Shown: positions 1 to 64,000 of the stretch, one piece after another
Layout of the letters: every line of letters begins with the position of its first letter
Numbering within the stretch: the first letter of the stretch is position 1
Assembly (NCBI GenBank): GCA_937934745.1
Contig: CALGZC010000015.1
Coordinates: forward strand, 61,062-125,061
Direction of reading: 5' to 3'
Source: an uncultured Blastocatellia bacterium
GTDB taxonomy: Bacteria; Acidobacteriota; Blastocatellia; Chloracidobacteriales; Chloracidobacteriaceae
Length of the DNA stretch: 64,000 bases
The notes under the pieces: model-generated
What the model was told of the DNA's origin: nothing
Seen by the model: only the letters and a program-made list of their open reading frames with translations
Databases searched by the model: none
Program-made: the position numbers and the translations under genes

Positions 1-180
1 CGGATGAGATGCCACGGCTGGGCCAGGTTGCCGAGGGGCCCCTGCTGAGTTTGGCCTCGGCCGGCGTGGTTGGGCCTGACCGTCGTTAGGTTTGGCCTTG
101 CCCAGGGTAGCCGGCCCACCGGCGTGCGGTGGCAATGTTTGCTCGGTGACGCCGCCGATATCTGACGCGCGCCCCGCCCC

Positions 181-209
181 TTGACAGGTGGATCCGGTTG
201 TGTTATTAG
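181..209 (+). promoter_or_regulatory. sigma70-type promoter of groES-groEL
   Basis: TTGACA (181-186), 17-nt spacer, TATTAG (204-209) preceded by an extended -10 TG (201-202). Confidence 0.75.
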
Positions 210-232
210 CACTCACAGAGCGCAGGTGCTAA
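206..232 (+). promoter_or_regulatory. CIRCE element (HrcA operator)
   Basis: TTAGCACTC-N9-AGGTGCTAA versus consensus TTAGCACTC-N9-GAGTGCTAA; directly upstream of groES and overlapping the -10. Confidence 0.88.
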
Positions 233-283
233 TCCGCGTCGCTATCATACGTCGAATCAATATTTAGGCAAGGAGTGAAAAAT

Positions 284-607
284 ATGGCTACGACGATTCG
301 TCCGCTCTACGACCGCGTGATCGTCAAACGCGTCGCCGAAACGGAACAAGTGCGTGGGGGGATTATCATCCCTGACACGGCGAAGGAGAAACCGCAGGAA
401 GGTGAGGTGATTGCTGTCGGGAGCGGGAAACTGCGTGACGATGGCAGTCGTACACCGCTGGATGTGAAGGTCGGTGACCGTGTGTTGTTCGGAAAGTATT
501 CCGGTTCGGAAGTCAAGATTGATGGTGAAGAATTCCTTATCATGCGGGAGGACGAAATCCTGGGCATCATTGAAAGCACTGCACAGGGGAAAGCAGCTGC
601 CAAGTGA
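284..607 (+). CDS. groES: co-chaperonin GroES
   Basis: [12 protein letters not shown]...[18 protein letters not shown] motifs; ATG at 284 with AGGAG at 271-275 (ORF track starts at GTG 275). Confidence 0.97.
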
Positions 608-620
608 ATTGGTTCGACGC

Positions 621-2361
<1,741 letters not shown>

Positions 2362-2390
2362 TCGAACCCCATCTCCTTCAGTTCTTCTTC

Positions 2391-2424
2391 GAGGCGACGC
2401 CGTCGGCGTCGCCTCATTTCGTTT
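2391..2424 (+). terminator. probable intrinsic terminator of groESL
   Basis: GAGGCGACGCC-GTC-GGCGTCGCCTC (11-bp stem) followed by ATTTCGTTT, 30 nt after the groEL stop. Confidence 0.7.
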
Positions 2425-2730
2425 CGGCGTGCCCCGTGCCTAAAAAGCAGCGGGAGCAGGTCTTGCGTTTGCACCGGCGCGCTGCGCAGGGAAAATCGAG
2501 TGTATGGGAAAAGCGGGTTTATGCTTGGTGCGCACTGCTTCCCACCACCCAGGCCATCCCTAGGAGCTTCCGCGTTCGGTCGGGAGGGGAGGAACACCAT
2601 CAGTGCCTACCGGCAGATTGGGACTCCGTTACCGATTGAGCTGTTGTGCCTCCCCGGCCGCACCTGTGTCGTGTCTATCCTGTGCTAAGACTGCGCACTT
2701 GGGCAGAGTTGTGGAAAGCGCATGCAAGAC

Positions 2731-2760
2731 AAAGCCCCAATGTACCAGAAGCATTGGGGC
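2731..2760 (-). terminator. intrinsic terminator of ssrA
   Basis: GCCCCAATG (2734-2742) / CATTGGGGC (2752-2760) stem followed by TTT on the minus strand, 10 nt past the tmRNA CCA end. Confidence 0.7.
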
Positions 2761-2770
2761 GCTGCGATTG

Positions 2771-3136
2771 TGGTGGAGATGGAGGGAGTCGAACCCTCGT
2801 CCGCGAACCTTCAGTGGTGGAGCCTACGTGCGTAGTCGCTTCCGTTTATCTCGTACCGGGCCGCCGGAACAGCGACCTGGAGCGGCACGGTACCAGCCCA
2901 AGCGACGTCTCGCGGTTGCCCCCTGGGCAGAGAGTCACCGCCAGCCTGTGTCAGTCACGCCCGCATCATTCGGCACAGGCAACCAAATGCGCGGACGGCT
3001 CAGCCGTGATTAAGCGGCGAGAGCGAGTTCCTGCGTTTCGGCAGGTGTTGTGTTCCACGCTTTTTGACGAGCGGCATGGTCGCCCGGCACGCCTCACACA
3101 CACCTCAACTGTCCACGTCGAAACCATAACATCCCC
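2771..3136 (-). ncRNA. ssrA: transfer-messenger RNA, tag peptide (A)AETQELALAA
   Basis: 5' GGGGATGTTATGGTTTCGAC; 3' T-arm GAGGGTTCGACTCCCTC plus CATCTCCACCA; tag ORF GCC GAA ACG CAG GAA CTC GCT CTC GCC GCT TAA at 3042-3010. Confidence 0.97.
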
Positions 3137-3166
3137 AGCGTTGTCAAAGGGCAAAGTAGTCAGCGA

Positions 3167-3175
3167 AGTATAGCA
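3167..3175 (-). promoter_or_regulatory. candidate extended -10 promoter of ssrA
   Basis: TGCTATACT (TGnTATAAT-like) on the minus strand about 30 nt upstream of the mature tmRNA 5' end. Confidence 0.5.
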
Positions 3176-3215
3176 TGGTTTGGGGATGGGGACTCACAAC
3201 CTACCGGACGACCAA

Positions 3216-4634
3216 TCACCGCACAGCAGCTGTCGTCCGGGCTGTGACGACTTCGTTTACCAGGGCATCCTCACATAACGACGGTGACATTTCTGACCCC
3301 AGTGCCAACGGCATCGCCCCACCGCTGTCAGACGCCACAATGGAGATGATTTCTTCCTGCAATGGACGCAGACTGTGGGGGGCGCCACGCTCTAGAATGG
3401 CAAACAACAGCAATCCTCGCTTTCGCGTGTACACCACACCGGCTAGGGCGCTGGTGGAGGACAGCGTGCCGGTTTTAGCGATGACTGCTCCGAGTAAATC
3501 GGGATTGGTGAAGCGCCGCTGCAACGTCCCGTTGTCGATCCCGGCAATTGGCAGTAACTCACCTAGCGAAATGTTTTGCTTGGCAAGCCAGTTGACGGCA
3601 TAGCGGATGAGCTTGACCGTCGCCCGTGGTGTAATGGCGTTGTGTCCAAGCCCGGAAGTTGTCTGTAAGAAGACCTCCTGCGGTTGAATGCCGACCTTTT
3701 CGATCAGGTATCGCCGAACACCTGCCACGCCACCTACCTGCGCGCCGACAACATGGGTCATCTCGTTGTGGCTGTAGGCGTTGATGCTTTTGAGAATCTT
3801 GAGCAACGGCGACGAGCGATACTCCAGCAGCGGATAGCGGGGCGTGGTGTGATCGTCAACGATGACATTGCCGGGCGTAATCGAGATCCCCTGATACACC
3901 GGCATCTGACTGAAGACTGTGACCGCGCGCACGGCGTTCCACACCGCTTCCGTCCGCGGTGTCCAGCGGCTTCGGTCAAGGGTCGTCAGGATTTCCTGAC
4001 CGACAACGGCCGGCTGCGACCGCATGTTGAGCATCACTCCCTGGCCCAGCCGAATGTTGCCCTGAACCGAGCGCAGACCGATGTGACGTAGTTTTTCACC
4101 GATGAGAAACAAGCTTTCGGTCGCAAACGACGGATCGTTTGACCCACTGATCACCAGGTCGCCCATCAGCGTGCCTGTTGTCCAGTCTATTGCTCCGGTA
4201 TAGCTAATCCGCGTCGGATAGCGGTAGTCAACGCCTAGCGCTTCCAGCGCGGCTATAGAAGTCATGATCTTGGTCACCGACGCAGGGTTATACAGCGTGT
4301 TTTCGTTCACACTGAGGATCGGCGTGCCGTCCAGGGCCTCGACGTAAATTCCGTGCGGATGTACCGAACGTGAAAAACTCAGCAACCGCGCCGTGACTAA
4401 CTCCGGCAAGCTCAGGGGCGCCGAAAGTGGGGAAACATCTTCGGCCGGCACCGCCGGGCCGCCGGGAGTCTGCCCGCTAGAATGCACCGCTTGGGCAGGG
4501 GAAGCCTGCCGTAAGACATTGCTGGTGATGACGCGCGGCCGTTGCTGCGCCCAGAGCGGGATGGTCAACAACCAGCAGACGCTCACAAGGGCCAGCGTCG
4601 TGCAGAACACGTCCTTCGTGACCGAATCCTTCAT
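3216..4634 (-). CDS. dacB: D-alanyl-D-alanine carboxypeptidase/endopeptidase (peptidase S13, PBP4-like)
   Basis: signal peptide; SxxK (PASVTK), SxN (YSHN) and KTG (AKTGT) motifs; ATG 4634 preferred to TTG 4640. Confidence 0.88.
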   Translation of the reverse strand: MKDSVTKDVFCTTLALVSVCWLLTIPLWAQQRPRVITSNVLRQASPAQAVHSSGQTPGGPAVPAEDVSPLSAPLSLPELVTARLLSFSRSVHPHGIYVEALDGTPILSVNENTLYNPASVTKIMTSIAALEALGVDYRYPTRISYTGAIDWTTGTLMGDLVISGSNDPSFATESLFLIGEKLRHIGLRSVQGNIRLGQGVMLNMRSQPAVVGQEILTTLDRSRWTPRTEAVWNAVRAVTVFSQMPVYQGISITPGNVIVDDHTTPRYPLLEYRSSPLLKILKSINAYSHNEMTHVVGAQVGGVAGVRRYLIEKVGIQPQEVFLQTTSGLGHNAITPRATVKLIRYAVNWLAKQNISLGELLPIAGIDNGTLQRRFTNPDLLGAVIAKTGTLSSTSALAGVVYTRKRGLLLFAILERGAPHSLRPLQEEIISIVASDSGGAMPLALGSEMSPSLCEDALVNEVVTARTTAAVR

Positions 4635-4709
4635 GGTCAAAGCCTTCTTTTTCGCGGGGTGTTGGTTGTTACCTGGCTACAGCCTGCCGTTGCCAAGAAA
4701 AACCTTATC

Positions 4710-6152
4710 TTAGCGCTGTGTGCCGCCGACTGTCATCTCTGAAATTTTGATGGTCGGCAGGCCGACGCCGACCGGAACGCTTTGTCCGTCCTTCCCACAT
4801 GTCCCAACGCCCAAATCGAGTGCCAGGTCACAGCCGACGGCGGTGACCTTCGTCAGGGCTTCCGGGCCGTGGCCGATGAGCGTGGCATCTTTGACCGGCG
4901 CCGTGATCTGGCCATCTTCAATGAGGTAGGCCTCACTGGCCGAAAACACAAACTTGCCGCTCGTGATATCCACTTGCCCTCCACCGAACTGGACGGCGTA
5001 GAGGCCTCGCTTCACGCTGCGAATGATGTCTTCGGGCGTTTCTGTTCCGGCCAACATGTACGTGTTCGTCATGCGCGGCATCGGTATGTGGCGGTAGCTT
5101 TCGCGGCGTCCATTACCGGTACGTGGCACACCCAGCAACTTGGCATTCAAGTAGTCGTTGATGTAACCGCGCAGGATGCCCTTCTCGATCAGGACGGTAC
5201 ACGAGGTCGGATGCCCCTCGTCATCCATGTTGAGTGACCCACGCCGGCCGGGCAGGGTACCGTCATCAACAATCGTGCAGGCTTCGTTTGCAACCCGTTG
5301 ACCGATGAGTTCAGAAAACGCGGAGGTTTTCTTACGGTTGAAATCGGCTTCTAGTCCGTGGCCGATGGCTTCATGCAGAAGGATGCCGGGCCAACCGGGA
5401 CCGAGGACAACTTCCATCGGTCCGGCCGGAGCTTCAACGGCGTCAAACTGCAACACGGCCAGACGGACGGCTTCGCGCGCGAGCGCCTCCGGCGCGAGAT
5501 CGCCTTCCGCAAACATGTCAAACCCACGCCGGCCACCACCGCCGGCACGTCCGGCACGCAGTTCACCGTCTTGATCGGCGATGCACATGACGGCAATCCG
5601 CGCCAGAGGTTGGATGTCGCCAGCCAGGACGCCATCACTTGTGGCGACCATGACGACTTTCCACTCATCAGCCAAACTGACCTGGACCTTCTGAATTCGG
5701 CGGTCGGCAGCATAGCACCGTTCATCAATGGCCCGCAGTAATCCGATTTTCTGCTCAATCGGCACCTCACCGACCGGCGTATCCGGCGGGTACAAATCGT
5801 GGACGTTGGCGCGCGTGGCAACGGCGACCGGCTCCACGGCGCGGTTGGTCGTCCGGGCGATACAGGCAGCGGTGCGTGCAGCCTGCCGAATGCTGTCCGG
5901 TGTCAGGTCGTCGGTGTAGGCGTAGCCCGTTTTGTCGCCGACGATGACGCGCACTCCAACGCCCTGGGCTACCGACCGATTGGCGGCTTTGATGAGACGC
6001 TCCTCCAGGTTCAGTGAGTTGGTGCGGCAGTACTCGAAATACAGGTCGGCATAATCGCCGCCGGCCGCCAACGCTTCGCCCAGCAGCGTATTCAGGTCCT
6101 GCATCGTCAACCCATAGCGGGTGAGAAAGAAGGCAATCGCATCGTGGCTCAT
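4710..6152 (-). CDS. tldD: metalloprotease TldD
   Basis: GWPGILLHEAIGHGLEADF (HExxGH), RMTNTY and GTCGKDGQSVPV motifs. Confidence 0.93.
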   Translation of the reverse strand: MSHDAIAFFLTRYGLTMQDLNTLLGEALAAGGDYADLYFEYCRTNSLNLEERLIKAANRSVAQGVGVRVIVGDKTGYAYTDDLTPDSIRQAARTAACIARTTNRAVEPVAVATRANVHDLYPPDTPVGEVPIEQKIGLLRAIDERCYAADRRIQKVQVSLADEWKVVMVATSDGVLAGDIQPLARIAVMCIADQDGELRAGRAGGGGRRGFDMFAEGDLAPEALAREAVRLAVLQFDAVEAPAGPMEVVLGPGWPGILLHEAIGHGLEADFNRKKTSAFSELIGQRVANEACTIVDDGTLPGRRGSLNMDDEGHPTSCTVLIEKGILRGYINDYLNAKLLGVPRTGNGRRESYRHIPMPRMTNTYMLAGTETPEDIIRSVKRGLYAVQFGGGQVDITSGKFVFSASEAYLIEDGQITAPVKDATLIGHGPEALTKVTAVGCDLALDLGVGTCGKDGQSVPVGVGLPTIKISEMTVGGTQR

Positions 6153-6183
6153 GCAGGGACACTCCGGTCACAAGAAATGACAC

Positions 6184-8814
6184 TTAGGCTAGAAGGCGTG
6201 CGACGATTTCCGGCGTGGCGGTCAAAGCTGCCGGCAACTTGGCCGGATCCTTTCCACCTGCCTCGGCAAAATCGGCGCGCCCGCCGCCGCCGCCGCCCAC
6301 CAGCGCCGCCAACTCGCGGACGAGCTGACCGGCCTTGAGGCGGTCGGTGAGGCTGTCAGCCACCCGTACAGCAAGGGATACCTTGCCGTCGCTCCGCAGT
6401 CCAAGGACAACCACCCCGCGTCCGAGCTTGCCCAGGAGATGTTCCGCCAACTGCCGCATACCCGTTTTGTCAAGGTCGGCCGTTTCAACCGCCAACACCG
6501 GAATATCCCCTACCGTCCGCGCCTGAGATAGGGCTGCCTCGGCGCGCTGCTGGGCGAGCTTGAGCTTGAGGCTTTCAATTTCGCGTTCCGCCTGCCGCAG
6601 TGTTGTCTGAAGCTTTGCTACCTGAACCGGTAGGTCGCCGACATCGCCCAGCCTGAACGCCGCAGCCAGATCGCCCAGAATACGCTCATCAGCCTGAAAC
6701 CGCTCAAATGCAGCGTCACCAGTGACGGCGACGATGCGCCGAATACCGGCGGCAATTGAGCCTTCACTGGTAATTTTGAACAACCCGATGTCGCCTGTTG
6801 CCGTCACGTGCGTACCGCCGCAGAGTTCGAGTGAAAAACCGGGCACTTCGACGACGCGCACCACATCCCCGTATTTTTCACCAAACAACGCGATAGCCCC
6901 AGCTGCTACGGCAGCCTCCAGCGGCATTTCCCGTTTGGTAAGGGCCGTGTTACGCCGAATTTGTGCGTTGACCAGGCGTTCGATTTCGGTAATTTCGTCG
7001 GCCGAAAGCGCCGCGTAGTGGGTAAAGTCAAAGCGCAGCTTGTCCGGTGCGACTTCGCTCCCGGCCTGTTTGACATGGGCACCCAGAACTTCCCGCAGCG
7101 CCGCATGCAGCAGGTGCGTCGCCGAATGGTTGAGCATAATTCGCCGTCGCCGGTCGGCATCAACCGTGGCCATGACGCGGTCGCCGGGCCGCACGGCTCC
7201 GCGCAGTACCTCGACGCGGTGCACCGTCAACCCGGCCACGGGTGCCACCGTATCCACCACACGGAGCGTGGCAGCTTCGTTCTCAAGCCGGCCTGTGTCG
7301 CCGACCTGCCCGCCCGACTCGGCATAAAACGGCGTCTCATCCAAAACGACTTCGCCGGCGTCGCCGGCATACAGGGTCTCGACCACAGCGCCGTGCCGGA
7401 TCAAGGTTCGGATGCGAACGTCAGGCAGGCTCAGATGGTCATAGCCGCGAAAAATCGTTGGACTACCGTCGAGTGCGGTTTGATAAGCCGGGGCGATGGC
7501 TTTGGTGGCAGCACCCTTCCAGCTTTCGCGCGCCCGGGCGCGTTCCTCTGCCAGCGCCGCCTCAAAACCCGCTTCATCCACGCGCAACCCGCGCTGTTCG
7601 GCAATATAAGCAATCAAATCCAGCGGCAGACCATAGGTTTGGTAGAGATCAAAGGCATCTGCACCGGACACCATACCCTGCACGGCGCGCTGGAAGGCTT
7701 CGTCGAGTCGCTTACGTCCGGCGGCGAGTGTGGACGAAAACAATTTTTCTTCAGTGGTGACAACACGGGCGATGACATCCGCCTGGGTTTCGAGTTCGGG
7801 AAAGGCCACCGCCATGTGTTTGACGACAAAGGCTGTAATATCGTGTAGGAAGGGGCCGTCAATGCCAAGCCGGCGACCGTGCCAGATGGCGCGGCGCATA
7901 ATCTTGCGCAGCACGTAGTTCCGCCCGGTGTTCCCTGGGTAAATACCGTCGGCGATGGCGAACGCCGTGGCCCGGGCATGGTCGGCCATGATCCGCATTG
8001 AAACGCCGTCGGTGCTGTCGTAGTGATAGGTTTTCCCGGCCTGCGCGGCGATGTGTTCGATGATGGGCAGGATGAGGTCGGTGTCGTAGTTGCTTTTTTT
8101 ACCTTGTAGCACAGAAGCCAGGCGCTCCAGCCCCGCACCGGTGTCCACAGAGGGCTTTGGCAGCGGCTTGAGCGTTCCGTCGGCGCTGCGCTCAAACTGC
8201 ATAAACACCAGGTTCCAGATTTCAATCGTGGTATCGCCATGGCCGTTGACGTGCTCCGGTCGGTTGTCGGCCGGATCGTCACCTAAGAAGTAGTGGATTT
8301 CCGAACAGGGGCCGCAGGGACCTGTGTCACCCATCTGCCAGAAGTTTTCCTTTTTGCCAAAGCGCAGAATGCGGTCGGCCGGCGCACCGATTTTCCGCCA
8401 CAAGGCAAAGGCTTCATCGTCGTCCTCATAGACGGTGAACCACAGCCGATTAAGCGGTAGTTCAAACTCGCGTAGGAGCAAATCCCAGGCAAAGGCGATG
8501 GCTTCTTCCTTGAAGTAATCGCCGAAGGAAAAATTGCCCAGCATCTCAAAAAATGTGTGGTGGCGGGCCGTTTTACCGACTTCATCGAGATCGTTGTGTT
8601 TGCCGCCAGCGCGAATGCATTTTTGAGACGACGCAGCACGTGTGTAGTCACGGGTTTCCAGTCCGGTAAACACGTCCTTGAACTGGTTCATGCCGGCATT
8701 CGCAAACAGCAGCGTGTCATCCGGGGGCAGGACCGGTGAACTCTTCACAATGCGATGTCCGTGCCGCGCAAAGTAGTCAAGAAACTGGTGGCGGATGGCA
8801 TGTCCGGTCAACAT
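6184..8814 (-). CDS. alaS: alanine--tRNA ligase
   Basis: LLFANAGMNQFK, RHHTFFEMLGNFSFGDYFK, editing HxxxH (NHSATH) and CGGTH, C-terminal GGGGG. Confidence 0.99.
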   Translation of the reverse strand: MLTGHAIRHQFLDYFARHGHRIVKSSPVLPPDDTLLFANAGMNQFKDVFTGLETRDYTRAASSQKCIRAGGKHNDLDEVGKTARHHTFFEMLGNFSFGDYFKEEAIAFAWDLLLREFELPLNRLWFTVYEDDDEAFALWRKIGAPADRILRFGKKENFWQMGDTGPCGPCSEIHYFLGDDPADNRPEHVNGHGDTTIEIWNLVFMQFERSADGTLKPLPKPSVDTGAGLERLASVLQGKKSNYDTDLILPIIEHIAAQAGKTYHYDSTDGVSMRIMADHARATAFAIADGIYPGNTGRNYVLRKIMRRAIWHGRRLGIDGPFLHDITAFVVKHMAVAFPELETQADVIARVVTTEEKLFSSTLAAGRKRLDEAFQRAVQGMVSGADAFDLYQTYGLPLDLIAYIAEQRGLRVDEAGFEAALAEERARARESWKGAATKAIAPAYQTALDGSPTIFRGYDHLSLPDVRIRTLIRHGAVVETLYAGDAGEVVLDETPFYAESGGQVGDTGRLENEAATLRVVDTVAPVAGLTVHRVEVLRGAVRPGDRVMATVDADRRRRIMLNHSATHLLHAALREVLGAHVKQAGSEVAPDKLRFDFTHYAALSADEITEIERLVNAQIRRNTALTKREMPLEAAVAAGAIALFGEKYGDVVRVVEVPGFSLELCGGTHVTATGDIGLFKITSEGSIAAGIRRIVAVTGDAAFERFQADERILGDLAAAFRLGDVGDLPVQVAKLQTTLRQAEREIESLKLKLAQQRAEAALSQARTVGDIPVLAVETADLDKTGMRQLAEHLLGKLGRGVVVLGLRSDGKVSLAVRVADSLTDRLKAGQLVRELAALVGGGGGGRADFAEAGGKDPAKLPAALTATPEIVARLLA

Positions 8815-8981
8815 AGGGGTAGCTGCACTGGGCGAGTGAAGACGAACAACGCCTGGATGGTGTTTTCAGAAGCGAGAACGTCGTCCGTCAGGGTTTTCAG
8901 GATCGTTCCGCTAGGGGCTGAAAACGTGCAGACGACGTTTCGCACAGAGACGGTGATCGAAATCCATGCCGGCTGGAAAAG

Positions 8982-9308
8982 TCACAGGTGCTCATCAATC
9001 ATTTGGGCAATCTTTTCCTTTGGATAGGCACCTGTCAGACGGCTTCGTTCCTGGCCGTTTTTGAAGAGGATCAGGGTTGGGATCCCACGGATACCGAAGC
9101 GGGCTGAGGTTTGGTTGTTTTCATCCACATTGAGCTTGCCGATGCGGACGCGTCCGGCGTAGTCCTTCGCCAGGGCCTCAATCGTTGGGGCCAGAATCCG
9201 GCATGGGGCACACCAAGCGGCCCAGAAGTCTACCAGCACCGGATGTTCGGACTGCAAAACTTCGCGTTCAAAGTTGCTGTCCGTGATTTCAATGACGTTG
9301 CCGCCCAT
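8982..9308 (-). CDS. trxA: thioredoxin
   Basis: DFWAAWCAPC active site and GIRGIPTL; ATG 9308 with GGAGGA RBS (ORF track over-extends to 9422). Confidence 0.95.
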   Translation of the reverse strand: MGGNVIEITDSNFEREVLQSEHPVLVDFWAAWCAPCRILAPTIEALAKDYAGRVRIGKLNVDENNQTSARFGIRGIPTLILFKNGQERSRLTGAYPKEKIAQMIDEHL

Positions 9309-9534
9309 GAGCGTTCCTCCACAATGAAACAAAATTAAGTTCGTGGCTATTGACGTCCGTGCGTACTCGCCGAGTAGCAACGGGTGCGTGATTACTACCA
9401 CACGCCTTTCGTGTTGCGCCAATCACGAACGCTTCTCCGACCGGGAAGGTAGCTGCTGTGCGCACCGAACCCGGTTCGTGGGGCGGGGCTGGGTATTGTT
9501 GTTCGTGCCCTGATGTGCCGTGTGGCACCGTGAG

Positions 9535-10488
9535 TCAGCGTCGAAGACAGCGGACGAGATGGTTTTGTGCGGCGTCGAGTGTTTTGAGCGGCACGTCCGC
9601 CTGCCGACAGTCCGGTGTGGCCTCCGGGCAGCGAGGCGCGAAGGCGCACCCCGGCGGGAGTTCCGTGAGCTTTGGGACGACGCCCTCAACGGTCGGCAAA
9701 CGGGCTACCCGCCGTCCGAGGCGTGGCACGCTGGCAAGTAAGCCCTGGGTGTAGGGATGCTGTGGACGCGCAAACAGCGTCGTTACGGGAGCGGCTTCGA
9801 CAATCCGCCCGGCATACATCACGGCTGCGCGGTCGGCGACCTGCGCGACCACACCAAGGTCGTGTGTAATGAGCAAGACCCCAAGGTTGCGTTCGCGCCG
9901 TTGGACGGCGATCAGTTCTAAGATTTGCGCCTGAATGGTGACATCCAGCGCCGTCGTCGGTTCATCGGCGATGAGCAGCTTCGGATGGCAACTCAACGCC
10001 ATGGCAATCATAACGCGCTGGCGCATACCGCCGGATAGCTCATGTGGATACTGCCGTGCGCGCCGTGCCGGGTCAGGAATGGCTACCGCCGCCAGCGCCT
10101 CCACTGCCGCACGCCAGGCCTGACGCGCTCCCAAGCGCTTGTGCCGGCGCAGGACTTCGGCAATCTGCTCGCCGACCGTGAAAACCGGGTTGAGCGAGGT
10201 CAGCGGGTCCTGAAAAATCATCGCCAGGTGCGCGCCACGCAGTGTCGTCCACGTCGCCGTCCGCAGGTGGTGGCCGTCGAACACCATCCGTCCGCCAACA
10301 ATGCGTCCTGGCGGCGACACTAACCCCATAATGGAGAGCGCAGTCACCGATTTACCGCAACCGGATTCCCCGACAAGGGCCAGGATCTCGCCGCGCTCAA
10401 TAGTGAATGATACGTCGTCCACGGCGCGCACCACGCCCGCACGGGTCGGGAAGTAGGTCCGCAACCCTTCAACCAGAAGCAAGGCCAT
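9535..10488 (-). CDS. oligopeptide/dipeptide ABC transporter ATP-binding protein (OppD/DppD-like)
   Basis: [26 protein letters not shown] and C-terminal GCAFAPRC. Confidence 0.92.
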
Positions 10489-10527
10489 GAAAGGGGATCG
10501 GCAACCGAGGTGAAATGATCCTTGAGG

Positions 10528-10604
<77 letters not shown>

Positions 10605-10616
10605 CCGCAGTCTGTG

Positions 10617-10645
10617 ACTATACGCCGGAGGACGGGTTTCGCCAA
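10617..10645 (-). promoter_or_regulatory. sigma70-type promoter of tRNA-Glu
   Basis: TTGGCG (10645-10640), 17 nt, TATAGT (10622-10617). Confidence 0.6.
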
Positions 10646-10651
10646 GTCGGT

Positions 10652-10688
10652 TTTTGGGGACGGTTTTGGGGGACGTGTTTTGGGGACG
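10652..10688. repeat. three copies of TTTTGGGG(G)ACG
   Basis: copies at 10652-10662, 10664-10675 and 10678-10688. Confidence 0.75.
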
Positions 10689-10815
10689 CGCCAGCGGCAC
10701 GGGCAAGCCGGTCATTGACAGCCGGCCGGCGCAACTTTTAGTGTCTGCCGCAGCCTAAGGACGTACATCTTGCGTTTGACGGCCTTGAGGTCGCCGGTGT
10801 GCAGTGCTTCTTGCC

Positions 10816-13800
10816 ATGCTACGTCTCGATAAGCTCGAACTTCGCGGTTTCAAAAGTTTCTGCGACACAACCCAAGTCATCTTCCATGAGGGCGTAACGG
10901 CCATTGTCGGCCCTAACGGTTGCGGCAAAAGCAACATTGTGGATGCCATTACGTGGGTGCTCGGTGAACAGTCGGCCAAACATCTGCGCGGCGGGAAGAT
11001 GGAGGATGTTATCTTCAACGGCACACGCCACCGAAAGCCGCTCGGCATGGCCGAGGTTTCGCTGACGCTGACGGCGGTCCAGGATGTGCCCGACGGATGC
11101 GCCGGTGGGGCGTTGGACGACGATCCGACATCCGCGCTGGCGGCTGCCAATGCGGCCGCTAATCCGGTTGCTTCAGGCGAGCCGTCATCAGATGCTGATG
11201 GGCCACCGCCGCGCCGCCGGGCACCCCGCCTGCCGCAGTTGCTGGCGGGCGAAAAGATCACCATTGGCCGGCGGCTCTACCGCAGCGGCGACAGCGACTA
11301 CCTCATCAACGGTCGAATCTGCCGCCTGCGTGACATTCAGGACTTCTTCAGTGGGACCGGGCTGAGTCGTGCGCATTACGCCATCATTGAGCAGGGACGC
11401 ATCGGACAAATCCTCTCCTCTAAGCCCCACGAGCGCCGTGCGCTCATCGAAGAAGCTGCCGGCATCGGCCGCTTCAAGGCCAAACGCCATCAGGCCGAAC
11501 TCAAGCTCGAAGCCACGCGCCAGAATCTCGCCCGGCTCGATGATCTCATCGGTGAAATCGAACGCACCATTGCCAACCTCAAGCGCCAGGCCCAGAAATC
11601 GCGCAAATTCATCTCCCTCCGGGAGGAACTCCGCGCTGCTCAACGCCGATACTTGGCACTCCGCCGAATGCAGCTTCAGACCGCCCGCACCTGTGCGACC
11701 GAAACCTGTGCCGAACTCACCGCAGCATGCCGGCAACTTTCGGTTGAACTGGTCCGGCTGACGGAAGCCGTCGCTGCGGCCAGGGAGGCCACCCGCCAAA
11801 CCGAAGCCCATCTTGCAACGGCGCAGCAGTCCGCAGCCGCGGCCGAAATCGAGCTTGACCGCCTGCGGCATGCCGGGGCCAATCTGGAAGCCGAGCGCCG
11901 CCGTATTGACGAGCGCGATGCCGAACTGGCGGCTGCGCTGGAGCAAATCCGGCAGCGGTGCCAACTCGTTGACCAGGCTCTGGGCGAAGCGCGGGCCACC
12001 AACGCCCGCCTGGCAACCGAATTGGCCGCGCAAGAAAGTGCACTGGCCACGGCCGAGGCCGACCACCGGACGCTGGGGCAACAGCTACGGGAGGCCGAAG
12101 CTGCGTCTGAGGAAGCACGCCACCGCCATCTTGCCCATCTGACCCGCGCCGAACGGCTGCGCCACCAAGCAGAACAACTTGCCGAAACCAACACGCGCCT
12201 TGTTCGCCAAGCGCACGCGCTGACACAAGAACAGCGGCGCGCCACGGAACGCCAAGCCGACGTACAGACCGAGTGTGCGGCGGCAGAACAGCGTCTTGCC
12301 GACCTCGAACAACGTTTGGCCGTCGTCAAAGCCGACTTTGCTACGGCGCAGGCAGCGCTGGCCGCCGCCGATGCCGCGCGCAAGCTTGCGCAGGAGCGTC
12401 TCAGCGAAGCTCGCCGCGCCTATCACCGCGCCGAAGACCGCCACCAGGCACTGCAGGACCTCGACCGCCACCACGCCCACTATGCGGCAACCGTACGCGC
12501 TTTGCTGGATCGGGCGGCGGAGATTGGCGGCTTTCACCCACTCGGTACGTTGGCCGATTTTCTAACGGTCACAGAGGGCTACGAGGCGCTTGTGGAACAT
12601 GTCCTGGGTGATGTGTTGCAGGCGGTGGTTGTGGCCACACTGCCGGCTGCGCAGTCTGCTGCGACCTGGCTGACGCGAACACAGACCGGACGGGCCACCC
12701 TGTTGGTGGCCGGTGTTCAGGGTGGTTCGGCCGGCACGTCTGTCCCCCAGCCGGTGCCACAACCCACGCGCTTGTGGGATGTCCTCGGCGTGTCTGAACA
12801 AGTGGCAACGGCATTCCGGCAGGCGTTTCCAGAACTGGCCGACGCCCTGCTGGCGCCGTCGCTCGAAGCTGCGGTGGAAGCTGCAGCGCGGACGCCGGGG
12901 CGATGTGTTGTGACTGCAACCGGGGAGCAGGTGTTCGGCGGTGTGCGACTGACGGCCGGCGGCGGCGAGGCCAAAAGCATCCTCCGTGTCAAGCGTGACA
13001 TTCGCGCCCTGCAGGCCGAGCTTAGGGCACTGGCACACACCATTGCCGACCTCACCCGCGAACAAGCCCAGGCCGAGACGCGATGGGCAGCCGTTCAGTC
13101 CGCTTACGCTGCCCTGGATGCCGAACTGCGTCGCCTCGAAACCGAGCGGGCCGCGCAGACCGTGGAAGTCGGTCAACGTCGCCGCGAGGTGGAACGGGCG
13201 CACCAGCATCTATCTGTCATTGCCGCCGAACAGCGCCAGCTCGCAACCGAAACCGAACAGCTTGCGTCCCGCCGGGCCAAGCTCGAAGCCGAGCTGACAG
13301 AAGCGCTGGCCGAACGCGAAGCTGCCGAACAGGTGGTGCTGGCGGAGCAACAGCGTCTCACAACGCTTCGCCCGGCCGTCGAAGCCGCCGCCCAAACCTT
13401 GGCGGAGCGCCGTGCACAAGCCGCCGGCCTGCTGGAACGACGCCGAGCGGCGGAAGCCGAACTGCGCCGGCTGGAACGCGAGTGGCGTGACTTGGAACAA
13501 GGGCAGGCCCGCCTCACACTCGAACGGACGGCACTGCAGGCACGGTGCGCTGAGACTCAGCACAGGCTAGCCGACCTTGTGACGCAGAAAGCGGCAGCAG
13601 CAACGGCGCTCGCCGAAGCCCGTCAGGCCGTCGCCGCCGCAACGGCCGAGTTGGTGCGCTGCCGGCAGGACTTAGAGCGCCTGGAAGCTGCCCTTCAGAG
13701 GGCGCAGGCGATGGACCGCGACCGGCGCGACCGATTGGCCGCTGCCGAAGTGGAGGTGGCCAGGCTGACGGCCGAGCTGGGGTACCTTGACCGTCACTGT

Positions 13801-14598
13801 CAAGCAGAACTGAACTGCGCCCTGGAAAGCCTACCGCCGCCCACCGACGAAGGCCTATCCGAGACGGCCCTTGAGGCAACGATTGCGGCGCTCAAGGAAG
13901 CTCTCGTGGCGCTCGGCGCCGTCAACATGCTGGCGCTCGATGAACTCGCCGAGGCTGAAAAGCGCCTGGAATTTCTGACGGCACAGCGGGCGGACGTTCT
14001 GGCTTCGTTGGCAACGACCGAAGAAACCCTGAAGGAAATTCACCGGCGAACACGGCGGCGCTTCCGTGAAGCCTTTGATCACATCAACGCTTACTTTGGG
14101 GAAATCTTTCAGGAACTCTTCGGCGGTGGACGCGGAGAAATGCTCTTGATTGAACCGGACGACCCGCTAGAGTCGGGGATTGAAATCGTGGCCCAGCCGC
14201 CGGGCAAACGGCTTCAATCGGTGCTACTGCTGTCCGGCGGTGAAAAGGCGATGGCCGCACTGGCGCTGATTCTGGCCATTTTTCGCTACCGACCGAGCCC
14301 GTTCTGCGTGTTGGACGAGGTGGATGCGCCCCTGGACGAAGCCAACATAGACCGCTTCACGGACAAGGTCCGCGCGATGAGTCGCCAGACGCAGTTTCTC
14401 ATTGTCACGCACAACAAGCGGACCATGGAAGCTGCCGACTCCATCTACGGCGTCACAATGCCGGAGACAGGCGTTTCCAAGTTACTCTCGGTGCGATTTG
14501 ACGACAAACCCTCTGCCGTAACACAGGCAATATCCTCTGCCGCCGGCTCGGACTCGGTCAACGGAACGGCGTCCACTGGGCTGGGCGTCAGCGGTTGA
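10816..14598 (+). CDS. smc: chromosome segregation protein SMC
   Basis: Walker A GPNGCGKS, long coiled coils, hinge, LSGGE signature, LDEVDAPLD Walker B/D-loop; ATG 10816 (MLRLDKLEL). Confidence 0.97.
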   Translation: MLRLDKLELRGFKSFCDTTQVIFHEGVTAIVGPNGCGKSNIVDAITWVLGEQSAKHLRGGKMEDVIFNGTRHRKPLGMAEVSLTLTAVQDVPDGCAGGALDDDPTSALAAANAAANPVASGEPSSDADGPPPRRRAPRLPQLLAGEKITIGRRLYRSGDSDYLINGRICRLRDIQDFFSGTGLSRAHYAIIEQGRIGQILSSKPHERRALIEEAAGIGRFKAKRHQAELKLEATRQNLARLDDLIGEIERTIANLKRQAQKSRKFISLREELRAAQRRYLALRRMQLQTARTCATETCAELTAACRQLSVELVRLTEAVAAAREATRQTEAHLATAQQSAAAAEIELDRLRHAGANLEAERRRIDERDAELAAALEQIRQRCQLVDQALGEARATNARLATELAAQESALATAEADHRTLGQQLREAEAASEEARHRHLAHLTRAERLRHQAEQLAETNTRLVRQAHALTQEQRRATERQADVQTECAAAEQRLADLEQRLAVVKADFATAQAALAAADAARKLAQERLSEARRAYHRAEDRHQALQDLDRHHAHYAATVRALLDRAAEIGGFHPLGTLADFLTVTEGYEALVEHVLGDVLQAVVVATLPAAQSAATWLTRTQTGRATLLVAGVQGGSAGTSVPQPVPQPTRLWDVLGVSEQVATAFRQAFPELADALLAPSLEAAVEAAARTPGRCVVTATGEQVFGGVRLTAGGGEAKSILRVKRDIRALQAELRALAHTIADLTREQAQAETRWAAVQSAYAALDAELRRLETERAAQTVEVGQRRREVERAHQHLSVIAAEQRQLATETEQLASRRAKLEAELTEALAEREAAEQVVLAEQQRLTTLRPAVEAAAQTLAERRAQAAGLLERRRAAEAELRRLEREWRDLEQGQARLTLERTALQARCAETQHRLADLVTQKAAAATALAEARQAVAAATAELVRCRQDLERLEAALQRAQAMDRDRRDRLAAAEVEVARLTAELGYLDRHCQAELNCALESLPPPTDEGLSETALEATIAALKEALVALGAVNMLALDELAEAEKRLEFLTAQRADVLASLATTEETLKEIHRRTRRRFREAFDHINAYFGEIFQELFGGGRGEMLLIEPDDPLESGIEIVAQPPGKRLQSVLLLSGGEKAMAALALILAIFRYRPSPFCVLDEVDAPLDEANIDRFTDKVRAMSRQTQFLIVTHNKRTMEAADSIYGVTMPETGVSKLLSVRFDDKPSAVTQAISSAAGSDSVNGTASTGLGVSG

Positions 14599-15236
14599 TG
14601 CTCGGCAGGGCATCCGGCGTGCCAGATGTCCCCGTCCGGCACGTTGCGGCTGCTGTTGACATGCGGTGCGGCGACAGCCGGTTCGGACGACCAGGATGAT
14701 GTCTCTTCGCCGTGCGCCGCCGCGGCGGCGCGCTGCGCTTCAGTTTTGGCCTGAATTTCACGCAGCCCACTGGCCACAAAGGCCGTGGCCATTTTGTCCA
14801 TCCGGTCGGTGACGACACGGGCAATCCACTGTTCACCGACAAGACCCGCCAGCGGGTGAATGTCGCGGGCGCGCGGGCGCCAGACGCACATGGACAGCCG
14901 CACATCGGCATCTGTGGACCCGTTTGGGTTGGGACGCACCTGCACGTCACACTGGAAAAAGTCCGGCGAGCCTTCGGCTGCCGAGTAGGTAATTTCGCCG
15001 GTTGCGACGTTGACCCGCCGGTACATCACAAACTCCCACGTGATCGGTGCCACAATCGGCACACGCACGCAGAACCGCCAGCGCGTCACATCATCGCTGT
15101 CGGCGACTGGCGTAATATGCTCGATAATCGGCATGTGCCGCGCAAAGCTGCGTGGATCGGAGAAAAACTCGCACAGTTGCTCGATGGAAGCCGGGACCTC
15201 AAAAATCCGCCGTAGGTGAGCGCGAACGATGAACAT
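14445..15236 (-). CDS. SRPBCC/START-like (CoxG-like) domain protein with low-complexity tail
   Basis: N-terminal ~160 aa has the helix-grip pattern (FEVPASIEQLCEFFSDP...final amphipathic helix); next in line after lpxK. Confidence 0.6.
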   Translation of the reverse strand: MFIVRAHLRRIFEVPASIEQLCEFFSDPRSFARHMPIIEHITPVADSDDVTRWRFCVRVPIVAPITWEFVMYRRVNVATGEITYSAAEGSPDFFQCDVQVRPNPNGSTDADVRLSMCVWRPRARDIHPLAGLVGEQWIARVVTDRMDKMATAFVASGLREIQAKTEAQRAAAAAHGEETSSWSSEPAVAAPHVNSSRNVPDGDIWHAGCPAEHQPLTPSPVDAVPLTESEPAAEDIACVTAEGLSSNRTESNLETPVSGIVTP

Positions 15237-15251
15237 CCTGGTCGTGCGTGG

Positions 15252-16397
15252 TTAGCGCCGGTCGTCACTGGCGACTGCGCCGCCCGGTGCCGGAGACGAC
15301 AATTTGCGGTAATACTTACCCTTCTTTCTCACAATCGTTCGCAGCAGGAGACTTTTCAAGCCCACTTCATCCTCAAACTGGGTTTTGATCTCCACGACTG
15401 AGACCGGCAGGCCGCCGAAATCAAAACCTTCGACCTTGACGGCGTCTTTTTCGGTTGTCACCAGGCGCGTTGCGCCGGCCGCTTGGGCTTCTGCCACGAG
15501 AGCGGTAATATCGGTCGCCGTGTACGGGTAATGGTCAGGAAACCGTTTGGTGAAGACAATGTTCGCACCCAGATTGGCCAGATCATCCTCGAAAACGGTC
15601 GGTTTGCCGAGTGCGGAAAAAACACCAATCGGCTGTGTGACCAAGATGCGCTGCGCCTGTGGGCGACGTGTTCCAAGTTCATGGACGCCGACCAGGTCGT
15701 GGTAAGCGAAAAAGACCGGGGCCGTCACCTCACAGGCAGACAAAACCCCTAGCAGCTGCTCCTGGTCAAATGCCCGGTCGGTGCGCGTGACGACCACGGC
15801 ATCGGCGCGCCGCAGGGCGTAGAGCGGCTCGCGTAGGCGTCCAAAGGGGAGTAATTCGCCGTCGCCGAACGGGTCGGTGGCGTCCAAAACGAGAATGTTC
15901 AGATCGCGCCCCAACTGAAGGTGCTGGAATCCGTCGTCCAACACGAAAACATCGCAGCCATAGGCTGCTTCGGCAAAACGTCCGTTGGCGTACCGGTCGG
16001 CACCAACCACGATCTTCACATCGGGCAAGCGTCGCGCCAGCATTAACGGCTCGTCGCCGGCCGCCGTCCAATCTGGGGCCGGCTGTCCGGCATTCAGCAC
16101 CACGCGCGCTGTAGAACGCCGTCCATAGCCGCGCGTCAGGATGACCGTTTCGTGACCTTCATCGGTCAGGTAGCGCGCAATGTATTCCACAAGTGGGGTC
16201 TTGCCTGTCCCACCGACGGTGATATTGCCGACCGAAATGACCGGTTTTGTGAGTCGTTTGGGGTGAAGGTATGCCGTTTCATACAGCGCTATCCGCAAAC
16301 GAACGCCAAGCTCATATAACTTCAGCGGAGCGTACAGCGCCGCTCGCAGGGACGGAGACCACCGATCAACATTGATGGCCGGGAGAGTCCACAGCAT
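15252..16397 (-). CDS. lpxK: tetraacyldisaccharide 4'-kinase
   Basis: VISVGNITVGGTGKTP, ILTRGY and LDDGFQH; ATG 16397 (the longer ORF would overlap the tRNA). Confidence 0.95.
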   Translation of the reverse strand: MLWTLPAINVDRWSPSLRAALYAPLKLYELGVRLRIALYETAYLHPKRLTKPVISVGNITVGGTGKTPLVEYIARYLTDEGHETVILTRGYGRRSTARVVLNAGQPAPDWTAAGDEPLMLARRLPDVKIVVGADRYANGRFAEAAYGCDVFVLDDGFQHLQLGRDLNILVLDATDPFGDGELLPFGRLREPLYALRRADAVVVTRTDRAFDQEQLLGVLSACEVTAPVFFAYHDLVGVHELGTRRPQAQRILVTQPIGVFSALGKPTVFEDDLANLGANIVFTKRFPDHYPYTATDITALVAEAQAAGATRLVTTEKDAVKVEGFDFGGLPVSVVEIKTQFEDEVGLKSLLLRTIVRKKGKYYRKLSSPAPGGAVASDDRR

Positions 16398-16424
16398 GAA
16401 TACGCCCTCTGTCTTACGGGGGAG

Positions 16425-16509
16425 TGCCGAGGGCGGGACTCGAACCCGCACGCCCCTTGCGGAGCAACGGATTTTAAGTCCGTTGCGTCTACCATTCCGC
16501 CACCCCGGC
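16425..16509 (-). tRNA. tRNA-Leu (anticodon TAA)
   Basis: GCCGGGGTGGCGGAATGGTAGACGC, ACGGA-CT-TAA-AA-TCCGT, long variable arm, GGGTTCGAGTCCC; CCA not encoded. Confidence 0.96.
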
Positions 16510-16513
16510 CTGC

Positions 16514-17698
16514 TTACACGTCTGCCCCTTGGTGATCAGGCAGCGTCTCGGCGTACCACTCGCGGACGAGTTGGGTTGCCGAAAGGTATTCATGCCAACC
16601 GCGTTGGTTGCGGTCAATGAGAACCCACAGAAAACCTGCGCCGAGGAGCAGGGCAGAAAGTCCACATCCGATGGCGCGCAGAAGCGCCTGCACGGGCGTC
16701 AGTTCGTGGTCTTCGTAAATGCTCACGACACGCAGCCCAAGGTACATCATACCAAACGTCTGACCGGCGACCGCGACCGTACTAAACAGGTACATGCCAG
16801 CAATGAGTGCCGCCGCGCACCCCAGAAGGGCGACGACCCCGAGGTGGGTGAGCGTTACCCCTGTTACCACAGCAACGCAGAGCAGGGGCAGACACGAAAG
16901 CGCAAGCACGCCTGCGTCGATCAGCCCAGCAAGCACCCGTTCCCGGAGGAGCGGGCGAATCCGACGTACGATGCGTGCTCGAGCCGGCGGCGGCGTGCTT
17001 GGCGTTGGCACTGCCGGTGGTGTTTCCGGTGGGGATGGCGTTGACGGTGCCGGTTGATCCAGGAATAACTCAAAGTCCCCAAGTGCAGCGTCTAATTCGC
17101 CGGCAATTTCGCCAATGTCCACAACCGGTGCCGCCAGCGGGGGTACAGCGACCGGGGTGCTATCGACGGTGACGGTGTCCGGTGTCGCCGCACTGACCCG
17201 GCGCGGAGGGAATGTCATCGGCAGCGGTGATGGCTCGCCTGCCCGGCGCACGCGCCGCAGCACCCCGCGGACAAGCGGATTATCCACGGCTTCAAGGTCG
17301 TCCAGGGGCGACGGTGTTTCGGCAGTCGCGCTGGGTAGGGACGTCGCCGTGAGACCACCCACCGGAGCGGATGCCGGCGGGTGGCCGTCCTGTCCCTGGC
17401 GTGCCATGTCTCCGCGTTGGTCACGCCGGGCTGCTTCCAGTTCGGATTCCATCATTCGGCGGGCCTTGACCTGCCGAACACGGGCACTCAACTCTGCCCG
17501 CCAGGCCGGGACTGCACCTGCCGACTGCACCTCACGCGGGAAGGAACCATCCGCACCTATTACTTCTGTATTCGCCGATGGTCGTTTGCTTTCCATGCGC
17601 GTTGGGAAACGAGTTTCTCGGGTTGCAATAATGTGGCCGCAGCGCCGACAGACACGCTCGCCGTCAGCCTGAATATACCCGCAAGCAGCGCAAATCAT
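16514..17698 (-). CDS. zinc-ribbon plus RDD-family membrane protein
   Basis: N-terminal CAACG...CRRCG, Pro-rich linker, C-terminal RDD (RVLAGLID, GQTFGM, RGWHEYLSATQLV); ATG 17698. Confidence 0.85.
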   Translation of the reverse strand: MICAACGYIQADGERVCRRCGHIIATRETRFPTRMESKRPSANTEVIGADGSFPREVQSAGAVPAWRAELSARVRQVKARRMMESELEAARRDQRGDMARQGQDGHPPASAPVGGLTATSLPSATAETPSPLDDLEAVDNPLVRGVLRRVRRAGEPSPLPMTFPPRRVSAATPDTVTVDSTPVAVPPLAAPVVDIGEIAGELDAALGDFELFLDQPAPSTPSPPETPPAVPTPSTPPPARARIVRRIRPLLRERVLAGLIDAGVLALSCLPLLCVAVVTGVTLTHLGVVALLGCAAALIAGMYLFSTVAVAGQTFGMMYLGLRVVSIYEDHELTPVQALLRAIGCGLSALLLGAGFLWVLIDRNQRGWHEYLSATQLVREWYAETLPDHQGADV

Positions 17699-18045
17699 GG
17701 CTCTCATTTGGAAAAAACACGGCCCGGCACCGCTGCAAAGACCCATCGGTGCGGGCAGCCGGTGAATCCCTGGTCAAACAATGCCTTGGCTCGTGAGATG
17801 CGAATCTAGCAAAGCTACCGGGACTCGTCAAAGTGAAAGTAAAAACTTAGCTCGTCAATCAGAAAAACTTGAATGAACAACAGTTCCCGTTATGAGTGTG
17901 CACATCTGCAGACGCGCCCTGCGGACGATGAGGGCAAAGCTTGGTATGGCGTTTGGTGGCCGTTTGGCGAGCGTGATACAACATACACCCACCCGGCACA
18001 CGCCTACGGTGCCGCTGTAAAGAAAAAACTATAGAAGAGAAAACT

Positions 18046-19245
18046 ATGTCGGCTTCTGCGTCTGCTCCACCAATGACGAATCTACGCTTGTCGGCGCGGT
18101 TTGCGGATGTTGGTTTTTCAGAAATCGTTCGGATTCGCAACCGGGTTATGGAACTCAAAGCTGCCGGTGAAACGGTGCATCAGTTTGAGGGCGGGGAGCC
18201 GTTTTTCGAGACCCCGGAACCCATCAAAGCCGCCATGCGCCAGGCGTTGGTGGAAAACAAAACGCGCTATGCCCCGTCGAGCGGAATTCCCCCGTTGATC
18301 GAAGTCATTGTCGAGAAGGTACGCCGGAAAAACGGTATTCCGGCCGAGCCGTCGCAGATTGTTGTTGCCGTCGGCGGCATGCAGGGCCTGTATGGCGCCT
18401 TCAACGCACTCCTCGATCCGGGAGACGAAGTGCTCTTGTTGTCACCCTACTGGACGCCCACCCGTGATCTTATTCACATGACGGGCGGACGAGCCATTTG
18501 CGTTGAAACGACACGGATGCTCGCGGAAGGGGTGGACGCTGCCCTGGGGGTGCGGCTGACACCACGGACACGTGCAATTCTTGTCAACACCCCGAACAAT
18601 CCGACGGGACGGGTGTTGACACGCGCCGAGCTTGAAGCCATCGCTGCGTTTGCTCGGCGGCACGATCTGGTTGTGGTGTCGGATGAAGCCTACGAAGACC
18701 TCGTGTATGACGGCGAGCATGTGTCTATTGCCACATTGCCGGGGATGGCCGGGCGGACGATTTCGGTCTACACGCTGTCAAAGTCCTATGGCATGACGGG
18801 CTGGCGCATTGGCTATGCCGTTGCGCCTGAGCCGTTCATTACGGGCATCAAAACCTCCGTACTGTACTCGACAAACGGCGTCAGCACGCCGACGCAGTGG
18901 GCGGCGCTTGTTGCGCTGCGCGACACACCGGAGAGTTTCTTTGCCGAGCAACGGGCAGCGTACCGGCAGCGGCGCGACCGGCTGATTGCCGGCCTGGCCG
19001 AGCTGGGCTTACCCGTCAAGCCTGTGCCGGACGGTGCGTTTTATGTCTTCCCCGATGTGTCCAGACTGGGTGGGACGAGTACCGAGATTGCCCTCCGGTT
19101 GCTCACCGAGGCCCGGGTCGCAACCGTGCCCGGCACGGCTTTTGGTTGCAGCGGCGAGGGGCATTTGCGCCTGAGTTACGCGCTGTCCCTGGAAGCCATT
19201 GAGCGCGGGCTGGAGGCGCTCCGGCACTACCTTGCTGCGCGGTAG
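18046..19245 (+). CDS. PLP-dependent class I/II aminotransferase (AspC-like)
   Basis: NTPNNPTG, SDEAYE, SKSYGMTGWRIG (PLP Lys) and GAFY. Confidence 0.93.
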   Translation: MSASASAPPMTNLRLSARFADVGFSEIVRIRNRVMELKAAGETVHQFEGGEPFFETPEPIKAAMRQALVENKTRYAPSSGIPPLIEVIVEKVRRKNGIPAEPSQIVVAVGGMQGLYGAFNALLDPGDEVLLLSPYWTPTRDLIHMTGGRAICVETTRMLAEGVDAALGVRLTPRTRAILVNTPNNPTGRVLTRAELEAIAAFARRHDLVVVSDEAYEDLVYDGEHVSIATLPGMAGRTISVYTLSKSYGMTGWRIGYAVAPEPFITGIKTSVLYSTNGVSTPTQWAALVALRDTPESFFAEQRAAYRQRRDRLIAGLAELGLPVKPVPDGAFYVFPDVSRLGGTSTEIALRLLTEARVATVPGTAFGCSGEGHLRLSYALSLEAIERGLEALRHYLAAR

Positions 19246-19494
19246 TCACGTCGGCACAGGTGGGGTGTGCTGCCGCCCGTCGGGAACGCGCCGCTGCTCC
19301 GGCGGCGCTGCCGCAGCACGGCCGCGACACGGCAGTCGCCGGTGTCGGAAACCGTTGTGCGGTGGGAGCGCACAGGCGTTCCGGCACACCGGCCCTAGAG
19401 ATAACGCCAAGGCCGAGCTCACTTCCCGACGGAGCCGTACGGTGCTATGCGCACGGCGGACGAAAACGCTTTTTCGGACAGGACGGCTGCTGAT

Positions 19495-22167
19495 ATGACC
19501 ACCTCCCCTACGCCGCGTCACCGCATCTTTCTGGTGGATGCCATGGCGCACATTTATCGCGCTTACTACGCCGTGCGGGGACTGGCAACCCAGGCCGGAC
19601 AGCCCACCAATGCGGTGTTTGGTTTTACGTCGATTCTCCGCAAGCTACAGAAGACCTATGCGCCGGAATACCTCGTTGTGGCGATGGATTCGGCTGCGCC
19701 CTCGTTTCGGAAAGCCTGGTTTGAAGGTTACAAAGCGCACCGCGCCGAGATGCCGGTCGATCTCCAGGAGCAGCTCCCCGTTATTGAAGCCGTGTGCGAC
19801 GCCCTGCGGATTCCGCGCGTCAAGATGGACGGCTACGAGGCAGACGATCTCATCGGGACGCTGGCACGGTTGGCGGTCGCCCAGGGGCTGGAGGTCGTCA
19901 TCGTCAGCAACGACAAGGATATGGCACAACTTGTCGGCGACGGTGTCAGCCTGCTGCGGGTTGATAACAAATCCGGCGCATTCGTTCTATGCGACCGCGC
20001 CGGCGTCGAGGCCTGGCTTGGCGTCCCGCCGGAGCAGGTCGTTGATGTGCTAGCGTTGTGGGGCGACAGTTCTGACAACATCCCAGGCGCACCCGGCATC
20101 GGCGAGAAAGGGGCCGTACAGATCATACGCCAGTTTGGTTCGCTGGATGCTGCGCTGGAGCGGTACGCCGAAGTGGGGCGCAAAACCTACCGCGAAGCAC
20201 TCCGCGACCACCAGGCGAGCATCCGCCTGGCCAAGCAGTTGGTAACCATCTGCCGCGAAGCACCCATGACGCTCGATCTAGAGACCTTTCGCAGTCGCCC
20301 GCCGGACGCGGCAGCCTGCTATGCGCTGTTTTCCCAACTGGAATTCAAGACGCTGACGGCGGAGTTTGCCAAGCTGCTTGCCACGCCAACGCCGCCGCCG
20401 GCCGGACAACCGGTGATTGATGTCACAACCAGCTACTACACGCTTTCCAACCCGGCGGCCATTCGTCGTGCCCTTGACGGTGTATATGCCCGTGACCGCT
20501 TTGCCTTCCACCTGACGGACGAAGATGGTGTGATGACGCACGGTAGTCTGTCGTTTGGGGTGGGACATGCCCTGCGGTTTGACCGAACACTGCTGGATGC
20601 AGAGACGACGGCAGCGTTACTGGAGGTCCTGGCTAACGGATTGGTCGAAAAGATCTGCTACGACGCCAAACGCGCACTGTATCTCATCAACTGTCCGCCG
20701 CACGGCGGAGCGCCGCCAGATCGAGCGCTCGATCCGAGTCACACGTTCCGCTTTGAAAGCTTGACCGATGACGTGTTGCTGGCAGGCTACCTCCTCGATC
20801 CAGGCGTCAAGGCAGAGCGCCTCACGCTGACCGCCCTGGCCGAAACATACCTCGCGTTGGACGCTGCCCAATATGCCCAACTCGATCCGGCGGACAGCGT
20901 ATTTCGCCTGCGGCAGGCATTGCGACCGCAGTTGACGGCCGAAGGACTGGTCGGCGTCTATGAAACGATGGAGCTGCCGCTGGTCCCGGTGCTGTACGCA
21001 ATGGAGTGCGCCGGCGTCCGCATTGAGCCGGCTTCCCTTGTGGCGCTCGAAACGGAGCTGCGGGTTGAACTGGAGCGACTGACGGCCGAAATTCACGACC
21101 TGGCGGGCGGCCCCTTCAACATCAACTCGCCCCAACAGGTCGCCGAGGTTTTTGAACGACTCAACTATGAAACCTCGAAGAAGACGGCTACCGGAAGGAT
21201 TTCAACCAGCGCTGACGTCCTTGAGGAACTGGCCGAAAAATACGACCTGCCACAGCGCATTCTCGAATACCGGGAACACGAAAAACTGCTCAACACGTAC
21301 GTGACTGTGCTGCCACGCTTGATTCACCCGCTGACCGGCCGCTTACACACCACATTTACCCAGACCGTAACGGCGACGGGGCGGTTGTCGTCGGTGCGAC
21401 CGAACCTCCAAAACATTCCGGTGCGAACGGAGATGGGCCGCCGGACACGCCGGGCCTTTGTCGCCGAGGATGGCTATCTGCTCGTTTCGGCCGACTACTC
21501 CCAGATTGAGCTGCGACTCCTGGCACATATCACGGGTGACGAGCGGATGACGGCCGCCTTTCAGGCCGGGGAAGATATTCACGAGCGAACGGCGCGCGAT
21601 GTGTTCGGGGCGCAGACGCCGGAGGCATTGCGCGCAGCACGCCGACTGGCCAAGGCCACCAACTTTGGGATTGCCTACGGCGTTGGGGCCTACGGCCTGG
21701 CGCGCAACGTTGGAATCGGCCGCAAGGAAGCCAAAAAAGCGATTGACGCCTATTTTGCTGCTTACCCGGGGGTCAAACGGTATATGGACGAAACGCCGGA
21801 GCAGGCGCGGCAGACGGGCGTCGTCCGCACACTGTATGGGCGCCTACGCCGCATGCCCGATCTGCATAGCCGGAACTTCACCGTCCGGTCGCGCGCCGAG
21901 CGCGAAGCCATCAACGCACCGATTCAGGGAACGGCAGCCGACCTCATGAAACTCGCCATGATTGCTGTCGCCGACCGGCTGCCACAGGCGTTTCCAAAGG
22001 CGCGGATGGTTTTGCAAGTCCACGACGAGCTGCTACTCGAGGTCCCGGCAGACGACGCACCTGGAGTCGCCGCCCTGGTCAAAGCGGTGATGGAGGGCGT
22101 GGCCACGCTGAATGTGCCGCTGGTGGTTGAAACCCGCATTGGCGGCAACTGGCTCGACGCGACTTAG
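19495..22167 (+). CDS. polA: DNA polymerase I
   Basis: 5'-3' exonuclease (LVDAMAHIYRAYY, EADD), TGRLSS, DYSQIELR, KATNFGIAYG, QVHDEL; ATG 19495 likely. Confidence 0.98.
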   Translation: MTTSPTPRHRIFLVDAMAHIYRAYYAVRGLATQAGQPTNAVFGFTSILRKLQKTYAPEYLVVAMDSAAPSFRKAWFEGYKAHRAEMPVDLQEQLPVIEAVCDALRIPRVKMDGYEADDLIGTLARLAVAQGLEVVIVSNDKDMAQLVGDGVSLLRVDNKSGAFVLCDRAGVEAWLGVPPEQVVDVLALWGDSSDNIPGAPGIGEKGAVQIIRQFGSLDAALERYAEVGRKTYREALRDHQASIRLAKQLVTICREAPMTLDLETFRSRPPDAAACYALFSQLEFKTLTAEFAKLLATPTPPPAGQPVIDVTTSYYTLSNPAAIRRALDGVYARDRFAFHLTDEDGVMTHGSLSFGVGHALRFDRTLLDAETTAALLEVLANGLVEKICYDAKRALYLINCPPHGGAPPDRALDPSHTFRFESLTDDVLLAGYLLDPGVKAERLTLTALAETYLALDAAQYAQLDPADSVFRLRQALRPQLTAEGLVGVYETMELPLVPVLYAMECAGVRIEPASLVALETELRVELERLTAEIHDLAGGPFNINSPQQVAEVFERLNYETSKKTATGRISTSADVLEELAEKYDLPQRILEYREHEKLLNTYVTVLPRLIHPLTGRLHTTFTQTVTATGRLSSVRPNLQNIPVRTEMGRRTRRAFVAEDGYLLVSADYSQIELRLLAHITGDERMTAAFQAGEDIHERTARDVFGAQTPEALRAARRLAKATNFGIAYGVGAYGLARNVGIGRKEAKKAIDAYFAAYPGVKRYMDETPEQARQTGVVRTLYGRLRRMPDLHSRNFTVRSRAEREAINAPIQGTAADLMKLAMIAVADRLPQAFPKARMVLQVHDELLLEVPADDAPGVAALVKAVMEGVATLNVPLVVETRIGGNWLDAT

Positions 22168-22445
22168 GGAATGTGATCCGTCCTTCGACTTACACATGTG
22201 CATCACATGTGCATTAGGCATGGGCGGGTCGCGCCTGTCCGTGCCCATGTGCGACGGTGACTGGGGAACAAGCTTCCCACCGGACTGCCAGTTTCGATTT
22301 GAAAACGAAAGGGGAGCGCTTCGCCATTCGTCCGTTGACAAGCCGGGCCAATCGGATTATGTGCACGTAAGCAACACCGATTTCGCTGACCTGCCGCCGC
22401 CCTGCGGCGGGGATATTCTCACAGTTTCTCTGGGTCGTTACCTCC

Positions 22446-23831
22446 ATGGTCATTTACCTCCCCGGCGCCGTTGAAGACACGCCGCGACTCGACGACCTTA
22501 CACCACGTCAAATCGTTCAGGAACTCGATAAACATGTGGTTGGTCAGGCGGCAGCCAAACGTGCCGTCGCGATTGCACTCCGCAACCGGGTACGTCGCCA
22601 GAAGTTGCCGCCTGACCTTGCGCAAGATGTGATTCCGAAAAACATCATTATGATCGGCTCGACCGGCGTGGGAAAAACTGAAATTGCCCGCCGGTTGGCG
22701 CGATTGGCCAACTCGCCCTTTCTCAAGGTAGAGGCTTCCAAGTTCACCGAGGTCGGCTACGTCGGGCGAGACGTAGAGTCCATCATCCGCGATCTGGTGG
22801 ATATTGCCATCGATCTGGTACGCGAAGAAAAGATCGCCGAGATTGAGGAAAAAGCCCGTCAGAATGCCGAAGAGCGCTTGCTCGACCTGTTGCTGCCGAC
22901 GCGCCGGGACGGCGATGCGGTGTCATCGGAGGATGGGGCCGCCTTTCAGCGAACCCGCGAAAAACTCCGGCAGCAGTTGCGTGAAGGCAAGCTCGACCAC
23001 CGGATCGTCGAAATCGAAGTCAAGGAACGCAGTTTTCCCTCCGGCATCGAAATCATCACGCCTCAGGGCGTGGAGGAAATGGACATCAACCTTCGTGACA
23101 TGCTGCCCGGCATCTTTCCGGGCGCACGCACCAAACTGCGCAAAATGTCCGTCAGGGAAGCCATTGATTACCTTGTGCAGGAAGAAGAGCAGAAGCTGGT
23201 GGATATGGATCAGGTGGCGCGGTTGGCGGTTGAGCGCGTTGAAGAGTCCGGCATTGTGTTTCTGGACGAGATTGACAAAATCGCCGGGCGGGAAAACAGC
23301 AGCGGGCCCGATGTTTCGCGGGAAGGTGTCCAGCGCGACATCCTGCCGATTATCGAAGGGACGACGGTCAACACGCGCTACGGCATGGTGCGCACCGACC
23401 ATATTCTGTTTATTGCCGCCGGTGCGTTCCATGTTTCTAAACCGTCCGACCTGATTCCAGAGTTACAGGGACGGTTTCCGATTCGCGTCAATCTCGACCC
23501 GCTCACCAAGGAAGACTTCAAGCGGATTCTGACCGAACCGCGCAACTCGCTCATTCGGCAGTACGTTGCCCTGCTGGAAACGGAAGGGGTGACGTTGGAA
23601 ATCACCGAGGACGCCATTGAGGCGGTGGCCGATTTTGCCTACACGGTCAACCAGAACACCGAGAACATCGGTGCGCGTCGGCTGCACACCGTTATGGAAC
23701 GAGTACTCGACGAAGTTTCCTTCGCTGCACCGGATTTGGAAGACAAATACTTCCGGGTAGATGGCGAGTACGTCCGCAAGGTGTTGGCTGACATCGTTCA
23801 GAATGAAGACCTCAGCAAGTACATCCTGTAG
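22446..23831 (+). CDS. hslU: ATP-dependent protease ATPase subunit HslU
   Basis: [33 protein letters not shown] and NIGARRL. Confidence 0.97.
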
Positions 23832-23838
23832 CGGGACG

Positions 23839-24894
23839 GTGCGCCGCCGGCTGTGGCTGGGGTTGGTGTGGAGCGGGTTGGTTGCCGTCATTGGCGGCGG
23901 TGGTTGTGCTAAGGTCGGCCCGCCGGTGCCGCCCGCGCGGTTTACGCTGGCGGCGGCCAGCGATGTCACCGCGACGCAGTATGGTGCGCAGATTGTCGTG
24001 CGCTTTACCAAGCCGGCGCAGGCGGTGCGCGCCGATATTTTCCGCCGGGTTGAGCCGCGTGATGCGCTGCCGGCGCTGCCGGAAGAAGTGTTTTTGCGCG
24101 AGGCGCGGCTCATCGGCTCGCTGGATGATAAGGCGCTGGCAGTGACAACGTCGCCGGCATATACCGACCAGTTTGATCCGCAGGATCCGGGCTGGGCCAC
24201 CAAATGCGCCCGGTATGCAGTTCGCCTGGTGGATGCTCGGGGACGGCCATCGCCATTGTCAGGTTATGCTGTCGTCTATCCCTCGGCTGCCGTGGCGCAA
24301 CCGCCGTGCGACCTGCGCGCCGAAGTCACGCAGGCGGTAATTCACCTCACCTGGCATGTGCCCGTCCAGAATCTCGACGGTTCGCCGGTGACCGAAGTGC
24401 GCTTCAATGTCTATCGGCGACGAACGGACGGCGGCCCGGCTTCCCGGCGCAACAGCGCCCCCCTACCAACGCCGGATTTCGCCGATGGTGACTTTGTGTT
24501 CGGCGAGGAATATGAGTACGTCGTGCGAGCCGTCAGCCTCGTGCGCGGTGAGCTGATAGAGAGTCAGGCGTCACCACCGTTACGGGTCCGCCCTGTGGAT
24601 ACCTTTCCACCGGCCGCCCCGACCAATGTCACCGCCGCCTCGGCGGCCGGGCTGGTCAGCGTGTTTTTTCCGGCGAACACGGAGACCGATCTGCGCGGTT
24701 ATGTGATTTATCGCAGCGAGGTCGGCAAGGATGAACCGCCGGTCAGGCTGACGCCGACGCCGATTCAGCGGACGACGTTTCAGGACCGAACCGGCGTCGG
24801 CGGCCGGGTGTATCGGTACGTTGTGACGGCGGTTGATGTCTTCGGCAACGAGAGTGCACCGTCAAATGCCGTTGAGGTCGAGGTGGTGCCCTAG
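23839..24894 (+). CDS. fibronectin type III repeat lipoprotein
   Basis: signal peptide with lipobox-like GGC followed by AKVGPPVPP; FN3 repeats (LTW...FNVYR...YVVRAV; YVVTAVDVFGNES); GTG 23839. Confidence 0.75.
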   Translation: MRRRLWLGLVWSGLVAVIGGGGCAKVGPPVPPARFTLAAASDVTATQYGAQIVVRFTKPAQAVRADIFRRVEPRDALPALPEEVFLREARLIGSLDDKALAVTTSPAYTDQFDPQDPGWATKCARYAVRLVDARGRPSPLSGYAVVYPSAAVAQPPCDLRAEVTQAVIHLTWHVPVQNLDGSPVTEVRFNVYRRRTDGGPASRRNSAPLPTPDFADGDFVFGEEYEYVVRAVSLVRGELIESQASPPLRVRPVDTFPPAAPTNVTAASAAGLVSVFFPANTETDLRGYVIYRSEVGKDEPPVRLTPTPIQRTTFQDRTGVGGRVYRYVVTAVDVFGNESAPSNAVEVEVVP

Positions 24895-26229
24895 CTTTAC
24901 CCTGTCGCCGCCGTTCAGGGCCGCGGCAACGGCCAACCGTGCATTGACCACACCCCACCCCTGTCGGTCGGGATCGACATTGGGCAGGCGGCGCGCCGTC
25001 TGGATGAGGATCCGTTTGACCTGCTGTGGCGTCAGCCGTGGGTTGACCTCGAACATTTGCGCCACAATCGAGGCGACAATCGGCGCGGCAAAGGATGTCC
25101 CGTCCACGTGTTTGTAGTGGCCGGAGATGACCTTCTCGTTCCGCATTTTGCCTTCGACCAAAAGGCGGAGCTGGTATGGCTCAAGGTGGGCGGCAGCATC
25201 CAGTTCCGGGTCGGTCCCGGCGTGCTGCGCCAGCAACGCCTTGAGTTCGCCGTCGGGCACACGGGTGAGTTGCTCGTACAAGGCAGCCTGCTGCGCCGTT
25301 GGCGTTCCGGGCAAAATCGGAGCAGCGATCCAGATACTGGGTGCAATGACTTCTGGTTTCTGTAGTCCATCGGGTGTGACGCCGTAGCTGGAGTGATACA
25401 CGTCGTGCTCGTTCGGATCGAGCGTATTTTTGTCGTCAAAGCCGCCGACGGCGATCACCGATGGGGCGCTCGCCGGAGGCAGCACCGGGTGATGGTCCTG
25501 ATGGCCGGCATTGCCGCTGGCAGCAACAACGACAACGCCGGCTTTGACCAGCCGCTCGGCCGATTGAGACAGCGCATCTTCTAGGTAGGAAGCCTCGTAA
25601 TCGCCGCCGCACGACAAGCTGACAATCCGAATGCCGAAGCGTTCGCGATTTCGATAGACCCAATCCAACCCGCGCCGGATGTCATCGTGATAAATCCGGC
25701 GCGTTGTGCCGACCTTGACCAACACCAGTTTGGCATGGGAAGCGATGCCGCGGTACAGCCCTTTGGAGAGAAAACCGTTGCCGGCGGCCACAACCGAGGT
25801 CATCAATCCGTGCCAGCTTGAATCATCGGGCGTGAACAGTTCGGCCGGATCGGTCCGGCGCGTCAAAACGTTGTGGTAGTGCAGAATCCGATTGACCGGC
25901 TGGGTGATGTCCGGGTGGGAATAAAAACCGGAATCGAGAAACGCAATCGTGACACCGCGCCCCGTGTAACGGGGACTTGCTCCCAGTCGTAACGGCGTCG
26001 GAAGAATTTTGAAACGCGGAGGCGGACCGCCTTCCGTTCCCGGGAGGTACAAACTGACCCGTGACCGCGCGTGGGTAAAACGGTCAAAACAATCGCGACA
26101 AATACCTTCCTGCTCAGCCCAGTACGGCAAGTTGAGATGAAGCAGGTCCCGCGACAGGCGTGACATCTGGGTGGGTTCTACCCGCAAGTTGTCATCGAGC
26201 GCGTAATGACAAACGGCGCAAATGAACAT
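24862..26229 (-). CDS. S8 (subtilisin-like) serine protease, probably cytoplasmic, with N-terminal Cys cluster
   Basis: catalytic triad FLDSG / WHG / GTSFAAP and oxyanion SGN; no signal peptide. Confidence 0.9.
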   Translation of the reverse strand: MFICAVCHYALDDNLRVEPTQMSRLSRDLLHLNLPYWAEQEGICRDCFDRFTHARSRVSLYLPGTEGGPPPRFKILPTPLRLGASPRYTGRGVTIAFLDSGFYSHPDITQPVNRILHYHNVLTRRTDPAELFTPDDSSWHGLMTSVVAAGNGFLSKGLYRGIASHAKLVLVKVGTTRRIYHDDIRRGLDWVYRNRERFGIRIVSLSCGGDYEASYLEDALSQSAERLVKAGVVVVAASGNAGHQDHHPVLPPASAPSVIAVGGFDDKNTLDPNEHDVYHSSYGVTPDGLQKPEVIAPSIWIAAPILPGTPTAQQAALYEQLTRVPDGELKALLAQHAGTDPELDAAAHLEPYQLRLLVEGKMRNEKVISGHYKHVDGTSFAAPIVASIVAQMFEVNPRLTPQQVKRILIQTARRLPNVDPDRQGWGVVNARLAVAAALNGGDRVKLGHHLDLNGI

Positions 26230-26307
26230 GAGCCTTCCACTCCCGCCGCCTGTGACGGTCGGAGCAAACTGACCGCATGGTGTCTGACGTGGTGTCGTGA
26301 GCTAACT

Positions 26308-26748
26308 TTAGCGACGATCGTGGTCGAGGCAAACAGCTACAAGGCGTAAGAACTGGGCGCGCAGTGCGGCATCGGCAATAGCTTCGGCGCTGCAGAGAAT
26401 GTCTGCCGGCAGCGGCCGCGGCGGCGGGGACGCCGTGCCGCGCGGCAGCGTTTGGGTGACAAGTCGCTTGTCCACAACGATGTCAATCCGCGTAACCAGT
26501 GGCTGGCGTAGGAAACTATTCAGACGGAAGATGATTTGCGGGGCCAGTGCTTCCAGTTGGCGTTTCCAGCGGGCATCTTGTACGGCAACCCTGAGCGTGC
26601 GTTCGGTCAAACCGAGAGCACGGCTTGCCCTGAGGGTCGCCTCACCGACGGACAAACCCCAGGCGGCACAGCAGGCCGCAGAGAGTACATCAGGTTGCCC
26701 ATCCGTAAACTTGATGATGTCGGGGAGCAGACGAGCAATGCTTTCCAC
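26308..26748 (-). CDS. dciA: DUF721/DciA-family protein
   Basis: W..VG...A....L.V.V....W..QL......I..RLN pattern typical of DUF721. Confidence 0.75.
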   Translation of the reverse strand: MESIARLLPDIIKFTDGQPDVLSAACCAAWGLSVGEATLRASRALGLTERTLRVAVQDARWKRQLEALAPQIIFRLNSFLRQPLVTRIDIVVDKRLVTQTLPRGTASPPPRPLPADILCSAEAIADAALRAQFLRLVAVCLDHDRR

Positions 26749-27000
26749 AGTGCCGGAAGGCTACTGCGGTTGCCGGCGAAAGGTCAACTGCCTGACCGGT
26801 CTTTCCAGACCAATGCAACCGTGTCGGCAACCTTGTCCCCGGAGCGCCCGTGGCTCGGCGCCTGGGCGAATCATCTCGACAGGGTTGGGATTGTCATTGC
26901 CATTGCTTGACCGTCCGTTGCCACGCGGGCTAGACTCACGCCATATTCGTACGCTTTCGTACATTGTTTTCCTACATTGTTCTTCGAGGTCAGCGACTTC

Positions 27001-28464
27001 ATGACATTCCATCTCACGGAAGACGGCAAAAAACTCGTCACCTTGATTCCGGGTGACGGCATTGGGCCGGAGTGTGTTACGGCAACACGGCGGATTATCG
27101 AAGCGACTGGTGCGGCAGTGGCTTGGGAGGAACGTGCCGCCGGGGCGAGTGTGTTCCAGCAGGGGGTGCCCTCCGGCGTTTTGCCCGAAACCATTGAATC
27201 CATCACCAAAACCCGCGTTGTGCTCAAAGGGCCGCTGGAAACGCCGGTCGGCTTCGGCGAGAAAAGCGCTAACGTGACCTTACGGAAGTTGTTTGAAACC
27301 TACGGGAACATCCGCCCTGTACGCGAGATGCCCGGTGTCGTGACGCCCTTCACTGGGCGGCGACTTGATTTGGTTGTCATCCGTGAAAACGTCGAAGACC
27401 TCTATGCCGGGATTGAACACATGCAAACACCGGGCGTGGCGCAGTGTCTGAAGCTGATTTCACGTAAGGGGTGCGAGAAAATTGTCCGGCTGGCCTTTGA
27501 GTTCGCCCGCGCCGAAGGTCGCGCCAAGGTGCATTGCGCCACTAAGTCAAACATTATGAAACAAACCGAGGGCCTACTCAAACGGACCTTCGAGGCCATT
27601 GCACCTGAGTACCCCGACATTGAAGCCCACCACATCATTATTGACAACTGCGCACACCAGCTTGTGAAACGCCCTGAGCAGTTCGATGTCATTGTCACGA
27701 CGAATATGAACGGTGACATCATCAGTGACTTGACTTCAGGACTGATTGGCGGCTTGGGGTTTGCGCCGTCGGCCAACATCGGGAGTGAAGTGGCCATCTT
27801 CGAGGCCGTCCACGGCTCCGCACCGAAGTACGCCGGCAAGGACGTTATCAATCCGACGGCAGTGTTGCTATCGGGCGTGATGATGCTGCGCCACCTGGGT
27901 GAGTTTGAAGCAGCCGCCAAGATTGAGCACGCGCTGCTTGTCACGCTTGAACAGGGCATCCTGACCCGGGATGTCGTCGGCGATGCGAAGGCTGTGGGAA
28001 CACGGGCCTTTACCGACGCCATCATTGCCAACCTCGGCAAGAAGTCGGAAAACTGGCGCGTCCGTGACTATAAACCGCTTCAGGTGCCCGACTTTCCAAC
28101 CGCGCCCGATGTTGTCAAGGCCAAGGTGCGCCGGACGGTTGGCGTAGACATTTTCGTTGAAACCGGACAGTTGCCGGAGCCGCTGGGGTTGGCGCTGGAG
28201 GCACTGTCCGACGGGACGGCGCTCAAACTCAAAATGATTTCCAATCGCGGCACGAAAGTGTATCCGTCGGTGGGGGCGCTGACAGACTGTGTTGACCACT
28301 ATCGGTGTCGTTTCATCGGACGTGATGCAGCGGCTGATGTGACAGACGCGCAGATTCTCGAACTGGTACAGCGCATCGGAACGCAATACCGCTGGATGCA
28401 TATCGAGAAGTTGCCCGAGTTTGACGGTGAGGCAGGCTACACTAAAGCCCAGGGCGAAGACTAA
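27001..28464 (+). CDS. icd: NADP-dependent isocitrate dehydrogenase with C-terminal extension domain
   Basis: IPGDGIGPE, RENVEDLYAG, NMNGDIISD and FEAVHGSAPK; ATG 27001. Confidence 0.93.
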   Translation: MTFHLTEDGKKLVTLIPGDGIGPECVTATRRIIEATGAAVAWEERAAGASVFQQGVPSGVLPETIESITKTRVVLKGPLETPVGFGEKSANVTLRKLFETYGNIRPVREMPGVVTPFTGRRLDLVVIRENVEDLYAGIEHMQTPGVAQCLKLISRKGCEKIVRLAFEFARAEGRAKVHCATKSNIMKQTEGLLKRTFEAIAPEYPDIEAHHIIIDNCAHQLVKRPEQFDVIVTTNMNGDIISDLTSGLIGGLGFAPSANIGSEVAIFEAVHGSAPKYAGKDVINPTAVLLSGVMMLRHLGEFEAAAKIEHALLVTLEQGILTRDVVGDAKAVGTRAFTDAIIANLGKKSENWRVRDYKPLQVPDFPTAPDVVKAKVRRTVGVDIFVETGQLPEPLGLALEALSDGTALKLKMISNRGTKVYPSVGALTDCVDHYRCRFIGRDAAADVTDAQILELVQRIGTQYRWMHIEKLPEFDGEAGYTKAQGED

Positions 28465-28516
28465 CCGGCCAGCGCGTGATCGAGCGGCGCCGGGAGAAGG
28501 TCTTGCCAGGACGCCG

Positions 28517-28568
28517 GCCAAACCGGGTAGGCTTGCCGGAGCCGGTGGCATTACCCGGTTTGGCTTTC
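28517..28568 (+). terminator. probable terminator after icd
   Basis: GCCAAACCGGGTA (28517-28529) / TACCCGGTTTGGC (28552-28564), 13-bp stem followed by TTT; the 22-nt loop is large. Confidence 0.55.
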
Positions 28569-28581
28569 AGGCTTGCTGTGC

Positions 28582-30354
28582 CTAGAGAGCGGATCTAGAA
28601 CGCGGCAACAGGCGAAAAAAGCCGTCCACGTTCCAGCGGTATTCGCCGGACAGCACCGGCATAGGGGGTGCACCCGGTCGCGGCGCAGCACGGCGCGCCA
28701 GTGCGGCAAAGGTTTCGGCGTCGAAGCGGTACACGAGTCCGACGGATGCCGAAAGCCCTCCGGTTCCGGCCAGCTCACGCGCCCAGTCGGCATCAAGTGG
28801 GCGTAAAAACAGTAGCACCACCCGGTAGTCGCGTCTTGTGTAACGACCGACATCAGCTGCAATCGCTGCAAGCGACGGCGCATAATACACCCGCTTACCA
28901 GACATGGCCAGCAGGTGCGGCGGGTCGGTGGGGATCTCAAAATCAGGCGAAAAAACGATGTCGGATTCCGTGACCGCCTCGCGGACAAAGCGCCCGAGCG
29001 GCTCGATGATCGGGGACGGCTCAGGGAAAAGGGCGTGAAACTGCGCATGGAGCGGCGCGACATAGGCCAGCGCCGCAAGCCATAGGGCAGCCGGGATGCT
29101 CACCCGCCAGACGCGGCGCGCCGTCCAGTCCGGCGCAAAGCTTGCCAACAAGGATAGCGGAAGCAACGCGAAGGGCGTCGTCGCCAGCGGCAGCTCGAAC
29201 TTGAGCGCGCTGAAGTCGTGAATCGCCGAGTGATTGCGCAGGGCGTACACCTGCAAAAAGCAGGGCGCAGTCAGCAGCGCCATCGTCCACGCGGCGAGCG
29301 CCGCGCCGGGCGGCGACGCGCGCCCGCGCCACGCCTGCCGCCACAGCCAGCCGCCCAGGGCAAGGCAGCCAACCAGGGCCAGCCAAGCCAGCCACGGGCC
29401 GGCGGCGCCAAACTGCGCAGGCATGTATTCGCCCCAGAAGATGGCATTGAATCGCCCTGTAAGCTCAGCATTGACTTCCGTCGCGCCAATGCGCTCCAGG
29501 AATCGCTCCTTCAGGCGCGGCAGCATCCCCAGGACGCCAAGCTGCGCAAAGAACAGCGCCAGCGCGACCAGCCCGCCCCAGCCAAACCGCGCGCTGCGCA
29601 GGAGCCAGCCTTTCGGCGACGACCAGGGCAGCGGAATATCGCCCTCGGCCAGCCGCTTCGCGTAAGCGACCGCCAACAGGCAGACAAACAGCCAATCGCA
29701 GGCCACGCCCCAGATGCTGGTCAGCGCCAGCCACCGGTCGCAAGCTGGGCGCGCGGCGGGAACGGTGTCGCGCAACGCCTCCAGGAAAACAAACAGCGCA
29801 AACGGCAGCAACACCGCCTGGTCGGCAAAATAGACGTTTTGATGCCAATACAGCGGCCCCGGCAACAGCAGCGCCAGCGCCGGCGACATTGCCGCCAACA
29901 GCGTCGCCGATGCGCGGCCAAGGCCAAGCCGGCGCAACACAAGGAATGTCGTCGCGCCGAGCGTCAGCGCGATGAGCGCGTGGTTGATGAGGTTCCACTC
30001 CATCAGGCTGCGCGCCGTCGGCTCCCCATCGCGCAACGCGCTGTAGGCGTAAGCCGTCAGCACAAAGCCCGGCGGATAGGAAACGTATGGATTGCGACTT
30101 TCCAGCGTCGGAAATTCAACCGATTTCGGCTCGTTGAGCAGCGCGAAGCGGAGCGCCCACGGACCTTCGGCATGCCAGTTGTTCGCAAAGCGCAGCGTAT
30201 TGGCCGTCAGCCACTGGTGATGCTCGTAGCTGAGTCGCCCAAACCAGGGACGGCGCAGATGCGCTGTGTAGGCAAACAACCCCAGGGTCACGCCGACCAG
30301 CGCCAAGCCGGCGATGAGCGTTTTCGGATGCAATGGCATTACGCGGAGCGTCAT
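28582..30354 (-). CDS. polytopic membrane protein, possible GT-C (ArnT/PMT-like) glycosyltransferase
   Basis: about 10-12 hydrophobic segments; first-loop acidic/aromatic motif (LSYEHHQ) and YVSYPPG; function is inference. Confidence 0.55.
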   Translation of the reverse strand: MTLRVMPLHPKTLIAGLALVGVTLGLFAYTAHLRRPWFGRLSYEHHQWLTANTLRFANNWHAEGPWALRFALLNEPKSVEFPTLESRNPYVSYPPGFVLTAYAYSALRDGEPTARSLMEWNLINHALIALTLGATTFLVLRRLGLGRASATLLAAMSPALALLLPGPLYWHQNVYFADQAVLLPFALFVFLEALRDTVPAARPACDRWLALTSIWGVACDWLFVCLLAVAYAKRLAEGDIPLPWSSPKGWLLRSARFGWGGLVALALFFAQLGVLGMLPRLKERFLERIGATEVNAELTGRFNAIFWGEYMPAQFGAAGPWLAWLALVGCLALGGWLWRQAWRGRASPPGAALAAWTMALLTAPCFLQVYALRNHSAIHDFSALKFELPLATTPFALLPLSLLASFAPDWTARRVWRVSIPAALWLAALAYVAPLHAQFHALFPEPSPIIEPLGRFVREAVTESDIVFSPDFEIPTDPPHLLAMSGKRVYYAPSLAAIAADVGRYTRRDYRVVLLFLRPLDADWARELAGTGGLSASVGLVYRFDAETFAALARRAAPRPGAPPMPVLSGEYRWNVDGFFRLLPRSRSAL

Positions 30355-30434
30355 TGGGGCGGCTCGTCACGGTCCCGACTAGGTAGCCAACACAGGGTCA
30401 AAAGGGAGCGCCTGCGCGGCGCGCCCTCCAAGCC

Positions 30435-32621
30435 TCAGATAAACAGCGGCGCCATCACGAGCGTAATCGTCGCCAACAGCTTGATGAGAACGTGCAGCGA
30501 CGGCCCGGCCGTGTCCTTGAACGGATCGCCCACCGTATCCCCCACCACGGCCGCTTTGTGCGCGTCGCTGCGCTTGCCCCCGTAAGCGCCGGTCTCGATG
30601 TACTTCTTGGCGTTGTCCCACGCGCCGCCGCCGTTGTTCAGAAACAGCGCCATCAGAATGCCGACAATTGTGCCGATGAGAAGCAGTCCGCCGACCACTT
30701 CCGCCCCGGTGGCGCTGGTCGAAGACATGCCCTGCGAAAGGTAAATCTGGCGAAAGACAATCCCGACCACGATGGGCGTCAGCACTACCAGCGCGCCCGG
30801 CAAGACCATTTGCTTGAGCGCGCCGCGCGTGACGATGTCCACGCAATGGCCGTAATCCGGCTTGCTCGTCCCCTTCATGATGCCTGGATTGCTCTTGAAC
30901 TGCCGCCGCACTTCCGTGATGACATCCTGGGCCACCGCGCCGACCGCTTTGATGGCCAGGGAGGCGAACAGCATCACGAGCATCGCGCCGATCATCCCTC
31001 CGATGAAGACTTCCGGCTTGGCGATGTCAATCCGCTCCAGCGTCGGGCCGTAGGTGAAGGGCCAGTAACTGCGCACTTCGTCAAGGTACGCTGAAAACAG
31101 CAAAAACGCCGCCAGCGCCGCCGAGCCGACCGCGTAGCCCTTGGTCAGCGCCTTTGTCGTGTTGCCGACCGCGTCGAGCCGGTCGGTTTTCTCGCGCACG
31201 TCGTCCGGTTGCTCCGACATTTCGACAATGCCGCCGGCGTTGTCCGTGATCGGGCCGAACGTGTCCATGGCGAGGATGTAACCAGCCGTGCCCAGCATGC
31301 CCATGGTCGCCGCCGCCGTCCCGAAGAGACCGGCCTTGGCGAAGCCCGAATTCATGCCGAGGTAGTATGAAACCAGCACGGCGATCGCAATCACGATGAC
31401 CGGAATGGCCGTGGATTCCAGACCGACCGCGATGCCCATGATGACGTTCGTGGCGGGCCCGGTCTTGGAAGCGTCGGCGATGGACTTCACCGGCCGGTAG
31501 CGATATTCGGTGTAGTACTGCGTGATGAAGACAAACGCCAGCGAGGTCAAAATCCCGACGACGCCGCAGGCAAAGAAGCTCAGGTAGGCATTCGGCGCCG
31601 CCGCGCTCGCCAGCAGCCACTTCGACGCCACGAAAAACCCGGCCGTCGCCAGCGCGCAGGTGACGTAAAAGCCCCGGTTGAGCGCCTTCATCGGGTCGGC
31701 GTTTTCGTCCGTCCGCACCACCATCACGCCTACCATCGAGGCCAGCAGCCCAAAGGCTCCAACGACGAGTGGGTACAACAGCACACCTAGCTGCTGCGAT
31801 TTCTCAAAGGCGGTCACGTTTGCGGCAAACAATGACGACGCCAGAATGAGTGCCCCGATGTTTTCCGCTGCCATGGACTCAAACAAGTCTGCGCCGCGCC
31901 CGGCGCAGTCGCCAACGTTGTCGCCGACCAGGTCGGCAATGACGGCCGGGTTGCGCGGATCGTCTTCCGGGATGCCGGCTTCGACCTTGCCGACCAAATC
32001 CGCGCCCACATCCGCCGCCTTGGTGTAGATGCCGCCGCCCAACTGCGCGAACAGCGCCACGAACGACGCCCCAAAGCCATAACCTGCGATGAGCAGCGGT
32101 ATCTTGCCGACGTCGGTCAGCTTGAGAAGATTCACAACGGCAAACAGGCCGGCCACGCCCAGCAGCGAGAGCGCCACCACGAGCAAGCCCGCCACCGCGC
32201 CGCCCCGCAGCGCCGCCTGCAGTGCGCCGTTGAGACTGGTCAGTGCTGCCGCTGCCGTTCGAATGTTAGCGCGAATTGAGATCCACATCCCGATATAGCC
32301 TGACGCAACAGAGCAGGCCGCTCCCAGGACGAACGACACAGCCGTGACCAGCGCCAACACCCGTGGGTCTTTCACTGGATCGTTCATGCTAGGTGTCCGT
32401 GCAAAGGCGTAGAGCAGGAAAATCAATGCCGCGAGGGCAGCGGCCAGATACGCGATGGTCATGTTCTGACGCCGTAAAAATGCTTCCGCCCCTTCCTTGA
32501 TAGCGTCGGAAATCTTCCGCATCGCATCGGTGCCGGTCTCAAGCGCCAGCACGCCCTTAGCAAGAAACGCAGCAAAACCAAGCGCGACCATCGTCAGTCC
32601 GAAAATGACGGCATACTGCAT
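30435..32621 (-). CDS. hppA: membrane-bound H+-translocating pyrophosphatase, K+-independent type
   Basis: DVGADLVGKVE, EDDPRNPAVIADLVGDNVGDCAG, GNTTKA and GDTVGDPFKDTAGP; ATG 32621. Confidence 0.97.
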   Translation of the reverse strand: MQYAVIFGLTMVALGFAAFLAKGVLALETGTDAMRKISDAIKEGAEAFLRRQNMTIAYLAAALAALIFLLYAFARTPSMNDPVKDPRVLALVTAVSFVLGAACSVASGYIGMWISIRANIRTAAAALTSLNGALQAALRGGAVAGLLVVALSLLGVAGLFAVVNLLKLTDVGKIPLLIAGYGFGASFVALFAQLGGGIYTKAADVGADLVGKVEAGIPEDDPRNPAVIADLVGDNVGDCAGRGADLFESMAAENIGALILASSLFAANVTAFEKSQQLGVLLYPLVVGAFGLLASMVGVMVVRTDENADPMKALNRGFYVTCALATAGFFVASKWLLASAAAPNAYLSFFACGVVGILTSLAFVFITQYYTEYRYRPVKSIADASKTGPATNVIMGIAVGLESTAIPVIVIAIAVLVSYYLGMNSGFAKAGLFGTAAATMGMLGTAGYILAMDTFGPITDNAGGIVEMSEQPDDVREKTDRLDAVGNTTKALTKGYAVGSAALAAFLLFSAYLDEVRSYWPFTYGPTLERIDIAKPEVFIGGMIGAMLVMLFASLAIKAVGAVAQDVITEVRRQFKSNPGIMKGTSKPDYGHCVDIVTRGALKQMVLPGALVVLTPIVVGIVFRQIYLSQGMSSTSATGAEVVGGLLLIGTIVGILMALFLNNGGGAWDNAKKYIETGAYGGKRSDAHKAAVVGDTVGDPFKDTAGPSLHVLIKLLATITLVMAPLFI

Positions 32622-32811
32622 AAACAGCCCACAGCCCGAATCGCAGCGCCGCCAACGGCGGCGCTGCACCGGACTCCTTTCACAGTTCAGAAGCGATGAA
32701 CAAAACGTGAACGTTATAACGCTTTGTCGAGGGACTTCAACCGGTGACACATCACCCTGGTGCTCACGCTGCGTCCGGCAGGCGCCCCTGTAGATGCCGA
32801 CTGAATGGAGG

Positions 32812-33648
32812 TTATGGACGGTAAGCCGGCAATGACTCCGTGCGAAAAAAGTTCAGCAGCAACTCGGCGCATTCCTCCGGGTACTCCAACGTCGGTAAGT
32901 GCCCGGCACCGCGCACCGTGGCAGTCTGCCCCCGCTGAATCCGATCGAACATCGCGCGATGCACAGTGGCGGGGAGCACTTCGTCGAAAGCGCCACGCAC
33001 CAGTAGCATAGGGAGCGGGAGGTGACGGAGGGCATCCCAGACGCGCATGCGCACCACGACATCGCGGACCGATTGCGCCAAACCATACGCTGCCCGTGGG
33101 TCGGTTGCCGCAAAATCTTCATAAAGCGTTGTTCGGTGTGGCTCCGGGACGCGCCGGTAGCGCCACAGTAACAGTTGGCGGATGTAGGGAATGGTGGCCG
33201 CCTCCTGAAATAGCACACGTACTTGTGTCAACCACAAATCGGCCTCCACCTCACGGTCTGGACCAGATGGCGGCGGGGGGCATTCCATCCCAATCAAGGT
33301 CAGTGAGGAAAAGTTTTGGGGGCGCTCGCGCGCAGCCAGCAACCCCACAACGGCACCGACACCCTGACCGACGATATGGGCATCCCATCCTCCGACGTAG
33401 CGCATGACCGCATGTAAGTCGGCGACGGCATCCTCAACCTCGAAGCGCGTCCCCGGCGCCGTGGACAGCGACCGCCCTGTACCACGCGGATCATACAGAA
33501 CACAGCGGTACAGCTTGGACAGCCGTTTGACGAGGGGCAACCACATTTGGCAGGTCGCCGCCCAGCCGTTGACGAAGAGAATCGGCAGCCCTTTGTCGCC
33601 GATGACCTGGACATAAAGCCGAACACTGTCTGTATCTAGAAACGGCAT
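32812..33648 (-). CDS. alpha/beta-hydrolase-fold protein lacking the catalytic Ser
   Basis: oxyanion NGW, YDPRGTGRS, elbow GQGVG (instead of GxSxG), late Asp (GAFD) and GHL. Confidence 0.85.
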   Translation of the reverse strand: MPFLDTDSVRLYVQVIGDKGLPILFVNGWAATCQMWLPLVKRLSKLYRCVLYDPRGTGRSLSTAPGTRFEVEDAVADLHAVMRYVGGWDAHIVGQGVGAVVGLLAARERPQNFSSLTLIGMECPPPPSGPDREVEADLWLTQVRVLFQEAATIPYIRQLLLWRYRRVPEPHRTTLYEDFAATDPRAAYGLAQSVRDVVVRMRVWDALRHLPLPMLLVRGAFDEVLPATVHRAMFDRIQRGQTATVRGAGHLPTLEYPEECAELLLNFFRTESLPAYRP

Positions 33649-33679
33649 GGCTTGCGGGTCGTTGCCGCCATCGGCGCAA

Positions 33680-33688
33680 TGGTATAAT
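33680..33688 (+). promoter_or_regulatory. extended -10 promoter of thrB
   Basis: TGGTATAAT, a perfect TGnTATAAT, 58 nt before the ATG. Confidence 0.6.
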
Positions 33689-33746
33689 CCCCTGTTATAT
33701 TACCCTCGTTTCGTTCCAGCTTGCCGGACAGGACCACACAGCCCGC

Positions 33747-34730
33747 ATGGCAGCAAGAAGGTTTGAGATCTGCGTTCCGGCGTCAACGGCTAACCTCGGA
33801 CCCGGTTTTGATACCATGGGACTGGCCGTTGGCCTGTACTTGCGGGTACGGGGAGCAATCCTCCCCCCCGCGGCCGAGTGGCGCCTATCGGCGGCAGGGC
33901 GGCACACCGACGGGATTCCTCTCGACCCGGCGGAGAACCTCATCTGCCGCGTCGCCCGCCAGACGGCAGCGCGCGCCTACGTCAATTTACCGCCGCTGGA
34001 CTTGCACATCATCAATGACATTCCGCTCGGCAGTGGATTGGGTAGCAGTGCTGCTGCCATCGTTGCAGGCGTGTCGTTGGTTGAAGCTGTGACCGGGATG
34101 GAGTTCAGCCAGAGTGAATGGCTGCGCCACGCCATGGTGTTTGAGAACTATACCGACAACCTGGCTCCGGCGCGCTACGGCGGTTGGATTACCTCCTGTG
34201 GACGCAGCAACGGGACGCCGATCTTGTTTCACCGCACCTTTCCGGCGGACATTCACCTGGTCATTGTTACGCCGGACTTTGCCCTGCCGACCGAACAGAT
34301 GCGGGCTGTGTTACCCGATGCCATTCCCCGCGCCGAGGCGATTTTTCAAATGCAGCACGTTATGATGTTTGTCGGCGCCCTTGAGCATCGGCGGTATGAC
34401 CTACTTCGCGAGGCGATGCGCGACCATCTGCACCAGCCCTACCGTGCGCCGTTTGTGCCGGGCTTGACCGATATCCTGGAGCTGGATTGCGATGGTCTCT
34501 GGGCGACGGCGCTGAGCGGTGCCGGCCCATCGGTGTTGGCGTTGGCGTCACACAATCTCGACAGTATTGCGCAGGCGCTCCAGGATTGTTTTGCCCGCCA
34601 CGGTCATCGCTCAGAGGTGTACCGTCCGCGGATTGAAACCACCGGACGTACGATCCGCTATCTGCCCCCCGAAGAGACACTGCGCCCTGACACGAACCTG
34701 TCCGGTTCAGGCGGACGGTTCAGCGGGTGA
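33747..34730 (+). CDS. thrB: homoserine kinase (GHMP family)
   Basis: PASTANLGPGFD, PLGSGLGSSAA, DHLHQPYR and SGAGPS. Confidence 0.9.
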   Translation: MAARRFEICVPASTANLGPGFDTMGLAVGLYLRVRGAILPPAAEWRLSAAGRHTDGIPLDPAENLICRVARQTAARAYVNLPPLDLHIINDIPLGSGLGSSAAAIVAGVSLVEAVTGMEFSQSEWLRHAMVFENYTDNLAPARYGGWITSCGRSNGTPILFHRTFPADIHLVIVTPDFALPTEQMRAVLPDAIPRAEAIFQMQHVMMFVGALEHRRYDLLREAMRDHLHQPYRAPFVPGLTDILELDCDGLWATALSGAGPSVLALASHNLDSIAQALQDCFARHGHRSEVYRPRIETTGRTIRYLPPEETLRPDTNLSGSGGRFSG

Positions 34731-34861
34731 TAGGCTGCCTTGCCATCCTGTCGGTGCGCACGCTGCACTCTCCTGTCTGACCGGGAGCCCGCCGGAGATG
34801 CTACCGGGTGCGTCACCGGCGCGGCGTGCCTCGCTTGCCCGGGTGGGCAAGCATCCCCCTG

Positions 34862-34897
34862 GCACACTTTCCCGCACACTTTTTCGCACACTTTTTC
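34862..34897. repeat. 12-bp tandem repeat x3
   Basis: GCACACTTTCCC GCACACTTTTTC GCACACTTTTTC in the convergent intergenic gap. Confidence 0.8.
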
Positions 34898-34919
34898 GCG
34901 CGGTATTCACGCCCCGTCG

Positions 34920-36299
34920 CTACGGCAACTGCGCCAGGACCTCCTGAACCTGTTGCCGCCAAAAGGAATCGGTATCTCGATTGAGCTGGAGAACCGCTTC
35001 GTAGCTGCGGCGGGCTTCGGCATAGTTACGTAGGGCGGTTTGCATTCGCGCCAGATTCCACTGCACCCCTGTCTCCAATGTGCGGTCGGGTAACTCGCGT
35101 AGCGCGTCCAGTGCTGCCCGCTGAAGTTCAACGGCTTTCTTCAGGTCACCGACGTCGGCATAGACAACGCCCGTCCAGGACAGATAGGCGATGTACAGGC
35201 GGGATGCACGTACGGCCTGCTGCAGAGCGCGCACCGTTTCAAGCGCCTGCTCGGCTTCCGCACGGCGGCCCAGCTGCCGGGCGGTCTGCTCCAACCAGAC
35301 GGCGTTTTCAATCACGCCGCGTGCCCCTTCCTCCAGGGTTAGATACTCTGCAAAGCCGAGCTTGAATGCCTGGTGCGCTGCTTCTATGTCGCCCAATCGA
35401 AAGAAAATACGTCCGGCAGCCGTCGCCAGCATAGCATCCAGTTTCCGGTCAAGCAGTGGGCGTCCGCTGAGATTCGTGTGCGCAGTGACGTGCTGAACGT
35501 GGCTGAAACCCGCCGTTGCTGCTTGCCGTGCTTCCTGTGGTTGTCGTCCTTCGAGCAGGTCCACGTAAGCCGCCTGGTTCTCCGCTAACAGGACAATGCG
35601 TTGGTTGCCGGTGTTTTGCCCTACATCACGGGCGCGCTGAAAAGCTTCACGCGCCTTAGCCGTCTGTCCGAGGTCAAGGAAAGCTGCCCCCAGCATGTAC
35701 AGTGCGGAGGCCTCGCGCCCACCGTACTCAATTTCATCAAAGATGCGCGTTGCCCAGGCAAAGCGGATGAGAGCAATGCGTGCGTCATCTGGATTGGCTA
35801 ACAGGAAGTGACCGATGCCTTCCTTGAAAAAACGCTCTGCCTCAACGGCGCGGGATGCCGTGTTGAGATTGGCGACATTGGCTGGAAGCGGCGGCAGGCC
35901 GAAAAGAAGCTGTCCAAACTTGCCCGGCCCGGTCGCCACCGGCAGCATGCGGCGACTGATGACCAAGCGTCCTAAGTCAGACCACGTGGCCTGGAGTTGG
36001 TAGCGTGCCAAGACGGTATCCAAGACGTAGTTCCACGGCTCATTCTGGACAACAACGGTGTCGGCCACACGTTGCCACTGCTGCGCATCGGGAAATTCAG
36101 AGCGGACGCCGGCTTTAACTAATATGCCCTGAATGATGTCCGGCAGGGTACAGCCTCTGCACGCAAAACTAATGCGCTGACCCACAAAATCAGGATCGCC
36201 ATACCGGGCTGTTGACTTGGGATTAGGTCGAACTTGTGCCGTCACAGCTAATGCCAGGCAACACAGCGAAAGGACGGCAAGGTGGACAGGTGTACGCAT
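34920..36299 (-). CDS. exported protein with STN-like N-domain and TPR repeats
   Basis: signal peptide; ISFACRGCTLPDII...VQNEPWNYVLDTVL...LVI resembles secretin/TonB short N-domains; multiple TPR-like helices. Confidence 0.65.
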   Translation of the reverse strand: MRTPVHLAVLSLCCLALAVTAQVRPNPKSTARYGDPDFVGQRISFACRGCTLPDIIQGILVKAGVRSEFPDAQQWQRVADTVVVQNEPWNYVLDTVLARYQLQATWSDLGRLVISRRMLPVATGPGKFGQLLFGLPPLPANVANLNTASRAVEAERFFKEGIGHFLLANPDDARIALIRFAWATRIFDEIEYGGREASALYMLGAAFLDLGQTAKAREAFQRARDVGQNTGNQRIVLLAENQAAYVDLLEGRQPQEARQAATAGFSHVQHVTAHTNLSGRPLLDRKLDAMLATAAGRIFFRLGDIEAAHQAFKLGFAEYLTLEEGARGVIENAVWLEQTARQLGRRAEAEQALETVRALQQAVRASRLYIAYLSWTGVVYADVGDLKKAVELQRAALDALRELPDRTLETGVQWNLARMQTALRNYAEARRSYEAVLQLNRDTDSFWRQQVQEVLAQLP

Positions 36300-36353
36300 T
36301 GTTTTTGCCTTGTGTACGGAACTCCTTGAGAAATTTGCATCTTATGAAGACGC

Positions 36354-37625
36354 CTAGAAGACGATGTACAGGAAGCCGAGGATGACCACCACAGCCGCAG
36401 CCACGACCCACCACAGCCAGGTACTGCCGGAAGATTGTCCGTAAGTTGCCAAGCTCCCACCTGTCCAGGCCGAACTGACCGACGAAGTAGTAGATGAAGT
36501 GGCCGAGGATGCTTCCGTCGGCTGCGTGTCTTCCGGGGTGCTGCCGTGGATAGGGATACGCCGCCCACCGACGTCCGGCGCGTGGTCTGCAACAAGCCTG
36601 TGGGGTGGGCCGTTGGGCGGGGCAACGGAAGCATCCAGGATTTTTTCCACGAGGGGTGTGACGGGGTCAAAGGATGGACTGACAAGGCGTGCCACCCGCT
36701 CCAGTTCCGCAGCAAACTCTTGGGCGCTGGCCGGACGGTCGGCTTTGGATTTCGCCAGGGCGCACAGAACGAGTCGGTCAAGCGCCTCTGGAATGTCGGG
36801 ATTCAGGCTGCGAACACTCGGCGGCGGTTCGTTGGCATGCAAGAGGGCGACGGCCACCGGCGTCAACGCCGTGAACGGGACCCGTCCGGTTAGCATTTCA
36901 AACAGCACAATCCCCAGGGAATACACATCTGAGCGAGCATCGAGCTCTTGTCCGGTGCATTGCTCCGGCGACAGGTAGTGTGGCGAGCCGATGATCATGC
37001 CCTGCCGCGTGAGTGGCGGGCCGCCCTTCGTCGTGTCGGTCACAATCTTCGCGATGCCGAAGTCAATCACCTTGACAAAATATGAGTTGTCCGGCTGCGG
37101 CGCGAGGAAGATATTTTCTGGCTTGATATCGCGGTGGATCACGCCGCTGCGATGGGCTGCTTCTAAGGCACCACAAACTTGCCGGGCAATAGCAATCGCA
37201 GTGGGGTAGGGGAGTTTTTTCTCCCGTTCGAGGACTTTCCGCAATGATTCTCCCTCGAACAGTTCCATGACGATGTAGTTGATCTGGTCGTCGGTGATCC
37301 CAAAGTCGCTGACAGCAATGGCGTTTGAGTGGCGAATCCGCGCCATTGCTTGGGCTTCGCGTTGAAAACGGGCAACCGAGGTAGCGTCCGAAACAAGCGA
37401 CGGGTGAAGCACCTTGATGGCCAGTGGAATGTCCATCAGAACATGGCGCGCACGATAGACAGCACCCATGCCGCCTTCGCCGATTTTGGCTTCAATGTGG
37501 TACTTTCCGTCAAGTGTGCGACCAAGCAACGCGTCGCTCTCAGCAGTTTCCAAAGCGCTGCCGTCAAAGGGGCAAAACCGCATGTGGTCTTCAAATTCTT
37601 TGCCACAGGTGGCACAGCGCTTCAT
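36354..37625 (-). CDS. Hanks-type Ser/Thr protein kinase with N-terminal zinc ribbon and C-terminal TM anchor
   Basis: GEGGMGAVY, AIK, HRDIKPEN, DFG, SPE and DVYSLG; CATCG...CPFDG; terminal hydrophobic helix; ATG 37625. Confidence 0.95.
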   Translation of the reverse strand: MKRCATCGKEFEDHMRFCPFDGSALETAESDALLGRTLDGKYHIEAKIGEGGMGAVYRARHVLMDIPLAIKVLHPSLVSDATSVARFQREAQAMARIRHSNAIAVSDFGITDDQINYIVMELFEGESLRKVLEREKKLPYPTAIAIARQVCGALEAAHRSGVIHRDIKPENIFLAPQPDNSYFVKVIDFGIAKIVTDTTKGGPPLTRQGMIIGSPHYLSPEQCTGQELDARSDVYSLGIVLFEMLTGRVPFTALTPVAVALLHANEPPPSVRSLNPDIPEALDRLVLCALAKSKADRPASAQEFAAELERVARLVSPSFDPVTPLVEKILDASVAPPNGPPHRLVADHAPDVGGRRIPIHGSTPEDTQPTEASSATSSTTSSVSSAWTGGSLATYGQSSGSTWLWWVVAAAVVVILGFLYIVF

Positions 37626-37805
37626 AGCTTCAGTCAACCCGGAAATCAGCGGAAAGACGCACAATTAGTACGCAAGCAGGTAGTACGCAAAACGACCGTG
37701 GGTTTGGGACAGGACGTGTCAAAATCTATAGAAGCCGTCTTTTGATTGTCAAACAGAGTCTCAAACCACCAACCAACACCGGTCTCAGGGAGGGCAGTCC
37801 CGTCC

Positions 37806-38459
37806 ATGATGTGGCAGTGGTTGCAGAGTGCCTGGGAACGCAGTGAAAGCGTGCTGGATGGCTTAACCAAGCTGCATCAAGACAACACGTTGGCGCGCTT
37901 GGCGGCCGGTGAAGTGCGCGTCTCGGAAACGCATCTTAACACGGCTTTGGCGACGGCACCGCTGCGCGGTGTGCGCGATGTGTCGCTGGTCACCCACGAT
38001 GGGAGTTTCACCCTGACGGCCCGGAGTGAGCGATTTTCCCTGGCGCGCGTGAGCGTTCCGCTGCGCATTGAGCAGGTGACATTCACACGTTATCGGCGCC
38101 GCGTGTACCTGGTCACGGCCGGACGCATTGCCGTGCACGGGACGAGCCTTTGGCAGCGGGCGGCGGCTTACCTGTTGACCACGCTGTTTCGGCACGTCCT
38201 CGGTGATGCCCACGCCCTGCGCGAAGCAGGTGATCCGGCCGCCGGCGTCCACTTCGACGGACGCGGTCTCGAAGTCAACCTCAATCAAATCCCAGAAGTG
38301 CGGGCAGCACTCAATCTGGAGTACGTCATTGCCGGCCGCCGGCTGCGGCCGTTGCATTTCGTGACCATTGATGCCATTACCCCCAACACGGGCTATTTTC
38401 TCGTGCGTTCGTCCGTCAACTGGACCGCAGTTGCCGACGCACTCCGCCGGCCCGAATAA
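37806..38459 (+). CDS. hypothetical protein
   Basis: 217-aa ORF fills the gap before trmH on the same strand; natural composition; no recognised motif. Confidence 0.6.
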   Translation: MMWQWLQSAWERSESVLDGLTKLHQDNTLARLAAGEVRVSETHLNTALATAPLRGVRDVSLVTHDGSFTLTARSERFSLARVSVPLRIEQVTFTRYRRRVYLVTAGRIAVHGTSLWQRAAAYLLTTLFRHVLGDAHALREAGDPAAGVHFDGRGLEVNLNQIPEVRAALNLEYVIAGRRLRPLHFVTIDAITPNTGYFLVRSSVNWTAVADALRRPE

Positions 38460-38575
38460 CGTGCCGGGCCGACACAACCTTGGGAACCGTGAACTCAAAG
38501 CTGCCGTAGGTGTGACCCCAACTCAGGCTGACTCTGCAGTCTGACTCAGACTGCGGCCCGACCCAGGTTGAACCC

Positions 38576-39391
38576 ATGTTAGTTGAAACCATCACGAGCC
38601 GGAACAACCCACTTGTCAAGCGCTTGCTTGCCGTACGTGACGGACGCGAGCGGCGGGCCATCTTTATCGAGGGCATCCGTCTAGTGGAAGAGGCCCTGCG
38701 CAGCGGTGTGCACCTCGAGGCCATTGCCTATAGTCCGCGTTTGTCAGCAACCCCGCGTGGGGAGGCCCTGCTCGATGTGCTTCAAAGCCAGCCCTGTCGT
38801 GGCGCCCTGCTGACCGAAAACCTCATGGCGCAGGTCAGCGATGTGGAAACCGCGCCAGGTATCATTGCCCTTGGGCGTCGCCCGGCCGGCGTCCTCCCGG
38901 ACAACGCGGGTGATGCGCCGCCGTTGCTAGTCCTGGCCGACGGCCTGCAATCGCCGGGTAATCTCGGGGCGCTGGTTCGGACGGCTGCGGCCGTGGGGGC
39001 CACGGCCGTTTTGGCTACGGTCGGCACGGCCGATCCGTTTCAACCGAAAGCGCTGCGTGCCTCTGCCGGAGCTGCCTTTCGGCTTCCGATGCTGGCCGGT
39101 CCGGAGATACCGGAGCAGGTGCAACGCTTGCGCCGGCAGGGTGTGTGCTTGGTTGCTGCCGACCCACGGGGCGATACCCCGTATGACGCTTTCGACTGGC
39201 GGCGTCCGGTCATGGTGTGGTTTGGTGCAGAAGGTCACGGCCTGAGCGCCGTCCGCCACAGCGGCCAAGCAGAGTTTGACGCCCGTTTGGTCATTCCGAT
39301 GGATGGAGCGGTAGAGTCCCTCAATGTGGCCGTCGCCGGCGGCATTCTGCTGTACGAAGCACGTCGGCAGCGAACAGCAGGAGGGCGGTGA
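38576..39391 (+). CDS. TrmH/SpoU-family RNA 2'-O-methyltransferase
   Basis: ITSRNNP, QSPGNLGALVRTA, FGAEGHGL and IPMDGAVESLNVAVA. Confidence 0.93.
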   Translation: MLVETITSRNNPLVKRLLAVRDGRERRAIFIEGIRLVEEALRSGVHLEAIAYSPRLSATPRGEALLDVLQSQPCRGALLTENLMAQVSDVETAPGIIALGRRPAGVLPDNAGDAPPLLVLADGLQSPGNLGALVRTAAAVGATAVLATVGTADPFQPKALRASAGAAFRLPMLAGPEIPEQVQRLRRQGVCLVAADPRGDTPYDAFDWRRPVMVWFGAEGHGLSAVRHSGQAEFDARLVIPMDGAVESLNVAVAGGILLYEARRQRTAGGR

Positions 39392-40281
39392 TGGCGATGC
39401 ACCGGCAGCTCATCGTCAACGCGGATGACTTTGGCATGTGCGTCGGCGTCAACAGCGGTGTGATCCGGGCTTACCACAACGGCATTGTCACCAGCACAAC
39501 TCTGATGGCGAATGGAGCTGCGTTTGACGACGCCGTAGCCCGCCTGCGCGACGCCCCGGGCCTGGGGGTCGGAGTGCATCTGACCCTGTTGGGTGGACCA
39601 CCGGTCGCTCCGCCGTCTGCCGTGCGGAGCCTCCTCGGAACGGACGGAACGCTGCCCAATGACTTGAGTGCCTTCATGCGGCGACTGGTACGACGTGAAC
39701 TTAAGCCAACCGAGATTGAGGTGGAGTTGCGCGCCCAAGTTGAGCGGGTCCTGGCGGCAGGGATACGGCCGACGCACTTTGACAGCCACAAACACACGCA
39801 CGCGCATCCGTTGGTGCTGGATGTGGTGCTGCGCGTAGCCGAGGCCTACGGTGTACCCAGTGTCCGGTGCCCACACGAACGCCTGACCTTCGTGGCGACG
39901 GCCGGCCTGCAGTACGGCCAGCTCATGACGTTGATGAGGCAGAAAATGAGCGCATTGGCTCTGGCCCGCTACGCCGCCGCATTCCGGTCTGCCGTCCGCG
40001 CCGCCCGCCGGCAGATACCGGACACCTTCTTTGGATTGGCACACACGGGCTTGCTCAATCCGGCATTGCTCTGTTATATGCTCCGGCTTTTACCCGGCGG
40101 CACCAGTGAGTTGATGTGCCACCCCGCTGACTGGGATGAAACCCTGCGGCGCTATCCGACGCGCCTAAAAGCGGCGCGGGTGAGCGAACTTGCCGCCCTC
40201 ATGGATGCTGGTGTACGGGAGGAGATCGCACGGCAAAACATTCAGCTTGTGAGTTTTGCCGCGCTCAACAGCCACGCCTGA
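39388..40281 (+). CDS. YdjC/ChbG/HpnK-family carbohydrate deacetylase
   Basis: NADDFG, GVHLTL, HFDSHKH and ELMCHP. Confidence 0.88.
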   Translation: MMAMHRQLIVNADDFGMCVGVNSGVIRAYHNGIVTSTTLMANGAAFDDAVARLRDAPGLGVGVHLTLLGGPPVAPPSAVRSLLGTDGTLPNDLSAFMRRLVRRELKPTEIEVELRAQVERVLAAGIRPTHFDSHKHTHAHPLVLDVVLRVAEAYGVPSVRCPHERLTFVATAGLQYGQLMTLMRQKMSALALARYAAAFRSAVRAARRQIPDTFFGLAHTGLLNPALLCYMLRLLPGGTSELMCHPADWDETLRRYPTRLKAARVSELAALMDAGVREEIARQNIQLVSFAALNSHA

Positions 40282-40283
40282 CG

Positions 40284-41306
40284 ATGTTTGACGATGCCGA
40301 GCTGCACGATCGGACGCCGGAAATCTCCGTCGTGATCCCGATGCACAACGAAGAAGGTAGCGTTGGCAAGTTATACGAGCGGCTGTGCGCCGTCCTGGAG
40401 GCGAACTATCCCTCATTTGAAATCATCTTTGTAGACGATGCCAGTTGTGATCGGACCTACCAGCGGTTGACCGACATTGCTGCCGGAGATGCGCGGGTGA
40501 CGGTCATTAAGCTCAAGCGCAATTTCGGTCAGACGCCGGCCCTGGCCGCGGGCTTTGACTATGCCCGCGGCGACATCATTGTTTCGATGGATGGCGACTT
40601 GCAGCACGATCCGGCCGATTTGCCGGCGCTGATTGCGCCGATTCACGCCGGTTATGATCTCGCCAGCGGTTGGCGGCACAAACGGGTGGATAATCTGGTG
40701 CTGCGGCGCATTCCGTCGCGGATCGCCAACTGGTTGATGGCCAAGCTATCCGGTGTCAACCTGCACGACTTTGGGACAACGTTCAAAGCCTACCGGCGCG
40801 ACACCATTAAGCGGATTCGTTTGTACGGCGAACTGCACCGGTTTATCCCGGCGCTCGCCAGTTGGAACGGGGCGCGGATTATTGAGGTTCCCATCAGGAA
40901 CGTGCAACGTGAGGAGGGGCGGTCACACTACGGCATTTCGCGGACGTTCCACGTGCTGTTTGATTTGCTCACCGTGCGCTTTCTGCTCAAATATGTGACC
41001 CGTCCGCTGCACTTTTTCGGCATGCCGGGCCTGCTGGCGCTGTTCATAGGCCTGAGCATTTGGTGTGTTCTGGGGACTAAGAAACTGGTCTTCGGCGGCG
41101 ATGTCTTTACGGTGCATGCACCGTGGATGATGATGGGCACGCTTTTGATCCTGGCGGGGATTCAATTATTTTCGACCGGTTTGGTGGCAGAGTTGCTGGC
41201 GCGCACGTACTTTGAGTCGCAGGGGCAGCCGATTTACACAATTGAAAAGGTGGTTCACTATCCATCTGCCCGCCCGCCTACTTCTGCCACGGTGCTGCGC
41301 AACTAG
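40284..41306 (+). CDS. GT2 polyprenyl-phosphate glycosyltransferase (ArnC/GtrB-like)
   Basis: [27 protein letters not shown] and two C-terminal TM helices. Confidence 0.9.
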
Positions 41307-41353
41307 CCGCCAATCCGAGTGGCGGCCTACCCTCCACAGGCTCCTCCGGCGTT

Positions 41354-42427
41354 ATGTTCGATAAACTGGCAGCTTTGGAAGAAAAATATCATCTGTTGAC
41401 AGCGCAACTGAGCGATCCGGATATTGTCTCGGATGCTGCGCGGTACGCCAAACTCGCCAAACAACACAGCGAACTGGCAGAAGTCGTCGAAATCTTTCGT
41501 GCATACAAGACCGTGGAAGCCAATCTTGCCAGCGCACGCGAGCTTTTGAATGAAAGTGACGACCCCGACCTGGCCGCTTTGGCGCGTGAGGAAATTGCCG
41601 CGTTAGAGCAGCAGCGGGAGAGCCATCGCGGTGCGCTTGAGCGATTGCTGACGCCCAGGGATCCGAACGATGGCAAGAATGTCATCCTTGAGATTCGTGC
41701 CGGGACAGGTGGCAATGAAGCGTCGTTGTTTGCGGCAGAGTTGATGCGGATGTATCTGCGCTACGCCGAACGCCAGCGATGGCGGGTGCAGATGTTGGAT
41801 GAGTCGCTGTCCGAAGTCGGTGGGTTGAAGGAAGGGATTGCGCTGATTGAGGGCGACCGGGTGTATTCACGGCTCAAGCATGAGTCGGGCGTTCACCGGG
41901 TCCAGCGCGTCCCGGCGACAGAATCGGCCGGGCGTATCCATACTTCGACGGTGACGGTGGCCGTGCTGCCGGAAGCAGAAGAAGTAGAGATTGAGATTGA
42001 CCCGAAGGACGTGCGGATTGACACCTTTTGCTCATCCGGTCCCGGCGGTCAGTCCGTCAACACCACCTACTCAGCCGTTCGGCTGACGCACTTGCCGACC
42101 GGCATCGTGGTGTCGATGCAGGATGAGAAGTCCCAGATCAAAAATCGTGAAAAAGCGTTTCGGATCCTACGTGCTCGCCTGCTTGACCTCGAGCGTCAGA
42201 AACAGCACGAAGCCATCGCCGGAGAACGACGGGCGCAGGTCGGGACAGGCGAACGGAGCGAAAAGATCCGCACGTATAACTTCAAGGAAAATCGTGTGAC
42301 AGATCACCGCATCGGCTTGACCTTGCATCAACTGGACAACGTGCTGGAAGGCGATTTGGATGGGTTGCTCGACCCACTGGTCGCGCACTTTCAGGCGCTC
42401 AAGATGCAATCCGAGGTGGCTGCCTGA
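41354..42427 (+). CDS. prfA: peptide chain release factor 1
   Basis: GPGGQ and the RF1-specific PxT (VQRVPAT). Confidence 0.97.
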
Positions 42428-42451
42428 CAGTCACCCCCCGGAGCCTGCGAG

Positions 42452-42895
42452 ATGGTGGGAGGTATGCACCCCACAACAACGCTGGTGGTGGCTGCGGTCT
42501 GCGTGGACGGCCCACACGTCCTTGTGACACAGCGCCTGTCAAGCGGGCGTTTCCCCGACCAGTGGGAATTTCCGGGTGGGAAGCTCCACTGGGGGGAGGT
42601 CCCGGAGGAGGGGCTACGCCGTGAACTGCGCGAAGAACTCGGCGTGGAGATTGAAGTCGGTTGTCCGCTGCACGTCATCCACTACACGCTGGACGCGCAG
42701 CAGGCTGTGGCAGTGGTGTTTTACTGGGCGCGGATTGTCGGCGGCACCCTGACCTTGCGCGAAGTGCAGGCGGCGCGCTGGGTACAGCCGGCTGACATGG
42801 CTGCCCTTCCGATCTTGCCGCCGAATCGTCCGGTAGTCACCCGCCTGTGTCGGTTGGCCGCTCGTCGTGCCGGGCTATGTCCGCAGTTTGATTGA
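42452..42895 (+). CDS. Nudix hydrolase (MutT/NudG-like)
   Basis: WEFPGGK...GE...GLRRELREELG Nudix box. Confidence 0.9.
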   Translation: MVGGMHPTTTLVVAAVCVDGPHVLVTQRLSSGRFPDQWEFPGGKLHWGEVPEEGLRRELREELGVEIEVGCPLHVIHYTLDAQQAVAVVFYWARIVGGTLTLREVQAARWVQPADMAALPILPPNRPVVTRLCRLAARRAGLCPQFD

Positions 42896-42897
42896 AC

Positions 42898-45189
42898 CTA
42901 CACTGGGCGTAGGTAGGGCGGATCGGTTTCCGGCGGGCTGGGCACCTTCCAAAAGCCGCTCGGGTGCGGGCGACCGATGCCCTCGGTCTCAACAACACAG
43001 ACACGGTTGCGGCCGTGTTGCTTCGCGCGGTACAGGGCGCGGTCGGCCAGTTCAAGAAGTTGCTTGGGGTCGTTCGTGTCAGAAGGCAGCCCTGCCACAC
43101 CGAGACTGATGGTTAGGCGGCCACCTGGTTGTGATTCGCGTCCGGCAAACGGATACTCCGAAACACGCCGGCGCAATCGCTCGGCTAACATCGCCGCCTG
43201 GGTCTTGGGCGTGTTGGGCAACAGGATGACAAATTCTTCTCCTCCGTACCGCGCAAGGAGGTCGCTGCGTCGAAAACAGCGTTCCATCAGCCGTGCCAGG
43301 TCCTTCAACAACTCATTCCCAGCTTCGTGTCCATTGGTGTCATTGAAGTGTTTGAACCAATCCACATCGAGCATAATCAGTGATAACGGTTGACCACTGC
43401 GTTCGGCCGCCTCGGCTTGCCGCAACAGCTTTTCGGCAAAGTAAGCATGGTTGAAAAGCCCGGTCAGTCCGTCGGTAATGGCGCGGTGCTTAGCGCTGTG
43501 GTAGGCGCGTAGCATGGCCTCAAGCTCACGTTTCTGGGCAATGAGCGATTTAACCCGCATGATGAGTTCCTTGCGGTTGACCGGTTTGATCAGAACATCT
43601 GTCGCCCCGACTTCGAGACCGTGCAGTTTTTCCGTTGTCTCCGGCGAAGTGGTCAGCATCAGGACGGGCAGATGCCGTGTTGCCTCCGTTTGCTTGATGA
43701 GCCGACATAGCTCGTAGCCGTCTGCCAGCGGAAGCTCCGCGTCAATCAGGACGACATCGGGGAGTCGGGTTGCTGACTCAAAGTAGTTGGCATGCAGCAT
43801 GGCTGCGGTTTCATTCCCTGACGCCACAATGAGTTGTGGCCGGAGGTTTTCACTTTCCAGAATTGTGCGTAATAAGCGTCCACTCTCGATGCCGGCGTCA
43901 ATGATGACCACCTGGGGCGCCTCGTCCGGTAGCGATGTGGTGCGATGTGGCAACCGAAAGGTGAGCTGACAGCCGCGCGTTGTATCGCCGTCAACCGTGA
44001 GCGTCGTGCCGTGGAGTTGCAAGATGCGGTGCGTGACATTCAGGCCAAGTGCAACGCCGCGCACCGGCATGCCGCCGGGTGCGTTGGTGTGAATCAATCC
44101 CCGGTAGGTAGCCAGACGTTGCTCGGCGACAATACCGGTCAAATTGTCCTGAAGTGTTATGACTAGGTACTGCACGTTGCTCGATGAACGGTGCAGCTCT
44201 CCGGTGAGCCGAATAACTCCGCCACGCGGAATGTGGCGCAGGGCGTCATCGAGCAACTGGGAGAGGGCTTCGTAGAGCCGCAGCTCGTCGCCGACGAGCA
44301 TTTCGCAGGCTGGGTCAAGCGTGATTTCCAACGTGATCTGCCGCCGCTGTGCCATCGGGGCAAAGGCTGACTGGAGCGACTGGAACAGCCGTGCCGCCGA
44401 AAATTCCCGGACATCAAGAACATCGCCACCGCGTTCAAGGCGCACTAAACGCATGAGGTCATCCACAATGTGCAGCAGGGCCTGGCCGCCGGCTTCAATG
44501 TGGTGCACAAACTCACGCTGCGCATCGGTCAGCGTGCCAAAAGCAGCGTCCTGAAGCATTTCACAGTAGCCAAGCACCGTCGTCAGGGGCGCACGTAGTT
44601 CGTAGTCAACGTTGGCGATGAACTTCTCCCGGTCGCAGATTGCCTGTTCTCCTAGTTCGGTTAGGCGCTCCACGGCGTGGCGGGTCACCTCTAGTTGACG
44701 TCCGAGGTCGGCAAGCTGGCTTTCTGCCTCGGCAAGGCGCACACACCAACCACCTTCACGCAGTAAAAATGCCCAGCTCAGTTCGTGGCCCTGGAGAGCG
44801 TTATCCAGGGCCGCTGCCTCTGCGTGTTCAACCAACACCACGCCACACAGCAGATTGTTGAACGTGAGCCGGCGGATGAGCAGCCCCGGACTGTTCTGAG
44901 CTGCGAAGGGAAAGTCCGGCAGCGTGTGGCGTGGCGTAACGACCAAATGGTCATCCTCAAGCCGGGCCGCTCGTTCGGTGAGCACGGCCTCCATTGCCTC
45001 ACGGGCAAGGTCCGTGTATCCGACTGCGGCCAGAAGCCGAAATTGCTCATCGTCAAAGAAAGCAACCGCTGACGGGGCATCCCCTAACCGGCGGTAGAGA
45101 CCGACCACCACCTGCTGAAGTTGGTGCATCAGTTCCGGTGTCAACGCCTTAGAAACCCACACCTGTGACGACACGACGTATACCCCCAC
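42898..45189 (-). CDS. GAF-like / degenerate HisKA-HATPase / REC / GGDEF protein
   Basis: H-box ANVDYELRAPL (His to Tyr), degenerate N/G boxes, REC with DVVLID and KP, RxxD I-site, RYGGEEF; alternative ATG at 45129. Confidence 0.9.
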   Translation of the reverse strand: MGVYVVSSQVWVSKALTPELMHQLQQVVVGLYRRLGDAPSAVAFFDDEQFRLLAAVGYTDLAREAMEAVLTERAARLEDDHLVVTPRHTLPDFPFAAQNSPGLLIRRLTFNNLLCGVVLVEHAEAAALDNALQGHELSWAFLLREGGWCVRLAEAESQLADLGRQLEVTRHAVERLTELGEQAICDREKFIANVDYELRAPLTTVLGYCEMLQDAAFGTLTDAQREFVHHIEAGGQALLHIVDDLMRLVRLERGGDVLDVREFSAARLFQSLQSAFAPMAQRRQITLEITLDPACEMLVGDELRLYEALSQLLDDALRHIPRGGVIRLTGELHRSSSNVQYLVITLQDNLTGIVAEQRLATYRGLIHTNAPGGMPVRGVALGLNVTHRILQLHGTTLTVDGDTTRGCQLTFRLPHRTTSLPDEAPQVVIIDAGIESGRLLRTILESENLRPQLIVASGNETAAMLHANYFESATRLPDVVLIDAELPLADGYELCRLIKQTEATRHLPVLMLTTSPETTEKLHGLEVGATDVLIKPVNRKELIMRVKSLIAQKRELEAMLRAYHSAKHRAITDGLTGLFNHAYFAEKLLRQAEAAERSGQPLSLIMLDVDWFKHFNDTNGHEAGNELLKDLARLMERCFRRSDLLARYGGEEFVILLPNTPKTQAAMLAERLRRRVSEYPFAGRESQPGGRLTISLGVAGLPSDTNDPKQLLELADRALYRAKQHGRNRVCVVETEGIGRPHPSGFWKVPSPPETDPPYLRPV

Positions 45190-45225
45190 AATTCGGAGAC
45201 CTCGCGACTTTTCCTTACGTCATTC

Positions 45226-46353
45226 TTACGTCAGCTTAGGCTGCCCTGTTGGGCAGCAGGTTGTTGTCGGTCCGGCAGTGGCAGCAAGCATGCCGCACGC
45301 CGCAAAAATATCACGTCCGCGCGGCCGCCGAAGGTAAGTCGGCACGCCTTTAGCTCGTAACACCGCCTGGAAATGTGCAATGCGCTCGGGTGGGGATGGA
45401 CGGAAGGGAATGCCCGGCGCAGGATTGTATGGAATGAGGTTAATTTTGGCGGCGTTACGGGCGCGCAGCGGTGACAGCCAGCGGAGCAACGCGCGTGCGT
45501 CAGCCTCGCTGTCGTTAATGCCGTCCAGCAGGACATACTCAAACGTGATGTACTCTCCGGAGTGGCGCGGAAACGCCAAACACGCTTGTTGTAAAGCCGC
45601 CAGTGGGTAGGTGAGATTGACCGGCATGAGCCGGTTGCGCAGGGCATCGGTTGCGGCCGTCAGGGAAACCGCCAGGTGCGGGCGATCCGTCTCGCGTCCC
45701 AAGGCAATGATCTTCGGCACAATGCCAACGGTGGAAAGCGTGACCCGGCGGGGGACGATGTGCAGCCCGAATGGATCGGCCATGACGCGGAGCGCTTGCA
45801 TAACGTGGCTGTAGTTGAGTAGCGGTTCTCCCATCCCCATGAGAACTACGTTGACGTTCGCCGATTGCGCCGGCCCGGGACGCCGCCCGGTATCACGTAG
45901 CACATACAGCACCTGCGCCACGATCTCCCCGGCCGTCAGGTTTCGTTGCAACCCGAGCGTCGCCGTCGCACAAAACGCACACCCCATCGGACATCCGGCC
46001 TGGGACGAAAGACACAGCGTGACCCGCCGGCCGTCGGGAATCCAGACGGTTTCAACTGCGTGTCCACCGCGCACGGTGAACAAGTAACGCCGTGTTCCGT
46101 CCGCGGCCTCAAAAACCTGCACCGGGCGCAACGGCTCCAGATCGGCTTCGGCGGCCAGCGCCGTCCGCACCCCCTGCGGCAATTCGTGGATGGCTTCGAC
46201 CGACGTGACAAACCGCCGGTGTAGGGCCTGAAAAATCTGGCGTCCACGGTAGGCCGGCAGTCCAAACCCGGCAATATATGCACCGAATTGCTGGCTGGTG
46301 AGCCCGAGCCACTCAACACGCGACACGGTTTCTGGGGCGATTGGCATGCTCAC
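45226..46353 (-). CDS. rlmN: dual-specificity rRNA/tRNA C2 methyltransferase RlmN
   Basis: CLSSQAGCPMGCAFCAT, MGMGEP, STVG, NLIPYN and DIFAACG. Confidence 0.95.
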   Translation of the reverse strand: MSMPIAPETVSRVEWLGLTSQQFGAYIAGFGLPAYRGRQIFQALHRRFVTSVEAIHELPQGVRTALAAEADLEPLRPVQVFEAADGTRRYLFTVRGGHAVETVWIPDGRRVTLCLSSQAGCPMGCAFCATATLGLQRNLTAGEIVAQVLYVLRDTGRRPGPAQSANVNVVLMGMGEPLLNYSHVMQALRVMADPFGLHIVPRRVTLSTVGIVPKIIALGRETDRPHLAVSLTAATDALRNRLMPVNLTYPLAALQQACLAFPRHSGEYITFEYVLLDGINDSEADARALLRWLSPLRARNAAKINLIPYNPAPGIPFRPSPPERIAHFQAVLRAKGVPTYLRRPRGRDIFAACGMLAATAGPTTTCCPTGQPKLT

Positions 46354-46674
46354 AGCTCCTTAACTTGACAGCATCGTTTGGTGACCACGTGGTAATGAAA
46401 GCCGGTGGTGGTTATGAAAGCACGCCTCCCGCCGACCGCAAAGATCACCCAACGGCCGGCCCTCTAGCGCTGCGCAAGTGCGGTCGGATGGGCTTTTGCG
46501 AGAGCGCGTCAGGACTTCGACCTGAGATGACCTAGCGTGGTGCGGCCCGACAGTTTGGCCGGTTGCAATGCTCACTCCGGTTTTCGGATTTGGGTCAATA
46601 AAGATTGATGGGTATGTTTAGAAGGGCATCCATTCTGCCTTTTCTGAACATTCGGATGGTGAAGACAGAACACG

Positions 46675-49662
46675 ATGAAACGCGCACGGGTACGTCACGG
46701 CGTCGGCGCAGCGCTTGCAGAGGAGCATTCACCGCTGGTGCACCTCGTGGACGACGATTATTTCCTGCGCCGCATGATGGTCAAGCTTCTGGAACATGAG
46801 GGACTGCGCGTTGTCGATCACGAGGACGGCCGTCGGGCGCTGGAGGCTGCCCCAACAATGCAGCCGGATTTGGTGTTGCTCGACATCAGTATGCCCGGTA
46901 TGGACGGCATCAGCCTATGCAGCCATTTACGGCAGCTTGAAGCCTATCGGTACGTGCCGATTGTGATGCTGACCGGGATCACGGATGACGAGGCGGTGGC
47001 GTCCGCGTTTGCTGCCGGTGCAACCGACTACCTCCCTAAGCCAACACCGCCGGTTGTACTCAAGCATAAAGTGCAGCATTTCATCCAGTCCTACCGTGCC
47101 GAGCAGCAACGACGTATCGCCGAAGAACGGTTGCATTCGGTCATACAGTATGCCAGCGATGCCATTCTGTTGCTGGATAGCACCTGGCATATTATCGAGT
47201 TGAATCCGATTGCAGAAACTCGCTTTGGTCTCGCAGTTGGACAACAGATTGAGGAACTGCTGGATGTCGGGCGTCTGCTGAGCGTGGTGTTACCGCACCT
47301 GACCCAGACCGGGCGCACTGTTGAGGCGTCCCTTAGAACCCCCCAGGGCAAGCAATTGGCGGTTGAGCTAACCGGCAGTGCCTTCCAAGGAGGCGCACAG
47401 TGGTACTACACCCTGCTGTTGCGCGATATTAGCGAGCGCAAGCAAGCGGAACTTGCCCTACGAACTTCCAATCAGCTTTTGACTTCGGTTCTGGACGCCG
47501 TTGCGGAAGAGATTGCGTTACTCGATGCAAACGGCACCGTTCTGATGGTCAATGAGGCCTGGCGCAAATTTGCCGCAGCTAACGGTATGCCGGCGACTCA
47601 GGCAGGTGGCGTTGGTCTCAATTATCTGCGGCTGTGCGAGCAGGCCGACCCAGAACAATATCCAGAAGCGCAAGCAATTGGTGCAGCGATCCGTGCGGTC
47701 ATCGCAGGACAAAGGCAGCAGTTCAGTATCGAGTATCCCTGTCATGCGCCTGACGAGCGACATTGGTTTGTTGCCCAGGTAACGGCCGTCAACGGGATGT
47801 CACCGGCGCGCGTCCTGGTCAGTCACCGCAACGTGACAGCACAGCATGTGCTCGAAGAGACGCTGGCAACGGCAAACGAGCCCTTTGCGCTGGAATCCGT
47901 TCTCGACATACTGCCCTATGGTGTCGCGCTGCTCAGCCGCCGTGGACGCATCAAAATCACCAATAAACATTTGCTGAACCTGCTCGATGAATCGTCCCTG
48001 GAGAAACGTGGCCGCTGCGGCAAACGCTATCTGAGCCGCCTGGGGTGGCAGCAGTTCAAGCAGGCTTTCCGTGCAAGCCTGACTAACCGGCACGCACCCG
48101 ACCAGCCGCCGGGGGTCGTCCTGCGACAGAAAGTGATGTTGTGCAAACGAGACGGCTGTTTTCTCCCGGCCCTGCTGTCGCTTTTCCCTCTTGAGTCAGA
48201 CCGGGGATGGCTGGCGCTGGTCGAGGACCTTTCGCAGCAGCAGGCCTTTGATGAAATCTTGCGCCGTCATGATGAAGAGTGGGTAGCCACGGTGGATGCC
48301 CTGCCCGATCTCGTGCTGTTAGAGGGCACGGACGGTAAGGTTCGGCGCTGCAATCGCGCCGTGGCCAACTTTCTCAAGCGGCCCTTCCCGGCCATTATTG
48401 GGCAGTTTTCGTCCCGGTTGTTCTTTGGGCACGGCGAAGGTTCGCTGCTGAGCCTGATCCAAAACGCTACCGAATTTCAGTTCCCTAACGATCACCGTTG
48501 GTTTCGAATTCGAAGCTACTGGATTGCGCAGGAACGCGGCATCGGCACAGGTTGGGTTCACATCCTGAGTGACATTACCACGAGCCGGCGCGTTGAGCAG
48601 GACATCCACCGGCTGGTGGCAGCGATTGAACAGGTCGGCGAAGGGGTCGTGACGCTTGACCGCCGTGGCCGGGTGGAATTTTGCAATCCGGCCTTTGAAC
48701 AAATAACCGGTTTGCGAAGTTGGGAGGCGATTGGACGGCCTGTCACCCGCCTCGGCATCGGCCCGGTTGACGCGGCCGTCCGCCGGGAAATCATCGCCTG
48801 CCTGGCGCAGGGGAAAGGTTGGCAGGGACACTACGTCGCACGCCGCCGTGACGGCACAACCTATCGGGAACAGGCCACGGTGTCGCCCGTCCGCGATGCA
48901 CACGGCGTCCTGCAGAATGTCGTCGTCGTCTTCCGCGACATCACGGAGCAGTTGCGGTACGAAGCGATTGCCGAAGCCGTCAATGTGACGGAAAACGCGG
49001 GCTACATTTTTTCGGCCATTCGCCACGAGATGGGTAACCCGATTAACTCGATCAAAACAGCGCTGACCGTGCTGCGGCAGACCGAGCAGCCATTGCCGGA
49101 GACGGTGCAGGCGTACCTTGATCGGTGTCTTTCAGAAATTGGACGTGTTGAGTATTTGCTGCGCACCTTGCGGTCCTTTAGCCTGAATGAAACCCCTGAA
49201 CTTAAGGTGCAGCCCCTCGCTCCTTTTCTGGAGCGTTTCTGCAAGCTTGTTCAGGACGGACTTGCTGGCCAGCAGATAACGCTGCGGCTCATTCTGGAAC
49301 CAGACATCGGGTTGGCTCGCTTTGACGAGCGGGCGCTGCATCAGGTGCTGATGAATTTGGTCTCCAACGCCGTTGATGCCATGGCCGGTACTTCGGGGAC
49401 GGACCTCACCATCATTGCCAAGCGGTATCGGCATTTGGTCGTGATTGTCGTTCGTGACCGTGGATGTGGGCTGAATCCTGAGCAGACGAATCATCTCTTC
49501 AAGCCTTTTTACACCTCTAAGCCGCACGGCACAGGTTTAGGGCTGGTGATTACTCAGAAACTGCTCTCGAAAATGAATGGGACGGTGGAGTTGCATCCGT
49601 TGGCCGAGGGAGGTTGTGAGGCCGTTGTTACGCTTGAGTCTGGCGAGGCTAATGAACTATGA
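46675..49662 (+). CDS. REC / multi-PAS sensor histidine kinase
   Basis: REC (VDDD, LLDISMP, PKP); several PAS/PAC repeats; H-box RHEMGNP, N-box NLVSNA, DRGCG, PFYTSK and GTGLGL all intact. Confidence 0.93.
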   Translation: MKRARVRHGVGAALAEEHSPLVHLVDDDYFLRRMMVKLLEHEGLRVVDHEDGRRALEAAPTMQPDLVLLDISMPGMDGISLCSHLRQLEAYRYVPIVMLTGITDDEAVASAFAAGATDYLPKPTPPVVLKHKVQHFIQSYRAEQQRRIAEERLHSVIQYASDAILLLDSTWHIIELNPIAETRFGLAVGQQIEELLDVGRLLSVVLPHLTQTGRTVEASLRTPQGKQLAVELTGSAFQGGAQWYYTLLLRDISERKQAELALRTSNQLLTSVLDAVAEEIALLDANGTVLMVNEAWRKFAAANGMPATQAGGVGLNYLRLCEQADPEQYPEAQAIGAAIRAVIAGQRQQFSIEYPCHAPDERHWFVAQVTAVNGMSPARVLVSHRNVTAQHVLEETLATANEPFALESVLDILPYGVALLSRRGRIKITNKHLLNLLDESSLEKRGRCGKRYLSRLGWQQFKQAFRASLTNRHAPDQPPGVVLRQKVMLCKRDGCFLPALLSLFPLESDRGWLALVEDLSQQQAFDEILRRHDEEWVATVDALPDLVLLEGTDGKVRRCNRAVANFLKRPFPAIIGQFSSRLFFGHGEGSLLSLIQNATEFQFPNDHRWFRIRSYWIAQERGIGTGWVHILSDITTSRRVEQDIHRLVAAIEQVGEGVVTLDRRGRVEFCNPAFEQITGLRSWEAIGRPVTRLGIGPVDAAVRREIIACLAQGKGWQGHYVARRRDGTTYREQATVSPVRDAHGVLQNVVVVFRDITEQLRYEAIAEAVNVTENAGYIFSAIRHEMGNPINSIKTALTVLRQTEQPLPETVQAYLDRCLSEIGRVEYLLRTLRSFSLNETPELKVQPLAPFLERFCKLVQDGLAGQQITLRLILEPDIGLARFDERALHQVLMNLVSNAVDAMAGTSGTDLTIIAKRYRHLVVIVVRDRGCGLNPEQTNHLFKPFYTSKPHGTGLGLVITQKLLSKMNGTVELHPLAEGGCEAVVTLESGEANEL

Positions 49663-49809
49663 CACCGTAGTCGCTGCTTTCACCTTCTGAAGCGCCTTGT
49701 CGAGGAGATCGCTGTTCGGGATGGCCCCGGTGGTCGGGTCCGGCTTCGGCCCTCCCTTCAGGCGCAGCAGTATCGTCCGGTGCCTGACTGCCGTGTGCGC
49801 GGACAACGC

Positions 49810-52284
49810 TTAGAACTCAAGACACACAACCGTTATTTCGACGCTCGGCAGCTTGGCCGGCCGGCCAAAGAGCTGCTGTGCTTGTTCACCGCCCTGGCAC
49901 ACGATGGCACTCGGCAAATTTGTTGCGGGAAGCGCCCAAAAACTGGCTACTAGCTTCTCGTTATGTCGCACCAACTCCTCTGCGTCGGGTGCCAAACCGA
50001 ACAGCTCACCGAGCCAGTCGCTCATCAGCACGAGGTAGCTCCCACTGGCAAGTTGAAAAGTATCGCCGCGAAAACGGAGGCTGGTCGCGCTGTGTAGCGG
50101 TGGGTTGATCACAGCCGGTCGGCTGACCGGATGGCGAATCCCATCCTTTCCCGGCGCTAACACCGCTGGCGGCACATAACCGGCATTGCAATAGGTGAAG
50201 ACACGGTTGTGCACATCGGCAATGCCGTACAGTAGTCGTATCTGCGCATCCAGACTCTGCAAGCGTGGCGATAAGAATTCGCTGAGACGCGCAACGACTT
50301 GCACCGGACAGCTTGGAGAGCGCACTGCCTTGGACTTGAGTGCTGTAAGCGTTGCCGCCATGAGCAAAGAGGCTTCGAGTCCTTCTCCACTGACTTCCCC
50401 GATGGCCAATCCGATGTGGCGCTCGGTAAGGGGTAAGATCGCGAACCACTCCCGTCCTTGCTCCGGCAAATGTGCATACTCGGCCACAACCCGCCACTTT
50501 TCATCCCGGAAGCCGGACGGTGGAAGGAGATTGCTGTGAATCAGCCACCGCACATCCAGGTCTTCCCGCCACCGTTCCCGCCGCAGCCGGTCGCGAACAT
50601 AGGGCGGGGCTAAATCAAACGCTTCAGGGCGTGCCCGAGGCGACCGCCGCTGGCCCCAGACGAACACCATCAGCGGCAGCAGAGCAACACTGCCAACCAG
50701 GAACAGCGGTTCAAAGCCCTGCGGAAAACGCAGCGACCACAGGAGGGGAAAGAGTCCACCGACCAGCGCATAACCGAAAACCACCGCCGTCCAGCCATGG
50801 TTGAACAACGTCCAGAGCAGCCCCCCGAGCAGGAACGTGTAACCAACCAGGGTTGCTCCCGACCCGATGACCAAGGGCAGTCCAACCATCCATGCGCCAA
50901 ACCCGGTCGTCAGCGCTGCGGAAGGGTCTTGGAAACGGTCGCGGGTGAACGCCGCCAGCGGTAACAGGCAAATGGTGACGAACCAGATGTCCACGAAGCA
51001 ACTGCCGATTATCTGCCAGCCTGGCCAATGCCCAACGGCTAGCTCGCGCGACCAGGAGGAAAAGCTATGCCATGGCAGGGTCGGTCGTCCGCACCACCAC
51101 GCAACCACGGTTTCAACGACCAACACCCACAGCGCCCAGGCCAGTCCCCCTCGCCCAAACCGGGCGACCTGACCGGCCGGCAACGATTTCCGGCGGAACA
51201 GGCGATAGACATCGCCTAGGAGCTGTCGCTGCCGTTTCCAATCATAGGACTCGGTCACGGCCAGGGAGATCAAGCCCAGAAGCCAGATACCGAGCGACGC
51301 CAGCCCAGCCGTCGCCAAGAGCAGCAACAGCCAGGATACCCAGTAGGAAGTGTTGGAGAGCCGCAAGAACTCGCTTTCTGTGATCACCGGCTCCCGCCAT
51401 GCCAAAGGCGCTGCGATTGTGAACCCCAGGACCGTACTCAGCCAAACCAGAAAGGGAATCCCAAGGATGCTGGCCACGATGAGTACGGTGAGCGACCCCA
51501 TCAGGCCGCGGAAGATACCCCGCACAAACACCACCGACCATGGAAGCCACAGCACCAATGCGAGGGCGAGGGCGAGAGGTAATCCACCGTTGTCCTTGTC
51601 TTCGAAGGAATCCGGCGGTGACTGCGGTATCAGCCTGAGCGATTGCAGGGCCGTTCCTTCAACAGCCACCTCGACAAAAGGCCAGTATGGATCGGTCGTT
51701 TTCCAGCGGCGAATGATCTCCCGGACATGCCCTGGAAAGGGACTCTCACGGACGGCAGGTGGCAGCTCAACCGTCGGCGGCGGTGCAATGCCAGCTTCTC
51801 TGAGGAGGAACGCCCGCCAGGCTTCGGCCATCGCGCTTGCCGTTGCCGAATTGTGTCGCGGATTGTGTGCCGGTGCGGTCTCTGCTACCGGCGTCCGCCG
51901 ATACACTGCAAAGGCACGAAAGCGCCCCTCTCTCGTCAGCGTCAGCCGGTAGAGATGGCTGGCATCCGGCGCTAGAAAGGCTATTTCCCAGTGCCCCTGA
52001 TCGACGGGGTGCGGGTGGTAGTAGCGGCGAAGCACTTTGTACATTGCCAGGGGTGGGTTGGCAATGTCTGGTGGACGTAACTGCTCGAGAAGCTGCTCTG
52101 CGCGCCCGGCTACATCGGTCAACGGAATCGGCGGTGAATACACACGACCGCTGCACAGCGCCAGAAGAATGCAGGACAGCAAGGGCAACCAGCCTGTCCA
52201 CACCGGATAACGCTTCCAGGCTGCCACCAGGTGCCCTGTTGCTAGCCGCCAACTGCCCTGCTGTATGAGCCGCAGAGCCGTCAT
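49810..52284 (-). CDS. multi-TM membrane protein with degenerate PP2C/SpoIIE-like domain
   Basis: many TM helices; C-terminal GLAIGEVSGEG, YCNAGY, MSDWL and VEITVV align with SpoIIE motifs but with metal ligands altered. Confidence 0.75.
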   Translation of the reverse strand: MTALRLIQQGSWRLATGHLVAAWKRYPVWTGWLPLLSCILLALCSGRVYSPPIPLTDVAGRAEQLLEQLRPPDIANPPLAMYKVLRRYYHPHPVDQGHWEIAFLAPDASHLYRLTLTREGRFRAFAVYRRTPVAETAPAHNPRHNSATASAMAEAWRAFLLREAGIAPPPTVELPPAVRESPFPGHVREIIRRWKTTDPYWPFVEVAVEGTALQSLRLIPQSPPDSFEDKDNGGLPLALALALVLWLPWSVVFVRGIFRGLMGSLTVLIVASILGIPFLVWLSTVLGFTIAAPLAWREPVITESEFLRLSNTSYWVSWLLLLLATAGLASLGIWLLGLISLAVTESYDWKRQRQLLGDVYRLFRRKSLPAGQVARFGRGGLAWALWVLVVETVVAWWCGRPTLPWHSFSSWSRELAVGHWPGWQIIGSCFVDIWFVTICLLPLAAFTRDRFQDPSAALTTGFGAWMVGLPLVIGSGATLVGYTFLLGGLLWTLFNHGWTAVVFGYALVGGLFPLLWSLRFPQGFEPLFLVGSVALLPLMVFVWGQRRSPRARPEAFDLAPPYVRDRLRRERWREDLDVRWLIHSNLLPPSGFRDEKWRVVAEYAHLPEQGREWFAILPLTERHIGLAIGEVSGEGLEASLLMAATLTALKSKAVRSPSCPVQVVARLSEFLSPRLQSLDAQIRLLYGIADVHNRVFTYCNAGYVPPAVLAPGKDGIRHPVSRPAVINPPLHSATSLRFRGDTFQLASGSYLVLMSDWLGELFGLAPDAEELVRHNEKLVASFWALPATNLPSAIVCQGGEQAQQLFGRPAKLPSVEITVVCLEF

Positions 52285-52455
52285 AAAGGGATAGTCCAGA
52301 GAAGATGTTCAGGAAAAAAAGCGCGTAGTCGAGAGTTGTGAGGCTACGCATTACCAAAACAGCACCTTACACAAGTGACGGTGGCGCTTCAACCAAGGAG
52401 CCTCAGACTTTGCTGAGGCTACCGGCAACATCACGGCCGTGTCGGTGGGTAGCGT

Positions 52456-52866
52456 TCACGAGGCGCTGCGTTCGGCAAGCGAAGCCGTTGTCGCGGCCAG
52501 GACAGGCCGCAGTGGGAACAGTATCACCCGCGACCGAGTGGGCGTGGTCGCCGCGTTTGCCGGCGTAAAGCGCGTTGTCACCAATTGTTCCAGTGCCTGG
52601 AGGTCTGCCGGCAGGCTTGGCGTACTGGAGGTTTTCCACAACAGAAGCTGTTGCGCTGTGTCAAACGCTGTGAGGATAGTCGGCAGTCCATCGCGGCCGA
52701 CCGTCAGGGTGTAACGAATACCGTCATCTTCGGCCGTGAACCGCGCAACCGGTGTTGCCGTCGTCTGCCGCCAGCTCAGGTCGCCATGCCGCGTGCGCAA
52801 CACCAACTGCGCGACACCGGCAGCGGCCAGCCGAGCAACTGATACGTACGTGATGTCACCAGCCAT
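52456..52866 (-). CDS. hypothetical protein (136 aa)
   Basis: ATG preceded by AGGAG; fills the gap; no motif recognised. Confidence 0.6.
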   Translation of the reverse strand: MAGDITYVSVARLAAAGVAQLVLRTRHGDLSWRQTTATPVARFTAEDDGIRYTLTVGRDGLPTILTAFDTAQQLLLWKTSSTPSLPADLQALEQLVTTRFTPANAATTPTRSRVILFPLRPVLAATTASLAERSAS

Positions 52867-52903
52867 GCCCTACTCCTAACGAACGACCGTAGTGTGCCAA
52901 CTG

Positions 52904-52963
52904 CGAGCTGACATATACCGAGCTGACATATACTATGCGAGTCCTATGCAAGCTGGCATATAC
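52904..52963. repeat. 15-bp-period direct repeats CGAGCTGACATATAC
   Basis: exact copies at 52904-52918 and 52919-52933; in-phase variant CAAGCTGGCATATAC at 52949-52963. Confidence 0.8.
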
Positions 52964-53005
52964 TAACGAATACGCCATTATTCCCTGTGCGAGAAACGAT
53001 CCACA

Positions 53006-54187
53006 ATGCCTACTTCCGTTATCCTTTCCGCCGTTCGTCTCCCAATCGGGAAGTTTCAGGGGGCGCTCAAAACCTTTACTGCGCCGAGGTTGGGGGCAAA
53101 GGTCATCCGGGCTGCCGTTGAGCGCGCCGGTTTAGATGCCGTCCAGGTTGATGAGGTCATCATGGGATGCGTGTTGCAAGCCGGGCTGGGGCAAAATCCG
53201 GCACGGCAAGCTGCCCTGGAGGCGGGACTCCCACCCGCCGTAGCCGCGCTTACGGTCAACCAAGTGTGTGGTTCGGGGTTGCGTGCCGTCATGCTCGCGG
53301 CGCAAGCTGTCCAGAGCGGCGATGCTGAGTACGTTGTTGCCGGCGGCATGGAATCCATGACCAATGCACCCTATGTGCTTCCCAAAGCGCGCGACGGCTA
53401 CCGGATGGGCCATGGTGAAATCCTCGATGTGATGCTCCACGATGGGTTGTGGTGTGCGTTTGAGAACTGGCACATGGGCTGTACTGCGGAAGTTGTCGCC
53501 GAGCGCTACAACATTTCCCGGGAGGCGCAGGATGCCTTTGCTGCCGGATCGCAGGCCAAGGCTATTGCCGCGCAACAAGCCGGTGCCTTTCGAGCCGAAA
53601 TCGAGCCGGTCCTCATTCCCCAGCGCAAAGGCGAGCCGGTCACCTTTGCCGAGGATGAAGGTCCACGCGCCGACACCACCATTGCGGCGTTATCCAAGCT
53701 TAAGCCGGCTTTTCAACCCGATGGGACGGTGACGGCCGGCAATGCCTCGACCATCAACGATGGTGCGGCAGCGGTGGTAGTTACCTCCGCGAATCAGGCC
53801 GAACGCCTAGGGCGTCAGCCTCTGGCGCGCATTGTTGCCCAGGCTATGAGCGGGATTGAGCCACGGCTCATCATGATGGCCCCGGTGGAGGCAACACGCC
53901 GCGTCTTAGCCAAAGCTGGCTGGCGAGTTGATGATGTAGATTTGTTTGAGTTCAATGAAGCCTTCGCGGCCCAGGCCATTGCCGTCACCCAAGAAGTCGG
54001 GGCCGATCCGGCCAAAGTCAACGTCAACGGCGGCGCCATTGCCCTTGGTCACCCGATTGGAGCCAGCGGCGCGCGCGTTTTAGTTACCCTGCTGCATGCT
54101 CTGCAGGCGCGGCAGGCAAAGCGTGGTGTCGCTGCGCTTTGCCTCGGCGGCGGTAATGCCGTGGCGTTAGCCATCGAGCGTGACTGA
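53006..54187 (+). CDS. acetyl-CoA C-acetyltransferase (thiolase)
   Basis: [20 protein letters not shown] and CLGGG. Confidence 0.96.
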
Positions 54188-54260
54188 GCGGATGGTGCAT
54201 TGCTTTTCGCGCAGCGTACAAGGGGGCGTACAAGCGTTAGGAGGTCAGTGAGCACAGACC

Positions 54261-54605
54261 ATGCGAGTGAAGTTACTGGAAATTGCCCATGCCCGGTCAG
54301 GCGACAAAGGTGATACGGCAAACATCGGTCTCATTGCACGCCGGCCTGAATTTTATCCCCTTTTGTGCGAACAGGTGACGGCAGAGCGGGTCAGGGCACA
54401 TTTCGCCGACCTCTGCCGGGGCGAAGTAGAACGGTACGAGTTGCCCAATCTGGAAGCACTCAACTTTCTGCTCCACAAAGCACTCGGCGGCGGTGGTACG
54501 GTGTCGTTGCGCAGCGACGCCCAGGGGAAGACCTACAGCACAGCCTTGTTACGGATGGATATTGATGTACCGGATAGCCTGGCCGCACTGGTCACACGGC
54601 TTTGA
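54261..54605 (+). CDS. AtuA C-terminal-domain-like small protein
   Basis: AHARSGDKGD and LGGGGTVSLRSDAQGK. Confidence 0.75.
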   Translation: MRVKLLEIAHARSGDKGDTANIGLIARRPEFYPLLCEQVTAERVRAHFADLCRGEVERYELPNLEALNFLLHKALGGGGTVSLRSDAQGKTYSTALLRMDIDVPDSLAALVTRL

Positions 54606-54705
54606 AAGCTGTTTAGGCAGGGCAGGCGCGCCCGCCTTACAATTCACAATTCAGTGACGGTTATGTTATGGTCTGATCACACTTTACAAGATTCAAACAG
54701 TGTCC

Positions 54706-56208
54706 ATGAGTCGGTTCACCACACTTGAAGCTTTTGTTGTGGGTGTGGAAGACAGCACCACCCTGCTGAAGCTGTACCTGGAGCGGATTCGGCGTGCGCC
54801 ACACCATCCGGCGTACCATCTAGCGGTTTGTGAGCATACCGACGAGCTGCTGACGGCGGTCCGCCAGTTGCGCCGTGCCGCTGACGATGAACTGTCGCCG
54901 GCGCTCTTGGACGGTGTTGACGCGCTACTGGCGTTAGCCGAAGCCTCGGCGGCACTGGCACTGCGTCTGGCCAGCTTTACGCCGGAGCGCCTGGCAATCA
55001 GTTTGGACGGCTTGGCGCAGGCCACGGCGTGCTTTGTGGACATGGTCCGTTCCTTCAGTGGTGAAACTGCGTCCCCGGATATTTCCCTGGCCCGGCACAT
55101 CACCCAGCGGTTGCGCGGGGTGTTATCGGCGGAACAGCCACCGGTGACGACGCCCTCAACCACCCAAAATATACGCCGGATCACCACAGAAGTGACCTTT
55201 GATGGTCACGAAGACCCCTTCGACGACCTCGCCGTTGATACAGACGATGATTTTCTCGACGACGTGATCGGCAGTTTAGAAGGCGCGTTTGATGCTGCCA
55301 TCCACGGTGCCATGCACGGACCGACAGAACGCGGTGTGCCGGATCAGGTGTGGTCGGAAGGCCAGCTTGAAGCCGATCCGCCGCCGGAAGTTCGGCAGTT
55401 GTTTACCGAAATCGCTGCCGGTTACGTGCAGCCGATCAAAGACTTCATTGCCGAACTTCGCAAGGGTGGTTTTGCCCGCGACTGGTTGGAAGCCTGCCGT
55501 CCGGCGGTTGTCAATCTGCGACGTGCATCCGAAACCATGGCGTTTACCGACCTGAGCGGACGCCTTGAGCGATTGGAATCGGCGCTGTTGCAAGATCATA
55601 TCGAGGGCGATCGGCGGCGGTACGGGCGGCACTGGAAGCTGCGTGTCCTCAGCGCCTACGCAGATTTGGAAGACTACCTGCCGGCGACATTCCTGGTTCC
55701 ACCGGCAGCGGCTTCGTCAGAAAGCATCATTGTGACCACCCTGCTCAAGCAGGTGGAAGGGGTCGGACAGCGAACGATTCAGAAACTCTTTGCTGCTGGA
55801 ATGTCGCGCCTGGAAAGCTACACAACGGGACGCCCGGCCGACATCGCCCTGGCATCCGGCATCAAACGTTCCCTGGCCGAACGTATCTGCGACCGTTTCC
55901 ACGCCTATGTGCGCGCGCGTGAAACGACCGACACGGCCCTTCAGGCGCAGTTTCTGACGCTGGTCGAAGAACTCAAGCAACGCCACTTTGAATTCAAGCG
56001 GGCGACGTTGGAAGAGTGGTATCGCCGTACCGACTCGATGGAGAAAAAACGTTGCCGGAAGGCGCGGCAGCAAGTGATGTGGCGCATCAATATCGCCTTG
56101 GTTGAACTCGAGCAGCTGGATGTGCTGCACGAAATTCGGAATGCTGTGTTTGACAAGCGCATTCGTCGGCTTGAAGAGCTGGCGGCGGCGTTTCCAAGAC
56201 CGGTATGA
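54706..56208 (+). CDS. hypothetical protein: helical N-domain, acidic linker, helix-hairpin-helix, coiled-coil C-terminus
   Basis: HhH LKQVEGVGQRTIQKL and ASGIKRSLAERI; ATG 54706 (or 54700). Confidence 0.8.
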   Translation: MSRFTTLEAFVVGVEDSTTLLKLYLERIRRAPHHPAYHLAVCEHTDELLTAVRQLRRAADDELSPALLDGVDALLALAEASAALALRLASFTPERLAISLDGLAQATACFVDMVRSFSGETASPDISLARHITQRLRGVLSAEQPPVTTPSTTQNIRRITTEVTFDGHEDPFDDLAVDTDDDFLDDVIGSLEGAFDAAIHGAMHGPTERGVPDQVWSEGQLEADPPPEVRQLFTEIAAGYVQPIKDFIAELRKGGFARDWLEACRPAVVNLRRASETMAFTDLSGRLERLESALLQDHIEGDRRRYGRHWKLRVLSAYADLEDYLPATFLVPPAAASSESIIVTTLLKQVEGVGQRTIQKLFAAGMSRLESYTTGRPADIALASGIKRSLAERICDRFHAYVRARETTDTALQAQFLTLVEELKQRHFEFKRATLEEWYRRTDSMEKKRCRKARQQVMWRINIALVELEQLDVLHEIRNAVFDKRIRRLEELAAAFPRPV

Positions 56209-56918
56209 GTCTCAGTCGCCACCAAACTATTCTGTTCGTCGGTCAGCACGCCGAAACGGCGCAACTGGTTGAGCAGACCCTAACCGTCGCCGGTTATCAG
56301 GTTTTGGTGGCGCCCACCCCGGAAGCGGCGCAGGCTCTGTGCAATCCGCCCCCAACGCTGGTCATCGTGGACACCACGCCGGGCATCGGCGAGTTAGCTC
56401 CGGCACGGATTGTGCGGGAGCGGCTGGTGACGACGCCGATCATCGTGCTGACACGCCTACCGGATGAGATCCTCTCGCGTGCCATGGAGCGGCTGCGGCT
56501 TTCGTCGCTGGTGAAACCTGTGACGCCATCGCTTTTGCTCGCAACGGTCGCCGATGAGATTGAGTGGGCCCATAACCAGGGGGCGCACAGCCGCATCACT
56601 TCGCCGCTAGAGACGCTGGCCATCAGCGATGACTTGGTCTTTTTTCTCGGAAACCTGCGTTTTGCGCCGCCGCTTAATGTCGTTTACCGCAAGAGCGCCG
56701 AGCTGGAAGCTGCCCTCGCCAAGGCAGAGCTTGATCCGTCTAACCGGACGCTGTTTGATCTGTTTGATGGGCAGCATACGTTGGCCGACATCATTGCCAA
56801 CCTGCCTTACCTTGAACCGAAGATTGTGTTGTTGGCAACTTACCTGGTCGGGATTGGATGGCTTGTTCCGTTGACCGGTGAGCTTGGGCTGCATGGCGTT
56901 TCGGCAGCGAACCGCTAG
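56205..56918 (+). CDS. atypical response regulator (REC plus small winged-helix-like domain)
   Basis: REC fold with VIVD, VLT and VKP but no acidic pair (FVGQH); C-terminal FDGQHTLADII; ATGA overlap with the upstream gene. Confidence 0.75.
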   Translation: MSLSRHQTILFVGQHAETAQLVEQTLTVAGYQVLVAPTPEAAQALCNPPPTLVIVDTTPGIGELAPARIVRERLVTTPIIVLTRLPDEILSRAMERLRLSSLVKPVTPSLLLATVADEIEWAHNQGAHSRITSPLETLAISDDLVFFLGNLRFAPPLNVVYRKSAELEAALAKAELDPSNRTLFDLFDGQHTLADIIANLPYLEPKIVLLATYLVGIGWLVPLTGELGLHGVSAANR

Positions 56919-56942
56919 CCATAGTGCGCAGAGAGGGCCGCC

Positions 56943-57194
56943 ATGGTTGTCGATGTGATTATGTGGGCGAAGGAAGTGGAGCTGCGCGGACTCCCGCGTG
57001 CCCTAGAGGTTGAGTATGAAGGCCGCGGAGCGTTCTGGGTAACGCGCGGCCTGCGGATGACACGCAGCCTGTTTGAGCTACTGGAGATCGAACATCCTGA
57101 GCTGACGTTTCGCAAGTACGTTGTTCCCTCTCCGCCTTCGGTCGCGGCTTCAAGTTCAACGCCAAGCAATACTGAAGGAGCTGCCCTGGTATGA
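56943..57194 (+). CDS. small hypothetical protein (83 aa)
   Basis: GAGAGGG upstream; stop overlaps the next ATG; natural composition. Confidence 0.65.
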   Translation: MVVDVIMWAKEVELRGLPRALEVEYEGRGAFWVTRGLRMTRSLFELLEIEHPELTFRKYVVPSPPSVAASSSTPSNTEGAALV

Positions 57195-57505
57195 CATCAC
57201 CGCGGGTCGAAGCGCTGCACAAGATGCTTGCCGCCAACCCCGGCAATGCCATGGCGCACTATGGGCTGGCCAATGAGTACTGGAAACTGGCCGATTATGC
57301 AGCCGTCGTCAAACACCTGACTGCCTACCTGGAGGCCAGCGACGACCAGGGCGCAGGCTACCGTCTGTTGGGACAGGCATATCAGCGTTTGGGCGACATC
57401 GAAGCCGCCCGTGCAGCCTGGCGACAGGGACAACACGCTGCCGAACGGCACGGACATCCCACGATGGCCGCCGAAATCGGCGAACTGATCAGCACTCTGG
57501 AGTAG
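57191..57505 (+). CDS. small TPR protein
   Basis: P.N.MAHYGLANEY and GYRLLGQAY TPR pattern. Confidence 0.85.
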   Translation: MTSPRVEALHKMLAANPGNAMAHYGLANEYWKLADYAAVVKHLTAYLEASDDQGAGYRLLGQAYQRLGDIEAARAAWRQGQHAAERHGHPTMAAEIGELISTLE

Positions 57506-57508
57506 ACC

Positions 57509-58213
57509 ATGGCCGAGCAACGTGAACAAGCGCCCCCGTTGTCGGTACGGTTCATGCACCGCCGCTGGAGGTGGTTTCTTCTGGCGGGCTTGATAGCGGG
57601 TGCTGCCGCCGGAGGCTATCTGTGGTTCCAGCGCGCCGGCAGCAGCGCCAGGCAGGCCGAGGCGACACTGCGGGTCATTGCGGCTACTGATGGTCTGCCG
57701 CTGGATGGGCGATTGGCCGATCTACCGGGGTCGAGGCAAGCCGTTGTATCGCGGAGCGGGCGTCACAGTGATGAAACCCGGCGCCAACTGAGGGCCACGC
57801 GCCAGAATCTCGAGCAGCAACTCTTGCGCGGGGCGTCGCCGGATGGCCACCGCACTTTGGGTCGTTTTTATCTAGCCGAAGCACGTCCGCTGGCAGCGTT
57901 TGCGCATTTGCAACTGGCGTTACAGCAGTTCCCACGTGATGCGCGCCTGCACAGTGACTGTGGGTTGGCGCTTCTTGAGCTGGCTCGCCAGACGCCGGAG
58001 GCAGCGGCAGAAGCTTTAGAAGCATTTGAGGAGGCACTGCGTCTTCAACCCGACCTATTGGAGGCACGCTACAACCGCGCGCGGGCGCTGGAGCTGTTGG
58101 AACGTCACGCCGAGGCGCTTGATGCCTGGCGCGATTACGCCGCCCGTGATGCGCAATCGGCTTGGGGAGCCGCTGCGCGCGACCGGATTGCCTTTCTGGA
58201 GCGCTACCGGTGA
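57509..58213 (+). CDS. membrane-anchored TPR protein
   Basis: N-terminal TM (WFLLAGLIAGAAAGGYLWF); TPR repeats (LEARYNRARALELL). Confidence 0.8.
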   Translation: MAEQREQAPPLSVRFMHRRWRWFLLAGLIAGAAAGGYLWFQRAGSSARQAEATLRVIAATDGLPLDGRLADLPGSRQAVVSRSGRHSDETRRQLRATRQNLEQQLLRGASPDGHRTLGRFYLAEARPLAAFAHLQLALQQFPRDARLHSDCGLALLELARQTPEAAAEALEAFEEALRLQPDLLEARYNRARALELLERHAEALDAWRDYAARDAQSAWGAAARDRIAFLERYR

Positions 58214-58315
58214 TGCGTACGGGTGGGCTGTCGCCGCGCACAAACATGGCGCGCAGCGTAGCCCGCCTGTTCGACCGGCAGCATCGGCCACAACCAGGCT
58301 GGTGCGCAGGACACT

Positions 58316-59170
58316 CTAACGAATGCTGGCTGCGACCCGAAAACCAACAGACTCAAGCTTGAGTTCCGGGTCAAGCTTATACCGCACGGCCGACCGGCAG
58401 GCGGCACTGTTGGCAAAGTACGATCCGCCCCGGATCACGCGCCATAAGCCGTTGGTCGGACCGGTTGGATCCTCGGCCGGACTCTTCTTATAGTAAAAAT
58501 CGTCGTACCAGTCCTGGCACCACTCACGGACGTTGCCCTGCATATCGTGCAAGCCAAAGGCATTCGGAGTCTTCTTTCCGACCGGGTGTGTTTTTCCGCC
58601 GGCATTGTCAAAGTACCAGGTCGTGGCGTCTAGGTCGCCGTAGTACTTGCCGGTCGTGCCGGCGCGGCAGGCATATTCCCATTCGGCTTCCGTCGGCAGC
58701 CGATAAAACAGGGCATCGCCTGCGTCATTCAGGCGCTGGATGAAGTCCTGCACATCCTTCCAGGAAATGCTGTCCACCGGTAGATCATCGCCGACGAATT
58801 TGCTGGGGTTAGTACCCATGATTTGCTTCCACTGGGCTTGTGTGACCTCGTACTTACCGAGATAAAACGGTCGGCTGATGGTGACGCGGTGTGGTGGTTG
58901 CTCATCCGGTTCACCACCGGCTTCGCCCATGGTGAACTCTCCGGCCGGAATCAGGACAAGTTCAATCCCGGCTACACCGGCCATGGTTTTGGGTAGGTTA
59001 TTGGGATCAAGGAGCGGTACATTTTTGTTGGCGCGTGAGACCCCACTCGGCACACCACCGGGATTGGTCGTATCACGGTCGCAACCGATCCCGGCAAACC
59101 AGCAGATGAACAGTGCACACCAACTCACCAAAACCCGTTTTCGACACTTCATCACCGCTAATCCCTTCAT
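58316..59170 (-). CDS. FGE/SUMF1-fold lipoprotein
   Basis: lipobox AGIGC; IPAGEFTMG, YEVTQAQW, RLPTEAEWEYACRAG, NVREWCQD and GFRV; ATG 59170 with AAGGA. Confidence 0.9.
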   Translation of the reverse strand: MKGLAVMKCRKRVLVSWCALFICWFAGIGCDRDTTNPGGVPSGVSRANKNVPLLDPNNLPKTMAGVAGIELVLIPAGEFTMGEAGGEPDEQPPHRVTISRPFYLGKYEVTQAQWKQIMGTNPSKFVGDDLPVDSISWKDVQDFIQRLNDAGDALFYRLPTEAEWEYACRAGTTGKYYGDLDATTWYFDNAGGKTHPVGKKTPNAFGLHDMQGNVREWCQDWYDDFYYKKSPAEDPTGPTNGLWRVIRGGSYFANSAACRSAVRYKLDPELKLESVGFRVAASIR

Positions 59171-59480
59171 TTTGATTTTCCTTTGATGCGTCCAATCCTG
59201 GCCCACACCGCTGCTGACCACCGACCTCACCCGTTCTGTGGAACGCGAGACCAGCCCAGACATGAAGGCCGTGACTGTGAAGAAAGGTAATGAAAGCCAA
59301 GTGATCTTAACGCAATGTTAACCGCATGGCCCCTGCGCGGAAGTTCGTCTGGCCGTAAACAACATCCGTCGTGAAGTAGGTGGTGTCGGTCTGGAACAAA
59401 CCAAGTCTGTTTGCAAGCAACGGCGCCTTCGGCATACAAATGTGTAGAAATCCCCGACCCGCACCTGAGGAAGAGTGCCC

Positions 59481-60059
59481 ATGGCTCTGACGCCATCTTC
59501 AATGCCGGCGCTGGGAACGCCAGCCCCGGACTTCACGCTGCCGGATGTGACGACCAGGAAGCAGGTTTCACTGGCAACCTTTGCCGAGCATCCCGTGCTG
59601 TTGGTGATGTTCATTTGCCGGCACTGTCCGTACGTCAAGCACGTCCAGGTCGAGTTGGCGCGGTTGGCCAACGAATACGTCGCCAAGGGCGTTGGCGTCG
59701 TCGCGATTAGCTCGAACGATGCCGCGACGTACCCCGACGATGCGCCGGATTCGCTCCGCGACATGGCGCGCGAGCTGGGCTTTCGGTTTCCTTACCTTTA
59801 CGACGAAACCCAGGCGGTGGCCAAAGCTTTCCAAGCCGCCTGCACGCCGGATTTCTTTGTCTATGACCGCGCGCGGACGCTTGTCTATCGCGGACAGATG
59901 GATGACAGCCGCCCCGGCAATGGACGCCCCGTCACTGGCGATGACCTGCGCCGGGCGCTCGATGCCGCGCTGGCCGGCGAGCCGCCACTGCCTAACCAGA
60001 AGCCGAGTGTCGGCTGCAACATCAAGTGGCGACCGGGTAACGAACCCGCCTATGCCTGA
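59481..60059 (+). CDS. thioredoxin-like AhpC/TSA-family protein
   Basis: APDFTLPD, FICRHCPYV, AACTPDFF, YRGQMDD and GCNIKW. Confidence 0.9.
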   Translation: MALTPSSMPALGTPAPDFTLPDVTTRKQVSLATFAEHPVLLVMFICRHCPYVKHVQVELARLANEYVAKGVGVVAISSNDAATYPDDAPDSLRDMARELGFRFPYLYDETQAVAKAFQAACTPDFFVYDRARTLVYRGQMDDSRPGNGRPVTGDDLRRALDAALAGEPPLPNQKPSVGCNIKWRPGNEPAYA

Positions 60060-60067
60060 CGCGGTCT

Positions 60068-60709
60068 ATGTTCACCGGTATCATTGAGGAAGTCGGGCGA
60101 GTTGAGCGGCTGGACCGCCGCTCAAGCGGCGGCGTTGTGGCCATTGCCGCCCAGACTGTCCTCGAAGGAACGAAACTCGGCGACAGCATTGCCGTCAACG
60201 GCGTCTGCCTGACGGTGACATCGCTGGCGGCAACCGGATTTACGGCCGACGCCTCGGAAGAAACGCTGCGAGTTTCCGCCTTGGGCGAGCTGCGGGTAGG
60301 CGACGGCGTCAACCTGGAGCGTGCCCTGGCCGTCGGCGCGCGGCTCGGCGGCCACATCGTGCAGGGCCACGTGGACGCTGTGGGCCGCTTTCTCGCGCGC
60401 CGACCAAGCGGCAACTCAGTCACGATGCGCTTTGGCTTTCCGCCCGAAATCGGGCGCTACCTGGTTCACAAGGGCAGCATTGCCGTGGACGGCGTCAGCC
60501 TCACCGTGGCCGCGCTGGGTGATGATTGGTTTGAGGTCGCCGCGATCCCGGCCACGCTTGACTGGACGACGCTGCCCCAACTCAAGCCCGGCGCAGCCGT
60601 CAACCTTGAAGCGGACGTGCTGGCCAAATACGTCGAGCGGCTTTGGAAGCATTCATCGTCCGTGACGCCGCAGCTGACCGCGGAACGCCTGCGCGACCTT
60701 GGTTACTGA
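60068..60709 (+). CDS. ribE: riboflavin synthase (alpha chain)
   Basis: MFTGII N-terminus, GDSIAVNGVCLTV, VNLERA and GGHIVQGHVD. Confidence 0.96.
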   Translation: MFTGIIEEVGRVERLDRRSSGGVVAIAAQTVLEGTKLGDSIAVNGVCLTVTSLAATGFTADASEETLRVSALGELRVGDGVNLERALAVGARLGGHIVQGHVDAVGRFLARRPSGNSVTMRFGFPPEIGRYLVHKGSIAVDGVSLTVAALGDDWFEVAAIPATLDWTTLPQLKPGAAVNLEADVLAKYVERLWKHSSSVTPQLTAERLRDLGY

Positions 60710-60730
60710 CCGCGCGCCTTCTCGTCCACT

Positions 60731-62167
60731 TCATTCGCCGGTCAGCTCGGCCTCTGTCAGCTTGAGCGCCGCCTGCGCCTCCGGTGACAGGAGGACGACG
60801 GCCACGTGCGGCTGCCCGATGATGTATGTGCGTAGATAGCGCTGAATGTCCGCCCGCGAGGTCCGGCGCAGCGTCGGCAGATACCCGCGGAAATACTCCA
60901 GCCCCGTCGAAGCCCACCAGAAGCTCAGCGAGTGGATGTGCTCGCTGACTTTTTCGCGCGAAAATAAATCATCGGCTTCAAGCAGGGTTTTGGCAATGGC
61001 CAGCTCTTCATCGGTGAAGTAGTCGGCGTCGGCAAAGCGTGCAATCTCGGCATAGACGGCCTTGAGCGCGGCGCGCACTTTTTCCGGCGTGGTCTGGAAG
61101 GTCAGCGTAATCGGCCCGACGTTGCGCTGGGTGAGGTACATCAAATCCACCCCCGTCGTCAGCCCGCTGTCCGCGAGCGCGCGCTGAAAGCGCGAGTTCG
61201 GCTGCCGCAGGATGAACGAAAAGACATCCGCCGCGTAGGTCGCGGCGTTGTCCTTGCCAATCGAGGGGCCGTGCCAGCCGATCTGTACCGTCACCGTCTG
61301 GACCGGCTGGACGACCACGCCCCCTTCGCTTCTCGCCAGCGGCGGGTGCTCGACCAGCGGATGTTGCTCGAACGGGTCGTCGCCGCGCGGCCAGTCGCCG
61401 AAATACTTGGCCACAAGACGAAACGCCTCTTCGGGCCGAACGTCGCCGGCGACCAGCACCGCCGCGTTGTTGGGAATGTAGTAGCGCCGCTGGATCAGCC
61501 GCATCTGGTCGGTTGTGGCATTGGCAACGGTGGCGCGCGTCCCCAGCGGGTTTTTGCGGCTCGTGTACTTGGCGAACAACCGCCGCGTCATCTCCGTCGA
61601 GAGGTAGTAGTACGGGTTGGACTCGTTGCGGTCAATCTCGCCCAGCACGACTTCTTTCTCGCGCGCAAACTCCTCTTCGTCAAAGGCCGGATACAGCGCC
61701 GCGTCGCGCATGAAACGCAGCGCCGTCGGCAGGTGGCGGCTCAGCGTTGTGAAGTAGTAGTTGACCAGCTCCGTCTGCGTCGCGCCGTTGTAGATGATGC
61801 CCAGTTCGCCAATCGCGCGGAGGTATTCCTCCTGATTTTTTACGGCGCGGTTGGCCTTGAAAAACATGTGCTCGTAAAGATGCGACAGGCCGTTGAGTTC
61901 GGGCGGCTCGGTGTAGGCGCCGTTCCGACACGCCAGCTCAATCGTCACCAGCGGCACGGCATGGTCTTCATACACGATGACTTCCAGCCCGTTGGCGAGG
62001 CGACGGTTGAAAAGCTGGGCGTAGTCGGTCGGCGCGCGCCCGTCATCCGGTTGCATGCGCGCCGGCTTGGGCTTCTGAAGGGCCCGGGAAGCCGCGCCCG
62101 GCGGTAGCGCCCAGCTCGGCGCGGACAGCCAGAGCCAAAGCGACAAGACAACAAGCCAAAAACGCAT
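60731..62167 (-). CDS. M16 (pitrilysin-like) zinc peptidase, exported
   Basis: HxxEH (HLYEH), NGAT, EKEVVLGE; signal peptide from ATG 62167. Confidence 0.92.
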   Translation of the reverse strand: MRFWLVVLSLWLWLSAPSWALPPGAASRALQKPKPARMQPDDGRAPTDYAQLFNRRLANGLEVIVYEDHAVPLVTIELACRNGAYTEPPELNGLSHLYEHMFFKANRAVKNQEEYLRAIGELGIIYNGATQTELVNYYFTTLSRHLPTALRFMRDAALYPAFDEEEFAREKEVVLGEIDRNESNPYYYLSTEMTRRLFAKYTSRKNPLGTRATVANATTDQMRLIQRRYYIPNNAAVLVAGDVRPEEAFRLVAKYFGDWPRGDDPFEQHPLVEHPPLARSEGGVVVQPVQTVTVQIGWHGPSIGKDNAATYAADVFSFILRQPNSRFQRALADSGLTTGVDLMYLTQRNVGPITLTFQTTPEKVRAALKAVYAEIARFADADYFTDEELAIAKTLLEADDLFSREKVSEHIHSLSFWWASTGLEYFRGYLPTLRRTSRADIQRYLRTYIIGQPHVAVVLLSPEAQAALKLTEAELTGE

Positions 62168-62375
62168 AACCTGTGGGTTTCGGGTGCAGGGAAATCGTTC
62201 GGCGTCGTTTTCTGGCCGGAGTAAGGCTATCTTGGCGGGGGCGCTCGGCTGCGTCAATGCGGCAAACAGCGCCGCCAAGCTAGTTCAGCCAAAAAGTCAA
62301 CAAAAAAGCGCGCCAAAATCGCGCGCGAGTCGGCGCGGCGCGCGAACGCCCGGCGCCCCTTGTCGCCTGCCGCCG

Positions 62376-62408
62376 GGAAAAAGCCGACAGCTCAACCATC
62401 TGTCGGCT
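62376..62408 (-). terminator. candidate intrinsic terminator
   Basis: AGCCGACAG (62382-62390) / CTGTCGGCT (62400-62408) followed by a T-run on the minus strand. Confidence 0.55.
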
Positions 62409-62991
62409 CAGCGCAGAAATCCACATTCGGCGGAGGCGCCGCATTGCCATCCGACCCGTTGACGTAGCTCGCGGGCGACGCCCGATGGAACAATCTCAAG
62501 CCATGAGAACGGTCAGTCCTCAATCCGTTCTCAACTGCGGGACACGGATCGTTTGGCGCGCGCATCCCCGCGTTTCGTCGCGGACGCCTTCAAAGGAACC
62601 GTCCAAGCCATAGTTCGGCGCGGACGGAGTGACTTATCCCGCCATCAGCTTGCGTTCATCAGGGAGCGGTATCCGCCGATTGCGCCAGGGTCGGCGGCGA
62701 CAACCACAGCGCCACCCAGCCCAGGGCGACCAACCGCGCAGGCCACTTGACCGGAAAGCTTGTAGCAATCGCACTTTCTTTGCGATTGCCTAACTTGACA
62801 TTGCCCTGCGCCACAACAGCCAACGCAAGCCGCGCGAAGCAGGCAGGTCAAGGGGCGCGCTGGGCTGTCGAAGGCGGGCGTCGGGGCCAGGGCGACGTGT
62901 CAACCGCGCCTGACTCGGCTATAAACACGTTCTTCGCCCCGGTGTCGCTGCCGGTCACTGTCTTTGCGCTTGCTTGCAACCTGATGTCCAC

Positions 62992-64000
62992 ATGACGCTT
63001 TCTACGCCAACCGCTTCGCTTGCCCCGCCGCTCGCCGTCTCGCAGACGGCCCAACCGACAACGCCAGCGCCAACGCCCTGGCAACGGCTCCTCCGGTTCT
63101 GCGCGCCGTACTGGAAGAGCTTTGCGCTCGGCGGGCTGTGTATTTTGGCCAGCGCCTACGCCAACCTGTGGTCGCCAAAGATCATTCGGGCCGCCGTGGA
63201 TGACCTCCGCATCGGCATCACGCAGGAAAAGGTGACGCGCTACGCGCTGCTGGTCGTGGGGATTGCCGCCGCGCGCGGGCTGTTTTTGTTCTGGCAGCGG
63301 CGCATCCTCATCAACCGCTCGCGGGACATCGAGTACGACCTGCGCAACGCCTTTTACGCGCACCTGCAACGGCAGCCGCCGGCGTTCTTTCACCGCCAGC
63401 GGATTGGCGATCTGATGTCGCGCGCGACGAACGACATCGGCGCGGTGCGCATGCTGATCGGGCCGGCGGTGCTGTACGGCCTCAACACGCTGTTTACCGT
63501 GGCGCTGGTTTTGCCGGCCATGCTCGCTGTCAACGCGACGCTGACAGCCTTTGCCCTCATCACCCTGCCGCTGGCGGCGGCGGCGACAAAGTACTTCGGC
63601 GCGCGCATCCACGAGCGCTCGGAGCAGGTGCAGGCCTACTTCGGCCTGGTGACAGCCAAGGCGCAGGAGAACTTTTCCGGCGCGCGCGTCATCCGCGCCT
63701 TTGCGCAGGAAGCCGCCGAGGAAGCCGCGTTTGACGCCATGAACCGCGAGCTGGTCCGGCGCAATCTACAGTTGGTCAAGTTGTCGGCGCTGTTTCGCCC
63801 CATCCTGGATATTTTGTTCGGACTCGGGCCGGCGATTGCGCTGTGGTACGGCGGGCGGCTGGTTCTGCGCGGCGACCTCACGCTAGGGCAATTCGTGGAA
63901 TTCAACCTCTATCTCGCTATGCTGGTCTGGCCGATGATTGCGCTCGGGTGGGTCGTCAACCTGACACAGCGCGGACTGGCCAGCATGGGACGCCTTGCCA
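62992..64000 (+). CDS. ABC exporter (MsbA/YheI-like) transmembrane region, truncated by the window end
   Basis: frame open from ATG 62992 to the end: RDIEYDLRN, RIGDLMSRATND, QENFSGARVIRAF; absent from the ORF track because no stop lies in the window. Confidence 0.9.
   Translation, partial: MTLSTPTASLAPPLAVSQTAQPTTPAPTPWQRLLRFCAPYWKSFALGGLCILASAYANLWSPKIIRAAVDDLRIGITQEKVTRYALLVVGIAAARGLFLFWQRRILINRSRDIEYDLRNAFYAHLQRQPPAFFHRQRIGDLMSRATNDIGAVRMLIGPAVLYGLNTLFTVALVLPAMLAVNATLTAFALITLPLAAAATKYFGARIHERSEQVQAYFGLVTAKAQENFSGARVIRAFAQEAAEEAAFDAMNRELVRRNLQLVKLSALFRPILDILFGLGPAIALWYGGRLVLRGDLTLGQFVEFNLYLAMLVWPMIALGWVVNLTQRGLASMGRLA

Follow-up and report, generated by a model that had tools for sequence, protein, structure and literature searches.

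Gene and domain architecture of the locus

The gene studied here lies on the reverse strand of a 64,000-nucleotide window, the whole stretch of DNA that was analysed, from a contig of an uncultured Blastocatellia bacterium. Its open reading frame is present and intact, giving 763 aa when read from the GTG at 45189, and re-translation recovered at its position every motif that an earlier note on this DNA had named. When the 763-aa protein was searched with Pfam, HisKA (187-254), HATPase_c (300-416), Response_reg (427-546) and GGDEF (570-729) domains were found, all above the gathering cut-offs. The features of the locus are collected in Table 1. The distance of 36 nt to rlmN given in the earlier note is exact for the first GTG, since the rlmN frame ends at 45226. 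The true start is probably the GTG of codon 6 (45174), leaving a gap of 51 nt, because the motif VWVSKxLTPEL is conserved 5' of the starts annotated for orthologues: it is found in L001, L005 and P0276 and, in P0001 and P0002, lies ahead of the annotated start. A search of the reverse strand in the gap to rlmN gave no promoter- or terminator-like site. As for co-transcription with rlmN, the sole run containing the locus gave a low and flat coverage of the contig and is of uncertain RNA or DNA origin.

Table 1. Features of the gene and its neighbour, with positions in the window.
Feature	Position	Strand	Basis or remark
Whole ORF	42898..45189	-	Predicted order: GAF-like / DHp (Tyr) / degenerate CA / putative pseudo-receiver / GGDEF / conserved C-terminal tail
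Probable true start, GTG codon 6	45172..45174	-	Conserved N-terminal motif VWVSKxLTPEL
GAF-like sensor domain (aa 18-132)	44794..45138	-	AF2 fold and Foldseek; Cys115-Gly116 invariant
Signalling helix and DHp four-helix-bundle hairpin (aa 148-254)	44428..44748	-	Pfam HisKA; AF2 helices; dN/dS 0.03-0.05
Tyr196 codon TAC, phospho-acceptor His position	44602..44604	-	Tyr in six of six family members
CA (HATPase_c) with decayed nucleotide-binding boxes	43942..44292	-	Pfam; AF2; dN/dS 0.11-0.15
N-box SQLLDDALRH, Gln311 and Asp315 instead of two Asn	44233..44262	-	Re-translation, HK alignment
G1 box DNLTG, Asp348 (adenine-binding) kept, first Gly lost	44134..44148	-	Re-translation, HK alignment
G2 box GVALGL, middle Gly to Ala	44041..44058	-	Re-translation, HK alignment
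Receiver-fold domain (aa 427-546), classed as a pseudo-receiver	43552..43911	-	Pfam; CheY-anchored alignment
Acidic pocket Asp431-Ala432, DD2 non-acidic	43894..43899	-	CheY-anchored alignment, re-translation
Asp483, phospho-acceptor position	43741..43743	-	Asn in orthologue P0001
GGDEF domain (aa 570-729), after REC alpha5/linker helix	43003..43482	-	Pfam E 4e-48; PleD E 4e-67
His581, cross-dimer base-stacking position (PleD R300, GacA Y304)	43447..43449	-	Alignment
Asn625, base-selectivity position (PleD D344, GacA S348)	43315..43317	-	Alignment
I-site RRSD (RxxD)	43261..43272	-	R640-D643, five residues ahead of GGEEF
GGEEF active-site motif	43231..43245	-	PleD alignment, re-translation
C-terminal tail past GGDEF, ending SGFWKV	42943..42990	-	Conserved
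rlmN (radical-SAM rRNA/tRNA methyltransferase)	45226..46353	-	Directly upstream, same strand; conserved neighbour

No Pfam match was obtained for aa 1-165 at E<=1. An AF2 model of the N-terminus, built on 5 sequences, reached a pLDDT of 89.2 in the best of 5 models, the only one of the 5 that was so confident, and when it was compared with the PDB by Foldseek the top 50 matches were almost all GAF domains (E ~1e-4 to 2.5e-3, TM ~0.5). With hhalign, an ad hoc GAF alignment gave a weak match in the expected register (P=0.015). The model thus indicates a GAF-like fold, whose helix runs continuously into the DHp. PAS was also considered for this domain and was rejected, as hhalign gave nothing.

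The family that was found has six members, with a lowest identity of 47%; the neighbouring RlmN is only 62% identical. P0001 is the closest orthologue of the window protein, and P0121 and P0276 are the two most distant members. A contig-level genome scan for further members added one orthologue, L001, and a metagenome scan yielded nothing but ordinary kinases and GGDEF proteins, missing even the contig of P0121 itself. The family forms a clade of its own in a neighbour-joining tree. The same tree groups three HK-REC-GGDEF proteins without the His (P0127, P0138 and P0174) with it, a grouping that may be due to long-branch attraction.

The kinase core as a predicted pseudo-histidine kinase

The H-box of the window protein reads FIANVDYELRAPL, and the His-to-Tyr replacement that had been noted is confirmed as Tyr196, its TAC codon being a single transition away from the His codon CAC. 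All six family members have Tyr at this position, encoded by TAC or TAT with synonymous variation. In HisKA proteins the E/DxxT/N that follows the His is the phosphatase motif; it is absent here, all members having YELRA instead of HExxT. Among the best 150 representatives, 87 kinase cores from outside the family had a residue aligned at the position, and 83 of these kept the His. Since HisKA domains without the His make up ~0.9% in a published survey (PMC12632262) and the replacement has become fixed in each of six diverged lineages, the Tyr is not there by chance.

The ATP-binding region was compared with 33 aligned histidine kinase cores, namely 2 family orthologues and 31 ordinary kinases. 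The window protein deviates by N315 to D, G350 to L, G380 to A and Gln for the first N-box Asn, at columns where the reference kinases have at least 90% N, G and G (N-box, G1 and G2, respectively). The claim that all kinase boxes are degraded therefore held for the presence of deviations in N, G1 and G2, but the loss is uneven: Asp348 of G1, Gly352 and Gly382 still match invariant columns.

The fold seems to be kept. AF2 predicts DHp helices at aa 148-213 and 222-252 (pLDDT >85) and a CA domain that lies above pLDDT 85 for the most part and at 64-80 in the ATP-lid, and the DHp-CA core, with pLDDT >85 over most of its extent, matches solved kinases in Foldseek at E 1e-18 to 1e-12. The solved structures nearest to the core, by sequence as well as by fold, include DivL as second-best and RetS as third-best. 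With a fold that is retained, a catalytic requirement that is lost and purifying selection (see below), the core appears to be a pseudo-histidine kinase as defined in PMC12632262, and the window protein has presumably lost ATP binding. Nucleotide could still be bound, given the Asp at the position of the Mg-binding Asn and the Asp that is retained in G1.

Selection and order of decay in the family

The dN/dS ratio was low in the DHp (0.03-0.05, as low as in the GGDEF domain), in the CA (0.11-0.15) and in the REC (0.05-0.15), values that are rough since dS is saturated (1.1-3.5). From these low ratios, every domain is under purifying selection, and the slowest-evolving part of the protein is the signalling helix with the DHp. 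An invariant Tyr and a DHp as constrained as the cyclase fit the conserved pseudo-kinase of the earlier note and not decay. That note had taken homologues retaining His or Asn as a sign of recent decay. No homologue with the His was found, whereas the N-box Asn is kept in P0121 and P0276.

These two members have a canonical N-box (LLDNAFKF), and P0121 also has canonical G1 and G2 boxes. Across the family the N-box goes from LLDNAFKF to LLDDALR, G1 from DTGIG through DTGAS to DN(L/T)TG, and G2 from GLGVGL through GLDVGL to GVALGL. Because the Tyr is already present in members that retain these boxes, the decay of the CA boxes is younger than the His-to-Tyr change: the Tyr arose before it, and the ATP site decayed afterwards in the Chloracidobacterium clade. 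The best match of this clade to ordinary kinases (E 1e-18) is far weaker than that of P0121 (1e-45). The fully canonical CA of P0121 also raises the possibility that at least the ancestral protein used ATP.

The receiver domain and the question of phosphorylation in trans

The receiver of the window protein retains Asp483, Thr513 and Lys535-Pro. In the CheY-anchored alignment, the metal-binding DD2 position is A/T/A/A/S/S across the six members (Ala432 in the window protein). At K-3, the position of the aromatic switch residue responsible for Y-T coupling, all six have Val. The phospho-acceptor position is Asp in five of the six members and Asn (AAC) in P0001, and the receiver Thr is Ile in P0002. 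DD2 is 100% acidic in true receivers and ~80% non-acidic in pseudo-receivers, where it is the residue most often lost (PMC12632262). Since DD2 is non-acidic in six of six members, the domain classes as a pseudo-receiver by the criteria of that survey. The REC phospho-Asp, the RxxD and the GGEEF, described earlier as kept, are all present in the window protein, although the first is not shared by P0001.

The earlier note had also stated that the REC necessarily depends on phosphorylation in trans, possibly by the hybrid kinase encoded at 46675-49662. In such a scheme the dead core would only dimerise or gate, and a working receiver, phosphorylated by another histidine kinase, would activate the cyclase as in PleD, WspR and DgcR. 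REC-GGDEF cyclases are classically activated by phosphorylation, these three proteins are the best matches, the Asp, Thr and Lys-Pro are there in the window protein, and the hybrid kinase is only 1.5 kb away. Nevertheless, phosphorylation in trans is poorly supported because DD2 is lost throughout the family, K-3 is Val and the phospho-Asp is Asn in P0001, to which the Ile of P0002 is added. Nor is the hybrid kinase conserved as a neighbour: in L005 and L006 other genes lie upstream of rlmN, and in L001, whose ORF layout resembles that of L006, no ORF of such length is found beside rlmN. It was therefore rejected as a dedicated partner for lack of synteny, and no kinase or response regulator was conserved near the gene in the neighbourhoods compared. 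We consider activation by phosphorylation in trans unlikely. Separately, since Asp483, Thr and Lys are kept in most members, some residual phosphorylation is conceivable, for instance with acetyl phosphate or some distant kinase as the donor.

The GGDEF domain and its base-selectivity positions

In an ungapped alignment with PleD, D608, K613, N616, E651, K723 and R727, together with GGEEF, correspond to PleD D327, K332, N335, E370, K442 and R446, so that six of the seven PleD catalytic residues are kept, the exception being the guanine-reading Asp (PleD D344), replaced by Asn625. The domain had been called intact; this is right for GGEEF, RxxD and the six catalytic residues, but both base-specificity determinants are altered (Asn625 and His581), and they are so in all family members. 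The domain would be expected to be catalytically active, and these two positions would bear on its product.

An Arg at the cross-dimer position (PleD R300), which favours guanine, has been reported for 94% of predicted cyclases. In our neighbourhood search it was missing from 29/29 GGDEF domains of the Asn type and present in 47/91 of the Asp type. The Asn-type domains that were found are partnered with pseudo-HK, cNMP-binding, CBS, GAF, REC and PilZ domains. The Asn625/His581 pairing thus seems to mark a wider, uncharacterised subclass of GGDEF domains, a candidate for further product specificity in the superfamily. No report of Asn at the GGDEF selectivity position was found in the papers searchable here. 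One may go further and suppose that this pair defines a natural class with a changed purine selectivity (e.g., cGAMP, c-di-AMP or mixed products), driven in the Chloracidobacterium lineage by a fully fossilised two-component module, a suggestion that we regard as possible but doubtful.

The Hypr GGDEF enzymes (GacA, Bd0367 and Cabther_A1065) deviate at the same two positions (GacA S348 and Y304). Hypr enzymes, however, combine Ser/Thr at the selectivity position with an obligatory GGDEF, whereas the Tyr family has Asn and GGEEF, and the window protein, with Asn625 and GGEEF, falls outside the Hypr group. One Hypr enzyme, Cabther_A1065, and a PilB that binds c-di-GMP have already been described in C. 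thermophilum. Cabther_A1065 belongs to the Ser/Thr class and has Arg at the cross-dimer site where the window protein has His; it is thus a different gene.

A proposed route from the sensor to the cyclase

Considering all domains, we favour, with somewhat better than even confidence, the view that the protein is a scaffold transmitting a signal from the GAF-like domain to the cyclase independently of phosphorylation, in which an entire hybrid histidine kinase (DHp, CA and receiver) no longer takes part in phosphoryl chemistry and is kept as a structural module. The GAF-like domain would sense a ligand or a state, and its C-terminal helix would enter directly into the DHp, which would hold the protein as a parallel dimer. 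A conformational change of the DHp bundle would then pass by way of the docked CA and pseudo-receiver to the REC-alpha5/linker helix and from there to the two GGDEF domains. This relay would decide whether the two GGDEF half-sites face each other productively, the RxxD I-site would give product feedback, and phosphorylation of His, Tyr or Asp would not be needed. Dimerisation through the DHp and the direction of the signal are what we infer here; the AF2 models are of monomers and carry no information on dimer geometry. The scaffold or gating role proposed earlier for the dead core is retained here as the best reading.

Two other roles for the conserved core were weighed. The first is reverse signalling of the DivL type, in which the Tyr-containing DHp would dock a separate, phosphorylated single-domain response regulator and relay this state to the cyclase or the GAF-like domain. 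The rank of DivL among solved relatives (E 1e-19 by sequence) and the conservation of the DHp surface, the highest in the protein, speak for such a role. However, the docking site on the DHp would be expected to be taken by the protein's own receiver-fold domain, and no response regulator is conserved nearby. Moreover, DivL keeps YELRT, and with it the ExxT motif, as well as intact N, G1 and G2 boxes where the Tyr family has YELRA, and the single GAF-like domain of the window protein contrasts with a membrane anchor plus several PAS domains in DivL. Docking of this kind appears quite improbable.

In the second, the CA or the pseudo-receiver would have acquired a new use as a binding site for a nucleotide or second messenger, either ATP/ADP or the protein's own cyclic dinucleotide product, which would provide a second allosteric input beside the I-site. 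Precedents are found in the binding of c-di-GMP to the CA domain of CckA and to the pseudo-receiver of ShkA, and a hybrid kinase entry, 6qrj, which we take to be ShkA, is among the solved sequence relatives. Purifying selection on the CA, the retention of Asp348, the conservative Asn-to-Asp change at the metal site and the complete set of ATP-binding boxes in P0121 would also be in line with such a site. Against it, other residues stand in for the glycines of G1 and G2 that give the ATP lid its shape, no specific binding motif was identified, and the proposal is purely an analogy; we likewise judge it to be improbable.

Finally, neutral degeneration of the kinase part, a pseudogene or a sequencing artefact, in favour of which we found the motif losses themselves and nothing beyond, was rejected and can practically be dismissed, since the ORF is intact, six lineages have the Tyr in common while its codon changes synonymously, the DHp shows a dN of 0.04-0.06 against a saturated dS, and the DHp helices are identical throughout the Chloracidobacterium clade.

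Comparison with known systems

DivL of Caulobacter crescentus (PDB 4Q20) is an apt analogy, as the earlier note had proposed. It is likewise a HisKA DHp with Tyr for His, and the H-boxes are nearly identical (FVGNVSYELRTPLTT versus FIANVDYELRAPLTT). Besides the motifs already mentioned, the two differ in that the module of the Acidobacteriota shares its polypeptide with a pseudo-receiver and a GGDEF domain, and DivL is only 23% identical in the structural alignment. DivL is not known to have a fused receiver or an enzymatic output; it works in trans, on its alphaproteobacterial partners DivK and CckA. Orthology was rejected given the different architecture and lineage and the separate clade of the Tyr family, and convergence is the simplest explanation for the shared Tyr. 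The accepted view of DivL is that its role in signalling is conserved and not catalytic (PMC4211667).

PleD (REC/pseudo-REC/GGDEF) is the best overall match (E 4e-67). The alignment of REC, linker and GGDEF runs end to end with the second, non-phosphorylatable receiver of PleD, in which the acceptor is replaced by Asn as in P0001, and with its GGDEF domain. RxxD, GGEEF and the six catalytic residues are in common. The first receiver of PleD is functional and becomes phosphorylated, whereas the window protein lacks such a receiver and has a pseudo-kinase upstream; PleD also has D344 and R300 where the Tyr family has Asn and His.

RetS of Pseudomonas aeruginosa is similar in being a kinase fold that signals through protein contacts and not its own phosphorelay, but it heterodimerises with GacS and has no fused enzymatic output domain. 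PsmA of Streptomyces, a hybrid-HK-like pseudokinase (PMC12963549), and the pseudo-HK concept of Collins & Childers are also close to our case. In cyclases with a sensor, a coiled coil and a GGDEF domain (DgcR, WspR, the phytochrome-linked PadC (5LLW/5LLX) and the GAF-GGDEF protein Lcd1), dimeric helical linkers orient the two GGDEF domains, much as we propose here; DgcR is the second-best NCBIfam model of the window protein, and the GAF of Lcd1 is among the fold matches of its N-terminus. None of these four, however, places a complete DHp-CA-REC between sensor and cyclase.

Pseudo-kinases and pseudo-receivers are usually studied singly, whereas here a whole kinase-receiver pair seems to have lost its chemistry together in a single polypeptide and then to have been conserved over an order-level divergence. 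The stages seen in the family, from Tyr with an intact ATP site through partial to full decay, would offer a series on the role of such a module after phosphotransfer and on the order in which its constraints relax.

The cyclase gene, its family and its neighbourhood

We lean towards reading the protein encoded downstream of rlmN as a GAF-regulated cyclic-dinucleotide synthase, in which the sensor and catalytic domains would be coupled by a fossil hybrid histidine kinase. The gene is intact and, as the earlier note had it, its first GTG lies 36 nt downstream of rlmN. Codon 6, also a GTG, is probably the true start, since the peptide that follows, VWVSKxLTPEL, recurs in the orthologous loci ahead of the annotated starts; in the database, the orthologs P0001 and P0002 seem to lack about 25-30 codons at the 5' end. 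Four domains scored above the Pfam gathering cut-offs, and the first ~165 residues gave no Pfam match. In NCBIfam, the C-terminal half scored best with the PleD and DgcR models and the middle with those of ordinary sensor kinases, no model coming near its equivalog cut-off. On re-reading the DNA, all motifs reported earlier were recovered: the H-box FIANVDYELRAPL, in which Tyr196 (TAC) replaces the phospho-acceptor His, SQLLDDALRH, DNLTG, GVALGL, Asp483, RRSD and GGEEF.

Positions of the features discussed (window positions unless a locus is named; residues of the window protein)
Feature	Position	Residues
Cyclase ORF	42898-45189 (-)	763 aa from first GTG
Probable start, GTG	45174	codon 6
Start region	45172-45189; locus L005 7869-8060; locus L001 7929	
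HisKA		187-254
HATPase_c		300-416
Response_reg		427-546
GGDEF		570-729
Invariant pair of the GAF-like domain	44845-44850	Cys115-Gly116
H-box Tyr	44604-44602	Tyr196
Cross-dimer residue (LTGLFNH)	43447-43449	His581
Selectivity residue (GHEAGN)	43315-43317	Asn625
C-terminal tail	42943-42990	
rlmN	45226-46353 (-)	
NUDIX gene, convergent	region 42452-42898, gene end 42895	
Hybrid sensor	46675-49662 (+)	995 aa

The source of this DNA is a Chloracidobacterium relative, and the nearest proteins are annotated "diguanylate cyclase [Chloracidobacterium sp.]". The family set comprised six proteins: the window protein, P0001 (locus L005, Chloracidobacterium sp., 79% identity to the window protein), the protein of L001 (Chloracidobacterium sp. 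CP2_5A, 74%), P0002 (L006, an Acidobacteriota MAG, 72%), and two metagenomic proteins, P0121 (47%) and P0276 (about as distant), which are 48% identical to each other. When the family profile was run with HMMER against 1.84 billion cluster representatives, one full-length representative was found, P0121, at 742 bits, and the runner-up reached 435 bits; this gap indicates that the family is narrow.

Across the orthologous loci, rlmN and the cyclase gene are conserved as a block with the converging NUDIX, prfA and GT2 genes. In L005 and L006 the synteny extends to YdjC and SpoU-methylase genes, and the ORFs of L001 are arranged like those of L006. On the 5' side of rlmN, L005 carries a SpoIIE phosphatase gene and L006 unrelated genes. 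The NUDIX and cyclase genes end two bases apart, leaving no room for separate terminators. In the window, the gene divergent from rlmN encodes a hybrid sensor whose receiver is N-terminal and whose kinase core (H-box FSAIRHEMGNPINSI) is C-terminal; between them is a long stretch of the kind that would usually hold PAS domains. This gene was not beside rlmN in the orthologous loci. The most divergent member, P0121, is not adjacent to rlmN, and on its four independent metagenome contigs (L087-L090) an ABC transporter gene (ABC_membrane + ABC_tran) lies downstream of it on the same strand.

The receiver domain

The six family receivers were aligned to E. coli CheY via an HMM of 476 receiver domains. 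Several active-site positions are retained: CheY D12 (DD1, acidic pocket) is D or E, the phospho-acceptor D57 is Asp in five members and Asn (AAC) in P0001, T87 is Thr in five and Ile in P0002, and K109-P110 is kept in all. D13 (DD2), which binds the metal directly, is A, T, A, A, S and S, and the aromatic switch position K-3 is Val in 6/6. In the Bourret-lab survey, DD2 is acidic in 100% of true receivers and non-acidic in ~80% of pseudo-receivers (PMC12632262). Judged by these residues, the family receiver is also a fossil. Moreover, the REC-linker-GGDEF part best matches the second, non-phosphorylatable receiver of PleD, which has Asn at the acceptor position, together with its GGDEF domain. 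The view that the receiver requires phosphorylation in trans, with the hybrid sensor as phosphodonor, is thus undercut by the residue losses and the PleD match, and that sensor is no conserved neighbour; we regard phosphorylation in trans as unlikely.

The kinase core and the conserved tyrosine

The claim that all kinase boxes are degraded holds for N315, G350 and G380, near-invariant in 31 aligned ordinary kinases and all changed in the window protein, but not for the adenine-contacting G1 Asp348, which is kept. In the Chloracidobacterium clade the N-box is LLDDALR (LMDDALR in P0002), G1 is DN(L/T)TG, DDTSG or DSATG, and G2 is G(V/I)ALGL or GIALSL. P0121 is canonical in all three boxes (LLDNAFKF, DTGIG, GLGVGL) and P0276 is intermediate (LLDNAFKF, DTGAS, GLDVGL). 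Homologues thus retain the N-box Asn in these two members, but none retains the His. Since P0121 is canonical and P0276 intermediate, the His-to-Tyr change, on these sequences, preceded the loss of the nucleotide-binding motifs; the best E-values against ordinary kinases, 1e-45 for the P0121 core and just 1e-18 for that of the window, fit such a later loss. All members read YELRA, with Ala in place of the Thr/Asn of the HisKA phosphatase motif, and on known HisKA chemistry we expect the core to act neither as a kinase nor as a phosphatase.

An AlphaFold2 model shows a normal DHp-CA unit; pLDDT exceeds 85 for most of aa 150-420 and is 64-80 at the ATP-lid. The nearest solved relatives of the core, by sequence and by fold, are GacS, DivL and RetS. 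Neither DivL nor RetS relies on its own classical phosphorelay to signal. That the window protein senses a separate phosphorylated regulator, as DivL does, seems to us still less probable than phosphorylation in trans, and the DivL family differs from the window family in architecture, lineage and partners. Equally improbable, although compatible with the synthase reading, is that the CA domain or pseudo-receiver has been re-used to bind a nucleotide or second messenger.

Tyr (TAC or TAT) is found at the His position in 6/6 members. HisKA domains without the His make up 0.9% in the published survey (PMC12632262), and the His is kept in 83 of the 87 non-family kinase cores with a residue aligned there (top 150 representatives). 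P0276 is also encoded directly 3' of rlmN and its RlmN is just 62% identical to that of the window, so the Tyr has been held over a deep divergence. Among three Chloracidobacterium-clade genes, dS is saturated (1.1-3.5), and yet DHp dN is just 0.04-0.06; with this saturated dS, dN/dS was 0.03-0.05 for DHp and for GGDEF, 0.11-0.15 for CA, 0.05-0.15 for REC and 0.10-0.20 for the N-terminal domain. Recent or neutral decay of the kinase part is refuted by the invariant Tyr and by the low DHp dN, and we give it practically no weight.

Input and output domains

Residues 6-170 were modelled from five family sequences. The best of the five models, the only one with this confidence (pLDDT 89), has the GAF pattern of a helix, two strands, helices and three strands, then a long helix into DHp. 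The top 50 Foldseek matches in the PDB were almost all GAF domains (E ~1e-4 to 2.5e-3, TM ~0.5). Profile-profile comparison gave a weak match to the GAF segments of kinase hits (P 0.015, register as expected) and none to PAS segments. Cys115-Gly116, on a predicted beta-strand, is invariant in 6/6 members and may serve as a ligand or redox site.

In an ungapped alignment, PleD D327, K332, N335, E370, K442 and R446 correspond to D608, K613, N616, E651, K723 and R727, and the RxxD site to R640/D643. The GGDEF domain, described earlier as intact, is so in its catalytic residues, GGEEF and RxxD, but not in its two base-specificity determinants. PleD reads the guanine base with D344; this residue is Asn in 6/6 members, and Hypr GGDEF cGAMP synthases have Ser there. 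The residue stacking on the partner's base (PleD R300) is His581; 94% of predicted cyclases have Arg at this position, and GacA has Tyr304. The 120 closest GGDEF domains of a 5.8-billion-protein collection comprise 91 with Asp at the selectivity position, of which 47 carry Arg and 32 His at the cross-dimer position, and 29 with Asn, which carry F, V, Y, H or L there and never Arg (Fisher P 4e-8, relatedness ignored). Such 'NDTNGHExGN' domains form a wider subclass beyond the family (L007, L012-L015, L017, L020, L024, L026, L027, L037, L041, P0154, P0245), and examples that keep both GGEEF and RxxD are seen in cNMP-binding-GGDEF, CBS-GGDEF, GAF-GGDEF, canonical REC-GGDEF and GGDEF-PilZ proteins. 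The PilZ fusions and retained I-site argue mildly that the product would still be c-di-GMP, whereas the paired change at both determinants argues against it. A literature search found no paper testing an Asn-type enzyme. Identity with Cabther_A1065, the published C. thermophilum Hypr enzyme, was rejected; that protein has Arg at the cross-dimer site. After the GGDEF domain, a tail, GxP(R/K)xSG(F/Y)W(K/R/Q)V, is present in 6/6 members; no match to it was found.

For a GAF-regulated synthase, we infer that signals would run from sensor to GGDEF without ATP use. The DHp would form a stable parallel dimer and conformational relay, CA and pseudo-receiver would be kept as packing partners, possibly as allosteric sites, the last receiver helix and linker would position the two GGDEF half-sites, and the I-site would cap output.

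Comparison with known systems

By its residues, the window protein would be classed as a pseudo-kinase and pseudo-receiver with an active GGDEF (D344/R300 excepted), and not as a functional HisKA kinase, phosphorylatable receiver or Hypr GGDEF. Other HK-REC-GGDEF proteins among the top matches also lack the His: P0127 (Lys; Desulfuromonadaceae MAG) and P0174 (Arg), both without the receiver Asp, and P0138 (Arg). The theme therefore extends beyond the Tyr family, and the pseudo-two-component cyclase is possibly a recurrent one. P0165 was also listed with such Lys or Arg proteins in the representatives search. A quick NJ tree groups P0127, P0138 and P0174 with the Tyr family, which may be long-branch attraction. 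Membership of the DivL family was rejected on architecture, lineage and partners. The window protein resembles DivL as a Tyr pseudo-kinase, PleD in its pseudo-receiver adjoining GGDEF, and DgcR and PadC as a sensor-helix-GGDEF cyclase.

Follow-up and report, generated by a model that had tools for sequence, protein, structure and literature searches.

What is a tightly packed five-gene operon for when no enzyme, known pathway or defense system accounts for its products? The genes in question, G1 to G5, lie on the plus strand at 54706-58213 of a 64,000-nucleotide stretch of DNA, hereafter the window, from a Chloracidobacterium (Acidobacteriota). Pfam, NCBIfam and defense searches with the five proteins gave no match of these kinds, in agreement with the first-pass annotation, which had found no enzyme or known pathway to explain the cluster. 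That annotation inferred a signaling or localization module, possibly phosphorylation-independent, and overlooked what is the most informative relationship of the locus and our new result: the paralogy of G1 to a family linked to pentapeptide-repeat and bactofilin genes, which moves the likely biology away from signaling and towards cytoskeleton- or nucleoid-associated scaffolding. Our preferred reading, which we hold tentatively, is that the locus encodes a scaffold or adaptor module built around G1, a module that contains no enzyme and probably works independently of phosphorylation.

Table 1. Features of the locus, in window coordinates
Feature	Residues	Nucleotides	Strand	Size or basis
G0, stand-alone AtuA ferredoxin-like protein		54261-54605	+	114 aa; Pfam PF23544, E 1.4e-33
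AT-rich leader (G0-G1 spacer)		54606-54705	+	100 nt; two sigma-70-like promoter candidates
G1		54706-56208	+	500 aa; ORF
G1 N-terminal five-helix bundle (G1 subfamily only)	1-141	54706-55128	+	AF2, ortholog alignment A1
G1 EDPFDDL motif	169-175	55210-55230	+	D170-D173 are invariant columns (alignment A1)
G1 acidic amphipathic helix DFLDDVIGSLEGAFDAA	182-201	55249-55308	+	AF2 helix, low confidence
G1 His-less Hpt (CheA P1-like) four-helix bundle	227-324	55384-55677	+	Profile and Foldseek
G1 (HhH)2 domain, RadA/Rad51 N-terminal type	338-404	55717-55917	+	PDB profiles, Pfam, Foldseek
G1 long antiparallel coiled-coil hairpin	409-495	55930-56190	+	AF2, invariant columns
G2		56205-56918	+	237 aa; ORF
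G2 atypical receiver	8-123	gene 56205-56918	+	Asp56 at nt 56370-56372
G2 C-terminal winged-helix-like domain	142-222		+	Invariant LFDG motif; AF2
G3		56943-57194	+	83 aa; ORF
G4		57191-57505	+	104 aa; ORF
G5		57509-58213	+	234 aa; ORF

Operon structure and conservation of gene order

The five genes do form an operon, and it is translationally coupled. ATGA start/stop overlaps join G1 to G2 (56205-56208) and G3 to G4 (57191-57194), gaps of 24 and 3 nt separate G2 from G3 and G4 from G5, and Shine-Dalgarno-like motifs precede G4 (GAAGGAG) and G5 (GGAG). For G1, the ATG at 54706 agrees with the N-termini of homologs better than the GTG at 54700. The leader has a GC content of 47%, falling to 38% over the final 60 nt, where the window as a whole has 60.8%. 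Its sigma-70-like hexamer pairs (54614-54643 and 54643-54672) are consensus matches only, from a scanned region in which three pairs were found and 1.2 expected. Gene positions, overlaps, gaps and the AT-rich leader were all as first described.

Upstream of the leader, the first-pass annotation missed a conserved neighbor. G0 follows a thiolase gene (53006-54187) and stands directly before G1 in 11 of 16 species-level loci, with 69-85% identity. The complete set of five operon genes is confined to the genus Chloracidobacterium, and G1-G4 are found together in two further Blastocatellia lineages; G2-G3 are present in only three lineages and G5 only in Chloracidobacterium (loci L006 and L007). 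Other lineages have G1 and G4 alone, or G1 alone behind a G0-type AtuA-ferredoxin gene. Since several lineages (L001/L020, L013, L016, L017) have G1 but none of G2-G5, the partners of G1 are dispensable or encoded elsewhere, and the five genes are co-conserved as a unit only in part.

These patterns could mean that there is no single system here, adjacency reflecting shared descent in one class, with G1 working with G0 or alone, G0 belonging to lipid or terpenoid catabolism, and G2-G5 as passengers. G0-G1 is indeed the commonest pairing, at times with only 12 nt between the genes, and the flanks carry thiolase, acyl-CoA dehydrogenase and enoyl-CoA hydratase genes. G5 is genus-specific, most lineages lack G2-G3, and the orthologs all come from one class, so synteny is of limited weight. 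Nevertheless, we consider this reading unlikely, as it leaves the close joining of G1-G5 by overlaps and short gaps to be explained, and, among the loci examined, G2, G3 and G4 occur only near G1. G4, the most frequent neighbor of G1 after G0, directly follows G1 even in lineages where G0, G2 and G3 are all missing, a persistence that speaks for a functional connection between the two. AtuA-type genes never stand beside relatives of G1 in the wider family, and in the window the leader with its promoter-like sites separates G0 from G1. G0 itself is probably a metabolic gene distinct from the operon, standing after the thiolase gene.

The wider family of G1

The C-terminal ~300 residues of G1 mark out a large family that has no name. 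It numbers 816 clusters at 50% identity, with 392 reaching E<=1e-30, and almost all the clusters match profile positions ~190-503 only. In 21 of 21 loci examined, the family gene is directly followed by a gene for a pentapeptide-repeat protein of ~424 aa, and wherever the downstream DNA of these loci extends far enough the next gene encodes a bactofilin. The bactofilin-linked proteins, among them MEW6729974.1 (from an Acidobacteriota MAG) and MCP3978785.1, are all annotated 'hypothetical protein'. G1 is homologous to them over these residues (28-35% identity, profile E down to 1e-97), and the shared module comprises an acidic amphipathic helix, a His-less Hpt-like bundle, (HhH)2 and a coiled coil. 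The two differ in how they begin and in what follows them. At their N-terminus, bactofilin-linked proteins usually have an 'MGFFxRLFGKKK'-type amphipathic motif and an Ala/Pro-rich disordered linker, or in some cases a zinc ribbon, whereas G1 has a folded five-helix domain and an EDPFD motif, and its downstream genes encode the receiver, small and TPR proteins.

G1 is a remodeled paralog of this widespread family. A single MAG contains both L023, with a bactofilin-linked paralog, and L013, with a G0-G1 ortholog, so that G1 forms a separate paralogous lineage. There is no bactofilin or pentapeptide-repeat gene in the window, and the cytoskeleton link of G1 itself is therefore by homology only. 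The C-terminal half of G1 had been likened to uncharacterized myxobacterial HhH proteins; it does resemble many uncharacterized HhH proteins, but a myxobacterial source for them was not confirmed. G1 orthologs form ~35 clusters, and all their named sources are Acidobacteriota or Chloracidobacterium records.

Domains of G1

G1 is a multidomain protein of scaffold type. Its AF2 model has a pLDDT of 76.5 and a pTM of 0.40, which leaves the relative placement of the domains unfixed. An acidic linker, a second bundle, HhH motifs and a coiled coil, all noted at first pass, were recovered by AF2, Foldseek and PDB profiles. The linker (residues 142-226) is disordered, with 20 D+E against 3 K+R, and pLDDT falls below 50 at EDPFDDL; the acidic stretch EDPFDDLAVDTDDDFLDD occupies residues 169-186, and DPF-like motifs are rare in the wide family (7 of 142 proteins). 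Helix 182-201 opens the conserved C-terminal module, and its 'LLDD(V/I)xxxLDxxFD' element recurs in wide-family members.

The first-pass annotation had correctly proposed an Hpt-like bundle without the phospho-His but had placed it at the N-terminus, with Asp at the His position. Profile support falls instead on the middle bundle, which resembles CheA P1/Hpt domains (1tqg, 2ld6, 1i5n). With family profile A4 it aligns to residues 9-85 of Thermotoga maritima CheA P1 (1tqg, E 3.3e-4, 77 residues; 2ld6, E 4.9e-4), and more weakly with alignment A1 alone (E 0.65). The phospho-His of CheA, His45, corresponds to Val269 (nt 55510-55512), in a variable column, and G1, unlike CheA, has no P2-P5 domains.

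For residues 338-404, the best match in both sequence and fold is the N-terminal (HhH)2 of archaeal RadA and eukaryotic Rad51. RadA 2bke is matched at E 1.4e-7 with profile A4 and at E 2.4e-5 in another PDB profile search, and Foldseek aligns 62-72 columns to RadA at 28-32% identity. Pfam HHH_5 falls on residues 346-397 (E 6e-5, below gathering), and the G-V-G of the first hairpin is conserved. In place of the RecA ATPase core of RadA/Rad51, a coiled coil follows, with helices at 409-440, 445-467 and 471-495 (AF2; pLDDT 84-95) and invariant K447, R451, R454, Q455 and W459.

The N-terminal bundle (AF2 helices 2-30, 35-59, 65-90, 93-118 and 126-141) had been described as lacking a His, yet its invariant residues in alignment A1 (V12, E15, D16, T19-L21, Y24, R27, P32, H44 and E47) include His44 (nt 54835-54837).

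G2 to G5 and the case for signaling

G2 had been called an atypical receiver, and so it is. Foldseek gives receiver matches (E ~1e-5, target TM 0.7-0.78) and Pfam Response_reg an E of 3.6e-4, below gathering. In hhalign with CheY, the acidic Mg pair D12/D13 is lost to G13/Q14, whereas D57, T87 and K109 are retained as D56, T83 and K104, which are invariant in all homologs down to 36% identity. NblR, HP1043/HsrA and FrzS are atypical, phosphorylation-independent response regulators with a degenerate receiver active site. G2 shares this fold and degeneracy, and NblR is among its weak NCBIfam matches, but in G2 the acidic pair alone is lost while Asp, Thr and Lys remain, and no known effector family matches the output domain.

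The retained residues invite a reading as an orphan phosphorelay, in which a kinase encoded elsewhere would act on His44, in helix 2 of a divergent Hpt, with transfer to Asp56 and a switch in the C-terminal domain of G2. His44 and Glu47 are invariant in 22 orthologs down to 32% identity, the N-terminal bundle has the length of CheA P1, and the best Foldseek matches of the whole G1 model are P1 domains (~140 aligned columns), although at non-significant E-values of 0.06-1.5 and in an output silent on which bundle was aligned. However, the N-terminal bundle is unrelated in sequence to CheA P1 (hhalign probability 1.2%) or to the middle bundle, its PDB matches are designed coiled coils and talin, and His44 lacks an H-x-x-K-G context. 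Further, both Mg-binding Asp residues are missing in G2, no kinase is encoded in the operon or its neighbors, and the receiver gene is often not adjacent to G1. We regard a phosphorelay as quite improbable.

Slightly less probable again is a transcriptional unit, with G2 as a response-regulator-type factor (receiver plus winged helix) and G1 as a DNA-binding co-regulator through its (HhH)2 domain, since, although the G2 C-terminal domain has the predicted helix-strand-helix-helix-strand pattern typical of winged helices (AF2) and one source names a G2 homolog 'response regulator transcription factor', this domain matches no Trans_reg_C, GerE, HTH or other DNA-binding family even at E<=10 (best family matches, PKMT winged helix at E 0.14 and, in one member, HxlR at E 0.039), its putative recognition (third) helix, EPKIVLLATYLVGIGW, is hydrophobic with no basic residues, the domain comes closest in the PDB to the peptide-binding PqqD fold, though not significantly (E 1.1), and HhH domains bind DNA without sequence specificity. 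The winged helix of the first-pass annotation thus stands in predicted secondary structure only, and by its sequence the domain appears not to be of DNA-reading type.

G3 is a small conserved protein with a core at residues 3-63, a variable Pro/Ser-rich tail, and no Pfam, NCBIfam or PDB match or relative of known fold; at the five loci with G2 and an extracted G3 gene, the homologs are 56-71% identical to it (MAFFT alignment A6). G4 and G5 proved to be TPR proteins, as first annotated. G4 is small and soluble, has TPR matches in Pfam, and resembles the small stand-alone TPR proteins 2kat (over its whole length, E 6.6e-12), 3ma5 and 2kcl, structural-genomics targets for which we know of no function. 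G5 matches TPR_11 above gathering and has a probable single transmembrane helix at residues 22-40 (nt 57572-57628; Kyte-Doolittle maximum 1.56 at residue 22), a region that weakly matches an anti-sigma factor model (E 3.7e-4, far below cut-off).

Discussion

Returning to the scaffold or adaptor reading, we infer the following arrangement. The coiled coil would oligomerize G1 and the (HhH)2 domain would hold DNA or a DNA-like partner, while co-translated partners could dock at the degenerate Hpt bundle, the N-terminal bundle and the EDPFD motif. Among these partners, the pseudo-receiver G2 may contact the Hpt-like bundle in the manner of an Hpt-receiver complex, without phosphotransfer; G4 may bind the acidic peptide motif of G1, with G3 as a possible accessory subunit. 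A membrane anchor would come from G5 in Chloracidobacterium. The orientation of G5 is ambiguous, and were its TPR domain periplasmic, it could not bind G1-G4 directly. The role of such a module might be to position the nucleoid or a cytoskeletal structure relative to the envelope. Against this reading stand the lineages that have G1 and none of G2-G5, and the invariance of D56, T83 and K104 in G2, which might point to a continuing role for phosphorylation.

For the wide family, the nearest functional analogy is the BacNOP-PadC-ParB/ParA system of Myxococcus xanthus, in which a bactofilin scaffold recruits DNA-binding machinery via an adaptor encoded beside the bactofilin genes (PMC5703909). 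PadC differs in being ParB-like; it is not homologous to G1, has no Hpt-like domain and lacks a pentapeptide-repeat partner. A separate parallel, for the middle bundle of G1, is Arabidopsis AHP6, a pseudo-Hpt that has kept the fold, lost the phospho-His and acts by binding rather than phosphotransfer. The two would be alike in having an Hpt fold without the phospho-His, but AHP6 consists of one domain and competitively inhibits a eukaryotic phosphorelay, whereas the Hpt-like domain of G1 sits inside a coiled-coil scaffold of DNA-binding type.

Operon layout and surroundings

Read directly from the sequence, G1 and G2 overlap by ATGA at 56205-56208 and G3 and G4 at 57191-57194, with gaps of 24 nt 5' of G3 and 3 nt 5' of G5. 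A purine-rich ribosome-binding motif precedes each of G3, G4 and G5. Ahead of G1 lies a 100-nt spacer of 47% GC (38% in its last 60 nt; 60.8% for the window) with two sigma-70-like hexamer pairs. Because direct reading, GC content and the hexamer scan agree, the first-pass annotation can be taken as accurate in its open reading frames, ATGA overlaps, gaps and low-GC leader. It also held that no enzyme or known pathway accounts for the five genes, and Pfam and NCBIfam matches indeed give none. Comparison of G1 to G5 with defence systems (PADLOC) returned no match of note.

The genes around the operon encode a SpoIIE-type phosphatase membrane protein, a thiolase, an FGE-sulfatase-domain protein, a redoxin, a riboflavin synthase and an M16 peptidase, and they offer no functional clue. 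No kinase gene lies in the operon or its flanks. The phosphatase protein is polytopic and carries a C-terminal SpoIIE/PP2C domain, and its transcription is divergent from that of the thiolase-G0 pair, G0 being an AtuA-ferredoxin-like gene. The FGE-sulfatase (SUMF1-like) protein has a hydrophobic, lipoprotein-like N-terminal leader and its gene converges with G5 at the latter's end, and the stretch separating them showed no terminator-like hairpin. A public sequencing run (X5), the only one flagged as possibly RNA that contains this locus, was considered as evidence for a single transcript and rejected: its coverage is even, at a depth of 2-4, over genes on either strand and over the DNA between them (window 53000-59500), which marks a DNA-like library, uninformative on expression.

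Coordinates of the operon, its neighbours and features at loci of other genomes or metagenomes
Feature	Source	Coordinates	Strand	Length	Description
SpoIIE-type protein	window	49810-52284	-	824 aa	polytopic membrane protein
G0	window	54261-54605		114 aa	stand-alone AtuA-ferredoxin-like, between thiolase and G1; PF23544 E 1.4e-33
G1	window	54706-56208	+	500 aa	ORF
G2	window	56205-56918	+	237 aa	ORF
G3	window	56943-57194	+	83 aa	ORF
G4	window	57191-57505	+	104 aa	ORF
G5	window	57509-58213	+	234 aa	ORF
FGE-sulfatase-domain protein	window	58316-59263	-		SUMF1-like
Long G2 homolog	L004/L005	9919-11553		544 aa	extended at both ends
Acidic protein	L003	7456-7989		168-177 aa (both loci)	PEPEPE-type repeat
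Acidic protein	L021	7463-7969			PEPEPE-type repeat
Triad (one of L022-L042)	L023	8001-11347			strict gene order
Triad (one of L022-L042)	L024	6001-8720			strict gene order
Triad (one of L022-L042)	L041	5001-7610			strict gene order

Conservation of the gene cluster

When one genome per species was scanned, a G1 ortholog turned up at 16 loci. All of them look like Blastocatellia, though some metagenome-assembled genomes (MAGs) are labelled otherwise. In tblastn comparisons using the window proteins, four architectures emerge. Chloracidobacterium has the order thiolase-G0-G1-G2-G3-G4-G5. A lineage with G1 at 51% identity has thiolase-G0-G1-G2-G3-G4, and one with G1 at 43% has G0-G1-G2-G3-G4 with G2 lengthened to 544 aa, while lineages with G1 at 33-37% have G0-G1 only or G1-G4 only. 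From these four architectures G1 is therefore the sole universal gene. G4 is kept beside G1 even in loci without G2 and G3; G2 and G3 occur together, and G5 is restricted to the genus. The cluster had been put forward as a five-gene unit, to be refuted if its genes were not co-conserved; this holds only in part, for across the 16 loci what is retained is a core centred on G1, with G2 to G5 as optional partners.

Across Blastocatellia, G0 keeps 69-85% identity, including where that of G1 falls to 33%, and no gene for a DUF1446/AtuA N-terminal partner lies near it. It is unlikely that the adjacency of the five genes is merely inherited, with G1 belonging functionally with G0; the lineages that have G0-G1 only would suit such a reading, and the persistence of G4 beside G1 speaks for a functional link between these two.

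In the G1-G4-only lineage (L003 and L021), a conserved acidic protein with a PEPEPE-type repeat replaces G0 before G1. Blastocatellia-type G0-G1 contigs also occur in MAGs labelled Actinomycetota or Clostridia (L008, L009, L012, L015, L017 and L019), one such contig bearing 'Acidobacteria' in its name; these labels are probably binning or labelling errors.

Architecture of G1

The closest relatives of G1 are Chloracidobacterium proteins (75-88% identity), which places the window in a Chloracidobacterium (Acidobacteriota, Blastocatellia). Pfam and NCBIfam recognise the HhH part of G1 alone. Its parts were drawn from an alignment of 22 orthologs at 32-88% identity (A1) and from an AlphaFold2 model (pLDDT 76.5, pTM 0.40), the latter pTM meaning that the model does not give inter-domain geometry. 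Residues 1-141 fold into a bundle of five helices, in which V12, E15, D16, T19-L21, Y24, R27, P32, His44 and Glu47 are invariant. A disordered, strongly acidic linker follows (residues 142-226; D+E 20 vs K+R 3), in which the motif D170-P-F-D173 is invariant in A1 and an amphipathic helix is modelled with low confidence at residues 182-201. Next come a four-helix bundle in the AlphaFold2 model (227-324), an (HhH)2 domain (338-404) and a confident coiled-coil hairpin (409-495) with invariant K447, R451, R454, Q455 and W459.

The (HhH)2 domain has two motifs with a G-h-G hairpin, read as G-V-G with V353/G354 invariant, and 15 of 16 family members have an HHH_5 match. Against PDB sequences it resembles the RadA/Rad51 N-terminal domain at E 2e-5 with A1 and 1.4e-7 with the wider family profile. 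These RadA/Rad51 domains bind DNA without sequence specificity.

Residues 227-324 resemble Hpt domains of the CheA P1 type in fold and in sequence. With the wider profile, this middle bundle matches Thermotoga maritima CheA P1 among PDB sequences over 77 residues (1tqg, E 3.3e-4; 2ld6, E 4.9e-4); with A1 alone the E value is 0.65. The phosphorylated histidine is missing, CheA His45 falling on Val269, at an alignment position that is variable within the family (V, T, K, Q, E, A or R). Foldseek with the whole G1 model also gave CheA P1 as the best PDB matches, at target TM 0.63-0.77 with non-significant E values of 0.06-1.5 and the aligned bundle unreported. The first-pass annotation had assigned a histidine-less Hpt-like bundle to the N-terminus. 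Since both the CheA P1 match and Val269 fall in the second bundle, it was right in substance and wrong in placement; the N-terminal bundle has an invariant histidine instead. That N-terminal bundle was rejected as an Hpt domain at the sequence level (hhalign probability 1.2% to T. maritima CheA P1); it shows no sequence relation to the family's Hpt-like bundle either (0.3%), and a PDB profile search with it returned designed coiled coils and talin, nothing else.

The partner genes G2 to G5

G2 has the (beta-alpha)5 receiver fold, as its AlphaFold2 model and about 200 Foldseek receiver matches at E<=1e-3 (target TM 0.70-0.78) indicate. Its PF00072 score of 21.1 is below the gathering threshold of 30.2; the homolog from locus L004 scores 33.2. 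In the profile alignment D56, T83 and K104 align with CheY D57, T87 and K109, and all three are unchanged in homologs as distant as 36% identity. The Mg2+-binding acidic pair is lost, CheY D12/D13 being replaced by G13/Q14 in G2 and by G or S, then Q, S or A, in homologs. No homolog restores the pair, and in some an Asp lies one or two positions later, which leaves a small doubt. A divergent yet real phosphorelay through G1 His44 and G2 Asp56 is improbable: both residues are invariant, and set against this are the missing acidic pair, the failure of the His44-bearing bundle to match CheA P1 and the lack of a neighbouring kinase gene.

In residues 142-222 of G2 the secondary-structure pattern is winged-helix-like; the LFDG motif there is invariant, and the third helix is hydrophobic where a DNA-binding output domain would have a basic recognition helix. 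Trans_reg_C, GerE and other HTH families gave no match at E<=10. Of the earlier reading as an atypical REC-wHTH protein, the receiver fold without its acidic pair holds, and the wHTH part is winged-helix-like in secondary structure only. The 'response regulator transcription factor' label on G2 homologs is thus annotation without support, and a transcription-factor pair, for which that label and the (HhH)2 domain of G1 might be cited, is if anything a shade less probable than a phosphorelay. An RRE/PqqD-like peptide-binding winged helix was also considered for this domain and is a lead rather than a result, the sole match being PqqD at a non-significant E of 1.1.

In one lineage (L004/L005 and L012) the 544-aa G2 homolog is longer by about 100 residues at the N-terminus and about 230 at the C-terminus. 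Neither extension resembles a Pfam family, and a DUF4388/PATAN identity for the N-terminal extension at L004 was set aside because no Pfam match supports it.

Pfam, NCBIfam and the PDB contain nothing that matches G3, which has a conserved core of 60 residues. The small, soluble G4 is a TPR protein, several TPR models scoring just under cut-off, and it aligns over its full length with an uncharacterised structural-genomics protein (2kat, E 6.6e-12). In G5, some 20 N-terminal residues lead into one probable transmembrane helix (22-40) and a TPR domain (TPR_11 28.0 vs cut-off 26.8), and its charge distribution leaves the orientation ambiguous. An anti-sigma factor was rejected for G5, which lacks an N-terminal sigma-binding domain (a zinc-binding one, for example), having only those ~20 residues before the helix, and which has an NCBIfam score of 20.6 bits against a cut-off of 100, over the transmembrane region only.

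A wide family linked to bactofilins

A profile search with A1 over 1.84 billion representative proteins found 816 clusters at E<=1e-3, 392 of them at E<=1e-30. Apart from a few G1 orthologs, these clusters match profile positions ~190-503 only, a span that covers the amphipathic acidic helix, Hpt-like bundle, (HhH)2 domain and coiled coil; G1 shares this ~300-residue module by homology. A word-indexed search using the module alignment added few relatives. The N-termini of this wide family vary: about half start with an aromatic-basic motif like 'MGFF(D/S)RLFGKKK' followed by a linker of 17% Ala and 17% Pro, and a few open with a zinc ribbon. G1 differs in having a folded five-helix domain in place of the amphipathic motif and low-complexity Ala/Pro linker, and the EDPFD motif is essentially confined to its subfamily (7 of 142 wide-family proteins). 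No Pfam or NCBIfam model except HHH_5 covers the wide family, and in cluster look-ups every recorded name is 'hypothetical protein', from an Acidobacteriota MAG, an unclassified 'bacterium' or metagenomes.

At all 21 wide-family loci examined (five via exact look-up, sixteen via a metagenome scan with the tighter alignment A8), a gene for a ~424-aa pentapeptide-repeat protein is directly next, and a bactofilin gene is third wherever the contig continues. The triad bactofilin has no obvious N-terminal membrane-targeting motif. A bactofilin-like beta-helix was rejected for the C-terminal domain of the pentapeptide-repeat partner (Pfam Bactofilin E 0.037 and 0.36; BLASTP nothing).

The triad order is absent from all 16 G1-ortholog loci, and the 64-kb window has neither bactofilin nor pentapeptide-repeat genes. 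One MAG holds both the bactofilin-linked locus L023 and a G0-G1 ortholog (L013), which makes G1 a paralogous offshoot. In the literature searched no description of the triad was found, bactofilin and pentapeptide repeat being co-mentioned only in an unrelated context, and a published survey of bactofilin gene clusters treats M23 peptidases, not the triad (PMC10945521). As far as we can see, the triad is undescribed.

A possible scaffold and its significance

The operon is lineage-restricted, and it led to a large, unnamed and strictly syntenic bactofilin-linked family. The recognisable pieces of G1 to G5 are all binding or assembly modules: coiled coil, (HhH)2, TPR, a His-less Hpt fold, a receiver without its metal-binding pair and, within a disordered linker, an acidic peptide motif that is short and invariant. 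Because of this, and because the closest relatives of G1 are obligatorily linked to a cytoskeletal polymer, we favour, tentatively and short of calling it probable, a phosphorylation-independent scaffold or adaptor. We propose a model where G1 would form oligomers and hold on to DNA or to a surface resembling it, with its Hpt-like bundle docking G2 in the way known between Hpt domains and receivers. The TPR groove of G4 has a candidate ligand in the EDPFD motif, and in Chloracidobacterium a membrane link could come from G5.

It is tempting to speculate further, although we think it unlikely, that the module represents a new class of bacterial cytoskeleton adaptor, joining, in its common form, a bactofilin/pentapeptide-repeat polymer to membrane and DNA, with the operon as a rewired, phosphate-free 'pseudo-two-component' localisation offshoot. 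In that offshoot, in Chloracidobacterium/Blastocatellia, a degenerate Hpt bundle would pair with the degenerate receiver G2 and with TPR adaptors, and binding alone would do the work. Degenerate two-component domains acting as scaffolds and bactofilin-associated adaptors are both already known, as are the kinds of domain seen here; in anything searched, there is no description of their combination, of the operon or of the parent family.

Known bactofilin clients are peptidoglycan enzymes and ParAB/PadC, and if this reading holds, a new client or anchor system, open to testing, would be added to bactofilin biology. A large family (over 800 clusters at 50% identity), lacking a Pfam, NCBIfam or literature name, would get a first functional handle from its invariant partnership with a pentapeptide-repeat protein and a bactofilin. 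The operon itself would be a case of Hpt and receiver domains jointly recycled into phosphate-free docking modules; to our knowledge, usually one half of such a pair alone is seen degenerate.
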